A program made the translations under genes and the position numbers. Below are positions 1 to 64,000 of a stretch of 64,000 nt of DNA, piece by piece (position 1 is the first letter of the stretch; every line of letters begins with the position of its first letter). The stretch is taken from positions 4,448,001 through 4,512,000 of the forward strand of contig OY762007.1 in the NCBI GenBank assembly GCA_963665115.1, in the 5' to 3' direction. A model generated the notes under the pieces. That model was not told where the DNA came from and did no database searches. It saw only the letters and a list, made by a program, of their open reading frames with translations. This DNA comes from an uncultured Rivularia sp. (GTDB lineage: Bacteria > Cyanobacteriota > Cyanobacteriia > Cyanobacteriales > Nostocaceae).

Positions 1-381
1 AACGACTGACATAAAAACAAGAGACGGCCATTCCATTCTAGTTTCTACGATTAGATTATCTTGAATTTGATAATAGAAGAATTTTCCCGGAGTGAATTTA
101 TTTAAGTTAATACCCTTTGTATATATATTATTGATATCATCAGCATTTAAGGTTAAGGTTGAAGCTTGATTCTCTAATGCTGTTATAGAGAAATATTCAA
201 TCTTCTTCTTGGTTGCTAGATACTTCTGCTGCGAAGTCTTATGAATTGGAAATTCAACTAATATTTTTGGTTGGCTATTTCCCGATTTTATATCTTCGGT
301 TACTTTGCGTATATATAAAAAGTTAACTGCAAGAAATAAAAACGAGACGATACCTATAAATCGAATTGTAGACATTAACAT
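1..381 (-). CDS. Hypothetical protein with N-terminal hydrophobic helix, runs off the window edge
   Basis: Own translation: ATG at 381, MLMSTIRFIGIVSFLFLAVNFLY..., open to position 1. Confidence 0.55.
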   Translation of the reverse strand, partial: MLMSTIRFIGIVSFLFLAVNFLYIRKVTEDIKSGNSQPKILVEFPIHKTSQQKYLATKKKIEYFSITALENQASTLTLNADDINNIYTKGINLNKFTPGKFFYYQIQDNLIVETRMEWPSLVFMSVV

Positions 382-524
382 ATTTCTAATTTGCCCTGAA
401 GATTTGTAATTTAAAAAAAAATTGCTTAAACCAGGTAAGTTTAAAAAAATAGGATTATAACAAGTACTGTATAGTGGTTATAGCATGGATAAAAAGGACT
501 AAAGTCCTTACTACTAACCTATGT

Positions 525-2153
525 TTATAAATCAACCACCGATTCATCAGCAATAAAATCCTCTGCATCAAAATAATATTTTCCCTCAGCTTGAATAATC
601 CTTTCAAACAGTTGTGGAATTCCTTTTGCAATAACTTTGGTTTCTTCTGGTTTCAATATCCAAGTTTTCTGTTCAAATAATTTATTTCTATCTTCAACTA
701 AAACAGGTTTACCGACAACAATCCACCATTCATACCAAGTTTGATAATTTTCATCTCCAAAATTACCAATTTTTCGTTTTACGTTTCCAAATGCAATACA
801 GCGATTATCTTTCAGGTTGATAAAAATGGTAAAGAATGAATTAGTTTCTGTCATTTTAATTTTGCAGCGAATATAATTTTTAAGAGGTTTAATGTTCCAA
901 GAATATTCGGTATCAGCAAATAAAGTACCACCGTCAAATCTTTCTAAAATTTGAGTTAACTCTGCTGGTATTCCAAAAAATGGTCTTTTCTGGATATATT
1001 TATCAAAAGGTAAATTAAGCTGGTGTTCTTTTTCTAATTGATTTAATATCCCCACAAAACTATTTTGCTTTCTGACTCCCCAACCAATCTCTGGATGAAG
1101 ACAACCAGTTTGTTGATTTTGAGCAACTCCAATAAAACCCGCGATTAATTCTAATTGAGATTCTCCTTGAAGAGTATTTAACGTAAAAGAAGCTTGAGAA
1201 ATTCCATTGGGAAACATTCGTGGTGAAATTCCGTTAGCAATCGTCAATTCTTCGCGGGGTGTTTCTAAAATTGGATTTTTATATGTAGGAGAATTAGTAA
1301 TTTTCTCTTTTAAATAAGGAAACAAATCCGCCAACCAACCAGTAATCACCTCTCCGCCATATATTGCTTTGGGTTTACAGATGTGCTGCCAAAATTCTAA
1401 ATTAGGTTTACCAGCAACCGTTTCAATAATCCCGTCGCAAATTGGTAATAATCTTTTAGTCCACCAATGCAGATCGTATTCGCTTATGATTTCTACACGT
1501 TTCCGAATCTTCTTCCAATCATCAACGCTTCCCCGTACAATAATCCAAGGGATACCGCAAATTGCATATAGTTGATAATCGAAATACTGTTTTAAAGCAT
1601 CCATCATCACAACTTGACTGGCAGTGCGAATAATTGGGGTAGTTGTACTAAAATCGCACACCATCAAATCGGCAATATCGGATTTCACATTTTCATCAAT
1701 CTTCTTAGACCATAATTCCACAGCTTGCTGCCAATCTTGATTATCATTAAGCTTCTCCAGCACAACTTTCAATTCTCTCTTGCTTGAATGACTAACGAAT
1801 TGATATCGTAACCGTTCTGCATTATTATTGATATGTTGAGCAAAACCCTGAGCGATCGCCATCCAGATAGCGTCGGGAGTCAGCAATAAAGGACGATGCT
1901 CTGCAAAAGCTTGATGAACTGCATTTACAAGAGAATGTAAATTAAGCGTACTTTCAAAGTCATTCTCGTTAGATTGCTCGACAACTTGAAAATTATCACC
2001 GTGACTAAAAGCAATTAAACTAGAATCCAATCTTTCTTCTAACTGTTTGAAACAAGTTTGTAACGGTAAAAGGTTTTTAAAAACTTCTACGTCATCAACT
2101 TTAAAACATATTTCATCATGATTGTGATGCAATATTGACGCGATTTTATTCAT
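525..2153 (-). CDS. DUF4419-like protein with extra C-terminal domain
   Basis: AFAEHRPLLLTPDAIW, DFSTTT, CGIPWIIVRGSVDDW and ITGW motifs recalled for DUF4419. Confidence 0.65.
   Translation of the reverse strand: MNKIASILHHNHDEICFKVDDVEVFKNLLPLQTCFKQLEERLDSSLIAFSHGDNFQVVEQSNENDFESTLNLHSLVNAVHQAFAEHRPLLLTPDAIWMAIAQGFAQHINNNAERLRYQFVSHSSKRELKVVLEKLNDNQDWQQAVELWSKKIDENVKSDIADLMVCDFSTTTPIIRTASQVVMMDALKQYFDYQLYAICGIPWIIVRGSVDDWKKIRKRVEIISEYDLHWWTKRLLPICDGIIETVAGKPNLEFWQHICKPKAIYGGEVITGWLADLFPYLKEKITNSPTYKNPILETPREELTIANGISPRMFPNGISQASFTLNTLQGESQLELIAGFIGVAQNQQTGCLHPEIGWGVRKQNSFVGILNQLEKEHQLNLPFDKYIQKRPFFGIPAELTQILERFDGGTLFADTEYSWNIKPLKNYIRCKIKMTETNSFFTIFINLKDNRCIAFGNVKRKIGNFGDENYQTWYEWWIVVGKPVLVEDRNKLFEQKTWILKPEETKVIAKGIPQLFERIIQAEGKYYFDAEDFIADESVVDL
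1852..1859. repeat. HIP1 octamer GCGATCGC (first of many copies in the window)
   Basis: Palindromic octamer recurs throughout; hallmark of cyanobacterial genomes. Confidence 0.85.
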
Positions 2154-2364
2154 AGAATTTCCCTTGAAATAAAGGAACTCATTATAACTTCAATTCCTGT
2201 AACTGTAAGGTGCTGTGAGTAATAGAGTACGACACCATTATATTTTCCTTATTTCCTAACCTTTACTATTTCCGGATTTTGGTGCGTTACAACTATCTAC
2301 TAACACACCTTGCAAAATTAATGTTATAAATTGGCATTCTGTAAAATGGTGATTCAGCATAATT

Positions 2365-4053
2365 ATGAAAATCCACGACTATGTGAAAAATAGAGATATC
2401 AAAGAAGTTACACGATTAATAAAAAAAGGTGTTGATATTAATAATGTTGATAAACATTCATGTCAAACACCGTTGATGATAGCGGTAAGTAATCGGGATG
2501 TAAATATTGAGATGGTACGTTTCCTGGTTGAAAATGGAGCCGATATCAATGCAGTGGGAGGTAAATATAAAAGTACAGTCATAGATTTAGCAATTCAAGC
2601 AGGAAGTCTCGATAAAATTCGATTTTTATTAGATGCTGGTGTTGATATTAATTATCGAACATCTAATGGCTATGATGTTTTAATTCATGCCATGTGTGGA
2701 AGAGATATTAAACAAGATGAAAATCTTATCCCCATTTTAAATCTACTTATTGAAAGAGGTGTAGAAGTAGACGGTGTAAGTAGCTATAACGAATCTGCTC
2801 TTAAAATTGCTTATCGTAATCTAAGATTTGATGCTGTTAAATTATTATTGGATGCTGGTGCTGAGGAAAAACAATTACAATGGACGCATTTAATGGAAGC
2901 GGTGGCTTTCGGGAGTGTAGAAGAAGTAAAAATATTACTTGAAGAAGGTGCTGATATTTATCATATCGATTGCTGGAGTAGAAATGCTTTCTTCTTAAGT
3001 TTGCAGAATGGTGATATTGAAAAGGCTAAAATCTTATTATCCTTTACACCAAGTAGCGATGATGCTTCATTTTGGTGGAAATCTCCTATCTTCTACCCAA
3101 TACAATTTAATTACAGCAAAATCCTAGAATGGTTAATTTTAGAAGGATTTGATATTCAAGTAACTGATGACTGTTTGAATACTCCTTTAATTACAGCTGC
3201 TGAATATGGTGCTACAGATTGTGTCAGAATTTTACTTGAAGCTGGTGCTGATATAAGTAAAGTCGATAATTTTAATGAAAATGCAATAAGTAAAGCTGCT
3301 AATTTAGAAATCGTCAAAATGCTTCTTTGTGGAAGTGAAGATTTTAGCGATATTAGCACGGAGATACGAGTATCGCTGTTAGGTGTTGGTGAGGAAGAAT
3401 TACAGGAAGAAATAAAGCATATTAAAGATAAAACCGCAAAATTTCCTCGATTCGGAATCACAAATCCAGAAATTATAAGAAACGATTTCTGGGAAGCGAT
3501 GGTGCGTAGCGGTGTTGATGCTTCCACAGCTAGAAGCAATAACGATTTAGAATATACTTCTATATGGTGTTACCAAAGATTCGGAAGAACAACTACAATG
3601 TTACCCGATGGTAGAATTCTAGAAATTGCTGGGGAACATGAGGATTATTACGATCCAGATTTTCATATATATAATGATGTAGTTGTCTTCGATGGTAAAG
3701 GTAATTTTAAAATTTACGGTTATCCCAGCGATGTTTTCCCCCCAACCGATTTCCATTCAGCAACGTTGGTAGAAAATTACGTCTATATTATTGGAAGTAA
3801 TGGTTATCAAGATGCAATAATTCCCAATCAAACCCCCGTTTATCGATTAGATTGCAATACATTTCAAATACAAAACGTAAAAACCATCGGAGATAATCCC
3901 GGATGGATAAGTCAGCATAAAGCAAAATATCAACAACCATCTCAAATCTACATTACTGGCGGTAAAGTTTGTACTCAAGAAGGCTATATTGAAAACTCTA
4001 CCGACTACATTCTTAATTTAAATAGATTTGAATGGAATCAAGTTAACTCTTAA
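2365..4053 (+). CDS. Ankyrin-repeat protein with C-terminal beta-rich (Kelch-like) domain
   Basis: Repeated TPL..A....V..LL..GADIN motifs; C-terminal FHSATLV...YIIG and IYITGG. Confidence 0.85.
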   Translation: MKIHDYVKNRDIKEVTRLIKKGVDINNVDKHSCQTPLMIAVSNRDVNIEMVRFLVENGADINAVGGKYKSTVIDLAIQAGSLDKIRFLLDAGVDINYRTSNGYDVLIHAMCGRDIKQDENLIPILNLLIERGVEVDGVSSYNESALKIAYRNLRFDAVKLLLDAGAEEKQLQWTHLMEAVAFGSVEEVKILLEEGADIYHIDCWSRNAFFLSLQNGDIEKAKILLSFTPSSDDASFWWKSPIFYPIQFNYSKILEWLILEGFDIQVTDDCLNTPLITAAEYGATDCVRILLEAGADISKVDNFNENAISKAANLEIVKMLLCGSEDFSDISTEIRVSLLGVGEEELQEEIKHIKDKTAKFPRFGITNPEIIRNDFWEAMVRSGVDASTARSNNDLEYTSIWCYQRFGRTTTMLPDGRILEIAGEHEDYYDPDFHIYNDVVVFDGKGNFKIYGYPSDVFPPTDFHSATLVENYVYIIGSNGYQDAIIPNQTPVYRLDCNTFQIQNVKTIGDNPGWISQHKAKYQQPSQIYITGGKVCTQEGYIENSTDYILNLNRFEWNQVNS

Positions 4054-6356
4054 ACTAACCTTATCCCCTCTCCCCCGACAATTCCAATAATCTCAGCATC
4101 CTCATAACCCAACTCTTTCAATTTCTGCAAACAATCATCAGCTTTCTCAATAGAAACCGCAGCTAATAAACCACCGGAAGTTTGTGGATCGAATAATAAA
4201 GGATAATTACTATAAGATTCAAATTCTTCTAAATTCGTAATATAGCTCGAAGCTTTTAAATTCTCCGAATAAAGCGAACTAAAAATCTCCTTCTCAACAG
4301 TTTCTCTAGCACCATTCAAAATCGGAATTTTATTAAACTTCAACTCAACTCCGATTTGAGAAGCTTTTACCATTTCCGATAAATGCCCAATTAAACCAAA
4401 ACCCGTAATATCTGTACAAGCAGTTGCACTAAATTCCAAAAAACATTCAGCAGCAGCTTGATTTGATAACAACATTGATTTTATCGCATTATCGATCCAA
4501 CTTCCTTTAACTTGACGGCGCATTTCACCAGCAAATAAAACCCCCGTACCCAATGCTTTAGTCAAAATTAAAACTTCACCAACCTGCATTCCGCTTTTAC
4601 GTAAAAGTTGATTTTCATCAGCCAAACCGTTACAGGATAAGCCAAATGCTAATTTATCGCCTTGAATAGTATGCCCGCCAATCAAAGATACTCGTGCTTG
4701 ATTTAACTGTTTTACCGCACCAGACAATAATTGAAATAAAGTTTCCTCAACTGTGGAACTTTTTCCATAGGGGATAGTAGCCAAAGCCAAAACGCTAGTA
4801 GGAATAGCACCCATTGCAAAAATATCGCTTAAACAATGATTGACAGCAATTTGTGCAAAAATATAAGGGTCATTAATTAAACTAGTAAAATAATCAATCG
4901 TTTGTACCATCACCTTACCACTGGGTAGCTTCACCACAGCAGCATCATCCGGAGAATCCAAACCGATAATAATATCTTCCCCTTCCGTAATCGTTTGCGA
5001 TTCTCGAATTCTACCTAAAACCGTTTCTAAAACATTACCACCAACTTTAGAACCACATCCAGAGCAAGGAATTTGTAAATTTTGGATTTTGGATTTTGCG
5101 GAAAGTTTGGGGTGTAGATTCTCTTCCCCCAAAACTTTCCAAGACGGATTTTGGATTATTTGTCTGCCTTCCCATGCCCCATGCCCCATCCCCAATGCCC
5201 CAAGTTTACTAAAACGCTCCATAAACTTACAGTCAATCCGATCCTTCCATTGCCACAACAACTTACTAGGTGGTAAAGTCAACCATCCACGAGTTGCGAT
5301 CGCACTTCCATCTCCAGTACCTATCAAACTCAAATAATCTTTCTGCGGCACATACTTTTTGAGAGTTTTTCCTAGCAAGCTACGTTGTAAATTCTCAAAT
5401 AATGGTTTCCCCTGACGTACTGCAAATACCCCAGCTTTCGCACGGGGATGATTTTTCATCGTCGCAATATCCCCAGCAGCAAACACCTGTGGGTGCGATA
5501 ACGATTGCAAATTGTCGTTTACTAAAATAAATCCCCGCTCATCCGTACTAATTCCCGTTGATTCCAACCATTTCGGTGCAGATGCTTGCGTTACCCAAAA
5601 TATATAATTGCACTCAACTTTCAATCCCGATTCACATATAACAATATAATTTTCTATATCTCCTTCGGGTGCAACTTTGCATACTGTCTCACCCAAATGC
5701 ACGATTATACCGCGCTCAATTAGAATACGTCTCAAAAGATTTCCTAATAGAGGATTGGCATTAGGCATTAATCGCTTATCTTTTCCAAATAAATGAATTG
5801 TTAAATTTGGATGATATTGCTGCAAATTCCCCTGCATTGACAAGGCTAACTCTACACCGCCAGCACCACCACCAACAATTCCGATATTTACAGGTTTTTG
5901 GGGATTAGATGAAATTTTCTCAACCAATTCATACCAACTTTGCAGCAACTCCCCCACAGGTTTTGCTGGAATGGCATATTTTGTAGCACCCGGTACAGAA
6001 ATAGTTGCTGGAGTAGAGCCTATATCAATCGATAATAAATCAAAACTGACATCAGGACGATTTGCACAAATAACTCGATTATTTTCCAAATCAATACCAG
6101 TTATAAAATCTATATATAGTTGTGCTTGAGCAAAATTAGCCAACTTCCGCAAATCGATATGACAATCATCATGAGTATAAAATCCAGCAATATGTCCTGG
6201 TAGCATTCCTGAATAAGGAGTATCTCCATTCGCCGTAATTAAAGTTATCCTGACTCCCGGCAAACAATTCATACCAAACATCTTCAGCGCGATGGCATGA
6301 GAATGTCCCCCACCAACCAACACTAGGTCTTTGACAAAAGGCTGTATATTTTGCAT
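4050..6356 (-). CDS. selD: Selenide,water dikinase (SelD) fused to an N-terminal FAD-dependent pyridine nucleotide-disulfide oxidoreductase domain
   Basis: GGGHSH, GGGAGG and FAAGD in the N-domain; CSGCGSKV, DDAAV, DITGFGL and DPQTSGGLL in the SelD domain. Confidence 0.9.
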   Translation of the reverse strand: MQNIQPFVKDLVLVGGGHSHAIALKMFGMNCLPGVRITLITANGDTPYSGMLPGHIAGFYTHDDCHIDLRKLANFAQAQLYIDFITGIDLENNRVICANRPDVSFDLLSIDIGSTPATISVPGATKYAIPAKPVGELLQSWYELVEKISSNPQKPVNIGIVGGGAGGVELALSMQGNLQQYHPNLTIHLFGKDKRLMPNANPLLGNLLRRILIERGIIVHLGETVCKVAPEGDIENYIVICESGLKVECNYIFWVTQASAPKWLESTGISTDERGFILVNDNLQSLSHPQVFAAGDIATMKNHPRAKAGVFAVRQGKPLFENLQRSLLGKTLKKYVPQKDYLSLIGTGDGSAIATRGWLTLPPSKLLWQWKDRIDCKFMERFSKLGALGMGHGAWEGRQIIQNPSWKVLGEENLHPKLSAKSKIQNLQIPCSGCGSKVGGNVLETVLGRIRESQTITEGEDIIIGLDSPDDAAVVKLPSGKVMVQTIDYFTSLINDPYIFAQIAVNHCLSDIFAMGAIPTSVLALATIPYGKSSTVEETLFQLLSGAVKQLNQARVSLIGGHTIQGDKLAFGLSCNGLADENQLLRKSGMQVGEVLILTKALGTGVLFAGEMRRQVKGSWIDNAIKSMLLSNQAAAECFLEFSATACTDITGFGLIGHLSEMVKASQIGVELKFNKIPILNGARETVEKEIFSSLYSENLKASSYITNLEEFESYSNYPLLFDPQTSGGLLAAVSIEKADDCLQKLKELGYEDAEIIGIVGGEGIRLV

Positions 6357-6391
6357 CTAGCGATTTTAGATTTTTAGATTTTGGATTAGCG

Positions 6392-6670
6392 AGAGTAGCA
6401 AGTAGCAAGTAGTGAGTAGTAAGTAGTAAGTAGTAAGTAAAGAATGATGATGGAGTGATGGAATAAAAGTTATTTCTTCATCCCCTTGTCTCCCCCTTCG
6501 GGTATCTCCTATGTCCTTCAGACAAGCTGCGCTAACGGAGACGCTGAGCCGCACGCTCCGCGTGAACGCTAACACCACTTTGCTCAACGGAGGGAACCTC
6601 CGCACGCAAGTGGATTCACCATCCCCTTGTCCCCTTCTGCCCCTCTTCCCCCTCTCCCCATCTCCCTTCT
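6392..6670. repeat. STRR heptamer tract plus nested short dispersed repeats
   Basis: AGTAAGT-like and TCCCCTT-like runs; hairpin CGGAGGGAACCTCCG; 28-mer at 6510-6537 that recurs at 60635-60662. Confidence 0.7.
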
Positions 6671-6842
6671 CTTTCTAATCTTTATATATTTTGCTTTATA
6701 AAATACATATATTAAGTAATAAGAGTGTTTATTGTAGTAAATATAAAACTAACATCGGACCTATTATGTAGTTTATAAAACAATAAAAAAAGCCAAACGT
6801 GTTACGAAAACTTTGCGATTGTATATTTATTCAGCAATAAAA

Positions 6843-7514
6843 ATGAATTTTTCCAAGCATGAAAATTTAAATAGACTTCTCAAAAATGCCATACAGCAAA
6901 TAAACGCATCTGAAATAGAACAGAGATTAATAGCTCTCATAAATCTAGAAAAAATAGCTATTGAATATCCCGATGAATGCGATAATTTGATTCAAATTAT
7001 TACTAACTTTATAAAACAAAAAAGATCGTTTGAATTCTTAAATGATTCTGAAATCAGTCCCATAAGCGAAATTAATCTTGATATTCAAGTTGCTTTAAAT
7101 ATCATAACTAATCCGGATATCGATGGATACTTGCGTAGAGATAAGTTTGACTTAAGTTATATAGACATTAGAGGTGCAAATCTTTGTGGGGCAAATTTAA
7201 AAAAAATTAATCTACAACGATCGATTCTTTATCGAGCAAACTTAATTGACGCAAACCTAGAAAATGCTAATTTAAATGGTGCAGTATTAAGTGCAGCTAA
7301 TTTAAAAGGTGCAAATCTTGCTTACGCTAACTTATGTGGTGCTATATTGAATGCAGCAAATCTTTATGAAACAAATCTTACCCATACTGATTTGCGTTGT
7401 GCTAACTTGTTTTTAGCGAATTTGCAGAAAGCAAATCTCAGGGGTGCTAACTTGGATGGAGCTAATTTAAGAGAAGCCGAATTTAGCGGTAATAAGGCTA
7501 CTCCTGAAGCTTAA
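6843..7514 (+). CDS. Pentapeptide-repeat protein
   Basis: A(N/D)LxxA(N/D)L repeats fill the C-terminal half; ATG at 6843 preferred over TTG 6813. Confidence 0.9.
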   Translation: MNFSKHENLNRLLKNAIQQINASEIEQRLIALINLEKIAIEYPDECDNLIQIITNFIKQKRSFEFLNDSEISPISEINLDIQVALNIITNPDIDGYLRRDKFDLSYIDIRGANLCGANLKKINLQRSILYRANLIDANLENANLNGAVLSAANLKGANLAYANLCGAILNAANLYETNLTHTDLRCANLFLANLQKANLRGANLDGANLREAEFSGNKATPEA

Positions 7515-7770
7515 AATTAAAATCGTAGTATTTACATTTATTATAAAAAGAGGGTGTTTCTACATCACTCTCTGGGGGTCATCTACGTAATAGTACCGTG
7601 CCGTAGAATATAACTTTAGCATTATATTAGAGACAATCTACTAGCTGTCTACGGGCATTACAGATTGCAACTGCAACTTTCGACAGATATTGCATTTTTT
7701 TGACAAATGGTATACTCTTTAATCCCAATCATATCGGTAATAATTCTGTGTTGTGAGGAATACTGATTCT

Positions 7771-9114
7771 ATGTCTGCTAAAAACACAGACGCATTAACG
7801 AATTGGTTAATAGGAATAACAATCTTTTTTTCTGTTTCACCAATTCTGATTTTCACAGCGATTTCAAAAATAGAAGGATTGCCAAATGAAGACAGAATCG
7901 AATACAAAAGTCAAGGCTTAATGACTTCTGCTGGATTGTTTCTTGGATTGGCAATAATTATCAATGCTTATTATGGGGGCAAGCGTGCCGTATTATTAGA
8001 AAAAAGCTTATTAGCAGCTCAGAAAGATAATCGAATAAATCAAAAAAATATAGAACTCAACGAGCAAAAGCTGGTAGCTGAACGTTTAATGAGCGCAATT
8101 ACCCAACTTGGGCACGATAGTGTTGCGACTCGCACCGGAGCTATTTATGTTTTAGAAAGAGTTGCTCAAGACTCTCCTCAAGAGTATTGGACAATTATGG
8201 AAATTCTGACAGCTTTTGTCAGAGAAAATGGTGTTATCCCGAAATTTACAAAATCTCAGGCAGGCACCCAACAAGAAATTAAAGTTCCTACAGATATTCA
8301 AGCAGCAGTAACTGTAATTGGTAGACGAGATACTTCTCACGATCCATTAGATAAGAAAATTGATTTAAGGAATGCTCAACTTAGGGGAGTAGATTTTAGT
8401 AATGCGAACCTACAACGAGCAAATTTAAGCAATTCGGACTTGTGTGGAGCTTGTTTGCAGGGTACCGATCTTTTGAAAGCCAATCTCGATGGTGCTAAAC
8501 TCGCGCAGTGCAATCTTTATCAAGTTAACCTACAAGAAGCAAGCCTCCGTCGTGCCAATTTAGCGGGTTCGATTGCTAACAAAGGTTTGTTTTATGGTGC
8601 AAATCTCCGAGATGCCAACTTGGTGGGAGCTTCATTACGAGGAGCCAATTTGATGGGAGCTAACCTTTACAAAGCTAATTTGATGGGAGCTAACCTCAAA
8701 GCAGCTAATTTAGCAGGAGCAAAACTGTTTCTGGCAAACTTACAGTCTGCAAAGCTTGACAAAGCAAAAATGTACGAAGCTGGTTTAATTGGAGCCAATT
8801 TGCAGCAAGCCAACCTTAATGGAGCCAACTTGCGACAAGCAAATCTTAATGCAGCTAAACTTCAACAAGCAGAAGTATTTTTTGCTAACTTCTCAGGAGC
8901 TTCCTTAAGAGAAACCGATCTTTCAGGAGCAAACCTCATGGGAAGCGATTTTCAGTCATGCATTTTATATGAAACTAACCTTAGTGGAGCTAATTTAACA
9001 GCTGCAAACCTTTCTTTAACTGACTGCTACGACGTAAACCTTGAAGGAACAATCCTTAAAGGAGCCAAAAATATGCAACCGCAATTGCAAAAAATGGCTA
9101 TGGGCAAATATTGA
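7771..9114 (+). CDS. Pentapeptide-repeat membrane protein
   Basis: Two N-terminal hydrophobic helices, RTGAIYVLERVA / LTAFVRE / DIQAAVTVI domain, long pentapeptide tract. Confidence 0.9.
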   Translation: MSAKNTDALTNWLIGITIFFSVSPILIFTAISKIEGLPNEDRIEYKSQGLMTSAGLFLGLAIIINAYYGGKRAVLLEKSLLAAQKDNRINQKNIELNEQKLVAERLMSAITQLGHDSVATRTGAIYVLERVAQDSPQEYWTIMEILTAFVRENGVIPKFTKSQAGTQQEIKVPTDIQAAVTVIGRRDTSHDPLDKKIDLRNAQLRGVDFSNANLQRANLSNSDLCGACLQGTDLLKANLDGAKLAQCNLYQVNLQEASLRRANLAGSIANKGLFYGANLRDANLVGASLRGANLMGANLYKANLMGANLKAANLAGAKLFLANLQSAKLDKAKMYEAGLIGANLQQANLNGANLRQANLNAAKLQQAEVFFANFSGASLRETDLSGANLMGSDFQSCILYETNLSGANLTAANLSLTDCYDVNLEGTILKGAKNMQPQLQKMAMGKY

Positions 9115-9333
9115 GCTAATCGTTTTCGATCAACAGCATCCATCTACCACTTCTTAAAACATCATTTGACGCTTACGTTTAGGTTTAATTCGTTTTAACT
9201 ACCAGGGTGCTTGCCACCATTCGTGCTTACCTTCTTGAAATCGAAATTAATCGGATTTTATTTTGAGGCTTCTCTTCATTAAGATAATGTATTGGGGATT
9301 AGGCATTGGGAAAAGAATTGCTAACTCCTAATA

Positions 9334-9440
9334 ACTCACTACTCACTACTCACTACTCACTACTCATTACTTACTACTCACTACTCACTACTCACTACTC
9401 ACTACTCACTACTCACTACTCATTACTCATTACTTACTAC
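9334..9440. repeat. STRR-type heptamer tandem repeat (ACTCACT)n
   Basis: Direct tandem heptamers with no spacers. Confidence 0.9.
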
Positions 9441-9449
9441 TCCTAACTC

Positions 9450-9710
9450 TCAAAAAGTTATGCCATGCTCGTAATCCCAGCATTTATTATCTTCCCAGGT
9501 TCTATTAGTATGCTTGCATTCGGATTCTTTGTGAATCCAAGGAATTGATGTAGGAAATATTGAAGCAGGTTTTAAAAACAAAGATACTATAGAGTTTACG
9601 GTGCAAGAACCACAAACTATAAATAAAGTCAGAATTACAGTACTAAATGCAATTCTACTAGGAGTCCAAAAAGAAATATTTGTTCCGGGAGCTTGGATTC
9701 TAGAGCGCAT
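9450..9710 (-). CDS. Small hypothetical membrane/secreted protein
   Basis: 86 aa ORF, hydrophobic helix, PWI...EC....W....CW tail; AGGA upstream of the ATG. Confidence 0.55.
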   Translation of the reverse strand: MRSRIQAPGTNISFWTPSRIAFSTVILTLFIVCGSCTVNSIVSLFLKPASIFPTSIPWIHKESECKHTNRTWEDNKCWDYEHGITF

Positions 9711-10080
9711 ATTAATTCCTAATTTGAAAATTTATAGATCTACTAAATGATGTTAAATTGGGCGATCGAAACCCCGTCAGGGGAGATTTTTCCTGCGCCA
9801 CAATATTTTTGAACAAAGTAAAGTAAACGCTTTTTTAAAAGATTTCGCTGATTATTTGTCAATATTGACATAACCTTTTCCATAATTGAAAGGTCTTGTC
9901 CGTAGTTTTTACTAAATAAAAATACTTATTATTCTTTTTTTAAAGATTAATCTTTAGACTCTACACAATTTAGGTATATCTATGTTATATGAAAAAAATT
10001 GTATACATACAGCCGCAAAGATACTACTTTAATTAAATATGAAGTAGTTTTCTTCTCGGTAGATACCGGGATATATATGC

Positions 10081-10683
10081 ATGATTGACCTTTATACATT
10101 TACCACACCAAACGGACGTAAAGCTTCCGTAATGTTGGAAGAGATTGAACTTCCTTATAACGTTCATACAATTGATATCCGTAAAGACGACCAATTTACA
10201 CCAGAATACGTAGCAATTAATCCCAACAGTAAAATACCCGCCATCGTCGATAAAGATACTGACATAACTGTATTTGAATCAGGTGCAATCCTCATGTACT
10301 TAGCTGATAAAACAGGTAAATTATTACCCACAGAGCAAAAAGCCCGCTATCAAGTAATAGAATGGTTAATGCTGCAAATGGGTAGCATAGGACCGATGTT
10401 CGGACAATTCAACCACTTCAACAAACACGCTTCCGAAAAGATTCCCTACGCTATTGAACGTTACAAAAAAGAAACCATCCGACTCTACGGAGTATTAGAC
10501 AAACAGCTTGCAGACAAAGAATATATTTGTGGTGACTACTCCATAGCCGACATTGCAACATTTCCCTGGATAACAATCTACGAAATCCAAGAAATGACAC
10601 TCGATAACCATCCCAACTTAAAAAGATGGCATGACACCGTGTCAAATCGTCCAGCAGTGCAGCGGGGGATGAAGGTTCCGTAA
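10081..10683 (+). CDS. Glutathione S-transferase (YfcG-like)
   Basis: TPNG N-terminal motif, INPNSKIPAI, FESGAI, YSIADIA. Confidence 0.9.
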   Translation: MIDLYTFTTPNGRKASVMLEEIELPYNVHTIDIRKDDQFTPEYVAINPNSKIPAIVDKDTDITVFESGAILMYLADKTGKLLPTEQKARYQVIEWLMLQMGSIGPMFGQFNHFNKHASEKIPYAIERYKKETIRLYGVLDKQLADKEYICGDYSIADIATFPWITIYEIQEMTLDNHPNLKRWHDTVSNRPAVQRGMKVP

Positions 10684-10741
10684 TGGGTAATGGGGATGGG
10701 GCATGGGGCATTGGGGAGATGGGGAGCTAGCTCCCACTACA

Positions 10742-10824
10742 AATTACCAATTACCAATTACCAATTACCAATTACCAATTACCAATCCCCAATCCCCAAT
10801 GCCCAATCCCCAATACCCAATTCC
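10742..10824. repeat. STRR heptamer repeats (AATTACC)n/(CCCCAAT)n between convergent genes
   Basis: Tandem heptamers; partly complementary G-rich run at 10682-10725. Confidence 0.85.
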
Positions 10825-12045
10825 CTAATTCAAAAACTTTTCGACGCAACGTACAAATATTTCGACACCCATTGCTAATGCTGTTTCGTCGAAGTTAAAG
10901 CGGGGATGGTGGTGGGGATAGGCTAAGTCTTTTTGGGGATTTGCGGAGCCTAAGAAGAAGTAACAACCGGGAACTTGTTGCAAAAAGTAGGACATATCTT
11001 CACCACCCATTGTCTGACATTCGGGTACTATTCCTAATGGCGTTTCTACAACTTCTTCTGCTATGCTTCGTACTAATTCTGCCATTTCGGCATTATTTAT
11101 TGTGGGTGGGTAAAGTCCCCAATATTCTAAGTCGTAATTCGCACCGTTAATTTCACAGATCCCGGCAATTACTTTTTTAATCCGTTCCTGAATAAACCCT
11201 TCAAATTCTGGATTAAAATATCTGACGGTACCGCTCATTCTGGCTGTATCGGCGATTATATTGCCCTTTGTGCCCGCGTGAAGTTCTCCTACAGTCACCA
11301 CGGCAGAATCAATTGGACTAACGTTACGAGAAACAATGGTTTGTAAAGCATTGACAACTTGAGCCGCAACTACCACCGAATCAACGGTTTGATGGGGCAT
11401 TGCACCATGTCCGCCTTTACCCAAAATTGTACAGCGAAACGATTCAACTGCCGCCATCAAGGCACCAGCACGAACTCCTACAGTTCCTAAAGGTAAATTG
11501 TTCCACAGGTGAAGACCAATAATTGCATTTACGTCAGGATTTTTTAATACACCTGCTTCAATCATTGGTTTAGCACCACCTGGCCCTTCTTCTGCGGGTT
11601 GAAAGATTATTTTAACAGTACCGCTGAAACTATCTCGATGCTGCTGTAAATAATAAGCCGTACCCAGCGCGATCGCAGTATGTCCATCATGTCCGCAAGC
11701 GTGCATTACTCCTTCATGTTGCGATTTATAAGACACTTCGTTCATTTCGTGAACTGGTAAAGCATCCATATCCGCACGAATTGCCAATACCCGATTATTT
11801 GATTCGCCTTTTTTACGACCTTTGATAGTTGCGGCAATACCCGTTTTAGCAATCCCAGTTTGATGTTCAATTCCCCATTCTGACAACTTCTGGGAAACAA
11901 GTTTACTGGTAATCTCTTCCTCAAAAGCTAACTCAGGCTTTTGATGAATTATTCTGCGCCATTCTATAATTTGCGGATGTAACGAACGAATATCAAGTCG
12001 AACCCGAGATAAATCGGCAGATGCATTTGGAAATGTGGAAACCAT
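10825..12045 (-). CDS. M20 family amidohydrolase
   Basis: RADMDALP, HACGHDGH, FQPAEE, GGHGAMP, GEDMS, HHP. Confidence 0.92.
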   Translation of the reverse strand: MVSTFPNASADLSRVRLDIRSLHPQIIEWRRIIHQKPELAFEEEITSKLVSQKLSEWGIEHQTGIAKTGIAATIKGRKKGESNNRVLAIRADMDALPVHEMNEVSYKSQHEGVMHACGHDGHTAIALGTAYYLQQHRDSFSGTVKIIFQPAEEGPGGAKPMIEAGVLKNPDVNAIIGLHLWNNLPLGTVGVRAGALMAAVESFRCTILGKGGHGAMPHQTVDSVVVAAQVVNALQTIVSRNVSPIDSAVVTVGELHAGTKGNIIADTARMSGTVRYFNPEFEGFIQERIKKVIAGICEINGANYDLEYWGLYPPTINNAEMAELVRSIAEEVVETPLGIVPECQTMGGEDMSYFLQQVPGCYFFLGSANPQKDLAYPHHHPRFNFDETALAMGVEIFVRCVEKFLN

Positions 12046-12167
12046 GACAAAAAAGGTTAAAGGTTAAAGGTCAAAGGTTAGAAGTCAGGAATTGGGAGTT
12101 AAGAATTTTCTCCTTATCTCCTCATCCTCCCATGCCCCATGCCCCATGCCCCATGCTCCATGCCCAC

Positions 12168-12848
12168 TCAATTAAACAGTTTCTCTAATTCTAAATCGGA
12201 TGCAATTTGGGCTAGTCGATCTAAATCTTCGGGGTTATCTAAATATGGTAAACAACCTAAGACGGGAATATTTGTAAAGGATTCGATTGTATCTACTGGT
12301 GCCCAATCGGCGATTTGTTCTGGTGTCATTTGCGAGCAGCAGTTTAAAATGATTCCTAAAAGCTGCACTTTGGCTTGTTTTGCTAAAGCCACATTTGCCA
12401 CCACTTGAGAAATTGCACCCAATCTTACGGGTACAACTAATACTGTAGGTAAACGCCATTCTCCGGCTAAATCTGCTACTGTAAATTCATCTGTTACCGG
12501 AGATCCCAATCCTCCCAAGGCTTCCACTAACAGAATATCGCGGCTTTGCTGTAACTGAGTAAAAGCTTGCCAAACGATACCTAAATCTATCTCTCGATTT
12601 TCTTTGGCTGCTGCTAAAGGAGGTGCTAAAGGTGCTTGAAAATATAAAGGCGTAATTTCTGTTTCAGATTGCGATAATGAAAATAACTTTTGGTAAAGTT
12701 GGCGATCGCCGACTCCCGACTGAATCGGTTTCATGATTCCCAAGCTCTGTTGGGGGCGATATTTTTGTAAATAAGCAGCTAGGGCTGTAGTGAAAACTGT
12801 CTTACCCGCGTCGGTATCGGTTCCAGTTATAAATAATGTTTTTAGCAA
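12168..12848 (-). CDS. bioD: Dethiobiotin synthase
   Basis: FITGTDTDAGKT P-loop, KPIQSG, VEALGG. Confidence 0.93.
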   Translation of the reverse strand: MLKTLFITGTDTDAGKTVFTTALAAYLQKYRPQQSLGIMKPIQSGVGDRQLYQKLFSLSQSETEITPLYFQAPLAPPLAAAKENREIDLGIVWQAFTQLQQSRDILLVEALGGLGSPVTDEFTVADLAGEWRLPTVLVVPVRLGAISQVVANVALAKQAKVQLLGIILNCCSQMTPEQIADWAPVDTIESFTNIPVLGCLPYLDNPEDLDRLAQIASDLELEKLFN

Positions 12849-12901
12849 TTTTAAATGTTAAATTTTGGATTTTAGATCATTTTTTAAGCTTAATTCAGAC
12901 C

Positions 12902-13312
12902 TCAATCTGCCCGAATCACCGCAATAGCATCAATCTCAAACAACATACCATCAAGAGCTAACCTTGGCACAGGAACGAGTGTTTGTGCTGGTGTTTGATT
13001 TCCCCACATTGCAAATACCTCAGTTGTTAGATGCTCTAATTTAGACTCCGAGTGATCGACGATAAAAGTACTAATTTTGACAACATCTTCTGGACGTGCA
13101 TCTGCTGCGGCTAAAGCAATCCGAAGATTTACAAAAGCTTGCTTTAACTGAGTAACGAAGTCCGAGGCAAGAAATCCATTCTTATCTTCACCACCTTGCC
13201 CCGCGATATAAACAGTAGTTGCTTGAGTGGGAGCAATAACAACATGGGTATAGCCATTAGGGGTTGGATCGTACAAACCAACTGGATTAATAAACCTAGA
13301 TTCTTGCAACAT
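12902..13312 (-). CDS. RidA/YjgF family protein
   Basis: VYIAGQ, DVVK, PAQTLVPVPRLA, LFEIDAIA. Confidence 0.85.
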   Translation of the reverse strand: MLQESRFINPVGLYDPTPNGYTHVVIAPTQATTVYIAGQGGEDKNGFLASDFVTQLKQAFVNLRIALAAADARPEDVVKISTFIVDHSESKLEHLTTEVFAMWGNQTPAQTLVPVPRLALDGMLFEIDAIAVIRAD

Positions 13313-13490
13313 GGCTATCTTTCCTAAGAGACTCTAAACTTTACGCCGGTTACGAACAAAATGTTCTATAACAATCATGTTCAAATCATACTCGTTATGA
13401 GTATAATCATTCAACCATAATTGAAAAAACTTTTTTGCCGTAAAATAACGTTGAACCCATGCCCTATCCCCCATGCCCAATTCCCTCTTC

Positions 13491-15236
13491 CTAATTAGAT
13501 TCAGCTTCTGGCACTGGTTCCACTTCCGGTTTTCTTTCCTCTGGAGATGGGGTTGGTTTTTTTATGGGAGGAAACTTGACTGATGGTAGTTTCACGTCGG
13601 GAATTCTAGTTGGAATGCTGGTTGGAAAGTTAGTTGGAAGGCTTGTTGGAATAGTTAGATTAGGTCGCTTGCGTTTCTCTCTTTGTGGTTTTGGTGTCTC
13701 TTCTACAGATGGTTCTGTAGGTTCAATATCCGGTGCAGTTGTCGGCTCAATGTCTGGTGTAGTGACTGGATCTTTCAAAGAGACTTTTAAGGTATATTCG
13801 GCTTGCTTAATTTCTGGAAGATTATTTAATTCAATAATGTATCTACCAGTAAAGGGCAAATTACCTTGATAAGAGCTTACCTGCCGCGCTACGTTATCAA
13901 TAATTTCTTTGTTAGGGCCTAATACGGTTAGCGAAACACCATTTTCTTCAACCAAAACTGCTGTAAGTACCTGCCCTTCATCGGCTCTAAAGGTATACTG
14001 CACCGTTTGATTTTCTTTTAAATTTCCTCTGATGGTAGCTGTGTCGGAAAGTACAAAGTTGAGCCGCTTGCTAAAAACATCTGGTTCGCCTGGATTGGGT
14101 GTTGGTGTTGGCGTAAGAAATGGTGTTGCAAATGTTTGTGGTGGAGGTGACTCCGGTGGCGATTTGGATGCATTTTGAATAGTTGTAACTAAAGCCCAGG
14201 AACCCAATCCCGCTAATAATACTACACCCGCACCTATTATTATTACTGATATCGGACTATCTATAAGTGGATCTTTTGGTGGTGGAATTACTGGCTCAAC
14301 TCGGCGACGAGGTGCTGATTGTGGCGGCTGTACTGGGTCGGGTTTGCGACCGACAGCTACTGTTTGCATTCTTGATACGTCGGGTTTTGCTACGGTAGGC
14401 TGATTCAAACTGTCTAATACTTCTAAAACTTCGTTGGCACTTTGATAGCGCCCTCCGGGTTTGTGACTCAACATTCGATTCAATATTTGAGCAAATCGTG
14501 AATTTACCGTTACCCAGCGCTGCCAATTCCAACTCAATAAGTTGTCATCAAATAATTCTGCGGGTTCTTTGGCGGTAAGTAATACAATTCCACTCACCGC
14601 TAAAGCATATAAATCGCTACTAGGATAGGCTTGCGCCGTTTGAATTTGTTCGCTGGGGGAATAACCCGGTTTACCCACAAAAGTTGGAGGCGTTTGTGAA
14701 GGCGAACGCAACTTAGTAGCCAATTCTTTGACCACGCCAAAATCAATTAATACCGGCAATTTATCGCTTCCACGCATCATAATATTGTCCGGTGAAATAT
14801 CGCGGTGGATGATTCCTTTACCGTGAATGTAGTCCAGTACCGGCAACAAAGAACGCATCAAGCGCAATACTTCACCTTCGGTAAAAGCACCACCCATTTC
14901 TTTACGCTCTTGAAGTAAATCGTAGTAAGTTTTACCTTCTACATAATCTTGTACTAGAAATAACCGTTGGTCTTGTTCAAATCTTTCCCGAAATTGAGGT
15001 ACCTGGGTATGCTTAATTTGATACAAAATAGCCGCTTCTCGTCCGAAAAGCTCCCGTGCTTTTTCCCAAGCAGAAGTTCCAGTCGTATTCGGAATTAATT
15101 CTTTAATAGCGCAAAGCTCGTTAAAACGCCTCTGGTCTTCCGCTAAGTAAGTTCTACCGAATCCCCCTTGACCTAAAGTTTTAATGATGTTGTAACGGTT
15201 TTGTAATATATTACCAGCAGTAATTGGTGGTTGCAT
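13491..15236 (-). CDS. Hanks-type Ser/Thr kinase with TM helix and Pro-rich C-terminal region
   Basis: GQGGFG, AIKE, HRDISPDN, DFG, SDLYAL; one TM helix after the kinase domain. Confidence 0.93.
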   Translation of the reverse strand: MQPPITAGNILQNRYNIIKTLGQGGFGRTYLAEDQRRFNELCAIKELIPNTTGTSAWEKARELFGREAAILYQIKHTQVPQFRERFEQDQRLFLVQDYVEGKTYYDLLQERKEMGGAFTEGEVLRLMRSLLPVLDYIHGKGIIHRDISPDNIMMRGSDKLPVLIDFGVVKELATKLRSPSQTPPTFVGKPGYSPSEQIQTAQAYPSSDLYALAVSGIVLLTAKEPAELFDDNLLSWNWQRWVTVNSRFAQILNRMLSHKPGGRYQSANEVLEVLDSLNQPTVAKPDVSRMQTVAVGRKPDPVQPPQSAPRRRVEPVIPPPKDPLIDSPISVIIIGAGVVLLAGLGSWALVTTIQNASKSPPESPPPQTFATPFLTPTPTPNPGEPDVFSKRLNFVLSDTATIRGNLKENQTVQYTFRADEGQVLTAVLVEENGVSLTVLGPNKEIIDNVARQVSSYQGNLPFTGRYIIELNNLPEIKQAEYTLKVSLKDPVTTPDIEPTTAPDIEPTEPSVEETPKPQREKRKRPNLTIPTSLPTNFPTSIPTRIPDVKLPSVKFPPIKKPTPSPEERKPEVEPVPEAESN

Positions 15237-16174
15237 AATTAATCGAGTTTGTGTAACAGATCAAATAGAGGATTTTACTTAGAACAGATCGGTCAAACTG
15301 ATAATAACGAGTCAGTTGAAATAGTAGTGTATCGCAAACAATGAAACAGCTTGCTTATTTATTTTTACATTTTGTTTAATTTATGAATGGGTCAAAAGGT
15401 AGACAAGTTACTTTTAAAAAAAAATTAATGTTACTGCTGTTGAAAGGTAAAAACATTTACCTACTGAGTCATATCTAGCACTTTTATTAATCTTTTTTTG
15501 TCTCAGTATATTTTGCTGAGAAATTTGCTTAAATCGAGTAGGACAGTATTTATGTATTATTAGACGGAAAAATTTGCTACAGGATTCATGAAGCGACAAA
15601 AGCAATCACAACAATCAAGCCAGACTTCTCTTAAACAAAGCATAATAAATTATTAATTAGAGCATTAATATTATAAAATATTTAATTATTATAAAATTTT
15701 TAGAATACAAGTACTTATACTTACCAATATAAATAAATCAATATACTGCTTACTAATCGGTGATTACGCGTGCAAGTATCAAAAATATTGTTGTGCAATT
15801 TTCAGCGATAATGCCTTGCAAATTGGATGAAGTTGAACCCTATAAGAAAATAGTATTGCGCTTAAATTAACTAAAAGCGTGATTCTAAAACTGGTATAAA
15901 ACCCTTGAAATTAGGAGGTTAAAGCTTAATTAATATTGATATATGATTTTTCTCTGTGGAACAAAAAAATAAATAATAGGTCTGGTCAGCAAAGTTAATA
16001 TCAGTTAAGCTGACAGTGGTTTGTTGGTGTTTGGGGTGATAAAAATTTAGATAAATGCATAGTTCTATGGAGGAATGTTTCAGCAAATAAGTCAAAGCCT
16101 TGGAACAAACGACATTTAATTATGCACAAGTATTTAAGTCGAATAAATCAAATTAATCGCATGATAATATTGCA

Positions 16175-17191
16175 ATGAATGCACAACGAGGGTCTGCTGT
16201 GCTAGGTACTGCCACTTTAAAAGTGAAACCAGCTATAACGGGGCTGACAGAAAATCATCGTCTGCGATTGTTCTCTGGCTCTGCGAATTTGGAATTATCC
16301 CAAGAAGTAGCCCGTTATCTGGGCATGGATTTGGGGCCAATGATTCGTAAAAGATTTGCAGATGGGGAGCTTTACGTTCAAATACAGGAATCAATTCGGG
16401 GCTGTGATGTTTATTTAATCCAGCCCTCTTGCAATCCTGTAAATGATAATCTAATGGAATTGCTAGTCATGATTGACGCTTGTCGTCGAGCATCTGCACG
16501 ACAGGTAACAGCAGTAATTCCTTATTATGGTTACGCTCGTGCCGATAGAAAAACGGCGGGAAGAGAGTCAATTACGGCCAAGCTGGTTGCAAACCTGATT
16601 ACTCAAGCAGGTGCAAACCGGATTTTGGCAATGGATTTACACTCTGCACAAATACAGGGTTATTTCGATATTCCCTTAGACCATGTTTACAGCACCCCAG
16701 TAATTCTGGAATATTTGGCGAGTAAGGAGTTGTCAGATATTGTGGTTGTTTCCCCCGACGTGGGTGGTGTAGCAAGGGCTAGGTCATTTGCGAAAAAACT
16801 CAATGATGCACCTTTGGCAATTATCGACAAACGCCGTCAAGCACACAATGTAGCTGAAGTCTTAAACGTCATCGGTGACGTTAAGGGTAAAACAGCCGTA
16901 TTGGTTGACGACATGATTGATACTGCCGGAACCATTTGTGAGGGAGCGCGTTTACTGCGTAAAGAAGGGGCGCGTCAGGTATATGCCTGTGCGACTCATG
17001 CTGTGTTTTCTCCACCTGCCATAGAAAGACTTTCTAAAGGTTTGTTTGAAGAGGTAATTGTCACCAATACAATTCCTTTAGATAACACTCAATGTTTTCC
17101 TCAATTAAAGAGGCTTTCAGTTGCCAACCTTTTAGGAGAAACTATTTGGCGGATTCACGAAGATAATTCTGTAAGCAGTATGTTCCGTTAA
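16175..17191 (+). CDS. prs: Ribose-phosphate pyrophosphokinase
   Basis: FADGE, PYYGYARADRK, DLHSAQIQGYF, VDDMIDTAGT. Confidence 0.97.
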   Translation: MNAQRGSAVLGTATLKVKPAITGLTENHRLRLFSGSANLELSQEVARYLGMDLGPMIRKRFADGELYVQIQESIRGCDVYLIQPSCNPVNDNLMELLVMIDACRRASARQVTAVIPYYGYARADRKTAGRESITAKLVANLITQAGANRILAMDLHSAQIQGYFDIPLDHVYSTPVILEYLASKELSDIVVVSPDVGGVARARSFAKKLNDAPLAIIDKRRQAHNVAEVLNVIGDVKGKTAVLVDDMIDTAGTICEGARLLRKEGARQVYACATHAVFSPPAIERLSKGLFEEVIVTNTIPLDNTQCFPQLKRLSVANLLGETIWRIHEDNSVSSMFR

Positions 17192-17217
17192 GCAATCTAT
17201 CTTAAGCATTGAATATC

Positions 17218-17259
17218 AAGGATGAAGTTAAACGTTTTTTATCTTCATCCTTTATTTTT
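17218..17259 (+). terminator. Intrinsic terminator after prs
   Basis: AAGGATGAAG...CTTCATCCTT stem followed by T-rich run. Confidence 0.55.
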
Positions 17260-17486
17260 GATTGATTATTGTCAAATTTATCTGTATTCATCAATTTTAT
17301 AATAACTTATCCACTAAATTTACCATTTGTAATAAATTTTGAATTAAATCAACGAAAATTTATTTTGTGTAAATTAGCAGCATATACGAAAATACACAAA
17401 CCCAGTTTCTTACATTCAAAAAACCGGGTGTCTCAATAGTTCAATTATTTCAATATAATATTTAGATAATATTTATATAATATCTA

Positions 17487-18014
17487 CTAATTTGCTGAAG
17501 CTTGTTTCTGGATTTTTACATTTCTTTTTCCCCAAGGCTTTACAAACGAGATAGCAATAATAAATAAAAGGCAAAGAGTTTGAATAATCGCACCAATCAA
17601 AACGCCTTTCTGATCGAATACGTAGAGCGGATTTTGCAACGCTTGCAACCTATCCTCTGCGGAAATTGCTGTCATCGCATTCGTCCAAGGCCCCAACCAT
17701 ATGCTACCAGTCACAATCAGCGTTACGGTACCAATCCACTTTGCAATAACCCAGTAATGTTTAAAAAATCCCCAAATCGTCAGCCAGCAAATTAAACCAC
17801 CGCTGAGTAAAGAGAAAAAGGCACTCGGAATAATTACAACGTCATCTAATAGCTTCATCACCGAGTTAATAGCGTAAAGTTCGTCGCCGTTAGGAGTATT
17901 GCGGTTCATCAGCGCGATCGCAATCATTGACAAAGCGGTACCAAACCACATTGCCGCAAATGCTACGTGAAGGCTTATTAACCATTGTTTCTGTTTGGCA
18001 TTTAGGTTTTTCAT
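17487..18014 (-). CDS. Four-TM membrane protein (DUF2269-like)
   Basis: LH...[16 protein letters not shown]-terminal KPW. Confidence 0.65.
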
Positions 18015-18031
18015 ATTTTGATCGGGGAGTT

Positions 18032-18158
18032 GGGAGTAGGGAGTAGAAAGTAGAAAGTAGGGAGTAGGGAGTAGAAAGTAAGGAGTAGGGAGTAGAAAGT
18101 AGGGAGTAGAAAGTAGGGAGTAGGGAGTAGAAAGTAGGGAGTAGAAAGTAGGGAGTAG
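18032..18158. repeat. STRR heptamer tandem repeat (AGTAGGG/AGTAGAA)n
   Basis: Direct tandem heptamers. Confidence 0.9.
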
Positions 18159-18274
18159 GTGAAAACCCGGTGCAAGTATAGTCCCTGTTAAAAAAAATGG
18201 TTGTTAGTGGGAGCATCTTGCTCCCTAACCTGTAGGGAGGTTAATTGAAATAACTATGAATGAGAATCAACTAA

Positions 18275-18292
18275 TAGTTAGGCACCTAACTA
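18275..18292. promoter_or_regulatory. Palindromic operator candidate for the adjacent MarR regulator
   Basis: TAGTTAGG-CA-CCTAACTA perfect 8-bp arms, just downstream of a minus-strand TATATT -10-like hexamer. Confidence 0.6.
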
Positions 18293-18332
18293 AAATATAA
18301 AGCCATGTTGGTGAAAATACAAGTTCTTATCT

Positions 18333-18842
18333 TTAAAAATCTCGCATCGCAGAAGTTCCAGCGCTCAATTTACCAAGTAATTTAATAAACGTCTTCTTCT
18401 CCGTAGCGGTGAGATTGGACATCATATTAGTAGTGCGACAAAAATGGTCTGGAAGCATTTTCGAGATTAACTCGCGCCCTTTATCAGTTAAAACAATAGT
18501 TAGCTTCCGCCTATCTTCGGGGTAGGGTTGGCGTTTAACTAAATCTTCTCGTTCCAATCCATCAAGTAAACCCGTAATTGTAGCACGAGTAACACTAGAA
18601 CGTTCGGCAAATTCGGATGGTGTTAATCCCTTCTCTGAAGCTACAAACAACTGTATTAACAGCGTGAATTTACCCATCGATAGATTATAGCGGGCAAAAT
18701 GAGCGTCGAAGGCTTGCTGAACCTCAGTTGTTGTGTCGAGAAAAGTTAGACAAGCTTCTACCGAAGATATATCTAATTCAGGATATTGTTGCGCTAATTG
18801 AGCTATTGCTTGATGATTGGGTAAACCACGGGATGTAACCAT
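18333..18842 (-). CDS. MarR family transcriptional regulator
   Basis: TPSEFAE..VTRATITGLLDGLE...LVKR...DRR...LTDKG. Confidence 0.92.
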   Translation of the reverse strand: MVTSRGLPNHQAIAQLAQQYPELDISSVEACLTFLDTTTEVQQAFDAHFARYNLSMGKFTLLIQLFVASEKGLTPSEFAERSSVTRATITGLLDGLEREDLVKRQPYPEDRRKLTIVLTDKGRELISKMLPDHFCRTTNMMSNLTATEKKTFIKLLGKLSAGTSAMRDF

Positions 18843-19222
18843 GAATAAGAATTAAAAAATGTTTGGGCATGGGTTGAGAAAAATTACCAGATCGATATTC
18901 AATAGAATAATTAAGGTTCTTCACTACCTAATATGCTAAAACCTTGGCGCAAAAGGCTGTAATTTTTACTATACAAAGATTATCCGTTTAAAAAAAACTC
19001 ATATTATTTGGACTTACGCACTTAGATATTTAAAATCTCTGTAATTCCCTGTTCTCCGTTCCCTTTTTCCTCTTCAACGACTATAGCCATAATTCATTGG
19101 AGCGTATTTTTATAGTACTTTATTACTATAATATAATGTATCTATCAATTATCTTGGCTTTATTTAGGGAAGAATGAGTTAAAGGTAAAAAAATTTGATA
19201 ATGTAATAAGTTTAGGAGTTTG

Positions 19223-19988
19223 ATGATTTCTGGAGTGCATGTGAACGCAAATACTTCTAAGGTACAAACATTAACGCTTGACGAAACTGGTGATTTAGCA
19301 GCGCCTCCAGGTTTCTCAGCCCTGGGCGATCGCCGTGCGATTGCAAATACAGTCTTTTTTAAATGACAATGCTGGTGGTGTTAAGCAGTTACGAAGTTGG
19401 CTTGAAGGAATAGAAGAACATTCGGGATATAGTCAGCTAACAAATGAAGATGGCGAAACTTTTTCCTCATATGCAGAATTTTGTAATGCGAAACAACCTT
19501 GGGGACTCGGTTATGCTCCAGAAATCATCGAGCAAAAGTTAAAGGATTTAGAATTGCAAAACGAAAATATTGTTGAAGTTGAAGAAGAAAAAAGTAGAAC
19601 TTGGGGAGATATAGAGCAGTATTTGCAAAGATTCTCCAAAGTTATTCAAGATTGTGAAGATAGTAATTCGATTAGCGTGCATCAAATTGCAAAAATATTA
19701 AACATTCATATAAAAAATGCATACAAATGGAAAAAGCGCTGGTTAGATTTGGGTTGGATTGAACCTGCTGCCGAAGAAAAAAGAGGTATTTACACTGTTA
19801 CAGATGAAGGAAGAAAACAAGCACAACAATGGACGGAAAATATGCCGTCTGGTAGTGTTAATGAACCTTTATGGTTAACTATTCCTCGTAGTAATCCGAA
19901 GAAAGCAGCGGAAGAGTTAATCGCTTCTTTGGAAGTAGAGCAACTTAAAGAAATCTATGAATTGATTGGTAAAACTTTTGAGAAGTAA
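19223..19988 (+). CDS. Hypothetical protein with winged-helix-like region; apparent +1 frameshift at 19312-19314
   Basis: AGGAG then ATG at 19223; removing one T joins ...GDLAAPPGSQPWAIA to the 19335 ORF; GWIE...GIYTVTDEG wing motif. Confidence 0.55.
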
Positions 19989-19991
19989 GAA

Positions 19992-20094
19992 TAAGCTGTT
20001 GTGCATTTAATTTGTATATTGCAAGCGGGCAGGATGCCCGCACTACAATAACTCTAACTGTGCCCCTTATTCAATCTAGCTACACATCAGCTTA
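19992..20094. mobile_element. MITE-like element enclosing a REP-like hairpin
   Basis: TAAGCTGTTGTG...CACATCAGCTTA imperfect terminal inverted repeats; internal GCGGGCAGGATGCCCGC palindrome. Confidence 0.55.
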
Positions 20095-20232
20095 GTAGCG
20101 ATAAGGTTAGTGTTTCTCCCTTCGGGTATGTCTCGGAGGGAGATTTTATCTTTAGTAGCAAAATAATAAATTCTGAAGTGGGAATAATAAAGCTATACCT
20201 TTCATATAAAAATTGGGGATAGCTAGAATCGT

Positions 20233-20862
20233 ATGCCGCAGATAAAAATTATTAGAGCAGCCTTACGGGAAATACAGAGACTTCCCTATTCTGCTTGCGA
20301 GAAAGTCTATGAAATTTTACGCAGTTTGAGTCAAGGAATTGTTAGTCAAATTTTTGATGTCAAGCAGCGCTTGCTTAAACGATGTGAAACCGGATATTTG
20401 TACTGGGATACTTATTTAGCCTTGCAGTTGGCAGGAATAGAGGGTTCGGAGTTATACCAGTGGGAGAAAGATGCAATATCTCGTTTAAATAAACACTCCA
20501 ATGAATATTTAAAATCAGAATTAAATCATATTCAAAACGTTTCTTTTAGGTGTTTGTTATGGAGAGCAATGGATTTTTCCTGGCAGGCAGTTATAGAAGC
20601 TACCAATTTACAAGAGATTGATTTTAACGAGTACGAGCGTTTGCTTAAGAGTATTGCAGAGGATTTAACAGAAAAAGGATTGACTTATGAGGCTGCACGG
20701 GTAAAAGCGCGTCTTGGTGAAGATAATTTCCAACGTAATTTTCCTTTTTGGCAAGAAGTAAGTCAAAACTCAGATAATTCTCAATCTTTGGTAACACTAT
20801 TATGCGAAGCGTTTGCATCCCAAATTGAAAACATTTTTGAAAAACAAGAGATAAATCAATGA
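20233..20862 (+). CDS. Hypothetical protein, possibly an internally deleted remnant
   Basis: ORF track; first ~35 aa resemble a RelE/ParE-type start, remainder helical. Confidence 0.45.
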   Translation: MPQIKIIRAALREIQRLPYSACEKVYEILRSLSQGIVSQIFDVKQRLLKRCETGYLYWDTYLALQLAGIEGSELYQWEKDAISRLNKHSNEYLKSELNHIQNVSFRCLLWRAMDFSWQAVIEATNLQEIDFNEYERLLKSIAEDLTEKGLTYEAARVKARLGEDNFQRNFPFWQEVSQNSDNSQSLVTLLCEAFASQIENIFEKQEINQ

Positions 20863-21494
20863 CACATTCAATATATTCGGAAACTATAAATTCGGATCGA
20901 GAAGTTGCCGAGCAACTTGAAAAACTATCAGAAAAAATACAGGAAGGAATAGATAAAGCTTATCAAGTTGTCAGACAAGCCGAACAAATAAAACAATAAA
21001 TTGAGTTACAAAAATCCGAACTTAATCCTACTGTGGAAAAAGTAATGTATGTAAGCGAACAAATACAGCATTGGGAAGAAGTATTAAATAAGATAGCTGA
21101 AATAGGAGATAAAGAAACTGTTCAAAGATTGGAACAGCAAATAGAATCAGCTAGCAATCAAATTAATCAAGTTCAAGCACAGGTTAAACATACAGATAGA
21201 ATTTTCGATGGATTCATGAGTGAATTGCAAATGCGTTTGGTAGAAGTTAGTAAATTAAAAGTTCAAGTTTAAGCAGATAAAATTATTGTTGAGAACTTGG
21301 CTATGCAGACAGATAATAAGTATCAGCAAGTTTTAGAAATGTTTTCTCAAATATCTAATAAACAAAAATATTCAGAAGGTATTAATGATTTAACTGGAAG
21401 CTTGCCACAAACTGATGACACAGATGAAATTATCAAAGATTTATATTCGGAATTAGATTTTCATGTTGATTTAGATAGAAAGCACATTGGCTGA
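20859..21494 (+). pseudogene. Coiled-coil protein gene broken by two in-frame TAA stops
   Basis: ATG 20859 (ATGA overlap with upstream stop), TAA 20997-20999 and 21270-21272; ORFs 21033 and 21297 are in the same frame. Confidence 0.7.
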
Positions 21495-21520
21495 AAAAGA
21501 TTCGTTTTTTAGATAAATAT

Positions 21521-21545
21521 GAGGGAGTAAGATACTCCCTTTTTT
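21521..21545 (+). terminator. Intrinsic terminator
   Basis: AGGGAGTA-AGA-TACTCCCT then T run. Confidence 0.65.
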
Positions 21546-21552
21546 ATGTGTT

Positions 21553-24500
21553 TTAAACCTTACTTGCCTGCGATACATTCTTCAGAGTAGCAACTCTAGA
21601 ATGCAACAATTTTACAAAAGTATCGCTGACTGTATGATCGTTAGTGTTTGCAGCATATAAAATTAAAGTTTCTCGTAGTTGAAATGCTGCATTTGCTTCA
21701 AGGAAGTTTGCTAATAAAAAATAAACTCCGCGAAAACGCGGATCTCCTATATGTTGGTTTAACCTGATTTGGATTTCATCGCTGTCACCAAGAAAGTTTT
21801 GTACTAAGAAGAAATCCATGATTTTATCGTGACGGAAGTACCATTCTTTCATGGGTTCGCCGTTTTTACTTTGCCACTGACGGCTGATAACCATCTTATA
21901 TTTTTCGTCTTCCAAACTGAGTAACTCTTGGTGATATTCTTCGGCATCCAAAGTTGTACCGTCATTCAATCGCATATCGTATACCGATGATGAGAACTTT
22001 TTCAACGGAAATGAATGTCCCCATTCTTGTTTATATTCGGCAGCCATTAAATTATATTGCTGTTCTTGCAAGCGAAATAAATCTGGTTGTTTGCCTTGTG
22101 ATAGCATTTGAGCAACCAAAGTTAAATCCATTGGGTTAGAAAGTACCCGTTCGATTGCGTCTAATTCTTCTTGTGGTTGTTTATTATTAAAAGCTTGTTT
22201 GAGATATTTTTTGCAGGCTTTTTCGTATGCAGCACCTTGTACGGTAATATCTTCACTGTTGTGTAATTGGCGAGAAACTAAAAATTCTTCTATTTGTTGT
22301 TGTTGTAATGGTTTTAAATAAAATATTTTAGCCGTCGTCGGGGGTTCCCATTCCAAGGGTTGAGTAGTCATGATGATATTACCTCGGAAATAGCTTTCGA
22401 CAAACTGTTTAATTTGCGATCGCGTATCTGCTGTAACTTCATTTAATCCATCGATACAAATATCAATCGCACCGCTATAAATCAAGTTTTTCAGAAATCC
22501 AGCATCTTGTGCTTGCCCGTGTAACTTTGCTTGAATCGCTGCAATTACACCTTTTTCGCATTTGCTAGCAGGTAAATATACTACTGTTCGTTGAGAAGTT
22601 TTGGCTAGATGTCGCAGAAACATTGATTTTCCTAAGCCGGAATCACCAATTAAGACAGTTTGTCCTTTAATATTTGGTATTGCTGCGGTGATTGGGAGAA
22701 ATTGTTTAGAATTGGGATTTTTGATAATTCTTGATGATGAAAAGTAGGATTTTTCGGTAAAGTTATCTAATTTAGCATCTGCGAGTAAAGAAGGTTGGAA
22801 TGGTTGAAAGAGTTTACGACGAAGGAAAGGAACCCAGGTAAGGAGAAAGCCAACGTAAACCATACCGAAAATTTTTCTTACCCAAGGATTCCAGAAAAAG
22901 ATGGCTTGGATTTGGGGAGATTTCGGGTAAGCAAAGATGAGTAAAAGCCAAAAAGCAGCGTGAATGAAGATGATATTTCTGAAATTGAAAAACCAACGCC
23001 AACCTTTGAGTTTTATGATTACCGATTCGATGGAATCAGCTTCGTTGTATCCTGCTTTTTTGAGATTATTGTAATGGGTTTGCAGTAAAACGATGTCTTG
23101 GGGTTGCCAGGAAACGAGTTTGGTAACTTGAACGATTTTATCAGCTAAGTCTTTGCGTAATCTTAAGTCTTGGCTGGGCTGCCAAATTTTATCAAAGAGT
23201 TGTAAAGTTTTTTTCGCTTCCTTGTGGGTGAGTTTGGTGGGGATTTTTTTGCTGTCGTAATGTGCAAGCCATTTTAGTAAAGTTTTGACATCTTCAGTTC
23301 CACCAGCGAGGAAATAGGTTAGGAAGCGCCAAAAGTATAAGTTTGGTTGCTCTGGGTAATAGAAGTTGTTTAAAACCAATAGAACTTGATTTAAACTAAA
23401 CTTTTCAATTTTCTCTAATGCCAAAGCTGCTCCGTAGCGAACATATAAATCAAACTTTTCATCTTTGAGCAAAGCGAGAATATCTTCAGCGTAGGGTTTG
23501 GCTGCATCCCCTAAATTCCCTAAAGCTTCTGCTGCATTACGGCGAACGGATGAATCAACCTTTTCGTCTTTGAGCAAAGCGAGAATATCTTCAGCGTAGG
23601 GTTTGGCTGCATCCCCTAAATTCCCTAAAGCTTCTGCTGCACCACTGCGAACATCTGAATCAACCTTTTCATCTTTGAGCAAAGCGAGAATATCTTCAGC
23701 GTAGGGTTTGGCTGCATCCCCTAAATTCCCTAAAGCTCGTGCTGCACCATAGCGAGCAGATGAATCAACTTTTTCATCTTTAAGGAAAGCAAGAATATCT
23801 TTAACGTAGGGTTTGGCTGCATCCCCTAAATTCCCTAACGCTTGTGCTGCACTACCGCGAACATATGAATTAACCTTTTCATCTTTGAGGACAGCAGCAA
23901 TATCCTCAACGTAAGGTTTAGCAGCATTCCCTAAATTTTTTAATTTTTGTACTGCATGAGCACGAGTCAATGAATCAACCTTTTCATCTTTGATTAAAGC
24001 GAGAATATCTTCGACGTAGGCTTTGGCAACGACTCCTAAATTTCCTAACGCTTTTGCTGCACTGTAACGAACAAATAAATCTACTTTTTCATCTTCGAGG
24101 GACAGCGGCAATATCTTTAACGTAGGGTTTGGCTGCATCCCCTAAATTCCCTATAGCTTTTGCTGCACTATCACGAATATGTGATTCAACCTTTTCATCT
24201 TTAAGGAAAGCAAGAATATCTTCAACATAGGGTTTGGCTATATCTCCTAAATTCCCTAAAGCCTGTGCTGCACCACCGCGAACATATGAGTCAACCTTTT
24301 CATCTTTGAGCAAAGTGAGAATATTTTCAGCGTAGGGTTTGGCTGCATCCCCTAAATTCCCTAAAGCTTCTGCTGCACCACTGCGAACATCTGAATCAAC
24401 CTTTTCATCTTTGAGCAAAGTGAGAATATCTTCAACGTAGGGTTTAGCTACATCCCCTAAATTCCCTAACGCTACTGCCGCACCACCGCGAACATCTGAA

Positions 24501-24796
24501 TCAACCTTTTCATCCTTCAACACATTAGCGGCTTTCTTTGCTATCTTTTTTGCTTGCTGTTGATTTAAATTTTTGAGTTCGTATTCTCCTAACCTATAAA
24601 AAGCAAATCCTTGTACTTCCGGATAAACATCATCCACCGCTGCGACAATTCCGTTAATTTGCCAATCTTTTGGCTCCGGTTTCGCTGCTTCTTTTGTATT
24701 TACCCAAGGTAGAGAAAGTTGAAAAATAAATAAAAATGTAAAAGTAAAAACTAGAAAAAAGGAAAGCTTTCTTCTAATGCTGGTAGATTTAAACAT
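21553..24796 (-). CDS. HEAT-repeat membrane protein with C-terminal NACHT-like P-loop NTPase; apparent +1 frameshift at 24099-24101
   Basis: 35-aa (105-bp) repeats VRxxAAxALGNLGDAAKPYxEDILxLLKDEKVDS in both ORF pieces; GDSGLGKS Walker A, ICIDGLNE Walker B; sister repeat at 23889 has GG where this one has GGG. Confidence 0.8.
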
Positions 24797-25070
24797 TGTT
24801 GGGGAATAAAGGGGAGTTGGGATTGACGAGAAAGCTGACAATAATTTCTTTTATACGAGAAAATTACATAATATAAGCTATAGATAATAGTAAAATATAA
24901 TACTATTAAGCAGCAGTCTAAATAGAAAGTACTGCAATAGTTTACACAAGCTTTATCGTTTGTTTACTTCAGTGTTAATTTTGCGGATTCCTGAATTCTC
25001 AATTCTTGACATTGGTTTGAGAGTGCTTCGATCTCAAGCGTTTTGCAATTAAGCGGTATAAATGAAAAAA

Positions 25071-25102
25071 GGTGCGTTGCGCTCTGCGACAACACACCCT
25101 AC
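25071..25102 (-). repeat. GTAG-type REP-like hairpin, copy 1 of 3 in the local array
   Basis: Minus strand GTAGGGTGTGTTGTCGCAGAGCGCAACGCACC + T6. Confidence 0.85.
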
Positions 25103-25144
25103 GAAATTGATTTTGTTTAAGAATGAAAGTTAATTTCTATAGAA

Positions 25145-25272
25145 TATAGCGCTTTTCACTTAGGTGCAATACAAATCGACCTCACCCTCGTTCCCTCTCC
25201 TTAATAAGGAGAGGGATGTCCGGAGGACAGGGTGAGGTTTAAATGTATTCTACTCAACCAAAAATTGCTATA
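25145..25272. mobile_element. MITE-like element with TATAGC...GCTATA ends enclosing a GC-rich nested hairpin
   Basis: ACCTCACCCT..CCCTCTCCTTA-A-TAAGGAGAGGG..AGGGTGAGGT nested palindromes. Confidence 0.6.
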
Positions 25273-25282
25273 TTTATAAGTT

Positions 25283-25465
25283 TCAACTTGTCAATCTTTT
25301 TTTTAATTCAGCTTCTAATTGTTCGTCTGTGCTAACTACAACTCTCCCCGGTTTTGCTCTCATAATTGAAAGGTAATGTTGAAATGCATTTTCGTCTTGA
25401 GGATGAGATTTTATGTATTTTCGTAATTCTGACTCGGTTAATTGTTTGTAATCTAAATCGCTCAT
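25283..25465 (-). CDS. Small protein, DUF6887-like (cassette B, gene 2)
   Basis: ELRKYIKSHPQDENAFQHYL matches the paralogue at 25801 (ELRQYMLDNRDDKAAFEFYL). Confidence 0.7.
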   Translation of the reverse strand: MSDLDYKQLTESELRKYIKSHPQDENAFQHYLSIMRAKPGRVVVSTDEQLEAELKKRLTS

Positions 25466-25638
25466 TGTAAAATTATTTCTCCATTAGTTAAAATTTCTAC
25501 TTGGATTGTTTCTCCTATTAGCACCACTATTCTTTTTGTTCTTGTATCAAATCTGGTTAATTCTACCGTTTTGAGCAGATTACTTGTTCTAACACACAAT
25601 CTGTAGAAAGAATTTAACTGTTCAATTGTGGGTTCCAC
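25462..25638 (-). CDS. Small protein, DUF6888-like (cassette B, gene 1; below the ORF-track size cutoff)
   Basis: Own translation from GTG: MEPTIEQLNSFYRLCVRTSNLLKTVELTRFDTRTKRIVVLIGETIQVEILTNGEIILQ; AAGGGAG upstream; ATGA overlap with the next gene; homologous to 26001-26189. Confidence 0.75.
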   Translation of the reverse strand: MEPTIEQLNSFYRLCVRTSNLLKTVELTRFDTRTKRIVVLIGETIQVEILTNGEIILQ

Positions 25639-25750
25639 TTATTTACGCTGCTCCCTTACCTTTTATAGTAAACCTTGAGAATATTAATTTTCTCATTAGT
25701 TATGCATAAGTCATCACAGAAGCAGAAAAAAGATAAGATCGGAAAAAAAA

Positions 25751-25782
25751 GGTGCGTTGCGCTTTGCGACAACACACCCTAC
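25751..25782 (-). repeat. GTAG-type REP-like hairpin, copy 2
   Basis: 31/32 identical to copy 1, followed by T8 on the minus strand. Confidence 0.85.
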
Positions 25783-25800
25783 GAAAATAATTACAAAATT

Positions 25801-26001
25801 TTATTTATCTGCTTGATGTTGAAGAATGATTTTTTGCAAATAACTCATATCTTCTAATGATTGAGGTGCTGGGTAAATCGTACTATTTGGGTTTCTAAAT
25901 TTATCTAAATAAAATTCAAAAGCTGCTTTATCATCTCGATTGTCTAACATATATTGGCGTAATTCTTCTCTGCTCATTGAGTCAAAATCTTGGGTAGCCA
26001 T
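25801..26001 (-). CDS. Small protein, DUF6887-like (cassette A, gene 2)
   Basis: MATQDFDSMSREELRQYML...; TAATG overlap with the upstream gene favours ATG 26001. Confidence 0.72.
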   Translation of the reverse strand: MATQDFDSMSREELRQYMLDNRDDKAAFEFYLDKFRNPNSTIYPAPQSLEDMSYLQKIILQHQADK

Positions 26002-26189
26002 TATACAAAACTCCATTCGCCATTTTCTAAAATTACTAATTCTATTTCTTCACCAGCCAGAAAATAAATTACTTTTGTCCTTTCATCTATCCGAATAAAA
26101 TTTATAGCTCTATACATACTAGTTATGGAAGCACTAAGAACAAAACAAGTCTTTAGCTGTTCCGTTGTTGGCAATCCTACTATATTCAT
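26001..26189 (-). CDS. Small protein, DUF6888-like (cassette A, gene 1)
   Basis: PTTEQL...RIDERTK...LAGEEIEL.ILENGE. Confidence 0.72.
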   Translation of the reverse strand: MNIVGLPTTEQLKTCFVLSASITSMYRAINFIRIDERTKVIYFLAGEEIELVILENGEWSFV

Positions 26190-26290
26190 GGTAAATACAC
26201 CCCGAAAATTTAGCCACTATTTTTATTATCCGATACTGCTTCTAAGTCGCAAAGCTCAGCATCATCAAAATCTTAATCTTTACTAAAAAA

Positions 26291-26323
26291 GGTGCGTTGC
26301 GCTAACACGACAACACACCTTAC
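26291..26323 (-). repeat. GTAG-type REP-like hairpin, copy 3
   Basis: GGTGCGTTGCGCTAACACGACAACACACCTTAC; same stem, different loop. Confidence 0.8.
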
Positions 26324-26353
26324 GAAAAATTTCGTTTAATACCAATAATTTCT

Positions 26354-26380
26354 GGAGACGTAGCATTGCTACGTCTCTAC
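26354..26380. repeat. GTAGAGACG...CGTCTC REP family (also 29019-29044, 30597-30621, 50457-50484)
   Basis: Four palindromic copies with conserved arms and variable centres, all downstream of genes. Confidence 0.8.
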
Positions 26381-26384
26381 AAAG

Positions 26385-27804
26385 TTAAAACCTTTTAATT
26401 ATCGCTTCGGCAAATTCGGAACATTTCAAAGGTTCGACTTTGGGTTCCATTAATCTTGCTAAGTCGTAGGTAACTTCACCATTGGCGATCGCCTCTCCTA
26501 ATCCTTTTTTAATCAAGTCTGCTGCTTCTTGCCAGCCCATAAATTCCAGCATCATGACACCAGATAAGATGACGGAACCGGGATTAATTCTGTCTAATCC
26601 GGCGTGTTTGGGTGCTGTACCGTGAGTTGCTTCAAATATTGCGGCATTATCGCCAATATTGGCTCCTGGTCCCATTCCTAAACCACCAACAATCGCAGCC
26701 GCAGCATCTGACAAATAATCGCCGTTAAGGTTCATTGTTGCCAAAATTGAATACTCGTCGGGGACGGGTTTGGATTTGTTGGAAAATACTATCGGCAATG
26801 CGATCGTTTACCATGATTTTTTCTTTCCATTTGCCGTTGCCGTGAGTTTCCCAAATTGCGTTAAGAACCTTTTCTACTTCCTCGACAATTTCCTTTTGCT
26901 TCTCTGGTGTCAGGGAATCATAACCTGGATCTACCATGCGAGCATTATCTTCGTTGGAAATATCGGATTTACTTTCTTTGTTACCCAAAATCCAAGATTC
27001 TCTTTCGGTAACGCACTCGTCACGAAATTCCGCTGTTGCTAGTTCGTAACCCCAATCGCGAAAGGCTCCTTCGGTGTACTTCATAATGTTGCCTTTATGC
27101 ACCAAAGTCACCTGCTGTTTGTCTTTGGGCAACCCTAAAGCCTGTTTAATGGCGCGACGTACCAATCGCTGGGAACCAGTTTTACTGATGGGCTTAATCC
27201 CAATACCAGCGTCTAAGGGAATTTGCTTTTTACCATGTTCGGGAGTAGCGGGAATCAATTCCTCATTCAGCAACTTGATCAGCTTTTGACCAATTTCATC
27301 ACCTTGCTTCCACTCAATCCCCAAATAAATATCTTCGGTATTCTCCCGATAAACTATAACGTTAAGCTTTTCAGGATTTTTGTGAGGTGAAGGAGTACCG
27401 GGATAGTAGCGACAGGGACGCACGCAAGCGTAAAGTTGAAAAATTTGTCTTAATGCTACATTCAAAGAACGAATTCCTCCACCAACGGGAGTTGTCAAAG
27501 GTCCTTTGATAGCAACACCATACTCTTCAATTGCCGTTAAAGTATCCTGTGGTAAATACTGATATGTACCGTATAAGTCGCAAGCTTCATCACCTGCATA
27601 AACCTTGAACCAGTTAATCTGCTTTTTACCGTTATAAGCCTTTGTTACAGCAGCATCTAAAACGAGTTGCGTAGCAGGCCAAATATCTATCCCCGTACCG
27701 TCACCGCGAATAAAAGGAATAATAGGATTATCGGGAACTTGTGGTTCACCGTTTTTAAAAGTAATCTTTTCTCCGGTTGTAGGGGCTTTAAGTTTTTCGT
27801 ACAT
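26385..27804 (-). CDS. icd: NADP-dependent isocitrate dehydrogenase; apparent +1 frameshift at 26760-26763
   Basis: [30 protein letters not shown]; removing one base gives [24 protein letters not shown]...EATHGTAPK. Confidence 0.95.
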
Positions 27805-28225
27805 TACACACTCCGTCGAGGTTAAGCAGCAAGACTTTCAGAATTCTGTCACGTCTTGGTTTTATTAAACAAGGAGTTGCAGTTTTTAAATTCCCCTTCT
27901 AAGCACCATGCCGAGATGTGGAAAAGTGCTTTAACCTTGAATATACAGCAAAATAATCAATCGGGAGATGGAAAACTAGAAAAAAAATTCACAAAAAGTT
28001 AGCAAAAAGCCGCAGAAGGAAAAAACTAATGAGCAGAATTGATCGGTTCGTGAGAAAATATTCCTCTAGACGGGTCAGACGCACCTCCACGATGGCAGCA
28101 AATTTGTATTCATGGAGGCTATTTGTACTCCATTAATTGGCTGCAAGTTTAAAAACCGTCTTTGTTTTATAGAAAATTGTCCTAAAACTTGTTTATTAAT
28201 TGAATTGCGTTTCACGAATAAAAGC

Positions 28226-28949
28226 ATGACAGACCCCCACAATTTCCTACGGTAGTAACAGCGATATTGAATCCCTTAGTCTCCAGTTAACCGAAGGGTC
28301 TGAAAAAAACCAAAAGCAGCTAGTAGAAAAGCTGGCTACTTCTGGTATGTCAGGATTAAAAGTGTTAATGGATTTTTTATCAAAGCGTCGGGATATCCCA
28401 GCAAATATAGTTGATGGCAAAGTCTATCAAGTTCTTTATCAGTCAGATTTTACTGAAACTAAAGAATTTTTAAATAATAATTTTCCTCAAGGAATTGTAC
28501 CGTTAAAATCCGACTGTAATATTGATTACACCGATTTGCAAAAGCTATTAGCAAACCAAGAATTTCAAGAAGCCGACCGTTTGACGCTACAAAAAATGTG
28601 CGAAATTTCCGGTGAGGAAGCCATAAAAAGAAAATGGCTGTATTTTTCCGAAGTGCAAAAATTTCCCATCACCGATTTGCAAACCATTGACAAGCTGTGG
28701 TTAATTCATTCCGAAGGCAAATTTGGCTTTTCCATACAGCGAGAAATGTGGATCGGTTTAAGAAAAAATTGGGAAAATCTCTGGGTAAAAATTGGTTGGA
28801 AAAAAGGCAACAATTGGACTCGCTATCCCAACGAATTCATCTGGAATTTGGATGCACCCAGAGGTCATTTACCTTTATCAAATCAATTGCGCGGAGTTAG
28901 AACTATTTCGTCTTTGCTATCTCATCCGGCTTGGGAAAAAGAAAGTTAG
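28226..28949 (+). CDS. gun4: GUN4 Mg-chelatase activator; apparent +1 frameshift at 28234-28238
   Basis: IDYTDLQKLL..FQEADRLT, DKLWLIHSEGKFGFSIQREMW, APRGHLP, QLRG; upstream MTDP start joins after removing one C. Confidence 0.88.
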
Positions 28950-29100
28950 GAGTAAGGAGTTAGGAGTAAGGAGTTAGGAGTTATAAAATTTACGTTAACG
29001 CTGTAAAAGATTCATCGTGTAGAGACGTTGCAATGCAACGTCTCCCAGTATTTTAATTAATATTGATAATTCAGCAACATTGTATTGTAAATAAGGAATA

Positions 29101-29274
29101 ATGATAAATCTAAGCAAAAAAGAATTCAATGTGATTATTGAACGCGATCAAGATGGATACTATGTTGGAGAAGTTCCGCAACTCAAAGCTTGTTATTCTC
29201 AAGGAAAAACAATTGATGAGTTGATAGAAAATATTAAAGAAGTTATAGAACTTTGCTTTGAAGAAAAAATATAA
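29101..29274 (+). CDS. HicB-like (UPF0150) antitoxin-family protein, orphan
   Basis: Own translation MINLSKKEFNVIIERDQDGYYVGEVPQLKACYSQGKTIDELIENIKEVIELCFEEKI; AAGGA upstream. Confidence 0.8.
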   Translation: MINLSKKEFNVIIERDQDGYYVGEVPQLKACYSQGKTIDELIENIKEVIELCFEEKI

Positions 29275-29345
29275 GTAATAATCTAATAGCTTTCCCAATT
29301 CCCAATCCCTAATCCAAAATCCAAAATCTAAAATCCAAAATCGAC

Positions 29346-30431
29346 ATGGCTAACGTTACTTTAGAAAGCATCAAGCGTAAATTTAACAACGTCACCGCCA
29401 TAGATGACATTACTTTTAGCATTCCAGATGGTGAGTTTTGGGTTTTGGTGGGGCCTTCGGGATGTGGTAAATCTACTATTTTACGAACTATTGCAGGTTT
29501 GGAATCTGCTACTTCTGGCCAACTTTTTATCGGGGACAAGTTGATGAACAACATCCCCGCAAGACAGCGAGATGTGGCGATGGTGTTCCAAAATTATGCG
29601 CTGTATCCCCATATGAGCGTGGCGGAAAATATCGCTTTTGGGTTGAAAATGCGAAAAGTTGACTCGAAAGTGATTCGGGAAAGAGTGGAAACCGTAGCGC
29701 ATTCCCTTTCCTTAGAAAATTTGCTCGAACGCAAACCAAAACAACTTTCCGGGGGACAGCAACAACGGGTAGCTTTGGGAAGAGCGATCGCTCGACAGCC
29801 ACAGGTATTTTTATTAGATGAACCTTTATCAAACTTAGATGCACAGTTACGAGACGATACGCGGGCTGAGTTGAAACAGCTACATCAAAGCATTGGTATT
29901 ACTACGGTTTACGTCACCCACGATCAAGTAGAAGCAATGACCTTGGCAGATAAAATTGTGGTGCTGAGTGGCGGACGAATTCAACAGATTGGGGAACCAC
30001 AAAGTATTTACGCTCATCCTGCTAATCGTATGGTGGCAAGTTTCTTAGGAAATCCGCCGATGAATATTATACCGGCAAAGTACGCGGCTGCGGGTTTTGA
30101 TGTCGATGGTCAATTATTAACTGTTGCTGAAAATATTAAAAACAAATTGCGCTTATCTCAGGGACAAAAAATTGATTTGGGCATTCGTCCAGAAGATATA
30201 CAAATTAATGACAAATCTCAAGCCGAAGATTTACAGGTAGAAGTAAAATTAGTCGAACCTTTGGGAAGAGAAACATTGATTCGCGTAGCTGTATTAGGTA
30301 CTGGAATAATATTAAACGTACAAATTAGTGGAAATATACGTTTTCATGTCGGCGATAAATTGAATTTACAATTAGATTTGCAAAAATTATTTTTATTTGA
30401 TTCGGTTAGTGGGGATAAGTTGTATCCGTGA
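29346..30431 (+). CDS. Carbohydrate ABC transporter ATP-binding subunit (MalK/UgpC type)
   Basis: GPSGCGKS, VFQNYALYPHM, LSGGQQQR, LLDEP, TOBE-like tail. Confidence 0.93.
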   Translation: MANVTLESIKRKFNNVTAIDDITFSIPDGEFWVLVGPSGCGKSTILRTIAGLESATSGQLFIGDKLMNNIPARQRDVAMVFQNYALYPHMSVAENIAFGLKMRKVDSKVIRERVETVAHSLSLENLLERKPKQLSGGQQQRVALGRAIARQPQVFLLDEPLSNLDAQLRDDTRAELKQLHQSIGITTVYVTHDQVEAMTLADKIVVLSGGRIQQIGEPQSIYAHPANRMVASFLGNPPMNIIPAKYAAAGFDVDGQLLTVAENIKNKLRLSQGQKIDLGIRPEDIQINDKSQAEDLQVEVKLVEPLGRETLIRVAVLGTGIILNVQISGNIRFHVGDKLNLQLDLQKLFLFDSVSGDKLYP

Positions 30432-30474
30432 ATTGGGAATTGGGGATTGGAAGATTTTTTAAAGTTTGTATCCA

Positions 30475-30766
30475 ATCCGCCAGGGACTGCAAGTCCCTGT
30501 CTCATAGCGAAAGTCCTCTAAAGAGGACTGAAGAAGTACACACTAAATTTAATGTGGCGGAGTAGTAGTAGTTCATTTCATTTATTCTGACGGGTTGTAG
30601 AGACGTAAAATTTTACGTCTCCCGACCTTTGCGGGGAAAACGAACCCTTGATAATTTATGCAATCGACCAGTAGTGTTCTGTCCCCAGCCGTTTTGGCAG
30701 CTTTTTCCCCAGTCCTATTTATAGGACTTAAGCTATTAGACTGGGACTTGCAGTCCCAGACGGGAT
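30475..30766. mobile_element. Non-autonomous element with ~56-bp double-hairpin inverted ends
   Basis: 30475-30530 is the imperfect reverse complement of 30710-30766; each arm has two internal palindromes; REP copy inside. Confidence 0.7.
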
Positions 30767-30780
30767 AGAATACAACCCGT

Positions 30781-30972
30781 AAAAATGATTCGCGGGTGAG
30801 AAAATTAGTCTCGGAAGCTGGATATATCGCGGCTTTGGCTATGGATGACTTGAAAGAAAAGTTTGCTGGAGAGTCGGAAAATTTGTTAGCGATTGAACGT
30901 TTTAGTCAATCTCGTTTGGATGAATTAGTTGATAAAGCTTCGGGAGGAAACCCGATTACTTGTTCGCAATAA
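30781..30972 (+). pseudogene. Orphan fragment resembling the end of a polysaccharide deacetylase domain
   Basis: Own translation KNDSRVRKLVSEAGYIAALAMDDLKEKFAGESENLLAIERFSQSRL...; no 5' part, begins right after the element. Confidence 0.5.
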
Positions 30973-30988
30973 AGTTAACAGCCTTTGT

Positions 30989-31357
30989 TTACAGCCAATC
31001 CCGAAAAGCTGATACTTCATCGACACCAATTTCAAAGGATGTTGCTTTTCCAGGAGGTGCATTTACGCGAATTCTAGCACTCGAAGCAAGGGGTTCGAGT
31101 TTCATTCCTATCTGGACTATATTGCTGACTATATGCCAGTAAGTTACTATATCCGGAGCATGAATTACTAATGTCAGATATTCTGCATCAATAGTAAGAT
31201 ACCAAAAACAACTTGATATCAATGCTTGGGTAATAGCGTCACAAGATTGGAAGAAGCATTTTCCGGTAGTTCTTTCTAATTCTAAAAGTAACATTTTGTC
31301 GCGTTTTGTTACTTCTGTCGGTGGTAAATCATCCGCATGGAGGAAAGATTTATTCAT
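30989..31357 (-). CDS. Hypothetical protein
   Basis: 122 aa ORF with ATG and upstream GAGGG. Confidence 0.65.
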   Translation of the reverse strand: MNKSFLHADDLPPTEVTKRDKMLLLELERTTGKCFFQSCDAITQALISSCFWYLTIDAEYLTLVIHAPDIVTYWHIVSNIVQIGMKLEPLASSARIRVNAPPGKATSFEIGVDEVSAFRDWL

Positions 31358-31585
31358 AATAATATAAGCCCTCTGTGTTATTCAATTTTGGATTCTGGAT
31401 TTATCCTCTTTATAAAATCCATAATCTACGCAGAGAAGTTTAATTTAATCCGTTAGAATATTGCTAACAATTAACTTAGAAAAGAATTGCTGTTTTATTC
31501 TCTAAGCCCTGATAAATTACAGTTTTTGCATCGTTGCTGCGCTCAACCACGTCATTAACAACATTTGCGAACTTGAATAATTGTC

Positions 31586-31921
31586 CTATCTTGAAACCCA
31601 CTGTAAATCTAACCACATACGTGGGTCGGATTGTTTGATCTTCGACATTGGATCTCTTAACAAACGCGAAGCATTGCGAAATACAATTTGAATTAGCCCC
31701 ATATTTTCGGCGACATCTGTAAGCTTTTGTTTGTGACTTTCTACATAGGATATGATTTCCTCGGGACAATAAATTACTATGTGCTGGAAGCTTTTAGGAG
31801 GTCTTCCCCAGTAGTTTGTGACAACTTTCACATAGCAGCCATCAAGCACCTCTCCTACTTTTGGATAATACTCGCTGATGACTCGAACAAATTCGTTAGC
31901 AAGAGTATCTTCGCTAATCAT
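31586..31921 (-). CDS. Hypothetical protein
   Basis: 111 aa ORF, globular composition. Confidence 0.65.
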   Translation of the reverse strand: MISEDTLANEFVRVISEYYPKVGEVLDGCYVKVVTNYWGRPPKSFQHIVIYCPEEIISYVESHKQKLTDVAENMGLIQIVFRNASRLLRDPMSKIKQSDPRMWLDLQWVSR

Positions 31922-32280
31922 CTGTCAACATATATCTGTAGATTTTAAGGCATTATCAATATAACATATATTCTTTTTTAAATAAATACTATTATTGATT
32001 TATTTCTATTTTAAAAAATGTTTTACAACTGCTATGACCTGTTCTTTTATAAGCAATTATAATGAATAAAATTAACAGTATTGTTCTTATAAGTCGAATT
32101 TATCTTAATAATTATAAGTGTCAGAGAAAAAAATGGTTTCCTTTTAAAAAGAAAACCATCGTAAACGTGCAAAACAGCTATATTTTCTATTTCTACTACC
32201 TAACCACATTAGTTTTTATTGGTTTGTAGTGAGGATTTTAATCCTCTGAAGGGGAGAGTCAATTTTACTACGAACCTTTA

Positions 32281-32592
32281 TTATCGAGTATTGCGTTCGC
32301 AAACTAAAACTTCTGCAAGTGATTCTGGTAAATCGCTAAGATCGGTATATCCTTCACAACCGCGAATAGGCGAGGCAAATGTATAGTTAGGGTCGCATTC
32401 TGCGGTATCGTAAACTTGGAAGTACCACCGATCGGGAAAACCAGATACAGCAACTTCGATAATATACCAACTTTGACCAATGAGGCGACAATCAATGACT
32501 GTAAACCAGTCTCTATATTCGTCTGCGATGTTCCATTCGTTAAGAATAAATTCTACAGCAATTTTCTCTGCCTCATTCGCCGTCAATTGCAT
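32281..32592 (-). CDS. Hypothetical acidic protein
   Basis: AAGGAG within the upstream gene end; 2-nt gap. Confidence 0.7.
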   Translation of the reverse strand: MQLTANEAEKIAVEFILNEWNIADEYRDWFTVIDCRLIGQSWYIIEVAVSGFPDRWYFQVYDTAECDPNYTFASPIRGCEGYTDLSDLPESLAEVLVCERNTR

Positions 32593-32594
32593 TT

Positions 32595-32891
32595 TTACTC
32601 CTTATTTGTAACTTCAGGGTAAAATCCTAATTCTTTGGATAATTCTTTGGCAACGTGGATTAAAAACTTTGCACCTTCTTCATTTCCGTTATGTGCAAAT
32701 GATGTTGCAACCTGCATAATTGATTTGATTAAATCCGCATCTACTAACTCAGAATTAGCTTGAATCAGTTCGGGTTCCTTACCATTTTCACATTTTAATA
32801 ATTGGTCTATCAAACTATAGTATTGATTCTGACGTTCTTCTGAAGACATAATTTTTTTTAGATTTACTACTTTTCGAGACTTTGCTGCCAT
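32595..32891 (-). CDS. Hypothetical helical protein (start may be the ATG at 32849)
   Basis: YYSLIDQLLKCENGKEPELIQANSELVD motif; co-oriented with both neighbours. Confidence 0.65.
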   Translation of the reverse strand: MAAKSRKVVNLKKIMSSEERQNQYYSLIDQLLKCENGKEPELIQANSELVDADLIKSIMQVATSFAHNGNEEGAKFLIHVAKELSKELGFYPEVTNKE

Positions 32892-33286
32892 AATTTTTCC
32901 AACATTTCTACTTGCTGTTGAAAAAGGTTAGCGCGATAAACTAAATATCTATCGTAAAGATAAATTGCTGTTCCAATACAGAATGGTACAAATAAAAAAA
33001 TCCATCTCCATGAATTACGAATTTGATATTTATCTGATAAATTTAGCTTTTTTTCGTTTGAATTTAGATGCAGCTTTGAATAATCGTTATTTATAAGAGA
33101 ACTAGTTTGTAGCGAAGACGCAGAATATTCATTATTGATAGTTTGGCTATAAGAAATATTCTGCTGCGTTTTGACAAACTCTAAATGCTTTTCCCATACC
33201 ACACCAAATACTGTAGCCGCTGGTAAGAGTAAGGCTAAAGTAATTAAACAAACAGCACATACATTGACAAGCTTTGAATTCATCAT
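32867..33286 (-). CDS. Hypothetical membrane protein
   Basis: Two hydrophobic helices, C-terminal QQQVEMLEKLWQ. Confidence 0.65.
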   Translation of the reverse strand: MMNSKLVNVCAVCLITLALLLPAATVFGVVWEKHLEFVKTQQNISYSQTINNEYSASSLQTSSLINNDYSKLHLNSNEKKLNLSDKYQIRNSWRWIFLFVPFCIGTAIYLYDRYLVYRANLFQQQVEMLEKLWQQSLEK

Positions 33287-34140
33287 GGCTTTTATTTCTT
33301 ACATCACACGAAGCCAGTGAAAAGTATGCCTATAGCAATAATTTGTAGACTTTTGTAAATCCTATAAATTAATTAATATAATTGCGTTCGCCCAAGAAGA
33401 TTATCAACGTAAAGGGGGCTTAGCAATACAGAATCCGGCTTTAAATAGAGGATTTTAAGAAGCCCCCCCGAAAAAACGGGGGGGTAGAGGGGAATCTCTG
33501 CGTAAATCCTATACAAGTTATATCAGTCAGCAAATGAGTAATCACTCAAGGCGATCGCCCTTGAATTTATTAAACTAATTACGGTTGTACTCAAATACCT
33601 GTAATCCAATCATAATAACGATTTAATATTTTTTTTGGGTACGGGTTCTGGTATTTTAAGGTAGGGGTGCTGGTACTCATGAAGTGAGGTTCTAGCATTT
33701 TTGTACTCACTATTCATTAAATAACTAGACATTTAAAATGCTGCAATTTCTTTGTAGTCGGGAATTTTGATAGTTATGTTTTAACCTAAAATATAGATAT
33801 GTATTGGTTTTTACAGAACTTCTGATAATATTTAATTAATCAAAACTTGAATTAATCGCATATAGCACTCCTTAATGTTGAAGTAAGAATTTAGAAACCC
33901 GATTTTTTTAAAAAACTGGGTTTTTAGTGTTTCAACTTGTTGAAAATAATGTAGGATTACTATAGATACTTTGTTTTGTTATAAAGTTTTTCAAAAATTT
34001 TGGTACGATGATAGAAAAAATGTGAAAATATTTAGGTTTTTGCTTTAAACTTCTTAATATAAAAATTATCCAAAAGTATAAGATCAATAATTTATTTATA
34101 GATAAATAATTAGTAATCAATTCACAAAGGGTAGCAAGAA

Positions 34141-35101
34141 ATGCGAATAGCCAGTGATGTCACACAACTTATCGGTAGAACTCCATTAGTTGAATTAAAT
34201 AAAATTCCTCAAGAAGCAGGATGTCTCGCCAGAATTGTGGTGAAACTAGAAGGAATGAACCCCGCAGCTTCGGTAAAAGATCGTATTGCTGCGAATATGG
34301 TTAAAACAGCACAAGAACAAGGTTTAATTAAACCTGGAAAAAGCATTTTAGTGGAACCAACATCCGGTAATACGGGAATTGGATTGGCTATGGTGGCTGC
34401 TGCACTTGGCTATAAATTGATTTTGACAATGCCTGAAAGCATGAGTTTAGAAAGACGAGCCATGCTTAAAGCTTATGGTGCGAGTTTGGAATTAACCCCA
34501 GCCCAAGGAGGAATGCGCGGGGCAATTTCTAAAGCCGAAGAAATCGTGGCTAATACGGAAAATGCCTTTATGTTGCAGCAATTCCAAAATCCAGCCAATC
34601 CCCAAATTCATCGCGAAACTACCGCAGAAGAGATTTGGGAAGATACGGATGGAGAAGTTGATTTTCTGATTGCTGGTGTTGGTACTGGTGGAACAATTAC
34701 CGGAATTGCCGAAGCAATCAAAGAGCGCAAACCCAGTTTTCAAGTAGTTGCGGTAGAACCTAAAAACAGTCCCGTCTTGGGTGGTGGACAAGCGGGGGCC
34801 ACATAAAATTCAAGGTATAGGTGCCGGATTTATCCCAGATGTTCTACGTAAAGATTTGATTGATGAAATAGTTACCGTCACCGATGAAGAATCAATGGCG
34901 ATGGGAAGACGTTTGGCGAAAGAGGAAGGAATATTATCTGGTATTTCCTCCGGTGCGGCATTATGTGCGGCGATTGAAATAGGTAAGCGCCCAGAAAATA
35001 AAGGACGCTTGATTGTGATGATTCAGCCTTCCTTTGGGGAAAGATATTTGAGTACCCCGATGTTCCAAGATTTAGGTAAAGAAGTTGCTACGGTTGGGTA
35101 A
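34141..35101 (+). CDS. cysK: Cysteine synthase A; apparent +1 frameshift at 34794-34798
   Basis: [24 protein letters not shown]; removing one G gives [16 protein letters not shown]...GERYLST. Confidence 0.95.
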
Positions 35102-35433
35102 GTAAACCATATTTTGACCTCTCTCCAAACCTCTCTTTTAGTAGGAGAGAGGCTTTGACTAGTTTGTAGCTTGTAGGTTGTAGGTTGGGTTAGACACGAA
35201 AATAAATGAGTTTATTAAGATAACTTAAATTCCGAAGTGTCGTAACCCAACATTTTTTACGATCAATTCAATATACTTGCATTATCTACAAATCACGATC
35301 TTGGTTATGCGGAAATTGAAATTAAGATGCGCTGAAGCGCTACTACGAACCTTTAACAAGCAAAAAAAATCTCCCATCAAGGGAGAAAATGAAGTCTATT
35401 AGAAAATGATATTAATCAAAAAGTCTTTTTGAA

Positions 35434-36618
35434 TTAAACTAATTCGATATTTGAAGATTTGCGCTTGCGTTTTAATGAAGAAGCAACCAAGCCGCTTACC
35501 GCAACTAAGCCTAAAATAGAACCAGATTCGGGTACTTTTCTTTTGACTGTCTTTACTTTTTTGTCTACTAAAAATGAAACATCATCGATTCCATTTGTAC
35601 CCTTACTATAGTAAGAAACCGTGATTTGCTCACCTGCAACCACATCTAACTCACGTTCATACTCAGTCCAAGAAGTATCGGTTGAATAAATAACCTCATT
35701 CAAAAGGCTTCCTGATTCCGTACCATCTATTTTTACACGCATTCCAGACCAATCACTCATGTTAAAGGTAGCATAATCGAAGGAAAATAATGCATTTGTT
35801 TCAATATTTTCTGCAAGTGTAAAAGTCTGACTAATACCCGCCGCGTCCGATGTGCTATGCCCTGCGAAAAAATTACCAGTTCCTAAACCATCAGTACCCA
35901 TGGTATCTACATTACTGTATCCTTGTTGCTTTAACCAAGAATGACGGGTATAAGCGTCACTAACTTCCCAGTCTGAATACTGTAACTGATAAGATGCATA
36001 ATCATATCTACCATTTCCATTTTGACCTCGAAGATTACTTCTTGTCTCTTCAAATTCACCATTGCTAATCATATTAAAAGATGTCGCATGGGCTTGTCCT
36101 TGAAGTGCGCCAAAACCCACAACTAAACCAACGGTGGCAATTCCTAAGTTTTTAACAAAACCACTGACAGCAGCTAAATCCAAGGTAGAAGTAGGCTTAT
36201 CACCAAAATCTGTAACTCTTCGATCGCAGAAATCATTTTTCAATTGAGTATTTTGATTAAAACTGCCATCAGGTGTTATTAGCTTGTTAAGCTTCTCCTG
36301 TTTAATCTTTATCTCATTTTGTATACATATTTTTTCCTGAAGAAGTCGATTTTGCTCCTTGTTGTTTCCGTTATTTTTAGCTTCTAGAATTTGTGTATTT
36401 ATATTTCTTGTATCTTTCTGAAATTTTGAAATTTCTTTTTTAAGTTTTTGAGATTCTTCAATGCCATTGTCTAAAAATTGATTATCCTCAGTTGCTACAC
36501 CAACATTTACTTGATCAAAGTCTACGGTTGTTGATTTTAATGCTTGAGCGGGATTTGCAACAGCTTTTACAGCAGTAGCTGATAATCCATGAGTATTTAA
36601 GGACTTACTAAATGTCAT
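35434..36618 (-). CDS. PEP-CTERM-type protein with unusual N-terminal extension
   Basis: C-terminal VPESGSILGLVAV...LKRKRK; internal signal-like segment ending AHA. Confidence 0.75.
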   Translation of the reverse strand: MTFSKSLNTHGLSATAVKAVANPAQALKSTTVDFDQVNVGVATEDNQFLDNGIEESQKLKKEISKFQKDTRNINTQILEAKNNGNNKEQNRLLQEKICIQNEIKIKQEKLNKLITPDGSFNQNTQLKNDFCDRRVTDFGDKPTSTLDLAAVSGFVKNLGIATVGLVVGFGALQGQAHATSFNMISNGEFEETRSNLRGQNGNGRYDYASYQLQYSDWEVSDAYTRHSWLKQQGYSNVDTMGTDGLGTGNFFAGHSTSDAAGISQTFTLAENIETNALFSFDYATFNMSDWSGMRVKIDGTESGSLLNEVIYSTDTSWTEYERELDVVAGEQITVSYYSKGTNGIDDVSFLVDKKVKTVKRKVPESGSILGLVAVSGLVASSLKRKRKSSNIELV

Positions 36619-36960
36619 TTATTTAAAACCTTCTCTTTAATGTGCATACTAATCTATTACTTAATCAGTTATAAGTGTTTTAATTCGTAAATAGGTTAGG
36701 GAGGAATGAACAATTGTTCAAAGTTATAGATATTTCAATTGAAGCTAAAGTAAAGGTGCTAGGTTTAAATACTAATATTAAAGTAGATGTGACCAAACTT
36801 ATCTAAGTATTTAAGGTTAACCAAGCTAATGCATAATATTATCTAAGTGATATCAGTTAGTAGAGATTGTTTTATCAAAGAAAAAACCCCTTTATGAGGG
36901 GTGGATAAGGAGATTACAAAAGCGATTTTGTTAAAAAACTTTGTTATAAATCAGTTTGGT

Positions 36961-37845
36961 TTATTTAGACGAGCGTTTGCGTTTAATTGAAGCTACAGCA
37001 ACGCTTCCGAAGATTAAGCTCAATATCGAAGTTGGTTCTGGTACTTTTTTCTTAATTGTGCGTTCGTAATCTAAATAAGTCACCGCTCCACTTCCAGGTA
37101 AGGTGATATCAAGCTGTTTAATATTTTGTGAAAAATCAAATTCGTATTCTCTGAGGGAGTTATTACCTTTGAGAGCTTTACCTCGCCAATCTTTACTCAA
37201 CAAAGTAACCATCGGATCTTTTTCGTCAGCATCTTCTCCGAACTTAAACTGTTGAGTAGTATTATCCAGGAAAGTGAAGTTGAATATAGGTACACCGGGG
37301 TCATCAAAATCTAATAAACCTATATTATTAAAATCAACACCTTTTTCATCGGTAAAATTGAATGAAATCACACCTCCTCCAGCTTGATCGTCTGGTGCGT
37401 TTTTATTTTCTTGAATTATCAATACTTTTCCTTGCTCGGGAGAATCGTATTTAATCAACTTATTATTACTTGCTCTGTATTTACCTTTCCCGGTTGCTAA
37501 ATCTGGGTCATCACCAGTACAAATATTAGTAAATCCATTCTTCGATACACCTTGCCGCTTACCGTTGGCTTTAGCTCTACAGTTACTTTCGTACAGCCAT
37601 AATTCCTTAACACTCGAATCCATTTCTAAACCATAGTCGGCCCAAAGATTATCAAGTTTAGGGCCACCTGTTAAAGGATTTTTACCAACACCAACCTGTT
37701 CGTCGAAATCAACAACCACATCTTTGTGAACTTCTACATATTCATTTTTCATACTTGCTGCTTGTGCGGAGTTATTTCCGAAAGTGCCTGACGCAGCAAT
37801 TAAAGTTCCGGCAGATAAAATTGATAATTTCTTTAAATTTAGCAT
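36961..37845 (-). CDS. PEP-CTERM protein
   Basis: Signal peptide ending AQA; VPEPTSILSL...KRKR tail. Confidence 0.88.
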   Translation of the reverse strand: MLNLKKLSILSAGTLIAASGTFGNNSAQAASMKNEYVEVHKDVVVDFDEQVGVGKNPLTGGPKLDNLWADYGLEMDSSVKELWLYESNCRAKANGKRQGVSKNGFTNICTGDDPDLATGKGKYRASNNKLIKYDSPEQGKVLIIQENKNAPDDQAGGGVISFNFTDEKGVDFNNIGLLDFDDPGVPIFNFTFLDNTTQQFKFGEDADEKDPMVTLLSKDWRGKALKGNNSLREYEFDFSQNIKQLDITLPGSGAVTYLDYERTIKKKVPEPTSILSLIFGSVAVASIKRKRSSK

Positions 37846-38116
37846 CCTGTTTTTTTATCTCGAAGGTGAATAAGTTAATTAGATTTGTTTTTCTATATCA
37901 GTGATAAGTGATTTCAACTGTCAGTAGTTAAACTGACAGCAAATCTTCTATCAATAAGTAAGTAGATTTGTTTGAAGTTATGATGAGCTTTCTCAGTGTT
38001 AGTACTGACTAATATGCTGAAAGCTGCTTTTGTCATGGGTATTGATAAAAGATTCTCCGGTTTGTAGTCAGGACTTTAGTCCTCAAGGAAGAAGGGCTAA
38101 AGCCCTGACTACGAAG

Positions 38117-39268
38117 CTATGATGAACGAAATAACACTCTTCCGGGGAAAATTTCGTCGTTGATTTTGGCGTAAACTCGCAGACAAGCGGAAACTTCTCC
38201 GGGTATACCTCCGCTTTCTATTTGTAAGTCGTCTTTTGAAAAGGGGTAAACATCTGCATAGGTTCCCCATAAAGGACGAATCTGGACGCTTATTCCTGCT
38301 TGACGCGCTTGTTGTGCTGCTGTTTCTAAAGTGCGACGTGCCTCTTGTTGCAATTTTCCCCACCAGGAAAAGCGATCGACGCATGGTAAATAAGTTAATG
38401 AATGTATCGCTTCGTCTAAGTCAAGTCTGGCACGCAAGCTTGTTAATCTATCAGTATTAAAAGTTACCTTAGCCCTGTGGAAGCGTTCTATAAGAGCGGC
38501 GATATACTTAGGTTTATCCGTTGAGTTTAGCGAGCGAACGCCGAATCTATCCACACTTCTTAAAGCATGGTATAAATGCGGGTCTTGTTCGATAAATTTA
38601 AGATATATAGAAACAATGGCGGCAAGGATATCAAGTTCGCTACCGCTTCTTTGAGTTTGTAGTCGCTCGTCAAAATTAGTTGTATTGGAAAAGCACAATC
38701 CTGAAGCTTGAATATTATCTTTTAAACCTGAGTAGATATGTTGGGGAGTCGGAAATGGAAGCTGCTGTAAAGAAACTTTATCTTCCGTTGCACCTAGTAT
38801 AATTGCTTGGTTGAGAATTTGCGATCGCGCTATCTGAGCTTGTTTTTCAGGTACCCGCAAAAGCAGTCGCTGCATTTCATTCCAAAGTTGAGCATCATCA
38901 GTACCGTGAAACTGATATTCGCCGATGTACTGCGATAGTTCTTTGTTAGAAACTAAATTTTGAGTAATTGGTTTGAGTTTAACCTGGGTAAGAGTTTGCG
39001 GTAATTGTGGTTTGTTCTCAAGTTGCTTTGATACTGGCTCTAAGATATCTTCCCAGGTGGGAATTTCCTCTGTATTATTACTTTGATTTTGAGCTTCTAA
39101 AATTACATTTAATTCTTGCAAAAGTTGCCGACAAGCATCGCTTCCAGGGTCAGAAACTTCTGTTTTCAAAGCTTCTTGTAACTCGGTTCGCAATCCTAAT
39201 AGTTTTAACCGCAGTAACCAAGCTAACTTTGAATCTTGAGTATTTAGTAGTTTTTTAAAGTTGGGCAT
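38117..39268 (-). CDS. Hypothetical protein
   Basis: 383 aa ORF, no confident family. Confidence 0.7.
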   Translation of the reverse strand: MPNFKKLLNTQDSKLAWLLRLKLLGLRTELQEALKTEVSDPGSDACRQLLQELNVILEAQNQSNNTEEIPTWEDILEPVSKQLENKPQLPQTLTQVKLKPITQNLVSNKELSQYIGEYQFHGTDDAQLWNEMQRLLLRVPEKQAQIARSQILNQAIILGATEDKVSLQQLPFPTPQHIYSGLKDNIQASGLCFSNTTNFDERLQTQRSGSELDILAAIVSIYLKFIEQDPHLYHALRSVDRFGVRSLNSTDKPKYIAALIERFHRAKVTFNTDRLTSLRARLDLDEAIHSLTYLPCVDRFSWWGKLQQEARRTLETAAQQARQAGISVQIRPLWGTYADVYPFSKDDLQIESGGIPGEVSACLRVYAKINDEIFPGRVLFRSS

Positions 39269-39501
39269 GGGAAATTGGGCATTGAGAATAGGTTTGAATT
39301 TTTTTATGTTTATTTTAATTTCTCACTTACTAACTAATTGATGAGTCAATTCTCATATTTACAAGTATGATATGCGGTTACAGAGATAATTTTGATAAAA
39401 AACTGAAGAAATTTTTCCGTAAATGCTAGCCAAAATAGATATTTGATTTAGAATATGTGAACTGTTTCAATAATATTACTGTTATCAAAGCAGTCAATAA
39501 T

Positions 39502-40671
39502 ATGAAAATTATACGCTTAGTTTGTACAATATTAGTTTGGATTACTGTAGTAAAAACGACACAAGCTACTGCAACTCCAATAAAGCAGAATGAAGAATCG
39601 ATAAAAAGCTTTGCTCAATGGTGCAATCAGAAATTAACTTTACCCAAAGATACGAAGCATACAGTTGAGGTTTTGTTAAAAAAAGCTGCTACTCAAGATT
39701 GCGTAAAAGCCGAGAAAAAGTTGAAAAAACTAACTAAACTCAATCTTGGTGAAAATCAGATCCGCGATTTGTCACCACTTGCCCGATTAACTAATTTAAG
39801 TTGGCTTCAGCTTAATGGAAATGAAATTAGCAATATTAAGCCGCTTGCTGAGTTGACTAATTTGAACGTACTTATGCTTGATAATAATAAAATTAGCGAC
39901 ATTAAACCTATTGCTAAATTGACTAATCTGACAGCAATTGTACTTATAAATAATCAAATCAGCGACATAAAACCCCTTTCTAAATTAACTAATTTAAATT
40001 TGCTTAATTTGAGTAAAAATAAAGTTAGCGACATTACACCTCTTACTAAGTTGCCTAATTTGACTCAACTTTTCCTAGGAGGGAATAAAATTAGCGACAT
40101 TAAACCTCTTGGTGGATTGACTAATTTGAATACGCTTAGGCTTGGGGGAAATCAGGTGGGTGACATCGAACCCCTTTCTAAATTGACTAATTTGAATTCG
40201 CTCTATCTTAGTAAAAATAAAATTAGCGACATTAAGCCTCTTTCCCGGTTGACTAAAGTGCCTGTACTTCACCTTAAAGGAAATAAAATTAGCGACTTAT
40301 CGCCGCTTGCTGAATTGACTAATTTGGATTGGCTCGATCTTGATGAAAATCAAATTAGCGATCTATCACCCCTTGCTGGGTTGACAAATTTGAATACGCT
40401 TAGGCTTAATGAAAATCAAATTAGCGATACTAAGCCTCTTACTAAGTTGCCTAATTTGACTGTACTTTACCTTAATAAAAATCAAATTAGCGATACTAAG
40501 CCTCTTGCAGCATTGAATAAGTTAATTTGGCTTGAGCTTGAAGAAAATCAAATAGGCAATATCAAACCTCTTACTCAATTAACTAATTTAACAAAACTTA
40601 GGCTTCGGGAAAATCAGATTAAAAACGCAACTTGTCCCATTAAGCCAGAATCTATATGTGAGTTTCAATAG
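39502..40671 (+). CDS. Secreted internalin-like leucine-rich repeat protein
   Basis: 22-aa LTNLxxLxLxxNxISDIKPLxx repeats; signal peptide; Cys-containing caps. Confidence 0.92.
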   Translation: MKIIRLVCTILVWITVVKTTQATATPIKQNEESIKSFAQWCNQKLTLPKDTKHTVEVLLKKAATQDCVKAEKKLKKLTKLNLGENQIRDLSPLARLTNLSWLQLNGNEISNIKPLAELTNLNVLMLDNNKISDIKPIAKLTNLTAIVLINNQISDIKPLSKLTNLNLLNLSKNKVSDITPLTKLPNLTQLFLGGNKISDIKPLGGLTNLNTLRLGGNQVGDIEPLSKLTNLNSLYLSKNKISDIKPLSRLTKVPVLHLKGNKISDLSPLAELTNLDWLDLDENQISDLSPLAGLTNLNTLRLNENQISDTKPLTKLPNLTVLYLNKNQISDTKPLAALNKLIWLELEENQIGNIKPLTQLTNLTKLRLRENQIKNATCPIKPESICEFQ

Positions 40672-40700
40672 CTTTTCTATTTTGCTTTTTTTATAAATTC

Positions 40701-41715
40701 CTAATCCTTAAACCTAAATTTTACTAATACGGGTAAATGATCTGAAGCTTGCTTCACTTCATCAACTATTCTCCATTCGCTTACTTCTATATTATTAGGA
40801 GTATAAAAAACGTAATCTAATTTGACTTTAGGTTTATCCGATGGAAAAGTAGCAATTTCGGGATTATTTAACGCTTCTGGTGGTAAAGCCGATTTAATTG
40901 AAGCAGTTTTTAATAAAATATCAACAGTTGGTTGTGGATTTTCTGGTATTGGAGGAACGGTACTATTAAAATCACCTACTAACAATACCGGATGTTCATC
41001 AACGTATTCTGAGAGCAGCTTTTGAATATATTCAGTTTGTTTCTTTCGGGTTGGTGCGTCAAAGGCTTCTAAATGTACGTTTATTAAAATAACGGAACGA
41101 TTATTAACTTTAATTTCGCTTACCTGTGCGACTCTATCTAAATAAAAAGCGTTGTAAAAAAAAGGTTTGCTAGCAACTTTATCTAATACAATACGTTTAT
41201 TATTAGTGATGGGATAGCGACTTAATACAGCTTGTGCCGATAATATTCTCCTAAAATGAGCGGAAAATGGAAAGTAGGGAAATGGTACGTAAGTTTTATC
41301 CCAATTAATTGTTATTGCTGCTTGATTAAAAGAAAGCGCTTTTGCTAATTCAGAAACTTGATTAACTTTAAAAGAACGTTTGGAACCTAAATCAATTTCT
41401 TGAAAACCGATAAAATCAGGATTAAGTGGTTTGAGCGCATCGATAACAGTTTTTAAATTCTCATCAAACAGCTTTTTCTCTCTATCGACAGCTAGATTGT
41501 TAGTTAATCCAGAAAGATAACCGAGATTGTAAGTAATTAGCGTAAATTCATCTTTATTAGTTGGTGCAAAAGTTGGGTAATCTACAATTTCCGCATACTT
41601 GTTACGGGGATAAGCGTTAGAAACTAGCCCAAAAATAGAAGATAAATACAGCGAATATTACCACCCCTAAAATGGTTCCGCCAATTTTGAGTAAAGTTGG
41701 GAGAAGATTTTCCAT
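40701..41715 (-). CDS. Endonuclease/exonuclease/phosphatase family protein; apparent +1 frameshift at 41621-41623
   Basis: Own translation: N-terminal TM, then TYNLG, FQEID, NVHL, VGDFN, LDYVF, SDHLPV; the ORF track shows only the last 94 aa. Confidence 0.85.
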
Positions 41716-41994
41716 TTAATCAATTCTTAAAAGTTTATCCCCAAATATTGTTGGTGAATTATTCTTATCAATAATCTTGAAAGCAGTACACCAGTAGCGA
41801 ATAGAGCGCACCATATTTTTACCAACACCTAAACGTACAGGAGCATCATCCTGCAAGACAATTCCTGGTTTTTTGTAACTGCATCAAATCCTTTTTTTCA
41901 ACCAGCCAAAACGACGGTGAAAAGTTTCATGATTTGCGAAAACTGGATTTACTGGATTCTCAAGATGTTTAAAATTTATAGAAGTTTGAATCAT
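41716..41994 (-). pseudogene. Truncated DUF4007-like gene (N-terminal ~93 codons, two compensating frameshifts)
   Basis: FANHETFHRRFGWLKK/GFDAV...DDAPVRLGVGKNMVRSIRYW. Confidence 0.75.
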
Positions 41995-42120
41995 GCATGA
42001 CAAGACGGATATAATAGCAACCATCTTGGATATTATGACTCAAAGGTGACAATATTTAATTATTCAAATTTGAAATTATTTAAATTAAATGATTTTGACA
42101 AGACTTTTCGATTAATAACT

Positions 42121-42152
42121 GTGCATTGCGCTAACATCACAACACACCCTAC
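42121..42152 (-). repeat. Further copy of the GTAGGGTGTGTTG REP-like hairpin
   Basis: GTGCATTGCGCTAACATCACAACACACCCTAC; a more degenerate copy lies at 2281-2312. Confidence 0.7.
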
Positions 42153-42230
42153 AAAAATCTAAACCCACGCAAACGGGTTTTGCTCGTGTAGATGCGGTTG
42201 AAACCGCCAAATTCACCTAAAAATTAAAAA

Positions 42231-42303
42231 TGGACGATACTGGACTCGAACCAGTGACGTCCTGCTTGTAAGGCAGGCGCTCTACCAACTGAGCTAATCG
42301 TCC
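42231..42303 (-). tRNA. trnV: tRNA-Val(TAC), CCA not encoded
   Basis: GGACGATTAGCTCAGTTGGTAGAGCG-CCTGC-CTTACAA-GCAGG...GGTTCGAGTCC...ATCGTCCA cloverleaf. Confidence 0.97.
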
Positions 42304-42630
42304 TTGTTGGCTCACTAGAAAATAAATATAGCAAACTTTTTTGTATAAAGCTAGTCTTTTGCAAACTTTTTTTTAAGATAATTTTCCTCATCGCTTGAAA
42401 CCCGCTCCGTACCTGAGATAATTCCCAAATAGTTTGGTAACAACTGGGATGGACATTCAGTGAGGTCTGAGTGTACCTTGTATCATGTCAGCTTATTAGT
42501 TATGATTCGGGCGTTAGAGAAACCCCAGCCTTCCACAGAGGGGACATTTAATTTATTTATAGGCTTTGTTCGTTGGTAATTGCCAATACTCAATTCCCTA
42601 TGCCCAATTCCCCATTCGCTAATTTTTATT

Positions 42631-43240
42631 ATGCCCTCCGGTCAAACTCACGATCGCATTACAATTTGGGCTTTACCATTTATTGCTGGTGTCGCTTTTT
42701 GGCAGACTCACAGCAGCAGCATCACTTTGATAATTGCTAGTGGGTTTATGTTTGGGGGATTAATGTTTGGCCCCGACTTAGACATTTATTCAATTCAGTT
42801 TCAACGCTGGGGTTACTTGCGCTTTATCTGGCTTCCGTATCAGAAAAGTCTTCGTCATCGTTCCTTTTTATCCCACGGCCCCGTTAATTGGAACAACCGT
42901 GCGGGTACTCTATTTGTGCGGCTTAATTACAGTCGCAGTAATTATTATTTTATTTATTGCCGAGAAATTATTAAATATGACTTTGAGTTGGCACGAAGTT
43001 GTTAAACATCTTTTGGATATCATCAATCTTCACAAAACGGAATTTCTCGCGTTGTTTGTGGGATTGGAACTAGGTGCAATGAGTCATTCCATAAGTGACT
43101 GGTCAAATTCCGCTTACAAGCGTTTTAAAAGAAAAGGTTTCGCGAGCTTACTACCCAAGAAGAAGCCAAAAAAACGTAAACCTATGACCAAATCCACCAC
43201 AACTCGTAGGAGCAAATCTAATGTTAAAAGGAGGAAGTAG
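42631..43240 (+). CDS. Putative metal-binding membrane protein (DUF2227-like); apparent +1 frameshift at 42879-42882
   Basis: MPSGQTHD, PDLD, HRSFLSHGP/LIGT, GAMSHSISD. Confidence 0.8.
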
Positions 43241-43370
43241 GATGGGAAGATTGGGGAGGGGGTAGAAGGGGTAGAAAAACTTTAAATTCTTAACTACTTA
43301 TTACTTGCTACTCACTACTCTTTACTCTTTACTAACTCCTAACTGTTCACTGATAACTGTTGACTGATTA

Positions 43371-44174
43371 ATGGATACTTTAACGGCTTTGCAGGAATTG
43401 ATTGATGTGGTTGCGAAATTGCGATCGCCAGATGGTGGGTGTCCTTGGGATTTGGAACAAACGCCGGAAACTTTGACTCCTTATGCGATTGAGGAGGCTT
43501 ATGAGGTCGCTGATGCTATTAAAAGCGGCGATAAAAATCATGTTGCTGAGGAATTGGGGGATTTACTTTTACAGGTTGTGATGCAAGCGCAACTCTTTGG
43601 CGAATCTGGAGATTTTACGCTTAAGGAAGTCGCTGAAGGTATTACTCAAAAGTTGATTCGTCGTCATCCTCATGTTTTTGGTGATGTTTCGGTACAAAAT
43701 GTTGATGAGGTAAACCAAAACTGGGACGAAATTAAAGCTGCGGAGAAAGGCGAATCAATAGAGGAAAGTCAAAAACTTGTCAATAAGCTTAGTGGTTATA
43801 CTCGTAAATTACCGCCATTAATGGCGACGATGAAAATTTCTAAAAAAGCTGCTGATGTTGGTTTTGAATGGGATGATATCGATGGTGTCTGGGAAAAGTA
43901 TGAGGAAGAATTAGGCGAATTTAAACAGGCTTTAGCTGAGGAATCACCAGAAAGACAGCAAGAGGAATTAGGCGATTTACTATTTAGCGTTCTTCAATTA
44001 GCGCGATGGAATAATTTAGATCCAAGCGAAGCTTTGCAAGGGACAAATAAACGATTTATTCAACGATTTCAAAAGATGGAAGCTTTCGCCAAACGTCCGC
44101 TTTCGGAATATAGGTTGTTAGAGTTGGAAGCGCTTTGGCAGCAAGCTAAGAAGGAGTTGAAGGGTAATGGGTAA
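43371..44174 (+). CDS. mazG: Nucleoside triphosphate pyrophosphohydrolase MazG
   Basis: GCPWD, EEAYE, EELGDLL twice, RRHPHVF. Confidence 0.95.
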   Translation: MDTLTALQELIDVVAKLRSPDGGCPWDLEQTPETLTPYAIEEAYEVADAIKSGDKNHVAEELGDLLLQVVMQAQLFGESGDFTLKEVAEGITQKLIRRHPHVFGDVSVQNVDEVNQNWDEIKAAEKGESIEESQKLVNKLSGYTRKLPPLMATMKISKKAADVGFEWDDIDGVWEKYEEELGEFKQALAEESPERQQEELGDLLFSVLQLARWNNLDPSEALQGTNKRFIQRFQKMEAFAKRPLSEYRLLELEALWQQAKKELKGNG

Positions 44175-44211
44175 TTGGTAATTGGTAATTGATAATTGGT
44201 AATTACCCACC

Positions 44212-44622
44212 CTACGGTGATTTATAACTCGCAACTCTCAAAATCAATTCCCCTTCTTCGGGATTCTTACTAAAGATAAATGCTCCTGTCTCCTTCTCTC
44301 TTCTTGATAAAAATTCTATTTGCTGTTCCCCTGTTTCCTCGACTTTTCCGTTAAGACGCAATTCAGCTATAACCTGCACGGAAGCTGCTGTTTCTCCTCC
44401 TTTATTAACTACCTCAAAAGGGATGTAATATTGTCCGTTGATTTTTCGTAGGGGTTGATTATTGGTAATAATAAGAAGAGGTGGTTGCTGCGACGGTTGT
44501 TTTATCCAAGTGAAGCTTACTAAACCTATAACTCCGATAAGTATTGATGACGCGACGCTAAATGTTACCCATTCGGCAGTTGTTCGTTTTTGCTGTTGCT
44601 TGTTTTCTAAAGGTTGATTCAT
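44212..44622 (-). CDS. TIGR02588-like protein
   Basis: AEWVTF..S TM, N.GG.TA..V.V; ATGA-coupled to the upstream membrane gene. Confidence 0.7.
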   Translation of the reverse strand: MNQPLENKQQQKRTTAEWVTFSVASSILIGVIGLVSFTWIKQPSQQPPLLIITNNQPLRKINGQYYIPFEVVNKGGETAASVQVIAELRLNGKVEETGEQQIEFLSRREKETGAFIFSKNPEEGELILRVASYKSP

Positions 44623-45536
44623 ATTGCTAATCTTCCCGCAGCACCACCAATAGTTGTTGGCAATCCTAATATGATGCTATGTTCCAACCAAATTGTCCAA
44701 GGATCGTTCCAAGACAATTTTTGAAAAAACCACAGCATTATGGCTGCTACGATTAACGATACTAAATAGCAAATCATAGTTTCGCTAAAGGGTTGTTGAA
44801 ATATACCTTTATGTTTTCTGCGTTTTTCTTGTGCTGAGAAACCCGCTTGAAATACTATTGCGTAGGAAATTAATACAGAAGTTGCAATAATTGCTAAAAG
44901 CCAAGGCTCGGATACTGCTGCTGCAAGCTTTGCAATTTCATCGGTTGGGGCAATGTTAAAACCTATGACTATTGCACCGATCAAGGTTGCACTTAAATCG
45001 GTAAAAGTCGGGTTATTCTCCGCTGAATCATCTTGTCTGCTGGTTCTATTGTCAGGTGAATTAGTACCGTTTTCGCCTAATAATTGATTGGCTAATGCAA
45101 CACCCAAACTAAACGGTACGCTTTCATAAACAGTTTTACCCAATGCTTCTTTAAGGGAAACTCCAGGTGATAATTCTTGCAACAGCAACAGCATAAAAGC
45201 AGAACAAATTAAGCCAATTCCCATTGCTTCTACTGTTTCTGTAATTGCTTGGTAGCGACGATTGAAACGTTTGGGTTTACGAAAACCCTCAGTACGCATA
45301 AGAAGATAAACAACGATAAATGTTAATACCAGTGCTATCAACATCATCTGTGGTGTTGCCGATGAACCTATCCACCATACTTCCATCGTGTAAAGCAAGG
45401 GAATACCGAATAAAAAACCACCACATCCGCCTCTAACGATGTCATTAATCTCACTTCTCCAGATATTTTTCTGATGTTTTGCCAATTGCTTGTTTCTGGA
45501 TTTGCCGCAGATTCTTCTTAGCGAATTAAATTTCAT
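44619..45536 (-). CDS. TIGR02587/DUF2391-like integral membrane protein
   Basis: FGIPLLYTMEVWWIG, NIAPTDE, IGGAAGRL. Confidence 0.75.
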   Translation of the reverse strand: MKFNSLRRICGKSRNKQLAKHQKNIWRSEINDIVRGGCGGFLFGIPLLYTMEVWWIGSSATPQMMLIALVLTFIVVYLLMRTEGFRKPKRFNRRYQAITETVEAMGIGLICSAFMLLLLQELSPGVSLKEALGKTVYESVPFSLGVALANQLLGENGTNSPDNRTSRQDDSAENNPTFTDLSATLIGAIVIGFNIAPTDEIAKLAAAVSEPWLLAIIATSVLISYAIVFQAGFSAQEKRRKHKGIFQQPFSETMICYLVSLIVAAIMLWFFQKLSWNDPWTIWLEHSIILGLPTTIGGAAGRLAI

Positions 45537-45963
45537 CTGCTACATCTTTTATTTTTTTTTAATCGTTTGATGTTGTCGCTTCTAAACTACAACTACTATG
45601 AATCCAAAACTTTAAGTTAAGAAAAATTTATTAAGCGATTATATTCATATTATCATTAATAGTCGTTGCTCAAACTCTAAATATGTTTAACGCAAAGAAA
45701 TCTTACTGCTTGGTAAAAGTAGCTTTTAAGCATTAACAAATAGTTGAAATCGGTTTAATGTATTTGCCTTGATAATTTTTAAAGTTAACAAATAAACTTT
45801 TATTGGTAAAAAAGCTGTTTATTGCCTTTGCGATCAACTAAGCATATTTTATGTTGAGCACAGTTAATACATAACCGATAATTGGTAATTGGTAATTGAT
45901 AATTGGTAATTGATAAATCTGTAACCCGCTTTCTTTCAAAAATACCGTCTTTATTAATCGTTA

Positions 45964-46443
45964 CTAGCTTTTTAGGGATTTTATATCTTCTTTATATTCG
46001 ACAATTCCACCTCCATCACCAGTCTTTTCGGCTTTTACCGAATAATCAAATGGGTAAATAACATGACCCCTTCCTGATGAATCATTTCCAAAAATATAAG
46101 TAGTTGTAGGAGTGTTACAAGTTCCATGTAACCCCAAACCTTTTTCCGTATCAACTTTTAGTTTGTTACAGTATTTAGAAATATCCTTGTTATCAAACCC
46201 TTGAATATTAATTTCTGCTAATTCAAAAGTATCAGATGTATATGTATACCAGCCATTAAGAGTTTTTCCTTCCTGAGAACCAGAAGCTACATTAACCTTA
46301 AAATCTACTTTTTTATTCGGATTATTAATAGTAGTATCAGGATTACTTTGCTCTTGTGCTTTCTCACAGCCAAAGGATAAACTAATAACACAAATAGCTA
46401 TAACAGTAGTTGCCAAATTTTTTGATAGTTTGAAGTTTAACAT
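45964..46443 (-). CDS. Hypothetical lipoprotein
   Basis: Signal peptide with SFGC lipobox-like motif. Confidence 0.6.
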   Translation of the reverse strand: MLNFKLSKNLATTVIAICVISLSFGCEKAQEQSNPDTTINNPNKKVDFKVNVASGSQEGKTLNGWYTYTSDTFELAEINIQGFDNKDISKYCNKLKVDTEKGLGLHGTCNTPTTTYIFGNDSSGRGHVIYPFDYSVKAEKTGDGGGIVEYKEDIKSLKS

Positions 46444-46489
46444 GATTGTAATTTATAAGATTAAATTTGTTAGATTTGAACAATCATAT

Positions 46490-46984
46490 TTAATAGCCAT
46501 ACTCACGAATTTTACTTAGCTCGAACCAAGTGCGATCACCAACTATTCCGTCTGCAACTAATCCAGTACGCTGTTGCAAATCTTTGATAGCGTTTTCGGT
46601 AACAATACCAAAATATCCGGTAATTGCAGATTGAAAGAAACCCGACCACAACAGCCTTTCTTGAATTTTTTCCACTAATTCACCTTCACTTCGTTTTTGT
46701 AATATAGGCATATCTACTGGGGCACCTTTATATAAACATTGCCAAGTATTTTCATCAACTATCCCGTCTTCGGCTAAAAACATCCAGTAATCGAAGCAGT
46801 TAACAGCGGCTGTAGTTTGAGGCCCAAATATACCATCAACTTTACCGAAGTAGCACCGCCAATGCTTTAAGAATTGTTGTAATTCTGTTACTGTTTCCCC
46901 TGTAGAACCTTGCTTTAATATAGGTTTATTAAATTGAACTCCAGCAGTCTGATAGTTGGAAGTAGAAGTCATGATATTTGTCAC
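46490..46984 (-). CDS. Peptidoglycan-binding domain protein (two PG_binding_1 repeats)
   Basis: G..V.ELQ..L...DGIFGPQT..AV...DGIV...TW twice. Confidence 0.88.
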   Translation of the reverse strand: MTNIMTSTSNYQTAGVQFNKPILKQGSTGETVTELQQFLKHWRCYFGKVDGIFGPQTTAAVNCFDYWMFLAEDGIVDENTWQCLYKGAPVDMPILQKRSEGELVEKIQERLLWSGFFQSAITGYFGIVTENAIKDLQQRTGLVADGIVGDRTWFELSKIREYGY

Positions 46985-47411
46985 TTGTGGTTGATTAGTT
47001 GATGTCAGTTCTGCTGTATCTTATGCCGACAGCTTAAATATAAAATATAAAAAAAATTGTGATTTTAATCGGCAAGTTGTTCATCGGTTGTGGTTTCACA
47101 GTTTGCGAAAATGTCAACTGAAATTCAATTTAGCGTCCTGAAAATAAACCGTATCCTTTGATTGAGTGTTAACTGCTAACTGTAAAAAATATTTATTTCG
47201 ACATGGAAGGCTACAGAAGCGAGTTTGAGCATTCCGGATAGAGAGTACAATATTTTGAAAGAGAAAAAATACCTATTTATATGATATAGCGCTAATCAAC
47301 CATTACTTTCGAGTCATTAAAAACATTTATCTTTCATATTTCATACTTCATTCTTAATATTTCCCGTTCGCAGTTACGATAAAAGATAAGACTGCGTTTT
47401 TGGGTACTACC

Positions 47412-48719
47412 ATGACAGTTCTCACTTATAATTCCGATTTAATACTGACTGCTAAACAAACTCGACTTGCAGCTATGAAACTAGCGGTTTTATCTAGCGC
47501 TGCAAAAAATGAAGCTATTGAAGCGATCGCCACTGCCTTGGAATCAGCACGAGATGAAATAATTCAAGCAAATATTACAGATTGTGAAGCTGCTGAAAAT
47601 GAGGGAATTGCCAAGCCACTTTACAAGCGCTTGCAGTTGGACGAACATAAATTAAGAGATAATATTGTCGGGGTAAGGGATATAGGTAAACTTTCCGACC
47701 CTGTTGGTAGCATTCAGATTCACCGTAAACTAGATACTGGTTTGATTCTCAAGCGCGTAAGTTGTCCTTTGGGAGTTTTAGGGATAATTTTTGAAGCACG
47801 TCCGGAAGCGGCCATTCAAATAGCAACTCTTGCGATAAAATCGGGTAATGGTGTAATCCTCAAAGGTGGAAAAGAAGCGATTCGTTCTTGTGAAGCGATA
47901 GTTAAGGCTATTAAACGAGGATTATCTCAAACTACAGTCGATCCGGATGCGGTACAGTTATTAACTACAAGAGAAGAAACTTTAGAACTTTTGAAGTTAG
48001 ATAAATATGTAGACTTGATTATTCCCAGAGGTTCTAATTCTTTTGTACAGTTTGTCCAGCAAAATACAACGATTCCGGTATTGGGACACGCTGACGGAAT
48101 TTGTCATCTATATATTGATAAAGCCGCAGATATCCACAAAGCGGTAAATATTGCAGTAGATTCAAAAACTCACTATCCAGCAGCTTGCAATGCAATCGAA
48201 ACATTGCTGGTTCATCAAGAGATTGCATCAACTTTTCTACCGCAAGTAGCAGAAGCATTACAGAAATTAAACGTAGAATTGCGCGGAGACGAAGCAACTC
48301 AATCGATTTTATCCAACATAGTACCTGCAACAGAAGAAGATTGGGAAACAGAATACAGCGATTTAATTTTGTCAATCAAAATTGTTGATTCTTTACCCGA
48401 AGCTATAACCCATATCAACGAATACGGTTCCAAACATACCGATGCAATAGTCACAGAAGATATAGAAGCAGCAGAAAACTTTTCGTCCTTAGTGGATGCA
48501 GCAGGAGTCTACCATAATTGTTCCACCCGTTTTGCAGACGGTTTCCGCTACGGCTTCGGCGCAGAAGTTGGAATCAGCACCCAAAAGATACCACCTCGCG
48601 GGCCAGTTGGTTTAGAAGGCTTAGTAACCTATAAATATAAAATGACAGGCAACGGTCATGTAGCGAGCAGTTATACGGGAGAAGATGCAAAGCCGTTTTT
48701 GCATAAAGATTTATTATAG
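47412..48719 (+). CDS. proA: Glutamate-5-semialdehyde dehydrogenase
   Basis: [46 protein letters not shown]. Confidence 0.96.
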
Positions 48720-49139
48720 TTAGGAGTCAGGAATTAGGAGTTAGGAATTATTCAATGCCCAATCCCCAATGCCCTATGCCCCATACCCAATTACCAATTA
48801 AGAAAGAAAAAGGCGAGAAATAAGTGAAATTACTCTTACTTCCCGCTTCAAACATCACCTTGAGCATATTTTCGATTGACAGACTTTGATAGTTTTTTCA
48901 GCACCCTGAACTAAGCTAAGTAGACTTATTAATTTGAATAATAGATCGGAAAAACTCTTACCTGTTGCCACTTTGGCAAAGCGATATTAATTTAACGATA
49001 AAGAGCAGGTGTAGAAAGTGTAGCGAGGCATAATTGCGTGAAATACTCACATCCTGCTGACATTAGAATGTAGGTTTTGAATGAGAGAGGGAGATGGGGA
49101 GACAAGGGGACAAGAATTTTCATCTCATAATCTCCTTAT

Positions 49140-49201
49140 CCAATTACCAATTACCAATTACCAATTACCAATTACCAATTACCAATTACCAATTACCAAT
49201 T
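49140..49201. repeat. STRR heptamer tandem repeat (CAATTAC)n
   Basis: Perfect tandem heptamers upstream of psbA. Confidence 0.9.
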
Positions 49202-49264
49202 CTGAAATTGTTCGCTGATAACAGAAACTAATGAGTCGTATAAGACAAACTTTCTTAAAAAAGC

Positions 49265-49293
49265 TTTACAAAACGTAAAATATGCTCTAATGT
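49265..49293 (+). promoter_or_regulatory. Probable psbA promoter
   Basis: TTTACA-17 nt-TAATGT about 60 nt before the ATG. Confidence 0.5.
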
Positions 49294-49353
49294 ATAAATA
49301 TAGGTAAGCAAAACAGCTTACACATACATAAAACAAACGCAATTATCCGAACC

Positions 49354-50436
49354 ATGACAACCACATTACAAAGACGCGAGAGCGCCAGTGCGTGGGAACA
49401 GTTCTGCGGATGGATCACCAGCACCAACAACCGTTTATACATCGGTTGGTTTGGTATGTTGATGATTCCTACCCTCTTAGCTGCTACCACCTGTTTCATC
49501 ATCGCATTCGTTGCAGCACCTCCTGTAGACATCGATGGTATCCGCGAGCCTGTTGCAGGTTCGTTGATCTACGGAAACAACATCATCTCCGGTGCTGTTG
49601 TTCCTTCTTCTAACGCTATTGGTTTGCACTTCTACCCAATTTGGGAAGCAGCTTCTCTAGATGAGTGGTTGTATAACGGTGGTCCTTACCAGTTGGTATG
49701 TTTCCACTTCCTAATTGGTGTATTTTGCTACTTAGGTCGTGAGTGGGAATTATCTTACCGCTTGGGTATGCGTCCTTGGATCTGTGTTGCATTCAGTGCT
49801 CCAGTAGCAGCAGCAACCGCAGTATTCTTGATCTACCCAATTGGACAAGGTTCTTTCTCTGACGGTATGCCTTTAGGTATTTCTGGTACCTTTAACTTCA
49901 TGTTCGTGTTCCAAGCTGAACACAACATTTTGATGCACCCCTTCCACCAGTTAGGTGTTGCAGGTGTATTCGGTGGTTCCTTGTTCAGTGCAATGCACGG
50001 TTCTTTGGTAACTTCGAGCTTGGTACGTGAAACAACCGAAACCGAGTCTCAGAACTACGGTTACAAATTCGGTCAAGAAGAAGAAACCTACAACATCGTA
50101 GCTGCACACGGTTACTTTGGTCGTTTGATCTTCCAATACGCTTCCTTCAACAACAGCCGTAGTTTGCACTTCTTCTTAGCAGCATGGCCTGTAGTCGGAA
50201 TCTGGTTCACCGCTTTGGGAATCAGCACAATGGCGTTCAACTTGAACGGTTTCAACTTCAACCAGTCTGTAATTGATTCTAGTGGTAGAGTTGTAAACAC
50301 CTGGGCTGATGTATTGAACAGAGCTAATTTGGGTATGGAAGTAATGCACGAAAGAAATGCACACAACTTCCCACTTGATTTGGCTGCTGGCGAAACCGCT
50401 CCTGTAGCAATCAGCGCTCCCGCAATCAACGGTTAA
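49354..50436 (+). CDS. psbA: Photosystem II D1 protein, standard oxygen-evolving form with Glu130
   Basis: 360 aa; Y161, D170, E189, H190, H332, E333, D342, A344 intact; CYLGREWE. Confidence 0.99.
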
Positions 50437-50489
50437 AAATTTAATATTGTAGAAACGTGGAGACGTAATGTATTACGTCTCTACATCAT

Positions 50490-50524
50490 AAAAACGCCTT
50501 CCGAGCAATCGGGAGGCGTTTTTT
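50490..50524 (+). terminator. Intrinsic terminator after psbA
   Basis: AAAAACGCCTTCCGA-GCAA-TCGGGAGGCGTTTTTT. Confidence 0.85.
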
Positions 50525-50652
50525 GCTGTCTAAATTTTCATTTGCGATTAGCCTTCATCATTACATCGGATAAAAACCGCAGAGGGCACAGAGGGCGTTG
50601 AGGAAAGAAGTAAAGAGAGATCGGTACTTTTAGAGCGGGATAGGAGAGTAAT

Positions 50653-52074
50653 TCAAGTTAATGCTTTTAACAATGCCTGTAATTTAAGTTGGATTTCTGC
50701 AAATTCTTTTTCTGGGTCTGAACCGGGTACAATACCAGCACCAGCATAAAGCAGGGATGATTGACTGTTGTTGTCGATTAGTGCGGAACGAATTCCGACG
50801 ACAAATTCACAGTTACCTTCGGAATCTATCCAACCTAAAGGTGCTGCATATAAACCCCTTTCAAAACTTTCATAACGGCGAATTTCCTGACAAGCAACTT
50901 CGGGTGCAACACCGGCTACTGCTGGTGTCGGATGCAGTTGAGCAACTATTTGCAAGGGATGCACGTTGCGAGGAACTTTTGCGGCGATGGGTGTCCACAA
51001 GTGCTGAATATTTGATAGCTGTCGCAATCTGGGTGTTGAAACTTGAGGTAATAAGCCTAAACTGAGCAACTTTTGAGTTATAAAATCAATTACTAAGGAA
51101 TGTTCGTGTCTTTCTTTGTCGCTGCTGAGTAAGATATTGGCTATTTTTGCGTCTTCTGCTGGTGTTTTCCCCCTAGCTGCGCTTCCAGCTAAAGCATCGG
51201 TGGTTAATTTTTGATTATGAATGGCAATCAATGTTTCTGGAGAAGCACCAATAAAGTTTTGTCCTTTGCCATTGCTTGTAGAAAATATACAGCAATTAGG
51301 ATGTAGCTGTCGGAGATTATTTAATGATTTAAATAAGTTTAATGGAGCGATCGATTGAATATTAAGAGCATCCGCTAAGACAATTTTACTATAATGACCT
51401 TTACTAATATCTTCTAAAGCCGATAATACCGATCTTTTGAATTTACTAGATTTGGTAATCGAGCTTTTAATAAACTTAGGTTTAGAATCATTTAAGCTAA
51501 TAAATTCATATTTTAAATTATTAATATCTGCAATTTTAGCCCATAAACTTTGTAAATAATTTTCTATATTTAAATCTCCATCAATTTGAATATTTGCCCT
51601 TAATACACAGCGTTCGTCTTTACGAGTAACTTGCCATTTAGGTAAAAAAATGGTACCTGGAGAAAAAGGATAGTTTTGTTGAAGATTTGTATCAAAAAAA
51701 CTAAAGCTGCAAAAAAATGCTGGATTCGTAAAAAAATTATTTACATTGCAAAAATTAATGATTTTGCTGAGATTGTATTTTATGAACTTCTCAGCATCAG
51801 AAAAACGTCCTTTGCCTTCAACTTCAAATTTTGTTACCGCACCAATCGCAGCAATAGCTTGTTTTTTGCTGGGGCTTTCCCAGTAGAAATTAAGCCGATC
51901 TAATGTAGCTAGTTTCTGGAAGACAACCAGAGGATCTACCGAGTCAATTTCTAAGGCAATACTAGCTATTTGCGTGCAATTATTCTTAATACAATATGCT
52001 CGTTTTTTTACAAGAAATTGGTATAGCCCCTTATGGTATACAAGAAACTCGGCAGAACATGGTGAAACTGTCAT
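50653..52074 (-). CDS. menF: Isochorismate synthase
   Basis: GASPE, ALAGS, KERHEH, LHPTPAVAG, RGLYA, YAGAGIV; divergent from menA. Confidence 0.93.
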   Translation of the reverse strand: MTVSPCSAEFLVYHKGLYQFLVKKRAYCIKNNCTQIASIALEIDSVDPLVVFQKLATLDRLNFYWESPSKKQAIAAIGAVTKFEVEGKGRFSDAEKFIKYNLSKIINFCNVNNFFTNPAFFCSFSFFDTNLQQNYPFSPGTIFLPKWQVTRKDERCVLRANIQIDGDLNIENYLQSLWAKIADINNLKYEFISLNDSKPKFIKSSITKSSKFKRSVLSALEDISKGHYSKIVLADALNIQSIAPLNLFKSLNNLRQLHPNCCIFSTSNGKGQNFIGASPETLIAIHNQKLTTDALAGSAARGKTPAEDAKIANILLSSDKERHEHSLVIDFITQKLLSLGLLPQVSTPRLRQLSNIQHLWTPIAAKVPRNVHPLQIVAQLHPTPAVAGVAPEVACQEIRRYESFERGLYAAPLGWIDSEGNCEFVVGIRSALIDNNSQSSLLYAGAGIVPGSDPEKEFAEIQLKLQALLKALT

Positions 52075-52379
52075 GGATCTATAAATAGTAAATTTTTTTG
52101 AAGTTCTCTTCCTAAAGCATCATGAATCGTGGTCGTATTTCTACAGGTAGCACATTCAGACGCTGTTTTGCCAGCTAACCAAGGAGGCTCATCAACCTTA
52201 ATGGTAAAAACCTCCTTAACTGCTTCGAGTGTAGATTTTACAGGAGCTTTCGCTCGAAATACAGCCCTGTTGGACAAGGGATGTAGCAAAGAGGGATAAC
52301 TGACAAAATAACAGCTATGAGGGGTGCGCTTGCGGCTTTTTGCCGGTAGAAAATTTGGCAATTTCATTGATTGCGACTG

Positions 52380-52712
52380 GTCACTGACTCAACCCTTAAG
52401 GGATTGAGCTTGCAAAGAACAAACTTTGCAACGCAAGCAGCGACTAGCCCAGTGAGCCTAATCTCGGTAAACACTTCCGAATGCTTCCCCAGTTCGGACA
52501 CATTGTAAGACTATTTGTTTAGTCGTTGGGTAAAGCCAAGTCATCTTAGATTAGGTGGGCGAGGGGACTATTACGGGTTTGCTGATTCCTGGGATTATAT
52601 CCATTTAAAAATCAGCCCTTCAAAACACAAAGTCCACGGCAAATAAATTTGCTCGTGTCGCTTCCCTCCCAGGGCTAAAACCTGAGAGTTTCTCGCTTTC
52701 CGCGTGTTTCTT
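52380..52712 (+). ncRNA. IscB-type omegaRNA/HEARO RNA within an ORF-less IS200/IS605 mini-element
   Basis: GTCA start, terminal hairpins, GACTAGCCC, CACTTCCGAATGCTTCCCCAGTTCGGA and GGGCGAGGGGAC blocks with mutually consistent pairings. Confidence 0.75.
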
Positions 52713-53609
52713 ATGACTACAAAGCTGATTTTATATCCCAACATAAAGCTATGGATGGCGGCAATTAAACCGCCAATGTATTGCGTTGCGATTATGCCGA
52801 TTTGGGTAGGAACTGCTGTGGCTTTTGCAGAAACAAAAGTGCTTCATGCAGGAGTTTTTTGCACGTTTTTAGCTGCTGCCATTTTGATTCTCGCTTGGGA
52901 AAATTTGAGCAATGATGTGTTCGATTCCGATACGGGAATTGATATTAATAAACATCATTCTTTAGTAAATTTGACGGGCAATAGACAATTAATTTTTTGG
53001 CTGGGAAATTGCTTTCTAAGTCTGGGATTGCTGGGAATACTAGCAATTAGTTGGTGGCAACAAGACTTAACTTTAATTGGAATAATTTTACTGTGTTGCG
53101 GTTTAGGATATCTTTATCAAGGACCTCCTTTCCGTTTAGGCTATCAAGGATTAGGGGAAATACTTTGCTTTTTCGCCTTTGGTCCTTTGGGAGTAGCAGC
53201 AGGATATTACAGTCAAACTCAAAGTTGGTCTTTAACGAGTTTGGCGGCTTCGTTAATCGTTGGTATTGCCACAACTTTGATATTATTTTGTTCCCACTTT
53301 CATCAAGTAAAAGACGATTTAGCAGCAGGAAAACTTTCGCCAATTGTTCGTTTGGGAACTCAGAAAGGTTCTTATGTTTTAAACTGGTTAACTGGCAGTA
53401 TTTACGCGCTGATATTGATATTTATACTTTGCGGAATTTTTCCCTTATGGACGCTTTTAAGCTGGTTTAGTTTACCTTTTGCTGCAAAACTATGTAACCA
53501 CGTCGCGCAAAATCACAACCAACCCCTTAAGGTAGATAACTCCAAATTTATTGCGATCGCAGTTCAATTTTGGTCTTGTTTGCTATTAGGATTGGGGTTT
53601 GTTTTATGA
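52713..53609 (+). CDS. menA: DHNA phytyltransferase
   Basis: WMAAIKPPMY, NLSNDVFD..TGID, YQGPPFRLGYQGLGE, DDLAAGK. Confidence 0.95.
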   Translation: MTTKLILYPNIKLWMAAIKPPMYCVAIMPIWVGTAVAFAETKVLHAGVFCTFLAAAILILAWENLSNDVFDSDTGIDINKHHSLVNLTGNRQLIFWLGNCFLSLGLLGILAISWWQQDLTLIGIILLCCGLGYLYQGPPFRLGYQGLGEILCFFAFGPLGVAAGYYSQTQSWSLTSLAASLIVGIATTLILFCSHFHQVKDDLAAGKLSPIVRLGTQKGSYVLNWLTGSIYALILIFILCGIFPLWTLLSWFSLPFAAKLCNHVAQNHNQPLKVDNSKFIAIAVQFWSCLLLGLGFVL

Positions 53610-53821
53610 GCCAGGGAGTTGGGAGTAGTGAGTAGTGAGTAGTGAGTTAGGAGTTGTAAAAGGTAATGGGTAATGGGCAATAGGTAATGGGTAATGGGTA
53701 AATTTGGGATGCTCCCGGTAAATATCTCAAAGAAATAACGATTAATCTTCTTACCTCTCCTTTTCTCCTTGTCACCTTGTTTTCCCCCTCTTCCCTTCTC
53801 TTTCTCGATTCAAAAATAAAT

Positions 53822-54814
53822 ATGTACCAATTTGAATTTCGCCCTTATCGTCGCAAATTCGCAACTCCTTTAAATACATCTCACGGTATTTGGGAAAGTC
53901 GGGATGGTGTTATTCTTCGTCTTCACAATGAAACTGGGAAAGTGGGATGGGGAGAAATTGCTCCGATTAGCTGGTTTGGTTCGGAAACTGTCCAACAAGC
54001 GGTTTCATTTTGTCGCCAATTATCAAACGAAATTAGCGATGAAGAGATTTTTTCGATTCCCGATAGATTGCCTACTTGCCAATTTGGGTTTGAGTCAGCA
54101 CGAGAAATGATAGAACAAAATAATTCTTCTGCTTCTTTGGTTTCTCAAAATCTCACTAAGAGCGTTTTATTACCTGCTGGAAAAGCAGCTTTAAGTCAAT
54201 GGCGAAATGTATGGGATATTGGTTCTCATAGTTTCAAATGGAAAATCGGCGTTTATCCCGTTGCAGAAGAAACATTTATTTTTGATTTACTTGCTGGAGA
54301 ATTACCTGCTTTTACAAAACTCCGGTTGGATGCGAATGCTGGGTTAAACTACCGCGAAGCTGAAATTTGGCTGCAAAAATGTGATGATATCAATATAAAT
54401 AATGATATTGATTTAGAAATCGAATTCATTGAACAACCGCTTTCAGTCGAGAGGTTTCCAGAAATGTTGGAATTGAGTCGTAACTACACCACGAAAATAG
54501 CCTTAGATGAATCTGTAGCTACACTCGAACAACTTCAAAGCTGTTATCGAAACGGTTGGCGAGGAATTTTCGTTATCAAAGCCGGTATCATCGGCTCCCC
54601 ATCACGCTTACGCGAATTTTGTCTTACTCATAAAATTGATACTGTATTTTCATCAGTTTTTGAAACCAGTATTGGCAGAGAAGCAGCATTATCATTAGCC
54701 GCAGAATTATCGCAACAAAAAAGAGCGGTTGGTTTTGGTGTCAATCATTTCTTTACTGAAAATGAGCAAATTTGTTTGGATAATTTATGGAAGAATACTT
54801 CACATATTTTGTAA
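53822..54814 (+). CDS. menC: o-succinylbenzoate synthase
   Basis: GWGEIAP, FKWKIG, LRLDAN, FIEQP, ALDES. Confidence 0.93.
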   Translation: MYQFEFRPYRRKFATPLNTSHGIWESRDGVILRLHNETGKVGWGEIAPISWFGSETVQQAVSFCRQLSNEISDEEIFSIPDRLPTCQFGFESAREMIEQNNSSASLVSQNLTKSVLLPAGKAALSQWRNVWDIGSHSFKWKIGVYPVAEETFIFDLLAGELPAFTKLRLDANAGLNYREAEIWLQKCDDININNDIDLEIEFIEQPLSVERFPEMLELSRNYTTKIALDESVATLEQLQSCYRNGWRGIFVIKAGIIGSPSRLREFCLTHKIDTVFSSVFETSIGREAALSLAAELSQQKRAVGFGVNHFFTENEQICLDNLWKNTSHIL

Positions 54815-56274
54815 ATAATGACTGTTTAATTTGCGAAGATAGTCATTTATTAACTGAGTTAATCGAAAAATTTGATTTAGATATTATTAAGTTCAAACAA
54901 GAGTATTCTTATTTACCGAAAATTATTTTAAACGAACGTCGATCGGTATATTTTTTAGCTAGTTTTATTGCAGCTTGTAAAGCAAATTGCCCCGTTTTTT
55001 TATGCAATCCCGATTGGGGAAAACAAGAATGGCAGCAAGTATTTGATTTAGTCAAACCAGATATTCCCAATCCCCAATCCCCAATCCCCAATCCCCCATC
55101 CCCAATCCCCAATCCCCAATCCCCACACATCATGATTCCTACGGGTGGATCGTCGGGTAAAATAAAATTCGCCGTTCATACTTGGGATACTTTGGCGGCT
55201 TCGGTAAAAGGATTTCAAGAATATTTTGCAGTTAATAAAATTAATTCTTTCTGTGTTTTGCCGCTGTATCATGTTAGCGGTTTAATGCAGTTTATGCGCT
55301 GTTTTCTAACTGGTGGAAAGTTAGTTAATTTACCTTTTAAAAAGCTTGAATTAGGTCAAGTAGATAATTTTGAAAACTTAATTGATAATATTGATTTTTT
55401 TATATCTTTAGTTCCTACTCAATTAGAACGTTTATTGCAAAAACCAGATTTAACTCAATGGCTGAGTAAATTCCAAACTGTACTTTTAGGAGGTGCCCCT
55501 GCTTGGGATGAATTATTACATAAAGCCAGATTTCATCGTATCAGAGTAGCCCCCACCTACGGAATGACAGAAACAGCTTCTCAAATTGCGACTATGAAAC
55601 CAGAAGATTTTTTAATAGGTAAAGTTGGTTGCGGTAAAGTTCTTCCTCATGCAACAGTACAAATTCGCGGCGAAAAAGGAAAGAATTTACAAATTAATCG
55701 TGTCGGAAGTATCAATATTCAAGCCGAATCATTAGCTCTTGGTTATTATCCTCTTAGTGGTGCAACACAAACTTGTTTGCAAATAGATGATTTAGCTTTT
55801 TTAGACGAACAAGGTTATCTAAACATTGTCGGCAGAAATAGCGACAAAATAATTACTGGTGGAGAAAACGTTTATCCCGCAGAAGTTGAAGCTGCAATTA
55901 GAGCAACCGGGATGGTGGCTGATGTTTGTGTAATTGGTATAGCCAATCGAGATTGGGGACAAGTTGTAACGGCTATTTATGTAGAAAAATCAGATGTTGA
56001 TTATCAAGTGGGCAAGATGTCCGCAATACGGCAAGATAAAGACGAAATAATACCAATTCAAGCTTTACTTAAGCAGAGAATAAGTAACTATAAAATTCCT
56101 AAAAATTGGATTTGTGTTGAGTCGTTACCTCGTAATTCTCAAGGTAAAATTAATCGGCAAAAGCTTTATGATATTGCTATGGAATGGGAAGAATTGTCCG
56201 CACAATCGCCCTCACCCTCGAAGGGTGGGGCTATCGGGGACAAAGCCCCACCTGCGTGGGCTGAATCGAGATGA
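54787..56274 (+). CDS. menE: o-succinylbenzoate-CoA ligase carrying repeat-derived insertions
   Basis: PTGGSSGKIK, YGMTET, GGENVYPAEVE, PRNSQGK. Confidence 0.93.
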   Translation: MEEYFTYFVNNDCLICEDSHLLTELIEKFDLDIIKFKQEYSYLPKIILNERRSVYFLASFIAACKANCPVFLCNPDWGKQEWQQVFDLVKPDIPNPQSPIPNPPSPIPNPQSPHIMIPTGGSSGKIKFAVHTWDTLAASVKGFQEYFAVNKINSFCVLPLYHVSGLMQFMRCFLTGGKLVNLPFKKLELGQVDNFENLIDNIDFFISLVPTQLERLLQKPDLTQWLSKFQTVLLGGAPAWDELLHKARFHRIRVAPTYGMTETASQIATMKPEDFLIGKVGCGKVLPHATVQIRGEKGKNLQINRVGSINIQAESLALGYYPLSGATQTCLQIDDLAFLDEQGYLNIVGRNSDKIITGGENVYPAEVEAAIRATGMVADVCVIGIANRDWGQVVTAIYVEKSDVDYQVGKMSAIRQDKDEIIPIQALLKQRISNYKIPKNWICVESLPRNSQGKINRQKLYDIAMEWEELSAQSPSPSKGGAIGDKAPPAWAESR

Positions 56275-56346
56275 ATTAGAATGTGATATCTATGATTCAA
56301 AAACGCTTGCTTAATTTTAGGTAAGCGTTGAGGGGAGTATTTTTTC

Positions 56347-56751
56347 CTAACGTAACCTCTCCAAACATTTCACAATTTCTGCTGACAATCCAATCTTTTT
56401 TCTGCTTGCTGCATCAATACAAACATGACGAGTCATCGCTTTAGCTGCAAGCTTATCGTTAATAGAAATTTGATAATCAATTTCAAACTGCTCGGTGCGG
56501 ATTCTTAAAGGAGTCAAGCTAACAAATAATTTATCGCCGCAATACATTGGGCGCATAAAATCAACATCAGCGTGAATGATGGGAAAAGCAGTAGTTGGAT
56601 TTGTAAAAAATTGCTTGATGTCAATTCCTAATGATTCTAAAGCTGCTTCGTAAGCTTCATGGCATATAGCTAAAACATTCGCAAAATAAACTACACCAGC
56701 AGCATCGGTATCTTGAAAGCGAATCGTGCGATTGTATGTGAAAGACATCAT
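56347..56751 (-). CDS. DHNA-CoA thioesterase (4HBT family)
   Basis: [10 protein letters not shown] hot-dog motif; next to the men cluster. Confidence 0.85.
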
Positions 56752-56874
56752 CGAATAGGTAATGGGTAATAGGTAATGGGTAATAGGTGATGGGTAATGG
56801 GTAATAGATAATTTAACTTTTACTTCTTACTTCTTTCCTTCTACCTATGCCCCATGCCCTATGCCCTATTCCCA

Positions 56875-57966
56875 TCAATTCCAATTATAAATATCTTCCG
56901 AGTTGGGATTAACATAAGGATGTTCTAAATCTATTGACTTCCAAGCAAAGTGCTGACAAATAATGTTTAATTTTTCTTCGGGTGAATCGATGTCTTTTTC
57001 CCAAGCTTCAAATAAAGCATTTGCAATAATTTGACAGCGATTTACACCGAAGCTCTGCTTGTTAAGGGGTTTTTCTAAAGGTTGTTCGGCTAAACTCAAG
57101 CCTGGTGCTAAATATTTGGCGAATAATGGTGTTTCTGGCTGAAAATAAGCTTGACTCTCTGCGTAAATACCCTTAAGCAATTCTTTGATGGCGGGGTAAT
57201 CCTGACGTTGAAAATTAAGTATTCCCGAATCATAACGATCGCAACCTAATGGATGATGCGGAACTTGAAAGTTAAAGGGTATTTCAACGGCGTTTAATTT
57301 CTCTGTCAAACTATTCATTAAAGCAACGGCACCTTGGGGATCTAAGTTGAAAAATATACTTACAACTTCTAATTCACTCCAGGCATTTTGTAGATCGTCC
57401 TGTTGCTGTTTACCTAAGTTACTCATCGCTAAATAGAAGCCGTTATTTAAACGATTTTTTGGTAGTCGGATATTAATTAAGTCATCAACTCTACTAGATA
57501 ATGCGTCTGGTTCTAAATAATTCTCTTCAACGTGTAATGTTAAACCATCTTTGGTTACAGCCAAACTTCCATCGGGTTCTTGCCGCAAAACCCGCCAGCC
57601 AGCATCTAAGTAACCCGTTCCATGATTATGTTGGTGTAATTGATTATAAAACTGCCAATCGATTTCAAATACACAATTGTTCTCTAAATCTTGATGTAAT
57701 AGAAGATTAGGATTAGTGGTATTTGCGGCTAAAACACTTTGCAGCGAGTTGTTGTAATAAATACCGTATAAGAAGTTTCGCAGCAGTAAAGTCAGATATT
57801 TGTCTTGTAATGCTGTAGAACTTTTCTCAAGTGTTTCTGCCATCAACCCAGGCAAACTAAAAGGTTGATAGTCCAGGTGATAAATGGAAAATTTGGATTC
57901 TATTTCAATCTGACTGGCAATTTGTAAGAAAGTCTTTGATAAAGATGTTTTAGAAGAAGCTATCAT
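56875..57966 (-). CDS. HopA1-like family protein (LanY-like lyase fold)
   Basis: GW.V....DG...V.K.GL.LH, RYDSG, PETPLFAKYLAPGLSLAEQP, SFGVNRC. Confidence 0.7.
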   Translation of the reverse strand: MIASSKTSLSKTFLQIASQIEIESKFSIYHLDYQPFSLPGLMAETLEKSSTALQDKYLTLLLRNFLYGIYYNNSLQSVLAANTTNPNLLLHQDLENNCVFEIDWQFYNQLHQHNHGTGYLDAGWRVLRQEPDGSLAVTKDGLTLHVEENYLEPDALSSRVDDLINIRLPKNRLNNGFYLAMSNLGKQQQDDLQNAWSELEVVSIFFNLDPQGAVALMNSLTEKLNAVEIPFNFQVPHHPLGCDRYDSGILNFQRQDYPAIKELLKGIYAESQAYFQPETPLFAKYLAPGLSLAEQPLEKPLNKQSFGVNRCQIIANALFEAWEKDIDSPEEKLNIICQHFAWKSIDLEHPYVNPNSEDIYNWN

Positions 57967-58102
57967 GGTGGTTTTATCGAAATTTATGAATTATAAGTTA
58001 TGAAAAATAAATGCAACCCTCGATAGAAAAGAAAAGTTAACAGCAACCATTTTTGACTGGTTACTGTTAACTGCTTACTGGTAAATGCTTACTGCGAAAT
58101 AA

Positions 58103-59345
58103 TTAACACCCACGCAGGCGGGTTTTTTCGTAGAAGAGGGGAATTAAATTATTCTCCTTCCCAGCTACGGAAACTTTGGCGGTTTTTACAAATGGTTTGA
58201 GAATTTGTAATTCTGATTTACCAAAAATGTCTATTACATATTCGGGAGTTCTAGTTAAGATATTTTTAGCGAATTCTAGAGCGATTAAACTAGTATGATG
58301 CAAGTTTTGCTGGCTGTTAATCTTATCTTGAATTTGATTGATTAATGCTAAACCGGCAAATTTGACAATCGACTGAATGAAATCTTTACGGTACTCTAAA
58401 ATCATCGGGAAAGCTTTAAGATAAGCTTCTGTTAAAGCCAACATTGAAGGTTGAACAATCTCCAGCGGAATAGCCGCTAATTCCAGAGACTCTTCTAAAT
58501 CCAAAGTGGAATCTACAACTAAACTTTCTAACCAGATTTTTAAGTAACCAGCTAGCAAAGTTCCCAAATCGTAAGCGGGATCTCCCCAACCACAAGCTTC
58601 CCAGTCAATCATCTTGACTTGTGCGTTATCCAAATTGGAACTACGAGAATGTACTAAAACGTTCTCTAGTTTCAAATCGTTGTGAGTTAAACAACAAGGG
58701 TTATACGAAGCAGCTAAATCCGCAATCGCAGATTCTAGAAAGTCGTGACTCTGATAATGAGAATAAAACGAAAGCCCCGCACTGTTAACTTTCCCAAAAA
58801 TAGAGGGTTCTAGGAAATCTACACCCTGTGCCGGATTAAAATACTGATAGCGAATCTGCCCAACTGGAGCAGTAGCCATAAAATCGCGACACTTTTGCCG
58901 TTTAAAAGTTGCACGGTGCAATGCTGCTAAAGTATTACCGATGGAACTTGCTAATTCTGGGGGAAAATATAGGTTATGCCTGTAATAGCTTTCCAACCCT
59001 TGGTATTCCCAAAGGTAATTACGCACGAGGATAGAATTTTCCTCATCGTAATGTACTACTAATGGAGATAACGCTTTTATATTGCCGAGAACAGGTAAAG
59101 ATTCAAGCAACTGGTGAAACAGCCATTCATTGTAGAATTCATGGGGGATACCATTAAATTCTTGGGCTAGTTCTTGTTTTACCAAAAGCTTGCGATCGCC
59201 ACTCTTAGTAACCAGTATATTTAAATTTTTGCGGCTACTACTGTGTGGCAAATCTGCATCGGCGGTTGCGCCATCTTCTGAGCTACTCAGACCCCGCTTC
59301 TTGCAGATACTGGATAACGTTTTGAGAAGACAGTGAAAGTTTCAT
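58103..59345 (-). CDS. APH-family phosphotransferase (LanK-like); apparent +1 frameshift at 59292-59295
   Basis: LVKQE, LAALH, HNDLKLENVL, IDWE...GDPAYDLG; true start MKLSLSSQNVIQYLQEAG at 59345 after AAGGAAG. Confidence 0.8.
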
Positions 59346-60228
59346 TTATTTGTTACTTCCTTAGATTCCTTTAAAATTAGCTTTTTTTGGTTTTGGCTTT
59401 GATTATGGCAGCAATTCCCAGCGAAGCCCCTTTTTTAGGGAATCTTAAAAAAACGATGACTACGCTTCATTAATATCGTATTCCCCTGACAAATACCTGC
59501 CAAATTGCCACCTTTATCTTTACTCTGACTTTAAATTTCACTTTTGAAGCATGGTGAAATCTTTAATATTATTCAAGTTTTTTACTTACGCGAATATAGA
59601 AATTTGTGCTTTAACCTTTTAATGCCTGTTCGTTTCCCAAGATTACGTTTTTGAACAGCCGTGCCATTAACAAACATTAATATAATTATCTAGTACAACA
59701 GCTAACACTCACTCAGTACAAGAACTTTTACACACTTTCCGGAAGAATACAATTATTTTTCTTTTGGCGTAGCCTAATAATTCTTTTACGAAACCATCAA
59801 TAGCCCTCTATACCCGAAATTCTAAGCAAAATCATCAACTTTCGACCATTACCCATAGCGACATAACTGCATATATTTCTCATTTCGCAACATTTCTACA
59901 CAATTTACCTGCAACAAAAAACTTGATATTTTAGACTTTTACTGTTATGGAATAAATTCTTAATAAGTTAATCGCAGCTTCATCAAAAACGGCTCATGGC
60001 AATGCTACTCAACAATAAAACATTTATAAATAAACTCAATACCTATAATTATTTGCAATAAGGAATTGATTAAACCTTTCTTGACTCTACGATTAACGAT
60101 TTGAGGGAGTGGGCAGTAGGGAGTAGGGAACAGTTAGTAATGAGTAGGTAAAAAAGTGTTGAGCAGCCCTGTAGAAATAAAAATTACTTGTCACTTTCTA
60201 CTTGCTACTCATTAAAAGCTCTTAACTC

Positions 60229-60564
60229 TTAAGTCTGTGTCTCTTCTTTGAATCTAGGTTGCCATTGAAACTGGCTGAGATTGATTTTTCCTGCTGAATT
60301 AAACTCAATTCCTTCTTCTTCTAGTAAACGCTTTTGTAAATAATCTCCTCCTTCGCGCAAGTTTGAATAGGAAATTTCACCTTTAGCATTAATTACTCGA
60401 TACCAAGGAATATCATTAGAAACTGTATCTACCTGAAACATTGCGTATCCAACCAAACGCGCTTTACCATAAATTCCTGCTAAATCTGCTATTTGCCCAT
60501 AGGTAGCGACTTTACCAGCAGGAATTTGACGAACAGTTTTGTATATGAGATCGTATGTAGACAT
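60229..60564 (-). CDS. Alkyltransferase-like (ATL/YbaZ, MGMT family) protein
   Basis: IPAGKVATYGQIA, ARLVG, PWYRV with Trp in place of the catalytic Cys. Confidence 0.88.
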   Translation of the reverse strand: MSTYDLIYKTVRQIPAGKVATYGQIADLAGIYGKARLVGYAMFQVDTVSNDIPWYRVINAKGEISYSNLREGGDYLQKRLLEEEGIEFNSAGKINLSQFQWQPRFKEETQT

Positions 60565-60771
60565 TTTTCAAGAATTATTAATAGTCGATTGCATTAAATA
60601 TGATGGCTTAATTTATTCACTAGCGAGCGAGACGTATGTCTTTCAGACACGCTCCGCTAACGCACTACAAATGTGTTACCCCTCAAAATTAATGTGGCGA
60701 AGTAGGCAAAATAATAGCACTTCATCGCACTGATTCTGAGGGGGAATCAAAATTAATGCCAAAAAACGCAA

Positions 60772-61089
60772 TTAAACAGCAAAAACTAATTGAGAAAACA
60801 TCGCTATTAATGTCATCAATCCTAAAACAACCATCAACCCTGCTGGCATTAATTTACGTGTTTTAGCGAGTCTGATTGCAAAAACAATTACTAAAAGACT
60901 CGTAATAATTACAGCTAAAGTTAAACCCCAACTTTGTCCTTGTAATTGCAGGTAAGCAGCAACCATCAGCAATAAACCGCTGATTGTTCCACTTATCAAA
61001 GAAACTTTGCTGCCTGCACTTTTGTAACCGATGATGCCACCGATAATTGATAAAATACCGTATAAACTAGCGGCTATTATGCTTTGCAT
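60772..61089 (-). CDS. TMEM14 family membrane protein
   Basis: YG....GGIIGY.SAGS.VSL..G, KLMPAG. Confidence 0.85.
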   Translation of the reverse strand: MQSIIAASLYGILSIIGGIIGYKSAGSKVSLISGTISGLLLMVAAYLQLQGQSWGLTLAVIITSLLVIVFAIRLAKTRKLMPAGLMVVLGLMTLIAMFSQLVFAV

Positions 61090-61184
61090 TTGTTAAAACC
61101 TGTGTCGATTTCCAACTATTATTCTCAGCGTAGACGGAAAATTAACAATAATATTCTTCCCCATTCCCTATTCCTTACTCCCTA

Positions 61185-62495
61185 ATGAACAATCAAGCGA
61201 TCGAATCAGTTCAATTTCTCCAGCGCCAAGCAGCTTCTCTTTTACTTTACCAGTCTGTGTTTGAAGGGGAAGTAGGTAAAACTTTTCTTAATTTATTGGA
61301 AGCTATACGCTACCCTAATGCTGAAGCACGGGATTGTCTTCAAGCTTACGGTGATTTTTTCAATATTTTGGCTAGTAAAAATCAAAATTGGGAAGAATAT
61401 CTGATTTCTCAAATCTTGATTTCGGAAAATCCTTTTAGCAATCAAGCTCAATTCGATTTACCACCGGCTTTAATTTCAGCAGCTAAACACGATTTACAGG
61501 CTTTGCAGAGCTTTCATGAATGCAGCGTTGCAACTCTTGGTGAATGGGTGCAGTCTGTTGCCCATCTACCGATTTTACCGGTGGTATGGTATGTAGAACA
61601 GCAGAAAATAGAAGCTAACGAACAATTACCCCTAATCGAAAAATTACGAACTTTGTCAGATTGGACTGATGCTGTAGAAGATTTGACAGCGTTTTATCGG
61701 CAATATGGTACGGGGATCTTCGCAGAATATAAAGCTTTTCGCTGGCAGCAGGGAGAATTAGAAGGTATACGCTATCCTGACGGGGTAAAGTTGGATGAAT
61801 TGGTGGCTTATGAGTCTGCAAAAGAAACTTTAATCAAAAATACGGAAATTTTATTGTCAGGGCAGTTAGCATTACACGTTTTACTTTATGGCAGTCGCGG
61901 TTCTGGTAAATCTTCTTTAGTCAAAGCTTTATTAAACGAATATAGCGATCGCAATTTACGCTTGATAGAAGTTGCAAAATCTGAGTTGAAACAACTACCA
62001 AAAATCGTAGAACGCCTACGGAACAAGCCACAAAAATTTATAATATTCGTTGATGACCTTTCCTTCGAGGAAGATGACGATGCTTTCAAAGCCCTTAAAG
62101 TTGTCTTGGAAGGAAGCGTAACCGCAAGACCCATCAACGTTGTAGTCTATGCAACTTCTAATCGTCGTCATTTGATTCGAGAGTTTTTTGCAGACAGACC
62201 TCAACCCAAAGATGCGGATGAAGTTAACTCTTGGGATACGCTACAGGAAAAACTTTCATTTAGCGATCGCTTTGGTTTAACTTTGACTTTTGAACCCGCT
62301 TCTCAATCATGCTATTTACAAATTGTCCGACATTTGGTTAAATCATCTAACATTGAAATTAGTACTGAAGAACTAGAATCTCAGTCTTTGCAATGGGCAA
62401 CTCGTCATAACGGACGTTCCGGAAGAACTGCACGACAATTTGTAGATTTCTTGAGGGCAGAAAAAACAATTGCTCAAAAGGTGGCAGAGAAATAG
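61185..62495 (+). CDS. DUF815-family AAA+ ATPase
   Basis: GSRGSGKSS, FVDDLSFE, YATSNRRHL, EKLSFSDRFG, RSGRTARQF. Confidence 0.9.
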   Translation: MNNQAIESVQFLQRQAASLLLYQSVFEGEVGKTFLNLLEAIRYPNAEARDCLQAYGDFFNILASKNQNWEEYLISQILISENPFSNQAQFDLPPALISAAKHDLQALQSFHECSVATLGEWVQSVAHLPILPVVWYVEQQKIEANEQLPLIEKLRTLSDWTDAVEDLTAFYRQYGTGIFAEYKAFRWQQGELEGIRYPDGVKLDELVAYESAKETLIKNTEILLSGQLALHVLLYGSRGSGKSSLVKALLNEYSDRNLRLIEVAKSELKQLPKIVERLRNKPQKFIIFVDDLSFEEDDDAFKALKVVLEGSVTARPINVVVYATSNRRHLIREFFADRPQPKDADEVNSWDTLQEKLSFSDRFGLTLTFEPASQSCYLQIVRHLVKSSNIEISTEELESQSLQWATRHNGRSGRTARQFVDFLRAEKTIAQKVAEK

Positions 62496-62658
62496 AAATA
62501 GAAATGTAAATATATATTATTTCTAGGTAGATATATTGACTTATTTGCTAATCTTTTATACTCATGTTTATGTTGAAGAATTAAAACCATTCCATCCTGG
62601 TATTGCGAAATCTTATGTACCTTTTGATACTTAAGCGCCAGATTTTGATAAATGAACT

Positions 62659-63981
62659 ATGCTAAAAACAAGCAACACGCAAGATATGGCCAGCAATCGA
62701 TTTATTATAGGTATAGTTGCCTTTGTAGTGAGCTTTGGGTTGACTTTAGTTTTTACCTGGTGGAATTTTTATAGTGCCATAGTTACAGGTATCATCACTA
62801 TACTTGCTACGTATACGGCGACATTTATTGTAGATAAAAGAGCAGAAAAGAAACGCAGAAATTATGAATCACTGGTAATAGATTCTTTTCATAAGCGAAT
62901 TCATGAACTAGAAAATATACAGCACGGGATTAACTTAGAAGTTCATCAATTAGAAGCTACACATCGTGCTTTGCATACTGAATCGAATCAACTGCAACAT
63001 CAAGTTGGCGATCGCCGCAATCAAAGAGATTCACTCAACCGAGAATTAAGTACCTTTGCGCTTCAGAAGAAACATTTAGAATCGGAAGTTATTCATTTAC
63101 AAAATGAAATAAAGAACATAGAGAAGAAGAAAGAAGAAGCAAACAATTCTTTTACTAATATTGCAGCCGAAAAGCGGCGTTTGGAATTAAATTGCAATGT
63201 ATCAAAATCTGAGATAACTCAATTACACGCAAAAATCGGCGAACTTCTGCAAGAGCAGGAAGAATTAGAAAATAATTTAACTTTATTAAATAGATTAAAG
63301 CCTCAGTTAGAAGAGAAACTATATGAATTGCGGGTACAGGTTCAAGAATTAGAAAGTGAAAATAAAAAGTATCTTGAGTTATCTTCTAGTAGAAACGAAA
63401 AACAAGAAAAACTAAAAGCCGATATAAAATTATTAAAGGCTCAGAAAGCAGAAGAGAGCAAGCAATTAGAACAGTTGCAGGGACAAGCTTCATTACTCCA
63501 AGAAGAAAGAGACGTGTTGCAAAACCAAGTTTGGGAATTACTGCAACAATTAGAAAACCTGAATCCGCAGCCACCTGTTATTCAAGCAGAAGCGGAAGAA
63601 ACAGAAGAATTTCCTTTTGATGAGTTGATAGAAACTATCTCCATTGAGCCAGCGGAGAAAACACCGAGTCAATCGCCAGGTTTATCTAAAGAATGGGCGG
63701 ATTTTTTAGAAAGTTTACCCGAGCATGAAATTCAGGTATTAAAAATTATTTTAAAGCAGGTTAAAGTAAAAAGTGCGATTAAAAAGATAGCCGAAAAAAA
63801 TATTACAATGCCAAATTTGCTAATTGATTCTATCAACGAACGCGCTCAAGATACAATTGGCGAATTAATAATTTCAACAAGTAATGATATTCCTGAAATT
63901 TATGAGGAATATAAAGAGAATGTTCAAAATTTGATTGCGATGTCTGAAGAGGTAGAAAGTCAACAGCCTTCTTCCAAGTGA
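62659..63981 (+). CDS. Membrane-anchored coiled-coil protein with TerB-C-like C-terminal domain
   Basis: Two N-terminal TMs, long heptad region, MPNLLIDSINERAQDTIGELII. Confidence 0.75.
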   Translation: MLKTSNTQDMASNRFIIGIVAFVVSFGLTLVFTWWNFYSAIVTGIITILATYTATFIVDKRAEKKRRNYESLVIDSFHKRIHELENIQHGINLEVHQLEATHRALHTESNQLQHQVGDRRNQRDSLNRELSTFALQKKHLESEVIHLQNEIKNIEKKKEEANNSFTNIAAEKRRLELNCNVSKSEITQLHAKIGELLQEQEELENNLTLLNRLKPQLEEKLYELRVQVQELESENKKYLELSSSRNEKQEKLKADIKLLKAQKAEESKQLEQLQGQASLLQEERDVLQNQVWELLQQLENLNPQPPVIQAEAEETEEFPFDELIETISIEPAEKTPSQSPGLSKEWADFLESLPEHEIQVLKIILKQVKVKSAIKKIAEKNITMPNLLIDSINERAQDTIGELIISTSNDIPEIYEEYKENVQNLIAMSEEVESQQPSSK

Positions 63982-64000
63982 AGGGAGTAGGGAGTAGGGG

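Follow-up and report, generated by a model that had tools for sequence, protein, structure and literature searches.

The window, by which we mean the whole 64,000-nucleotide stretch analysed (G000:C1:4448001-4512000), lies on a single contig of an uncultured Rivularia genome of 99.9% completeness. Between menA and the divergent menF it carries a gene-less element that begins with GTCA at 52380 and ends with TTCTT at 52712, so that the menA ATG at 52713 follows directly (Table 1). A sequence-only reading had proposed a 333 bp element with these limits, and the coordinates proved exact.

Table 1 Features at the menA locus, in window coordinates
Feature	Position	Strand	Remarks
Gene-less element, whole	52380..52712	+	333 bp, without target duplication
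Host menA 5' leader	52360..52379	+	Would supply the omegaRNA guide; adjoins ATGA in empty alleles
ATGA	52713..52716	+	Serves as target of the insertion and as start codon of menA; predicted TAM; N|ATGA target in PMC4810608
menA	52713..53609	+	Open, 298 aa; TIGR02235, E 1e-120; followed by menC and menE
menF	52074-50653	divergent from menA	Profile match, as for menC and menE
Candidate transposase end	52380..52412	-	Terminal TGAC; hairpin 52388-52408; putative DNA guide CAAG at 52412-52409
Other candidate transposase end	52666..52712	-	Hairpin 52666-52688; putative DNA guide GAAA at 52692-52689
IsrB-type omegaRNA scaffold (predicted)	52380..52574	+	HEARO match, covariation, pairs kept, likeness to isrB loci
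Pseudoknots, two (predicted)	52418-23 with 52514-19; 52486-90 with 52563-67	+	Covarying
3' hairpin common to the gene-less family	52581..52616	+	Encloses a GGATTAT word like that preceding the isrB start codon

Comparison with related genomes identifies the segment as an insertion. The search took in 24 congeners; a menA match was obtained in 22, and in 21 its start was present. The segment is absent at menA in all 21, and its left end was found in none of them. The exact empty junction of 11+6 bases that had been predicted is present in 11 of the 21, and the distance from menF to the menA start, 638 in the window, is 299-309 in 20 congeners and 477 in one. In G020 (L021) the spacer between menF and menA exceeds that of the other congeners by some 170 bases, and the ATG junction there is normal. 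In contigs of sequencing runs X8 and X11, exactly 333 bases are missing at 52379/52713; X4 carries the element, with seven differences in 1.5 kb, none of them inside it. Splicing was considered for the skip in X11, an RNA library, and rejected: the flanks of that contig differ by 45 letters, which identifies it as the empty allele of another strain. A further X11 contig of 181 bases, approximately 90% like 52380-52557, may represent a sister RNA, although contigs cannot show expression. The filled menA junction was not found in 26 other genomes of the genus, and full-length copies of 321-330 bp occur at different loci in other genomes. We conclude that this is a recent and exact insertion that made no target duplication, and only one lineage has the menA copy.

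Judged by their sequence, both ends fit a TnpA guide rule extrapolated from the guide/cleavage pairs of IS608 (AAAG/TTAC and GAAT/TCAA; PMC5934647). On the minus strand, a tetranucleotide sits at the 5' base of each hairpin: GAAA for the target TCAT and CAAG for the terminal TGAC. The end at 52380..52412 was assigned from its sequence, its DNA fold and this extrapolated rule; at 52666-52712 the minus-strand fold is the better one (-7.7 vs -5.4 kcal/mol). Right ends gathered using queries without the ATG yielded 91 matches, 89 of them with NTGA, which gave 70 sites after merging and splitting. Across these sites guide and target covary, with GTTT accompanying ATGA at 62, GCTTC accompanying GTGA at five and other combinations at three; in some relatives (L334, L337 and L390) the guide word is not matched. 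The same right end is found on IS605 elements encoding TnpA (L109, L110 and L121) or TnpB only (L078 and L117), the comparison with TnpA-encoding elements covering the right end. Like IS200/IS605 PATEs, the element lacks a protein gene, has subterminal hairpins with guides at both ends, and is inserted precisely beside a tetranucleotide that was not duplicated. In two other loci (L047 and L138) an outward AAGGAG word lies at the right end before the host ATG; the window copy has none. According to excerpts of Kapitonov et al. 2016 (PMC4810608), ISC1 (IsrB) transposons share with the element a 5'-GTCA end, insertion just before ATGA without duplication and a 3' end held in common with IS605/IS605B, and both ISC1-1_MA of Microcystis aeruginosa and IS605B-1_MA use an N|ATGA target. 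The role proposed for ATGA as target and TAM is supported, the TAM being predicted. Unlike the ISC1 transposons, the element has an extra 3' hairpin and no isrB gene; with no isrB gene in cis, it is an ISC1 derivative rather than an ISC1 element.

The first part of the element resembles an omegaRNA. The covariance search that had been suggested matched the full HEARO model (Rfam RF02033) to 52380-52574 with an E value of 6.7e-8, but the 44.8 bits lie below the gathering cut-off of 83, and there is no HNH ORF; at gathering threshold a tRNA is the sole Rfam match in the window. A match to STnc560 (E 3.1) was dismissed, and no group I intron, the mark of an IStron, was found among intron families at E up to 10. 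From 14 gene-less copies we built a structure of 69 pairs, an RNAalifold consensus to which two pseudoknots were added by eye. In these copies 97.3% of cells are paired and 31 of the 69 pairs show two-sided change, figures that favour the structure because it was partly derived from the sequences tested; none of 500 shuffles scored as high, and slid controls reached 28-46%. All 69 pairs are kept in the window copy, whose scaffold is intact. The earlier proposal of a non-autonomous OMEGA mini-element is supported. The pseudoknots are paired in 100% of cells, with two-sided change in 5/6 and 1/5 pairs. The stems listed in the sequence-only reading, including its TCCCC/GGGGA pseudoknot, are present and covary in the 14 family members, but GCTTGC/GCAAGC overlaps the TTGCAAAG/CTTTGCAA hairpin and so cannot enclose it as described, and the pairing of 52418-23 with 52514-19 had been missed. 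When the element is folded by itself, its stability is no more than modest (z -2.05; 3 of 100 shuffles equal it); the structural evidence is the covariation.

Downstream of this scaffold lies the 3' hairpin (52581-52616), which we found in 32 distinct copies, with two of seven outer pairs changed on both sides. We considered 52576-52606 as a possible isrB C-terminus; the same stretch also resembles the isrB start region. In the DtIsrB omegaRNA, as excerpts of Hirano et al. 2022 (PMC9581776) describe it, there are adaptor and nexus pseudoknots and a 3' hairpin that holds the isrB Shine-Dalgarno sequence and binds protein. Two pseudoknots, an NTGA TAM and a 3' hairpin are points of likeness, the helix correspondence being inferred and unaligned, and the scaffold of the element is the shorter one (approximately 190 nt plus hairpin vs 262 nt for DtIsrB). 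By analogy, the 3' hairpin of the mini-elements may substitute for the protein-binding one of IsrB RNA. The compact scaffold may find use in IsrB engineering.

Comparison of the core (52440-52570) with loci encoding candidate effectors points to IsrB. With most isrB-bearing loci the core gives alignments of 107-129 bases, in which up to 105/128 positions are identical; scores were 75-129 in 14 of 21 such loci (best 129) and at most 50 in the other seven. All five iscB loci scored 19-25, which is background, and here too the HEARO/IscB (ISC2) family is not indicated, the gathering score being unreached. Since the proteins linked to the matching loci have RRXRR without HNH, the scaffold is of IsrB type, and the earlier choice of IscB as partner is not upheld. 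A tblastn search found no intact isrB in G000, only a frameshifted, truncated copy at 847k and a C-terminal piece at 5756k. The latter belongs to an internally deleted element with the same left end (C1:5756761-5756370, minus strand), which stops before an ATGG opening a membrane-protein ORF. Two tnpA frames in G000 are open, 49-55% identical to the cognate type. In G006, G012, G022 and G041 a close mini-element and a full-length isrB occur in the same genome. With no intact isrB in G000, the menA copy is probably partnerless there today and likely a passenger in the menA leader. The influence on menA-menC-menE expression suggested earlier is a mere possibility. Four runs mapped to an isrB element did not cover the gene continuously, a hole that proves nothing. 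A second HEARO match above the cut-off (86.8 bits; L032, G000:C1:8469659-8469896, minus strand) has no adjacent RRXRR gene.

As had been suggested, the 5' flank would serve as guide in this model, with an inferred length of approximately 16-20 nt taken from the menA leader. No other exact 12-nt target with NTGA was found in G000, and no second target matched beyond 11 nt. A promoter scan gave one site against 1.1 expected, and the predicted accessibility of the menA start is 0.59 in the filled and 0.48 in the empty allele, which is uninformative.

The position at menA is one instance of a wider pattern. For the count of start codons the window's own site was dropped, L048 and L065 were taken as one site, and L086 was scored as non-start because its homologue is distant. 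At 28 of the 62 ATGA sites, a set that includes a few non-omegaRNA elements, the same Met is where the homologue in G000 begins. A crude gene call of G000 supplied the nulls, which would give 3-5% for all ATGA, 12-17% for non-disruptive sites and 24-32% for sites in sense context; the excess has p values from 2e-25 to 0.02, the last under the strictest, sense-context null. Of the 37 sites that coincide with a same-strand start or lie no more than 150 bases from one, 28 are the start itself, where 50-54% would be expected (p 0.001-0.006). One mini-element (L130) instead interrupts a conserved gene at an internal Met, with a frame of 630 aa remaining downstream.

Cargo separates elements that share this end type. 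We mechanically scored an ATGA site as opening a long ORF if its ATG begins at least 74 codons; this applies to 33 of 56 omegaRNA-bearing sites and to 8 of 44 controls (p 4e-5). The controls came from 160 loci, in 54 of which the end was recognised, less two without NTGA, two that were too short and one duplicate; a further five are GTGA sites. The taxa represented in the control set are not those of the test set. A first control run had given 2/26, and the widened run of 8/44 shows a weaker TnpB contrast. TnpA-bearing elements open a long ORF at 2 of 28 sites, far below the omegaRNA elements (p 4e-6) and at the null rate; a choice of start codons by the transposase itself is therefore unlikely. 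For TnpB-only elements the figure is 6 of 16, which is slightly above the null (p 0.03-0.05) and does not differ from that of omegaRNA elements (p 0.16). Start-codon use differs about eightfold between elements of one end type with different cargo. The bias therefore likely arises after insertion, reflecting the survival of copies rather than their landing place.

From these observations we regard it as probable that an IS200/IS605 mini-element, derived from IsrB elements and devoid of genes, was recently and exactly inserted at the menA ATGA, likely by a borrowed TnpA, and that copies of its kind persist at starts after insertion. TnpA supplied in trans most likely inserted it, leaving menA open, and TnpA could insert such elements at any ATGA. 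Copies at start codons would then have better survival, since they leave reading frames unbroken and have a host promoter above them. Transcription from the menA promoter would produce an RNA joining leader guide and scaffold; bound by IsrB, which nicks one DNA strand (excerpts of PMC9581776), this RNA would nick the site emptied by excision and so favour restoration of the element. Two things would be required for the scaffold to act as a nicking guide: transcription from the menA promoter, and binding by an IsrB, which G000 no longer encodes intact. More tentatively, gene-less IsrB mini-elements might be self-standing guide-RNA parasites of host mRNA leaders, persisting at start codons because the host leader would be guide and the host promoter their promoter; their own 3' hairpin would replace the IsrB-binding one, and IsrB in trans would restore them after excision. 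If so, the mRNAs of working genes would double as guide-RNA precursors.

A simpler reading, which we think unlikely yet take seriously, is that these are inert PATEs tolerated at starts where a short insert spares the frame, that guide RNA plays no part, and that elements bearing TnpA are purged from these sites, since tnpA would then be driven by host transcription. This reading agrees with the orientation of tnpA, toward the ATGA end and along the host gene, with the TnpB-only frequency, with the absence of intact IsrB from G000 and with an older family member with decayed 5' half (G000:C1:3528071-3528194, common to G001, G003 and G007) that still abuts the ATG of a gene we take to be ndhA-like. 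The TnpB-only frequency fits either cause, the need of a 5' guide for a host promoter or tolerance with purging of tnpA read-through; as the TnpB guide needs no host promoter, the requirement for a guide is not the whole cause. Against tolerance as a full account, disruptive sites were already excluded from the null, and gene-less copies retain the scaffold with its two pseudoknots, though perhaps by inheritance from their parents.

That the transposase targets start codons directly, or that the element was domesticated as a regulatory leader of menA, appears improbable. Three elements with different right ends (L071, L129 and L131) occupy one start codon, presumably of an rplS-like ribosomal-protein gene and a possible hot spot of insertion, and same-site copies persist across species at genes we assume to be chlB-like and others; but TnpA-bearing elements with the same end stay at the null rate, a single lineage has the menA copy, and a Shine-Dalgarno word is lacking at its end and present in only 6 of 68 ends. 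The earlier proposal that the RNA guides an IscB to cut element-free menA alleles is very improbable here, although the sole intact effector in G000 is a 433-aa IscB with HNH (C1:8173k) and excerpts of PMC9581776 mention stand-alone omegaRNAs working with IscB, because a HEARO-type RNA of its own (89 bits) accompanies this IscB, and the window core scores at background against it and gives no BLAST match.

The reading of an IsrB-derived mini-element retained after insertion builds on published observations, since the literature already describes the N|ATGA target, a co-orientation bias and omegaRNA elements without genes. In the excerpted text of Meers et al. (bioRxiv 10.1101/2023.03.14.532601), upstream co-orientation is reported for iscB and not tnpB, and is attributed to the need of a 5' guide for a host promoter; PATEs with omegaRNA are also described. 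Their PATE-like ISGst minis of Geobacillus stearothermophilus are likewise gene-less, with transposon ends, an omegaRNA acted on in trans and a host-flank guide, but retention was tested there with TnpB, whereas the RNA here is IsrB-type. Restorative homing is listed for TnpB and IscB, not IsrB, in a review (PMC13565253). The exact start-codon position is not described in the excerpts of Meers et al., the term 'start codon' has no occurrence in the main text of PMC4810608, the excerpts of PMC5027513 hold no start-codon statement, and a literature search by title and start of abstract, with subscription papers and supplements outside its scope, found no exact start-codon landing or enrichment. 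The control comparing cargo among elements of one end type is new here. The element offers a natural test of whether an IsrB nickase keeps a transposon in place, and the set as a whole a test of whether co-orientation bias stems from insertion or retention; it also illustrates how functioning genes can carry mobile DNA directly in front of them.

Beyond the element, the window contains tandem short heptamer repeats in the gap between menA and menC (53610-53700) and inside menE (54900-55130, PQSPIPN-type). Such tandem heptamer repeats are typical of filamentous cyanobacteria.
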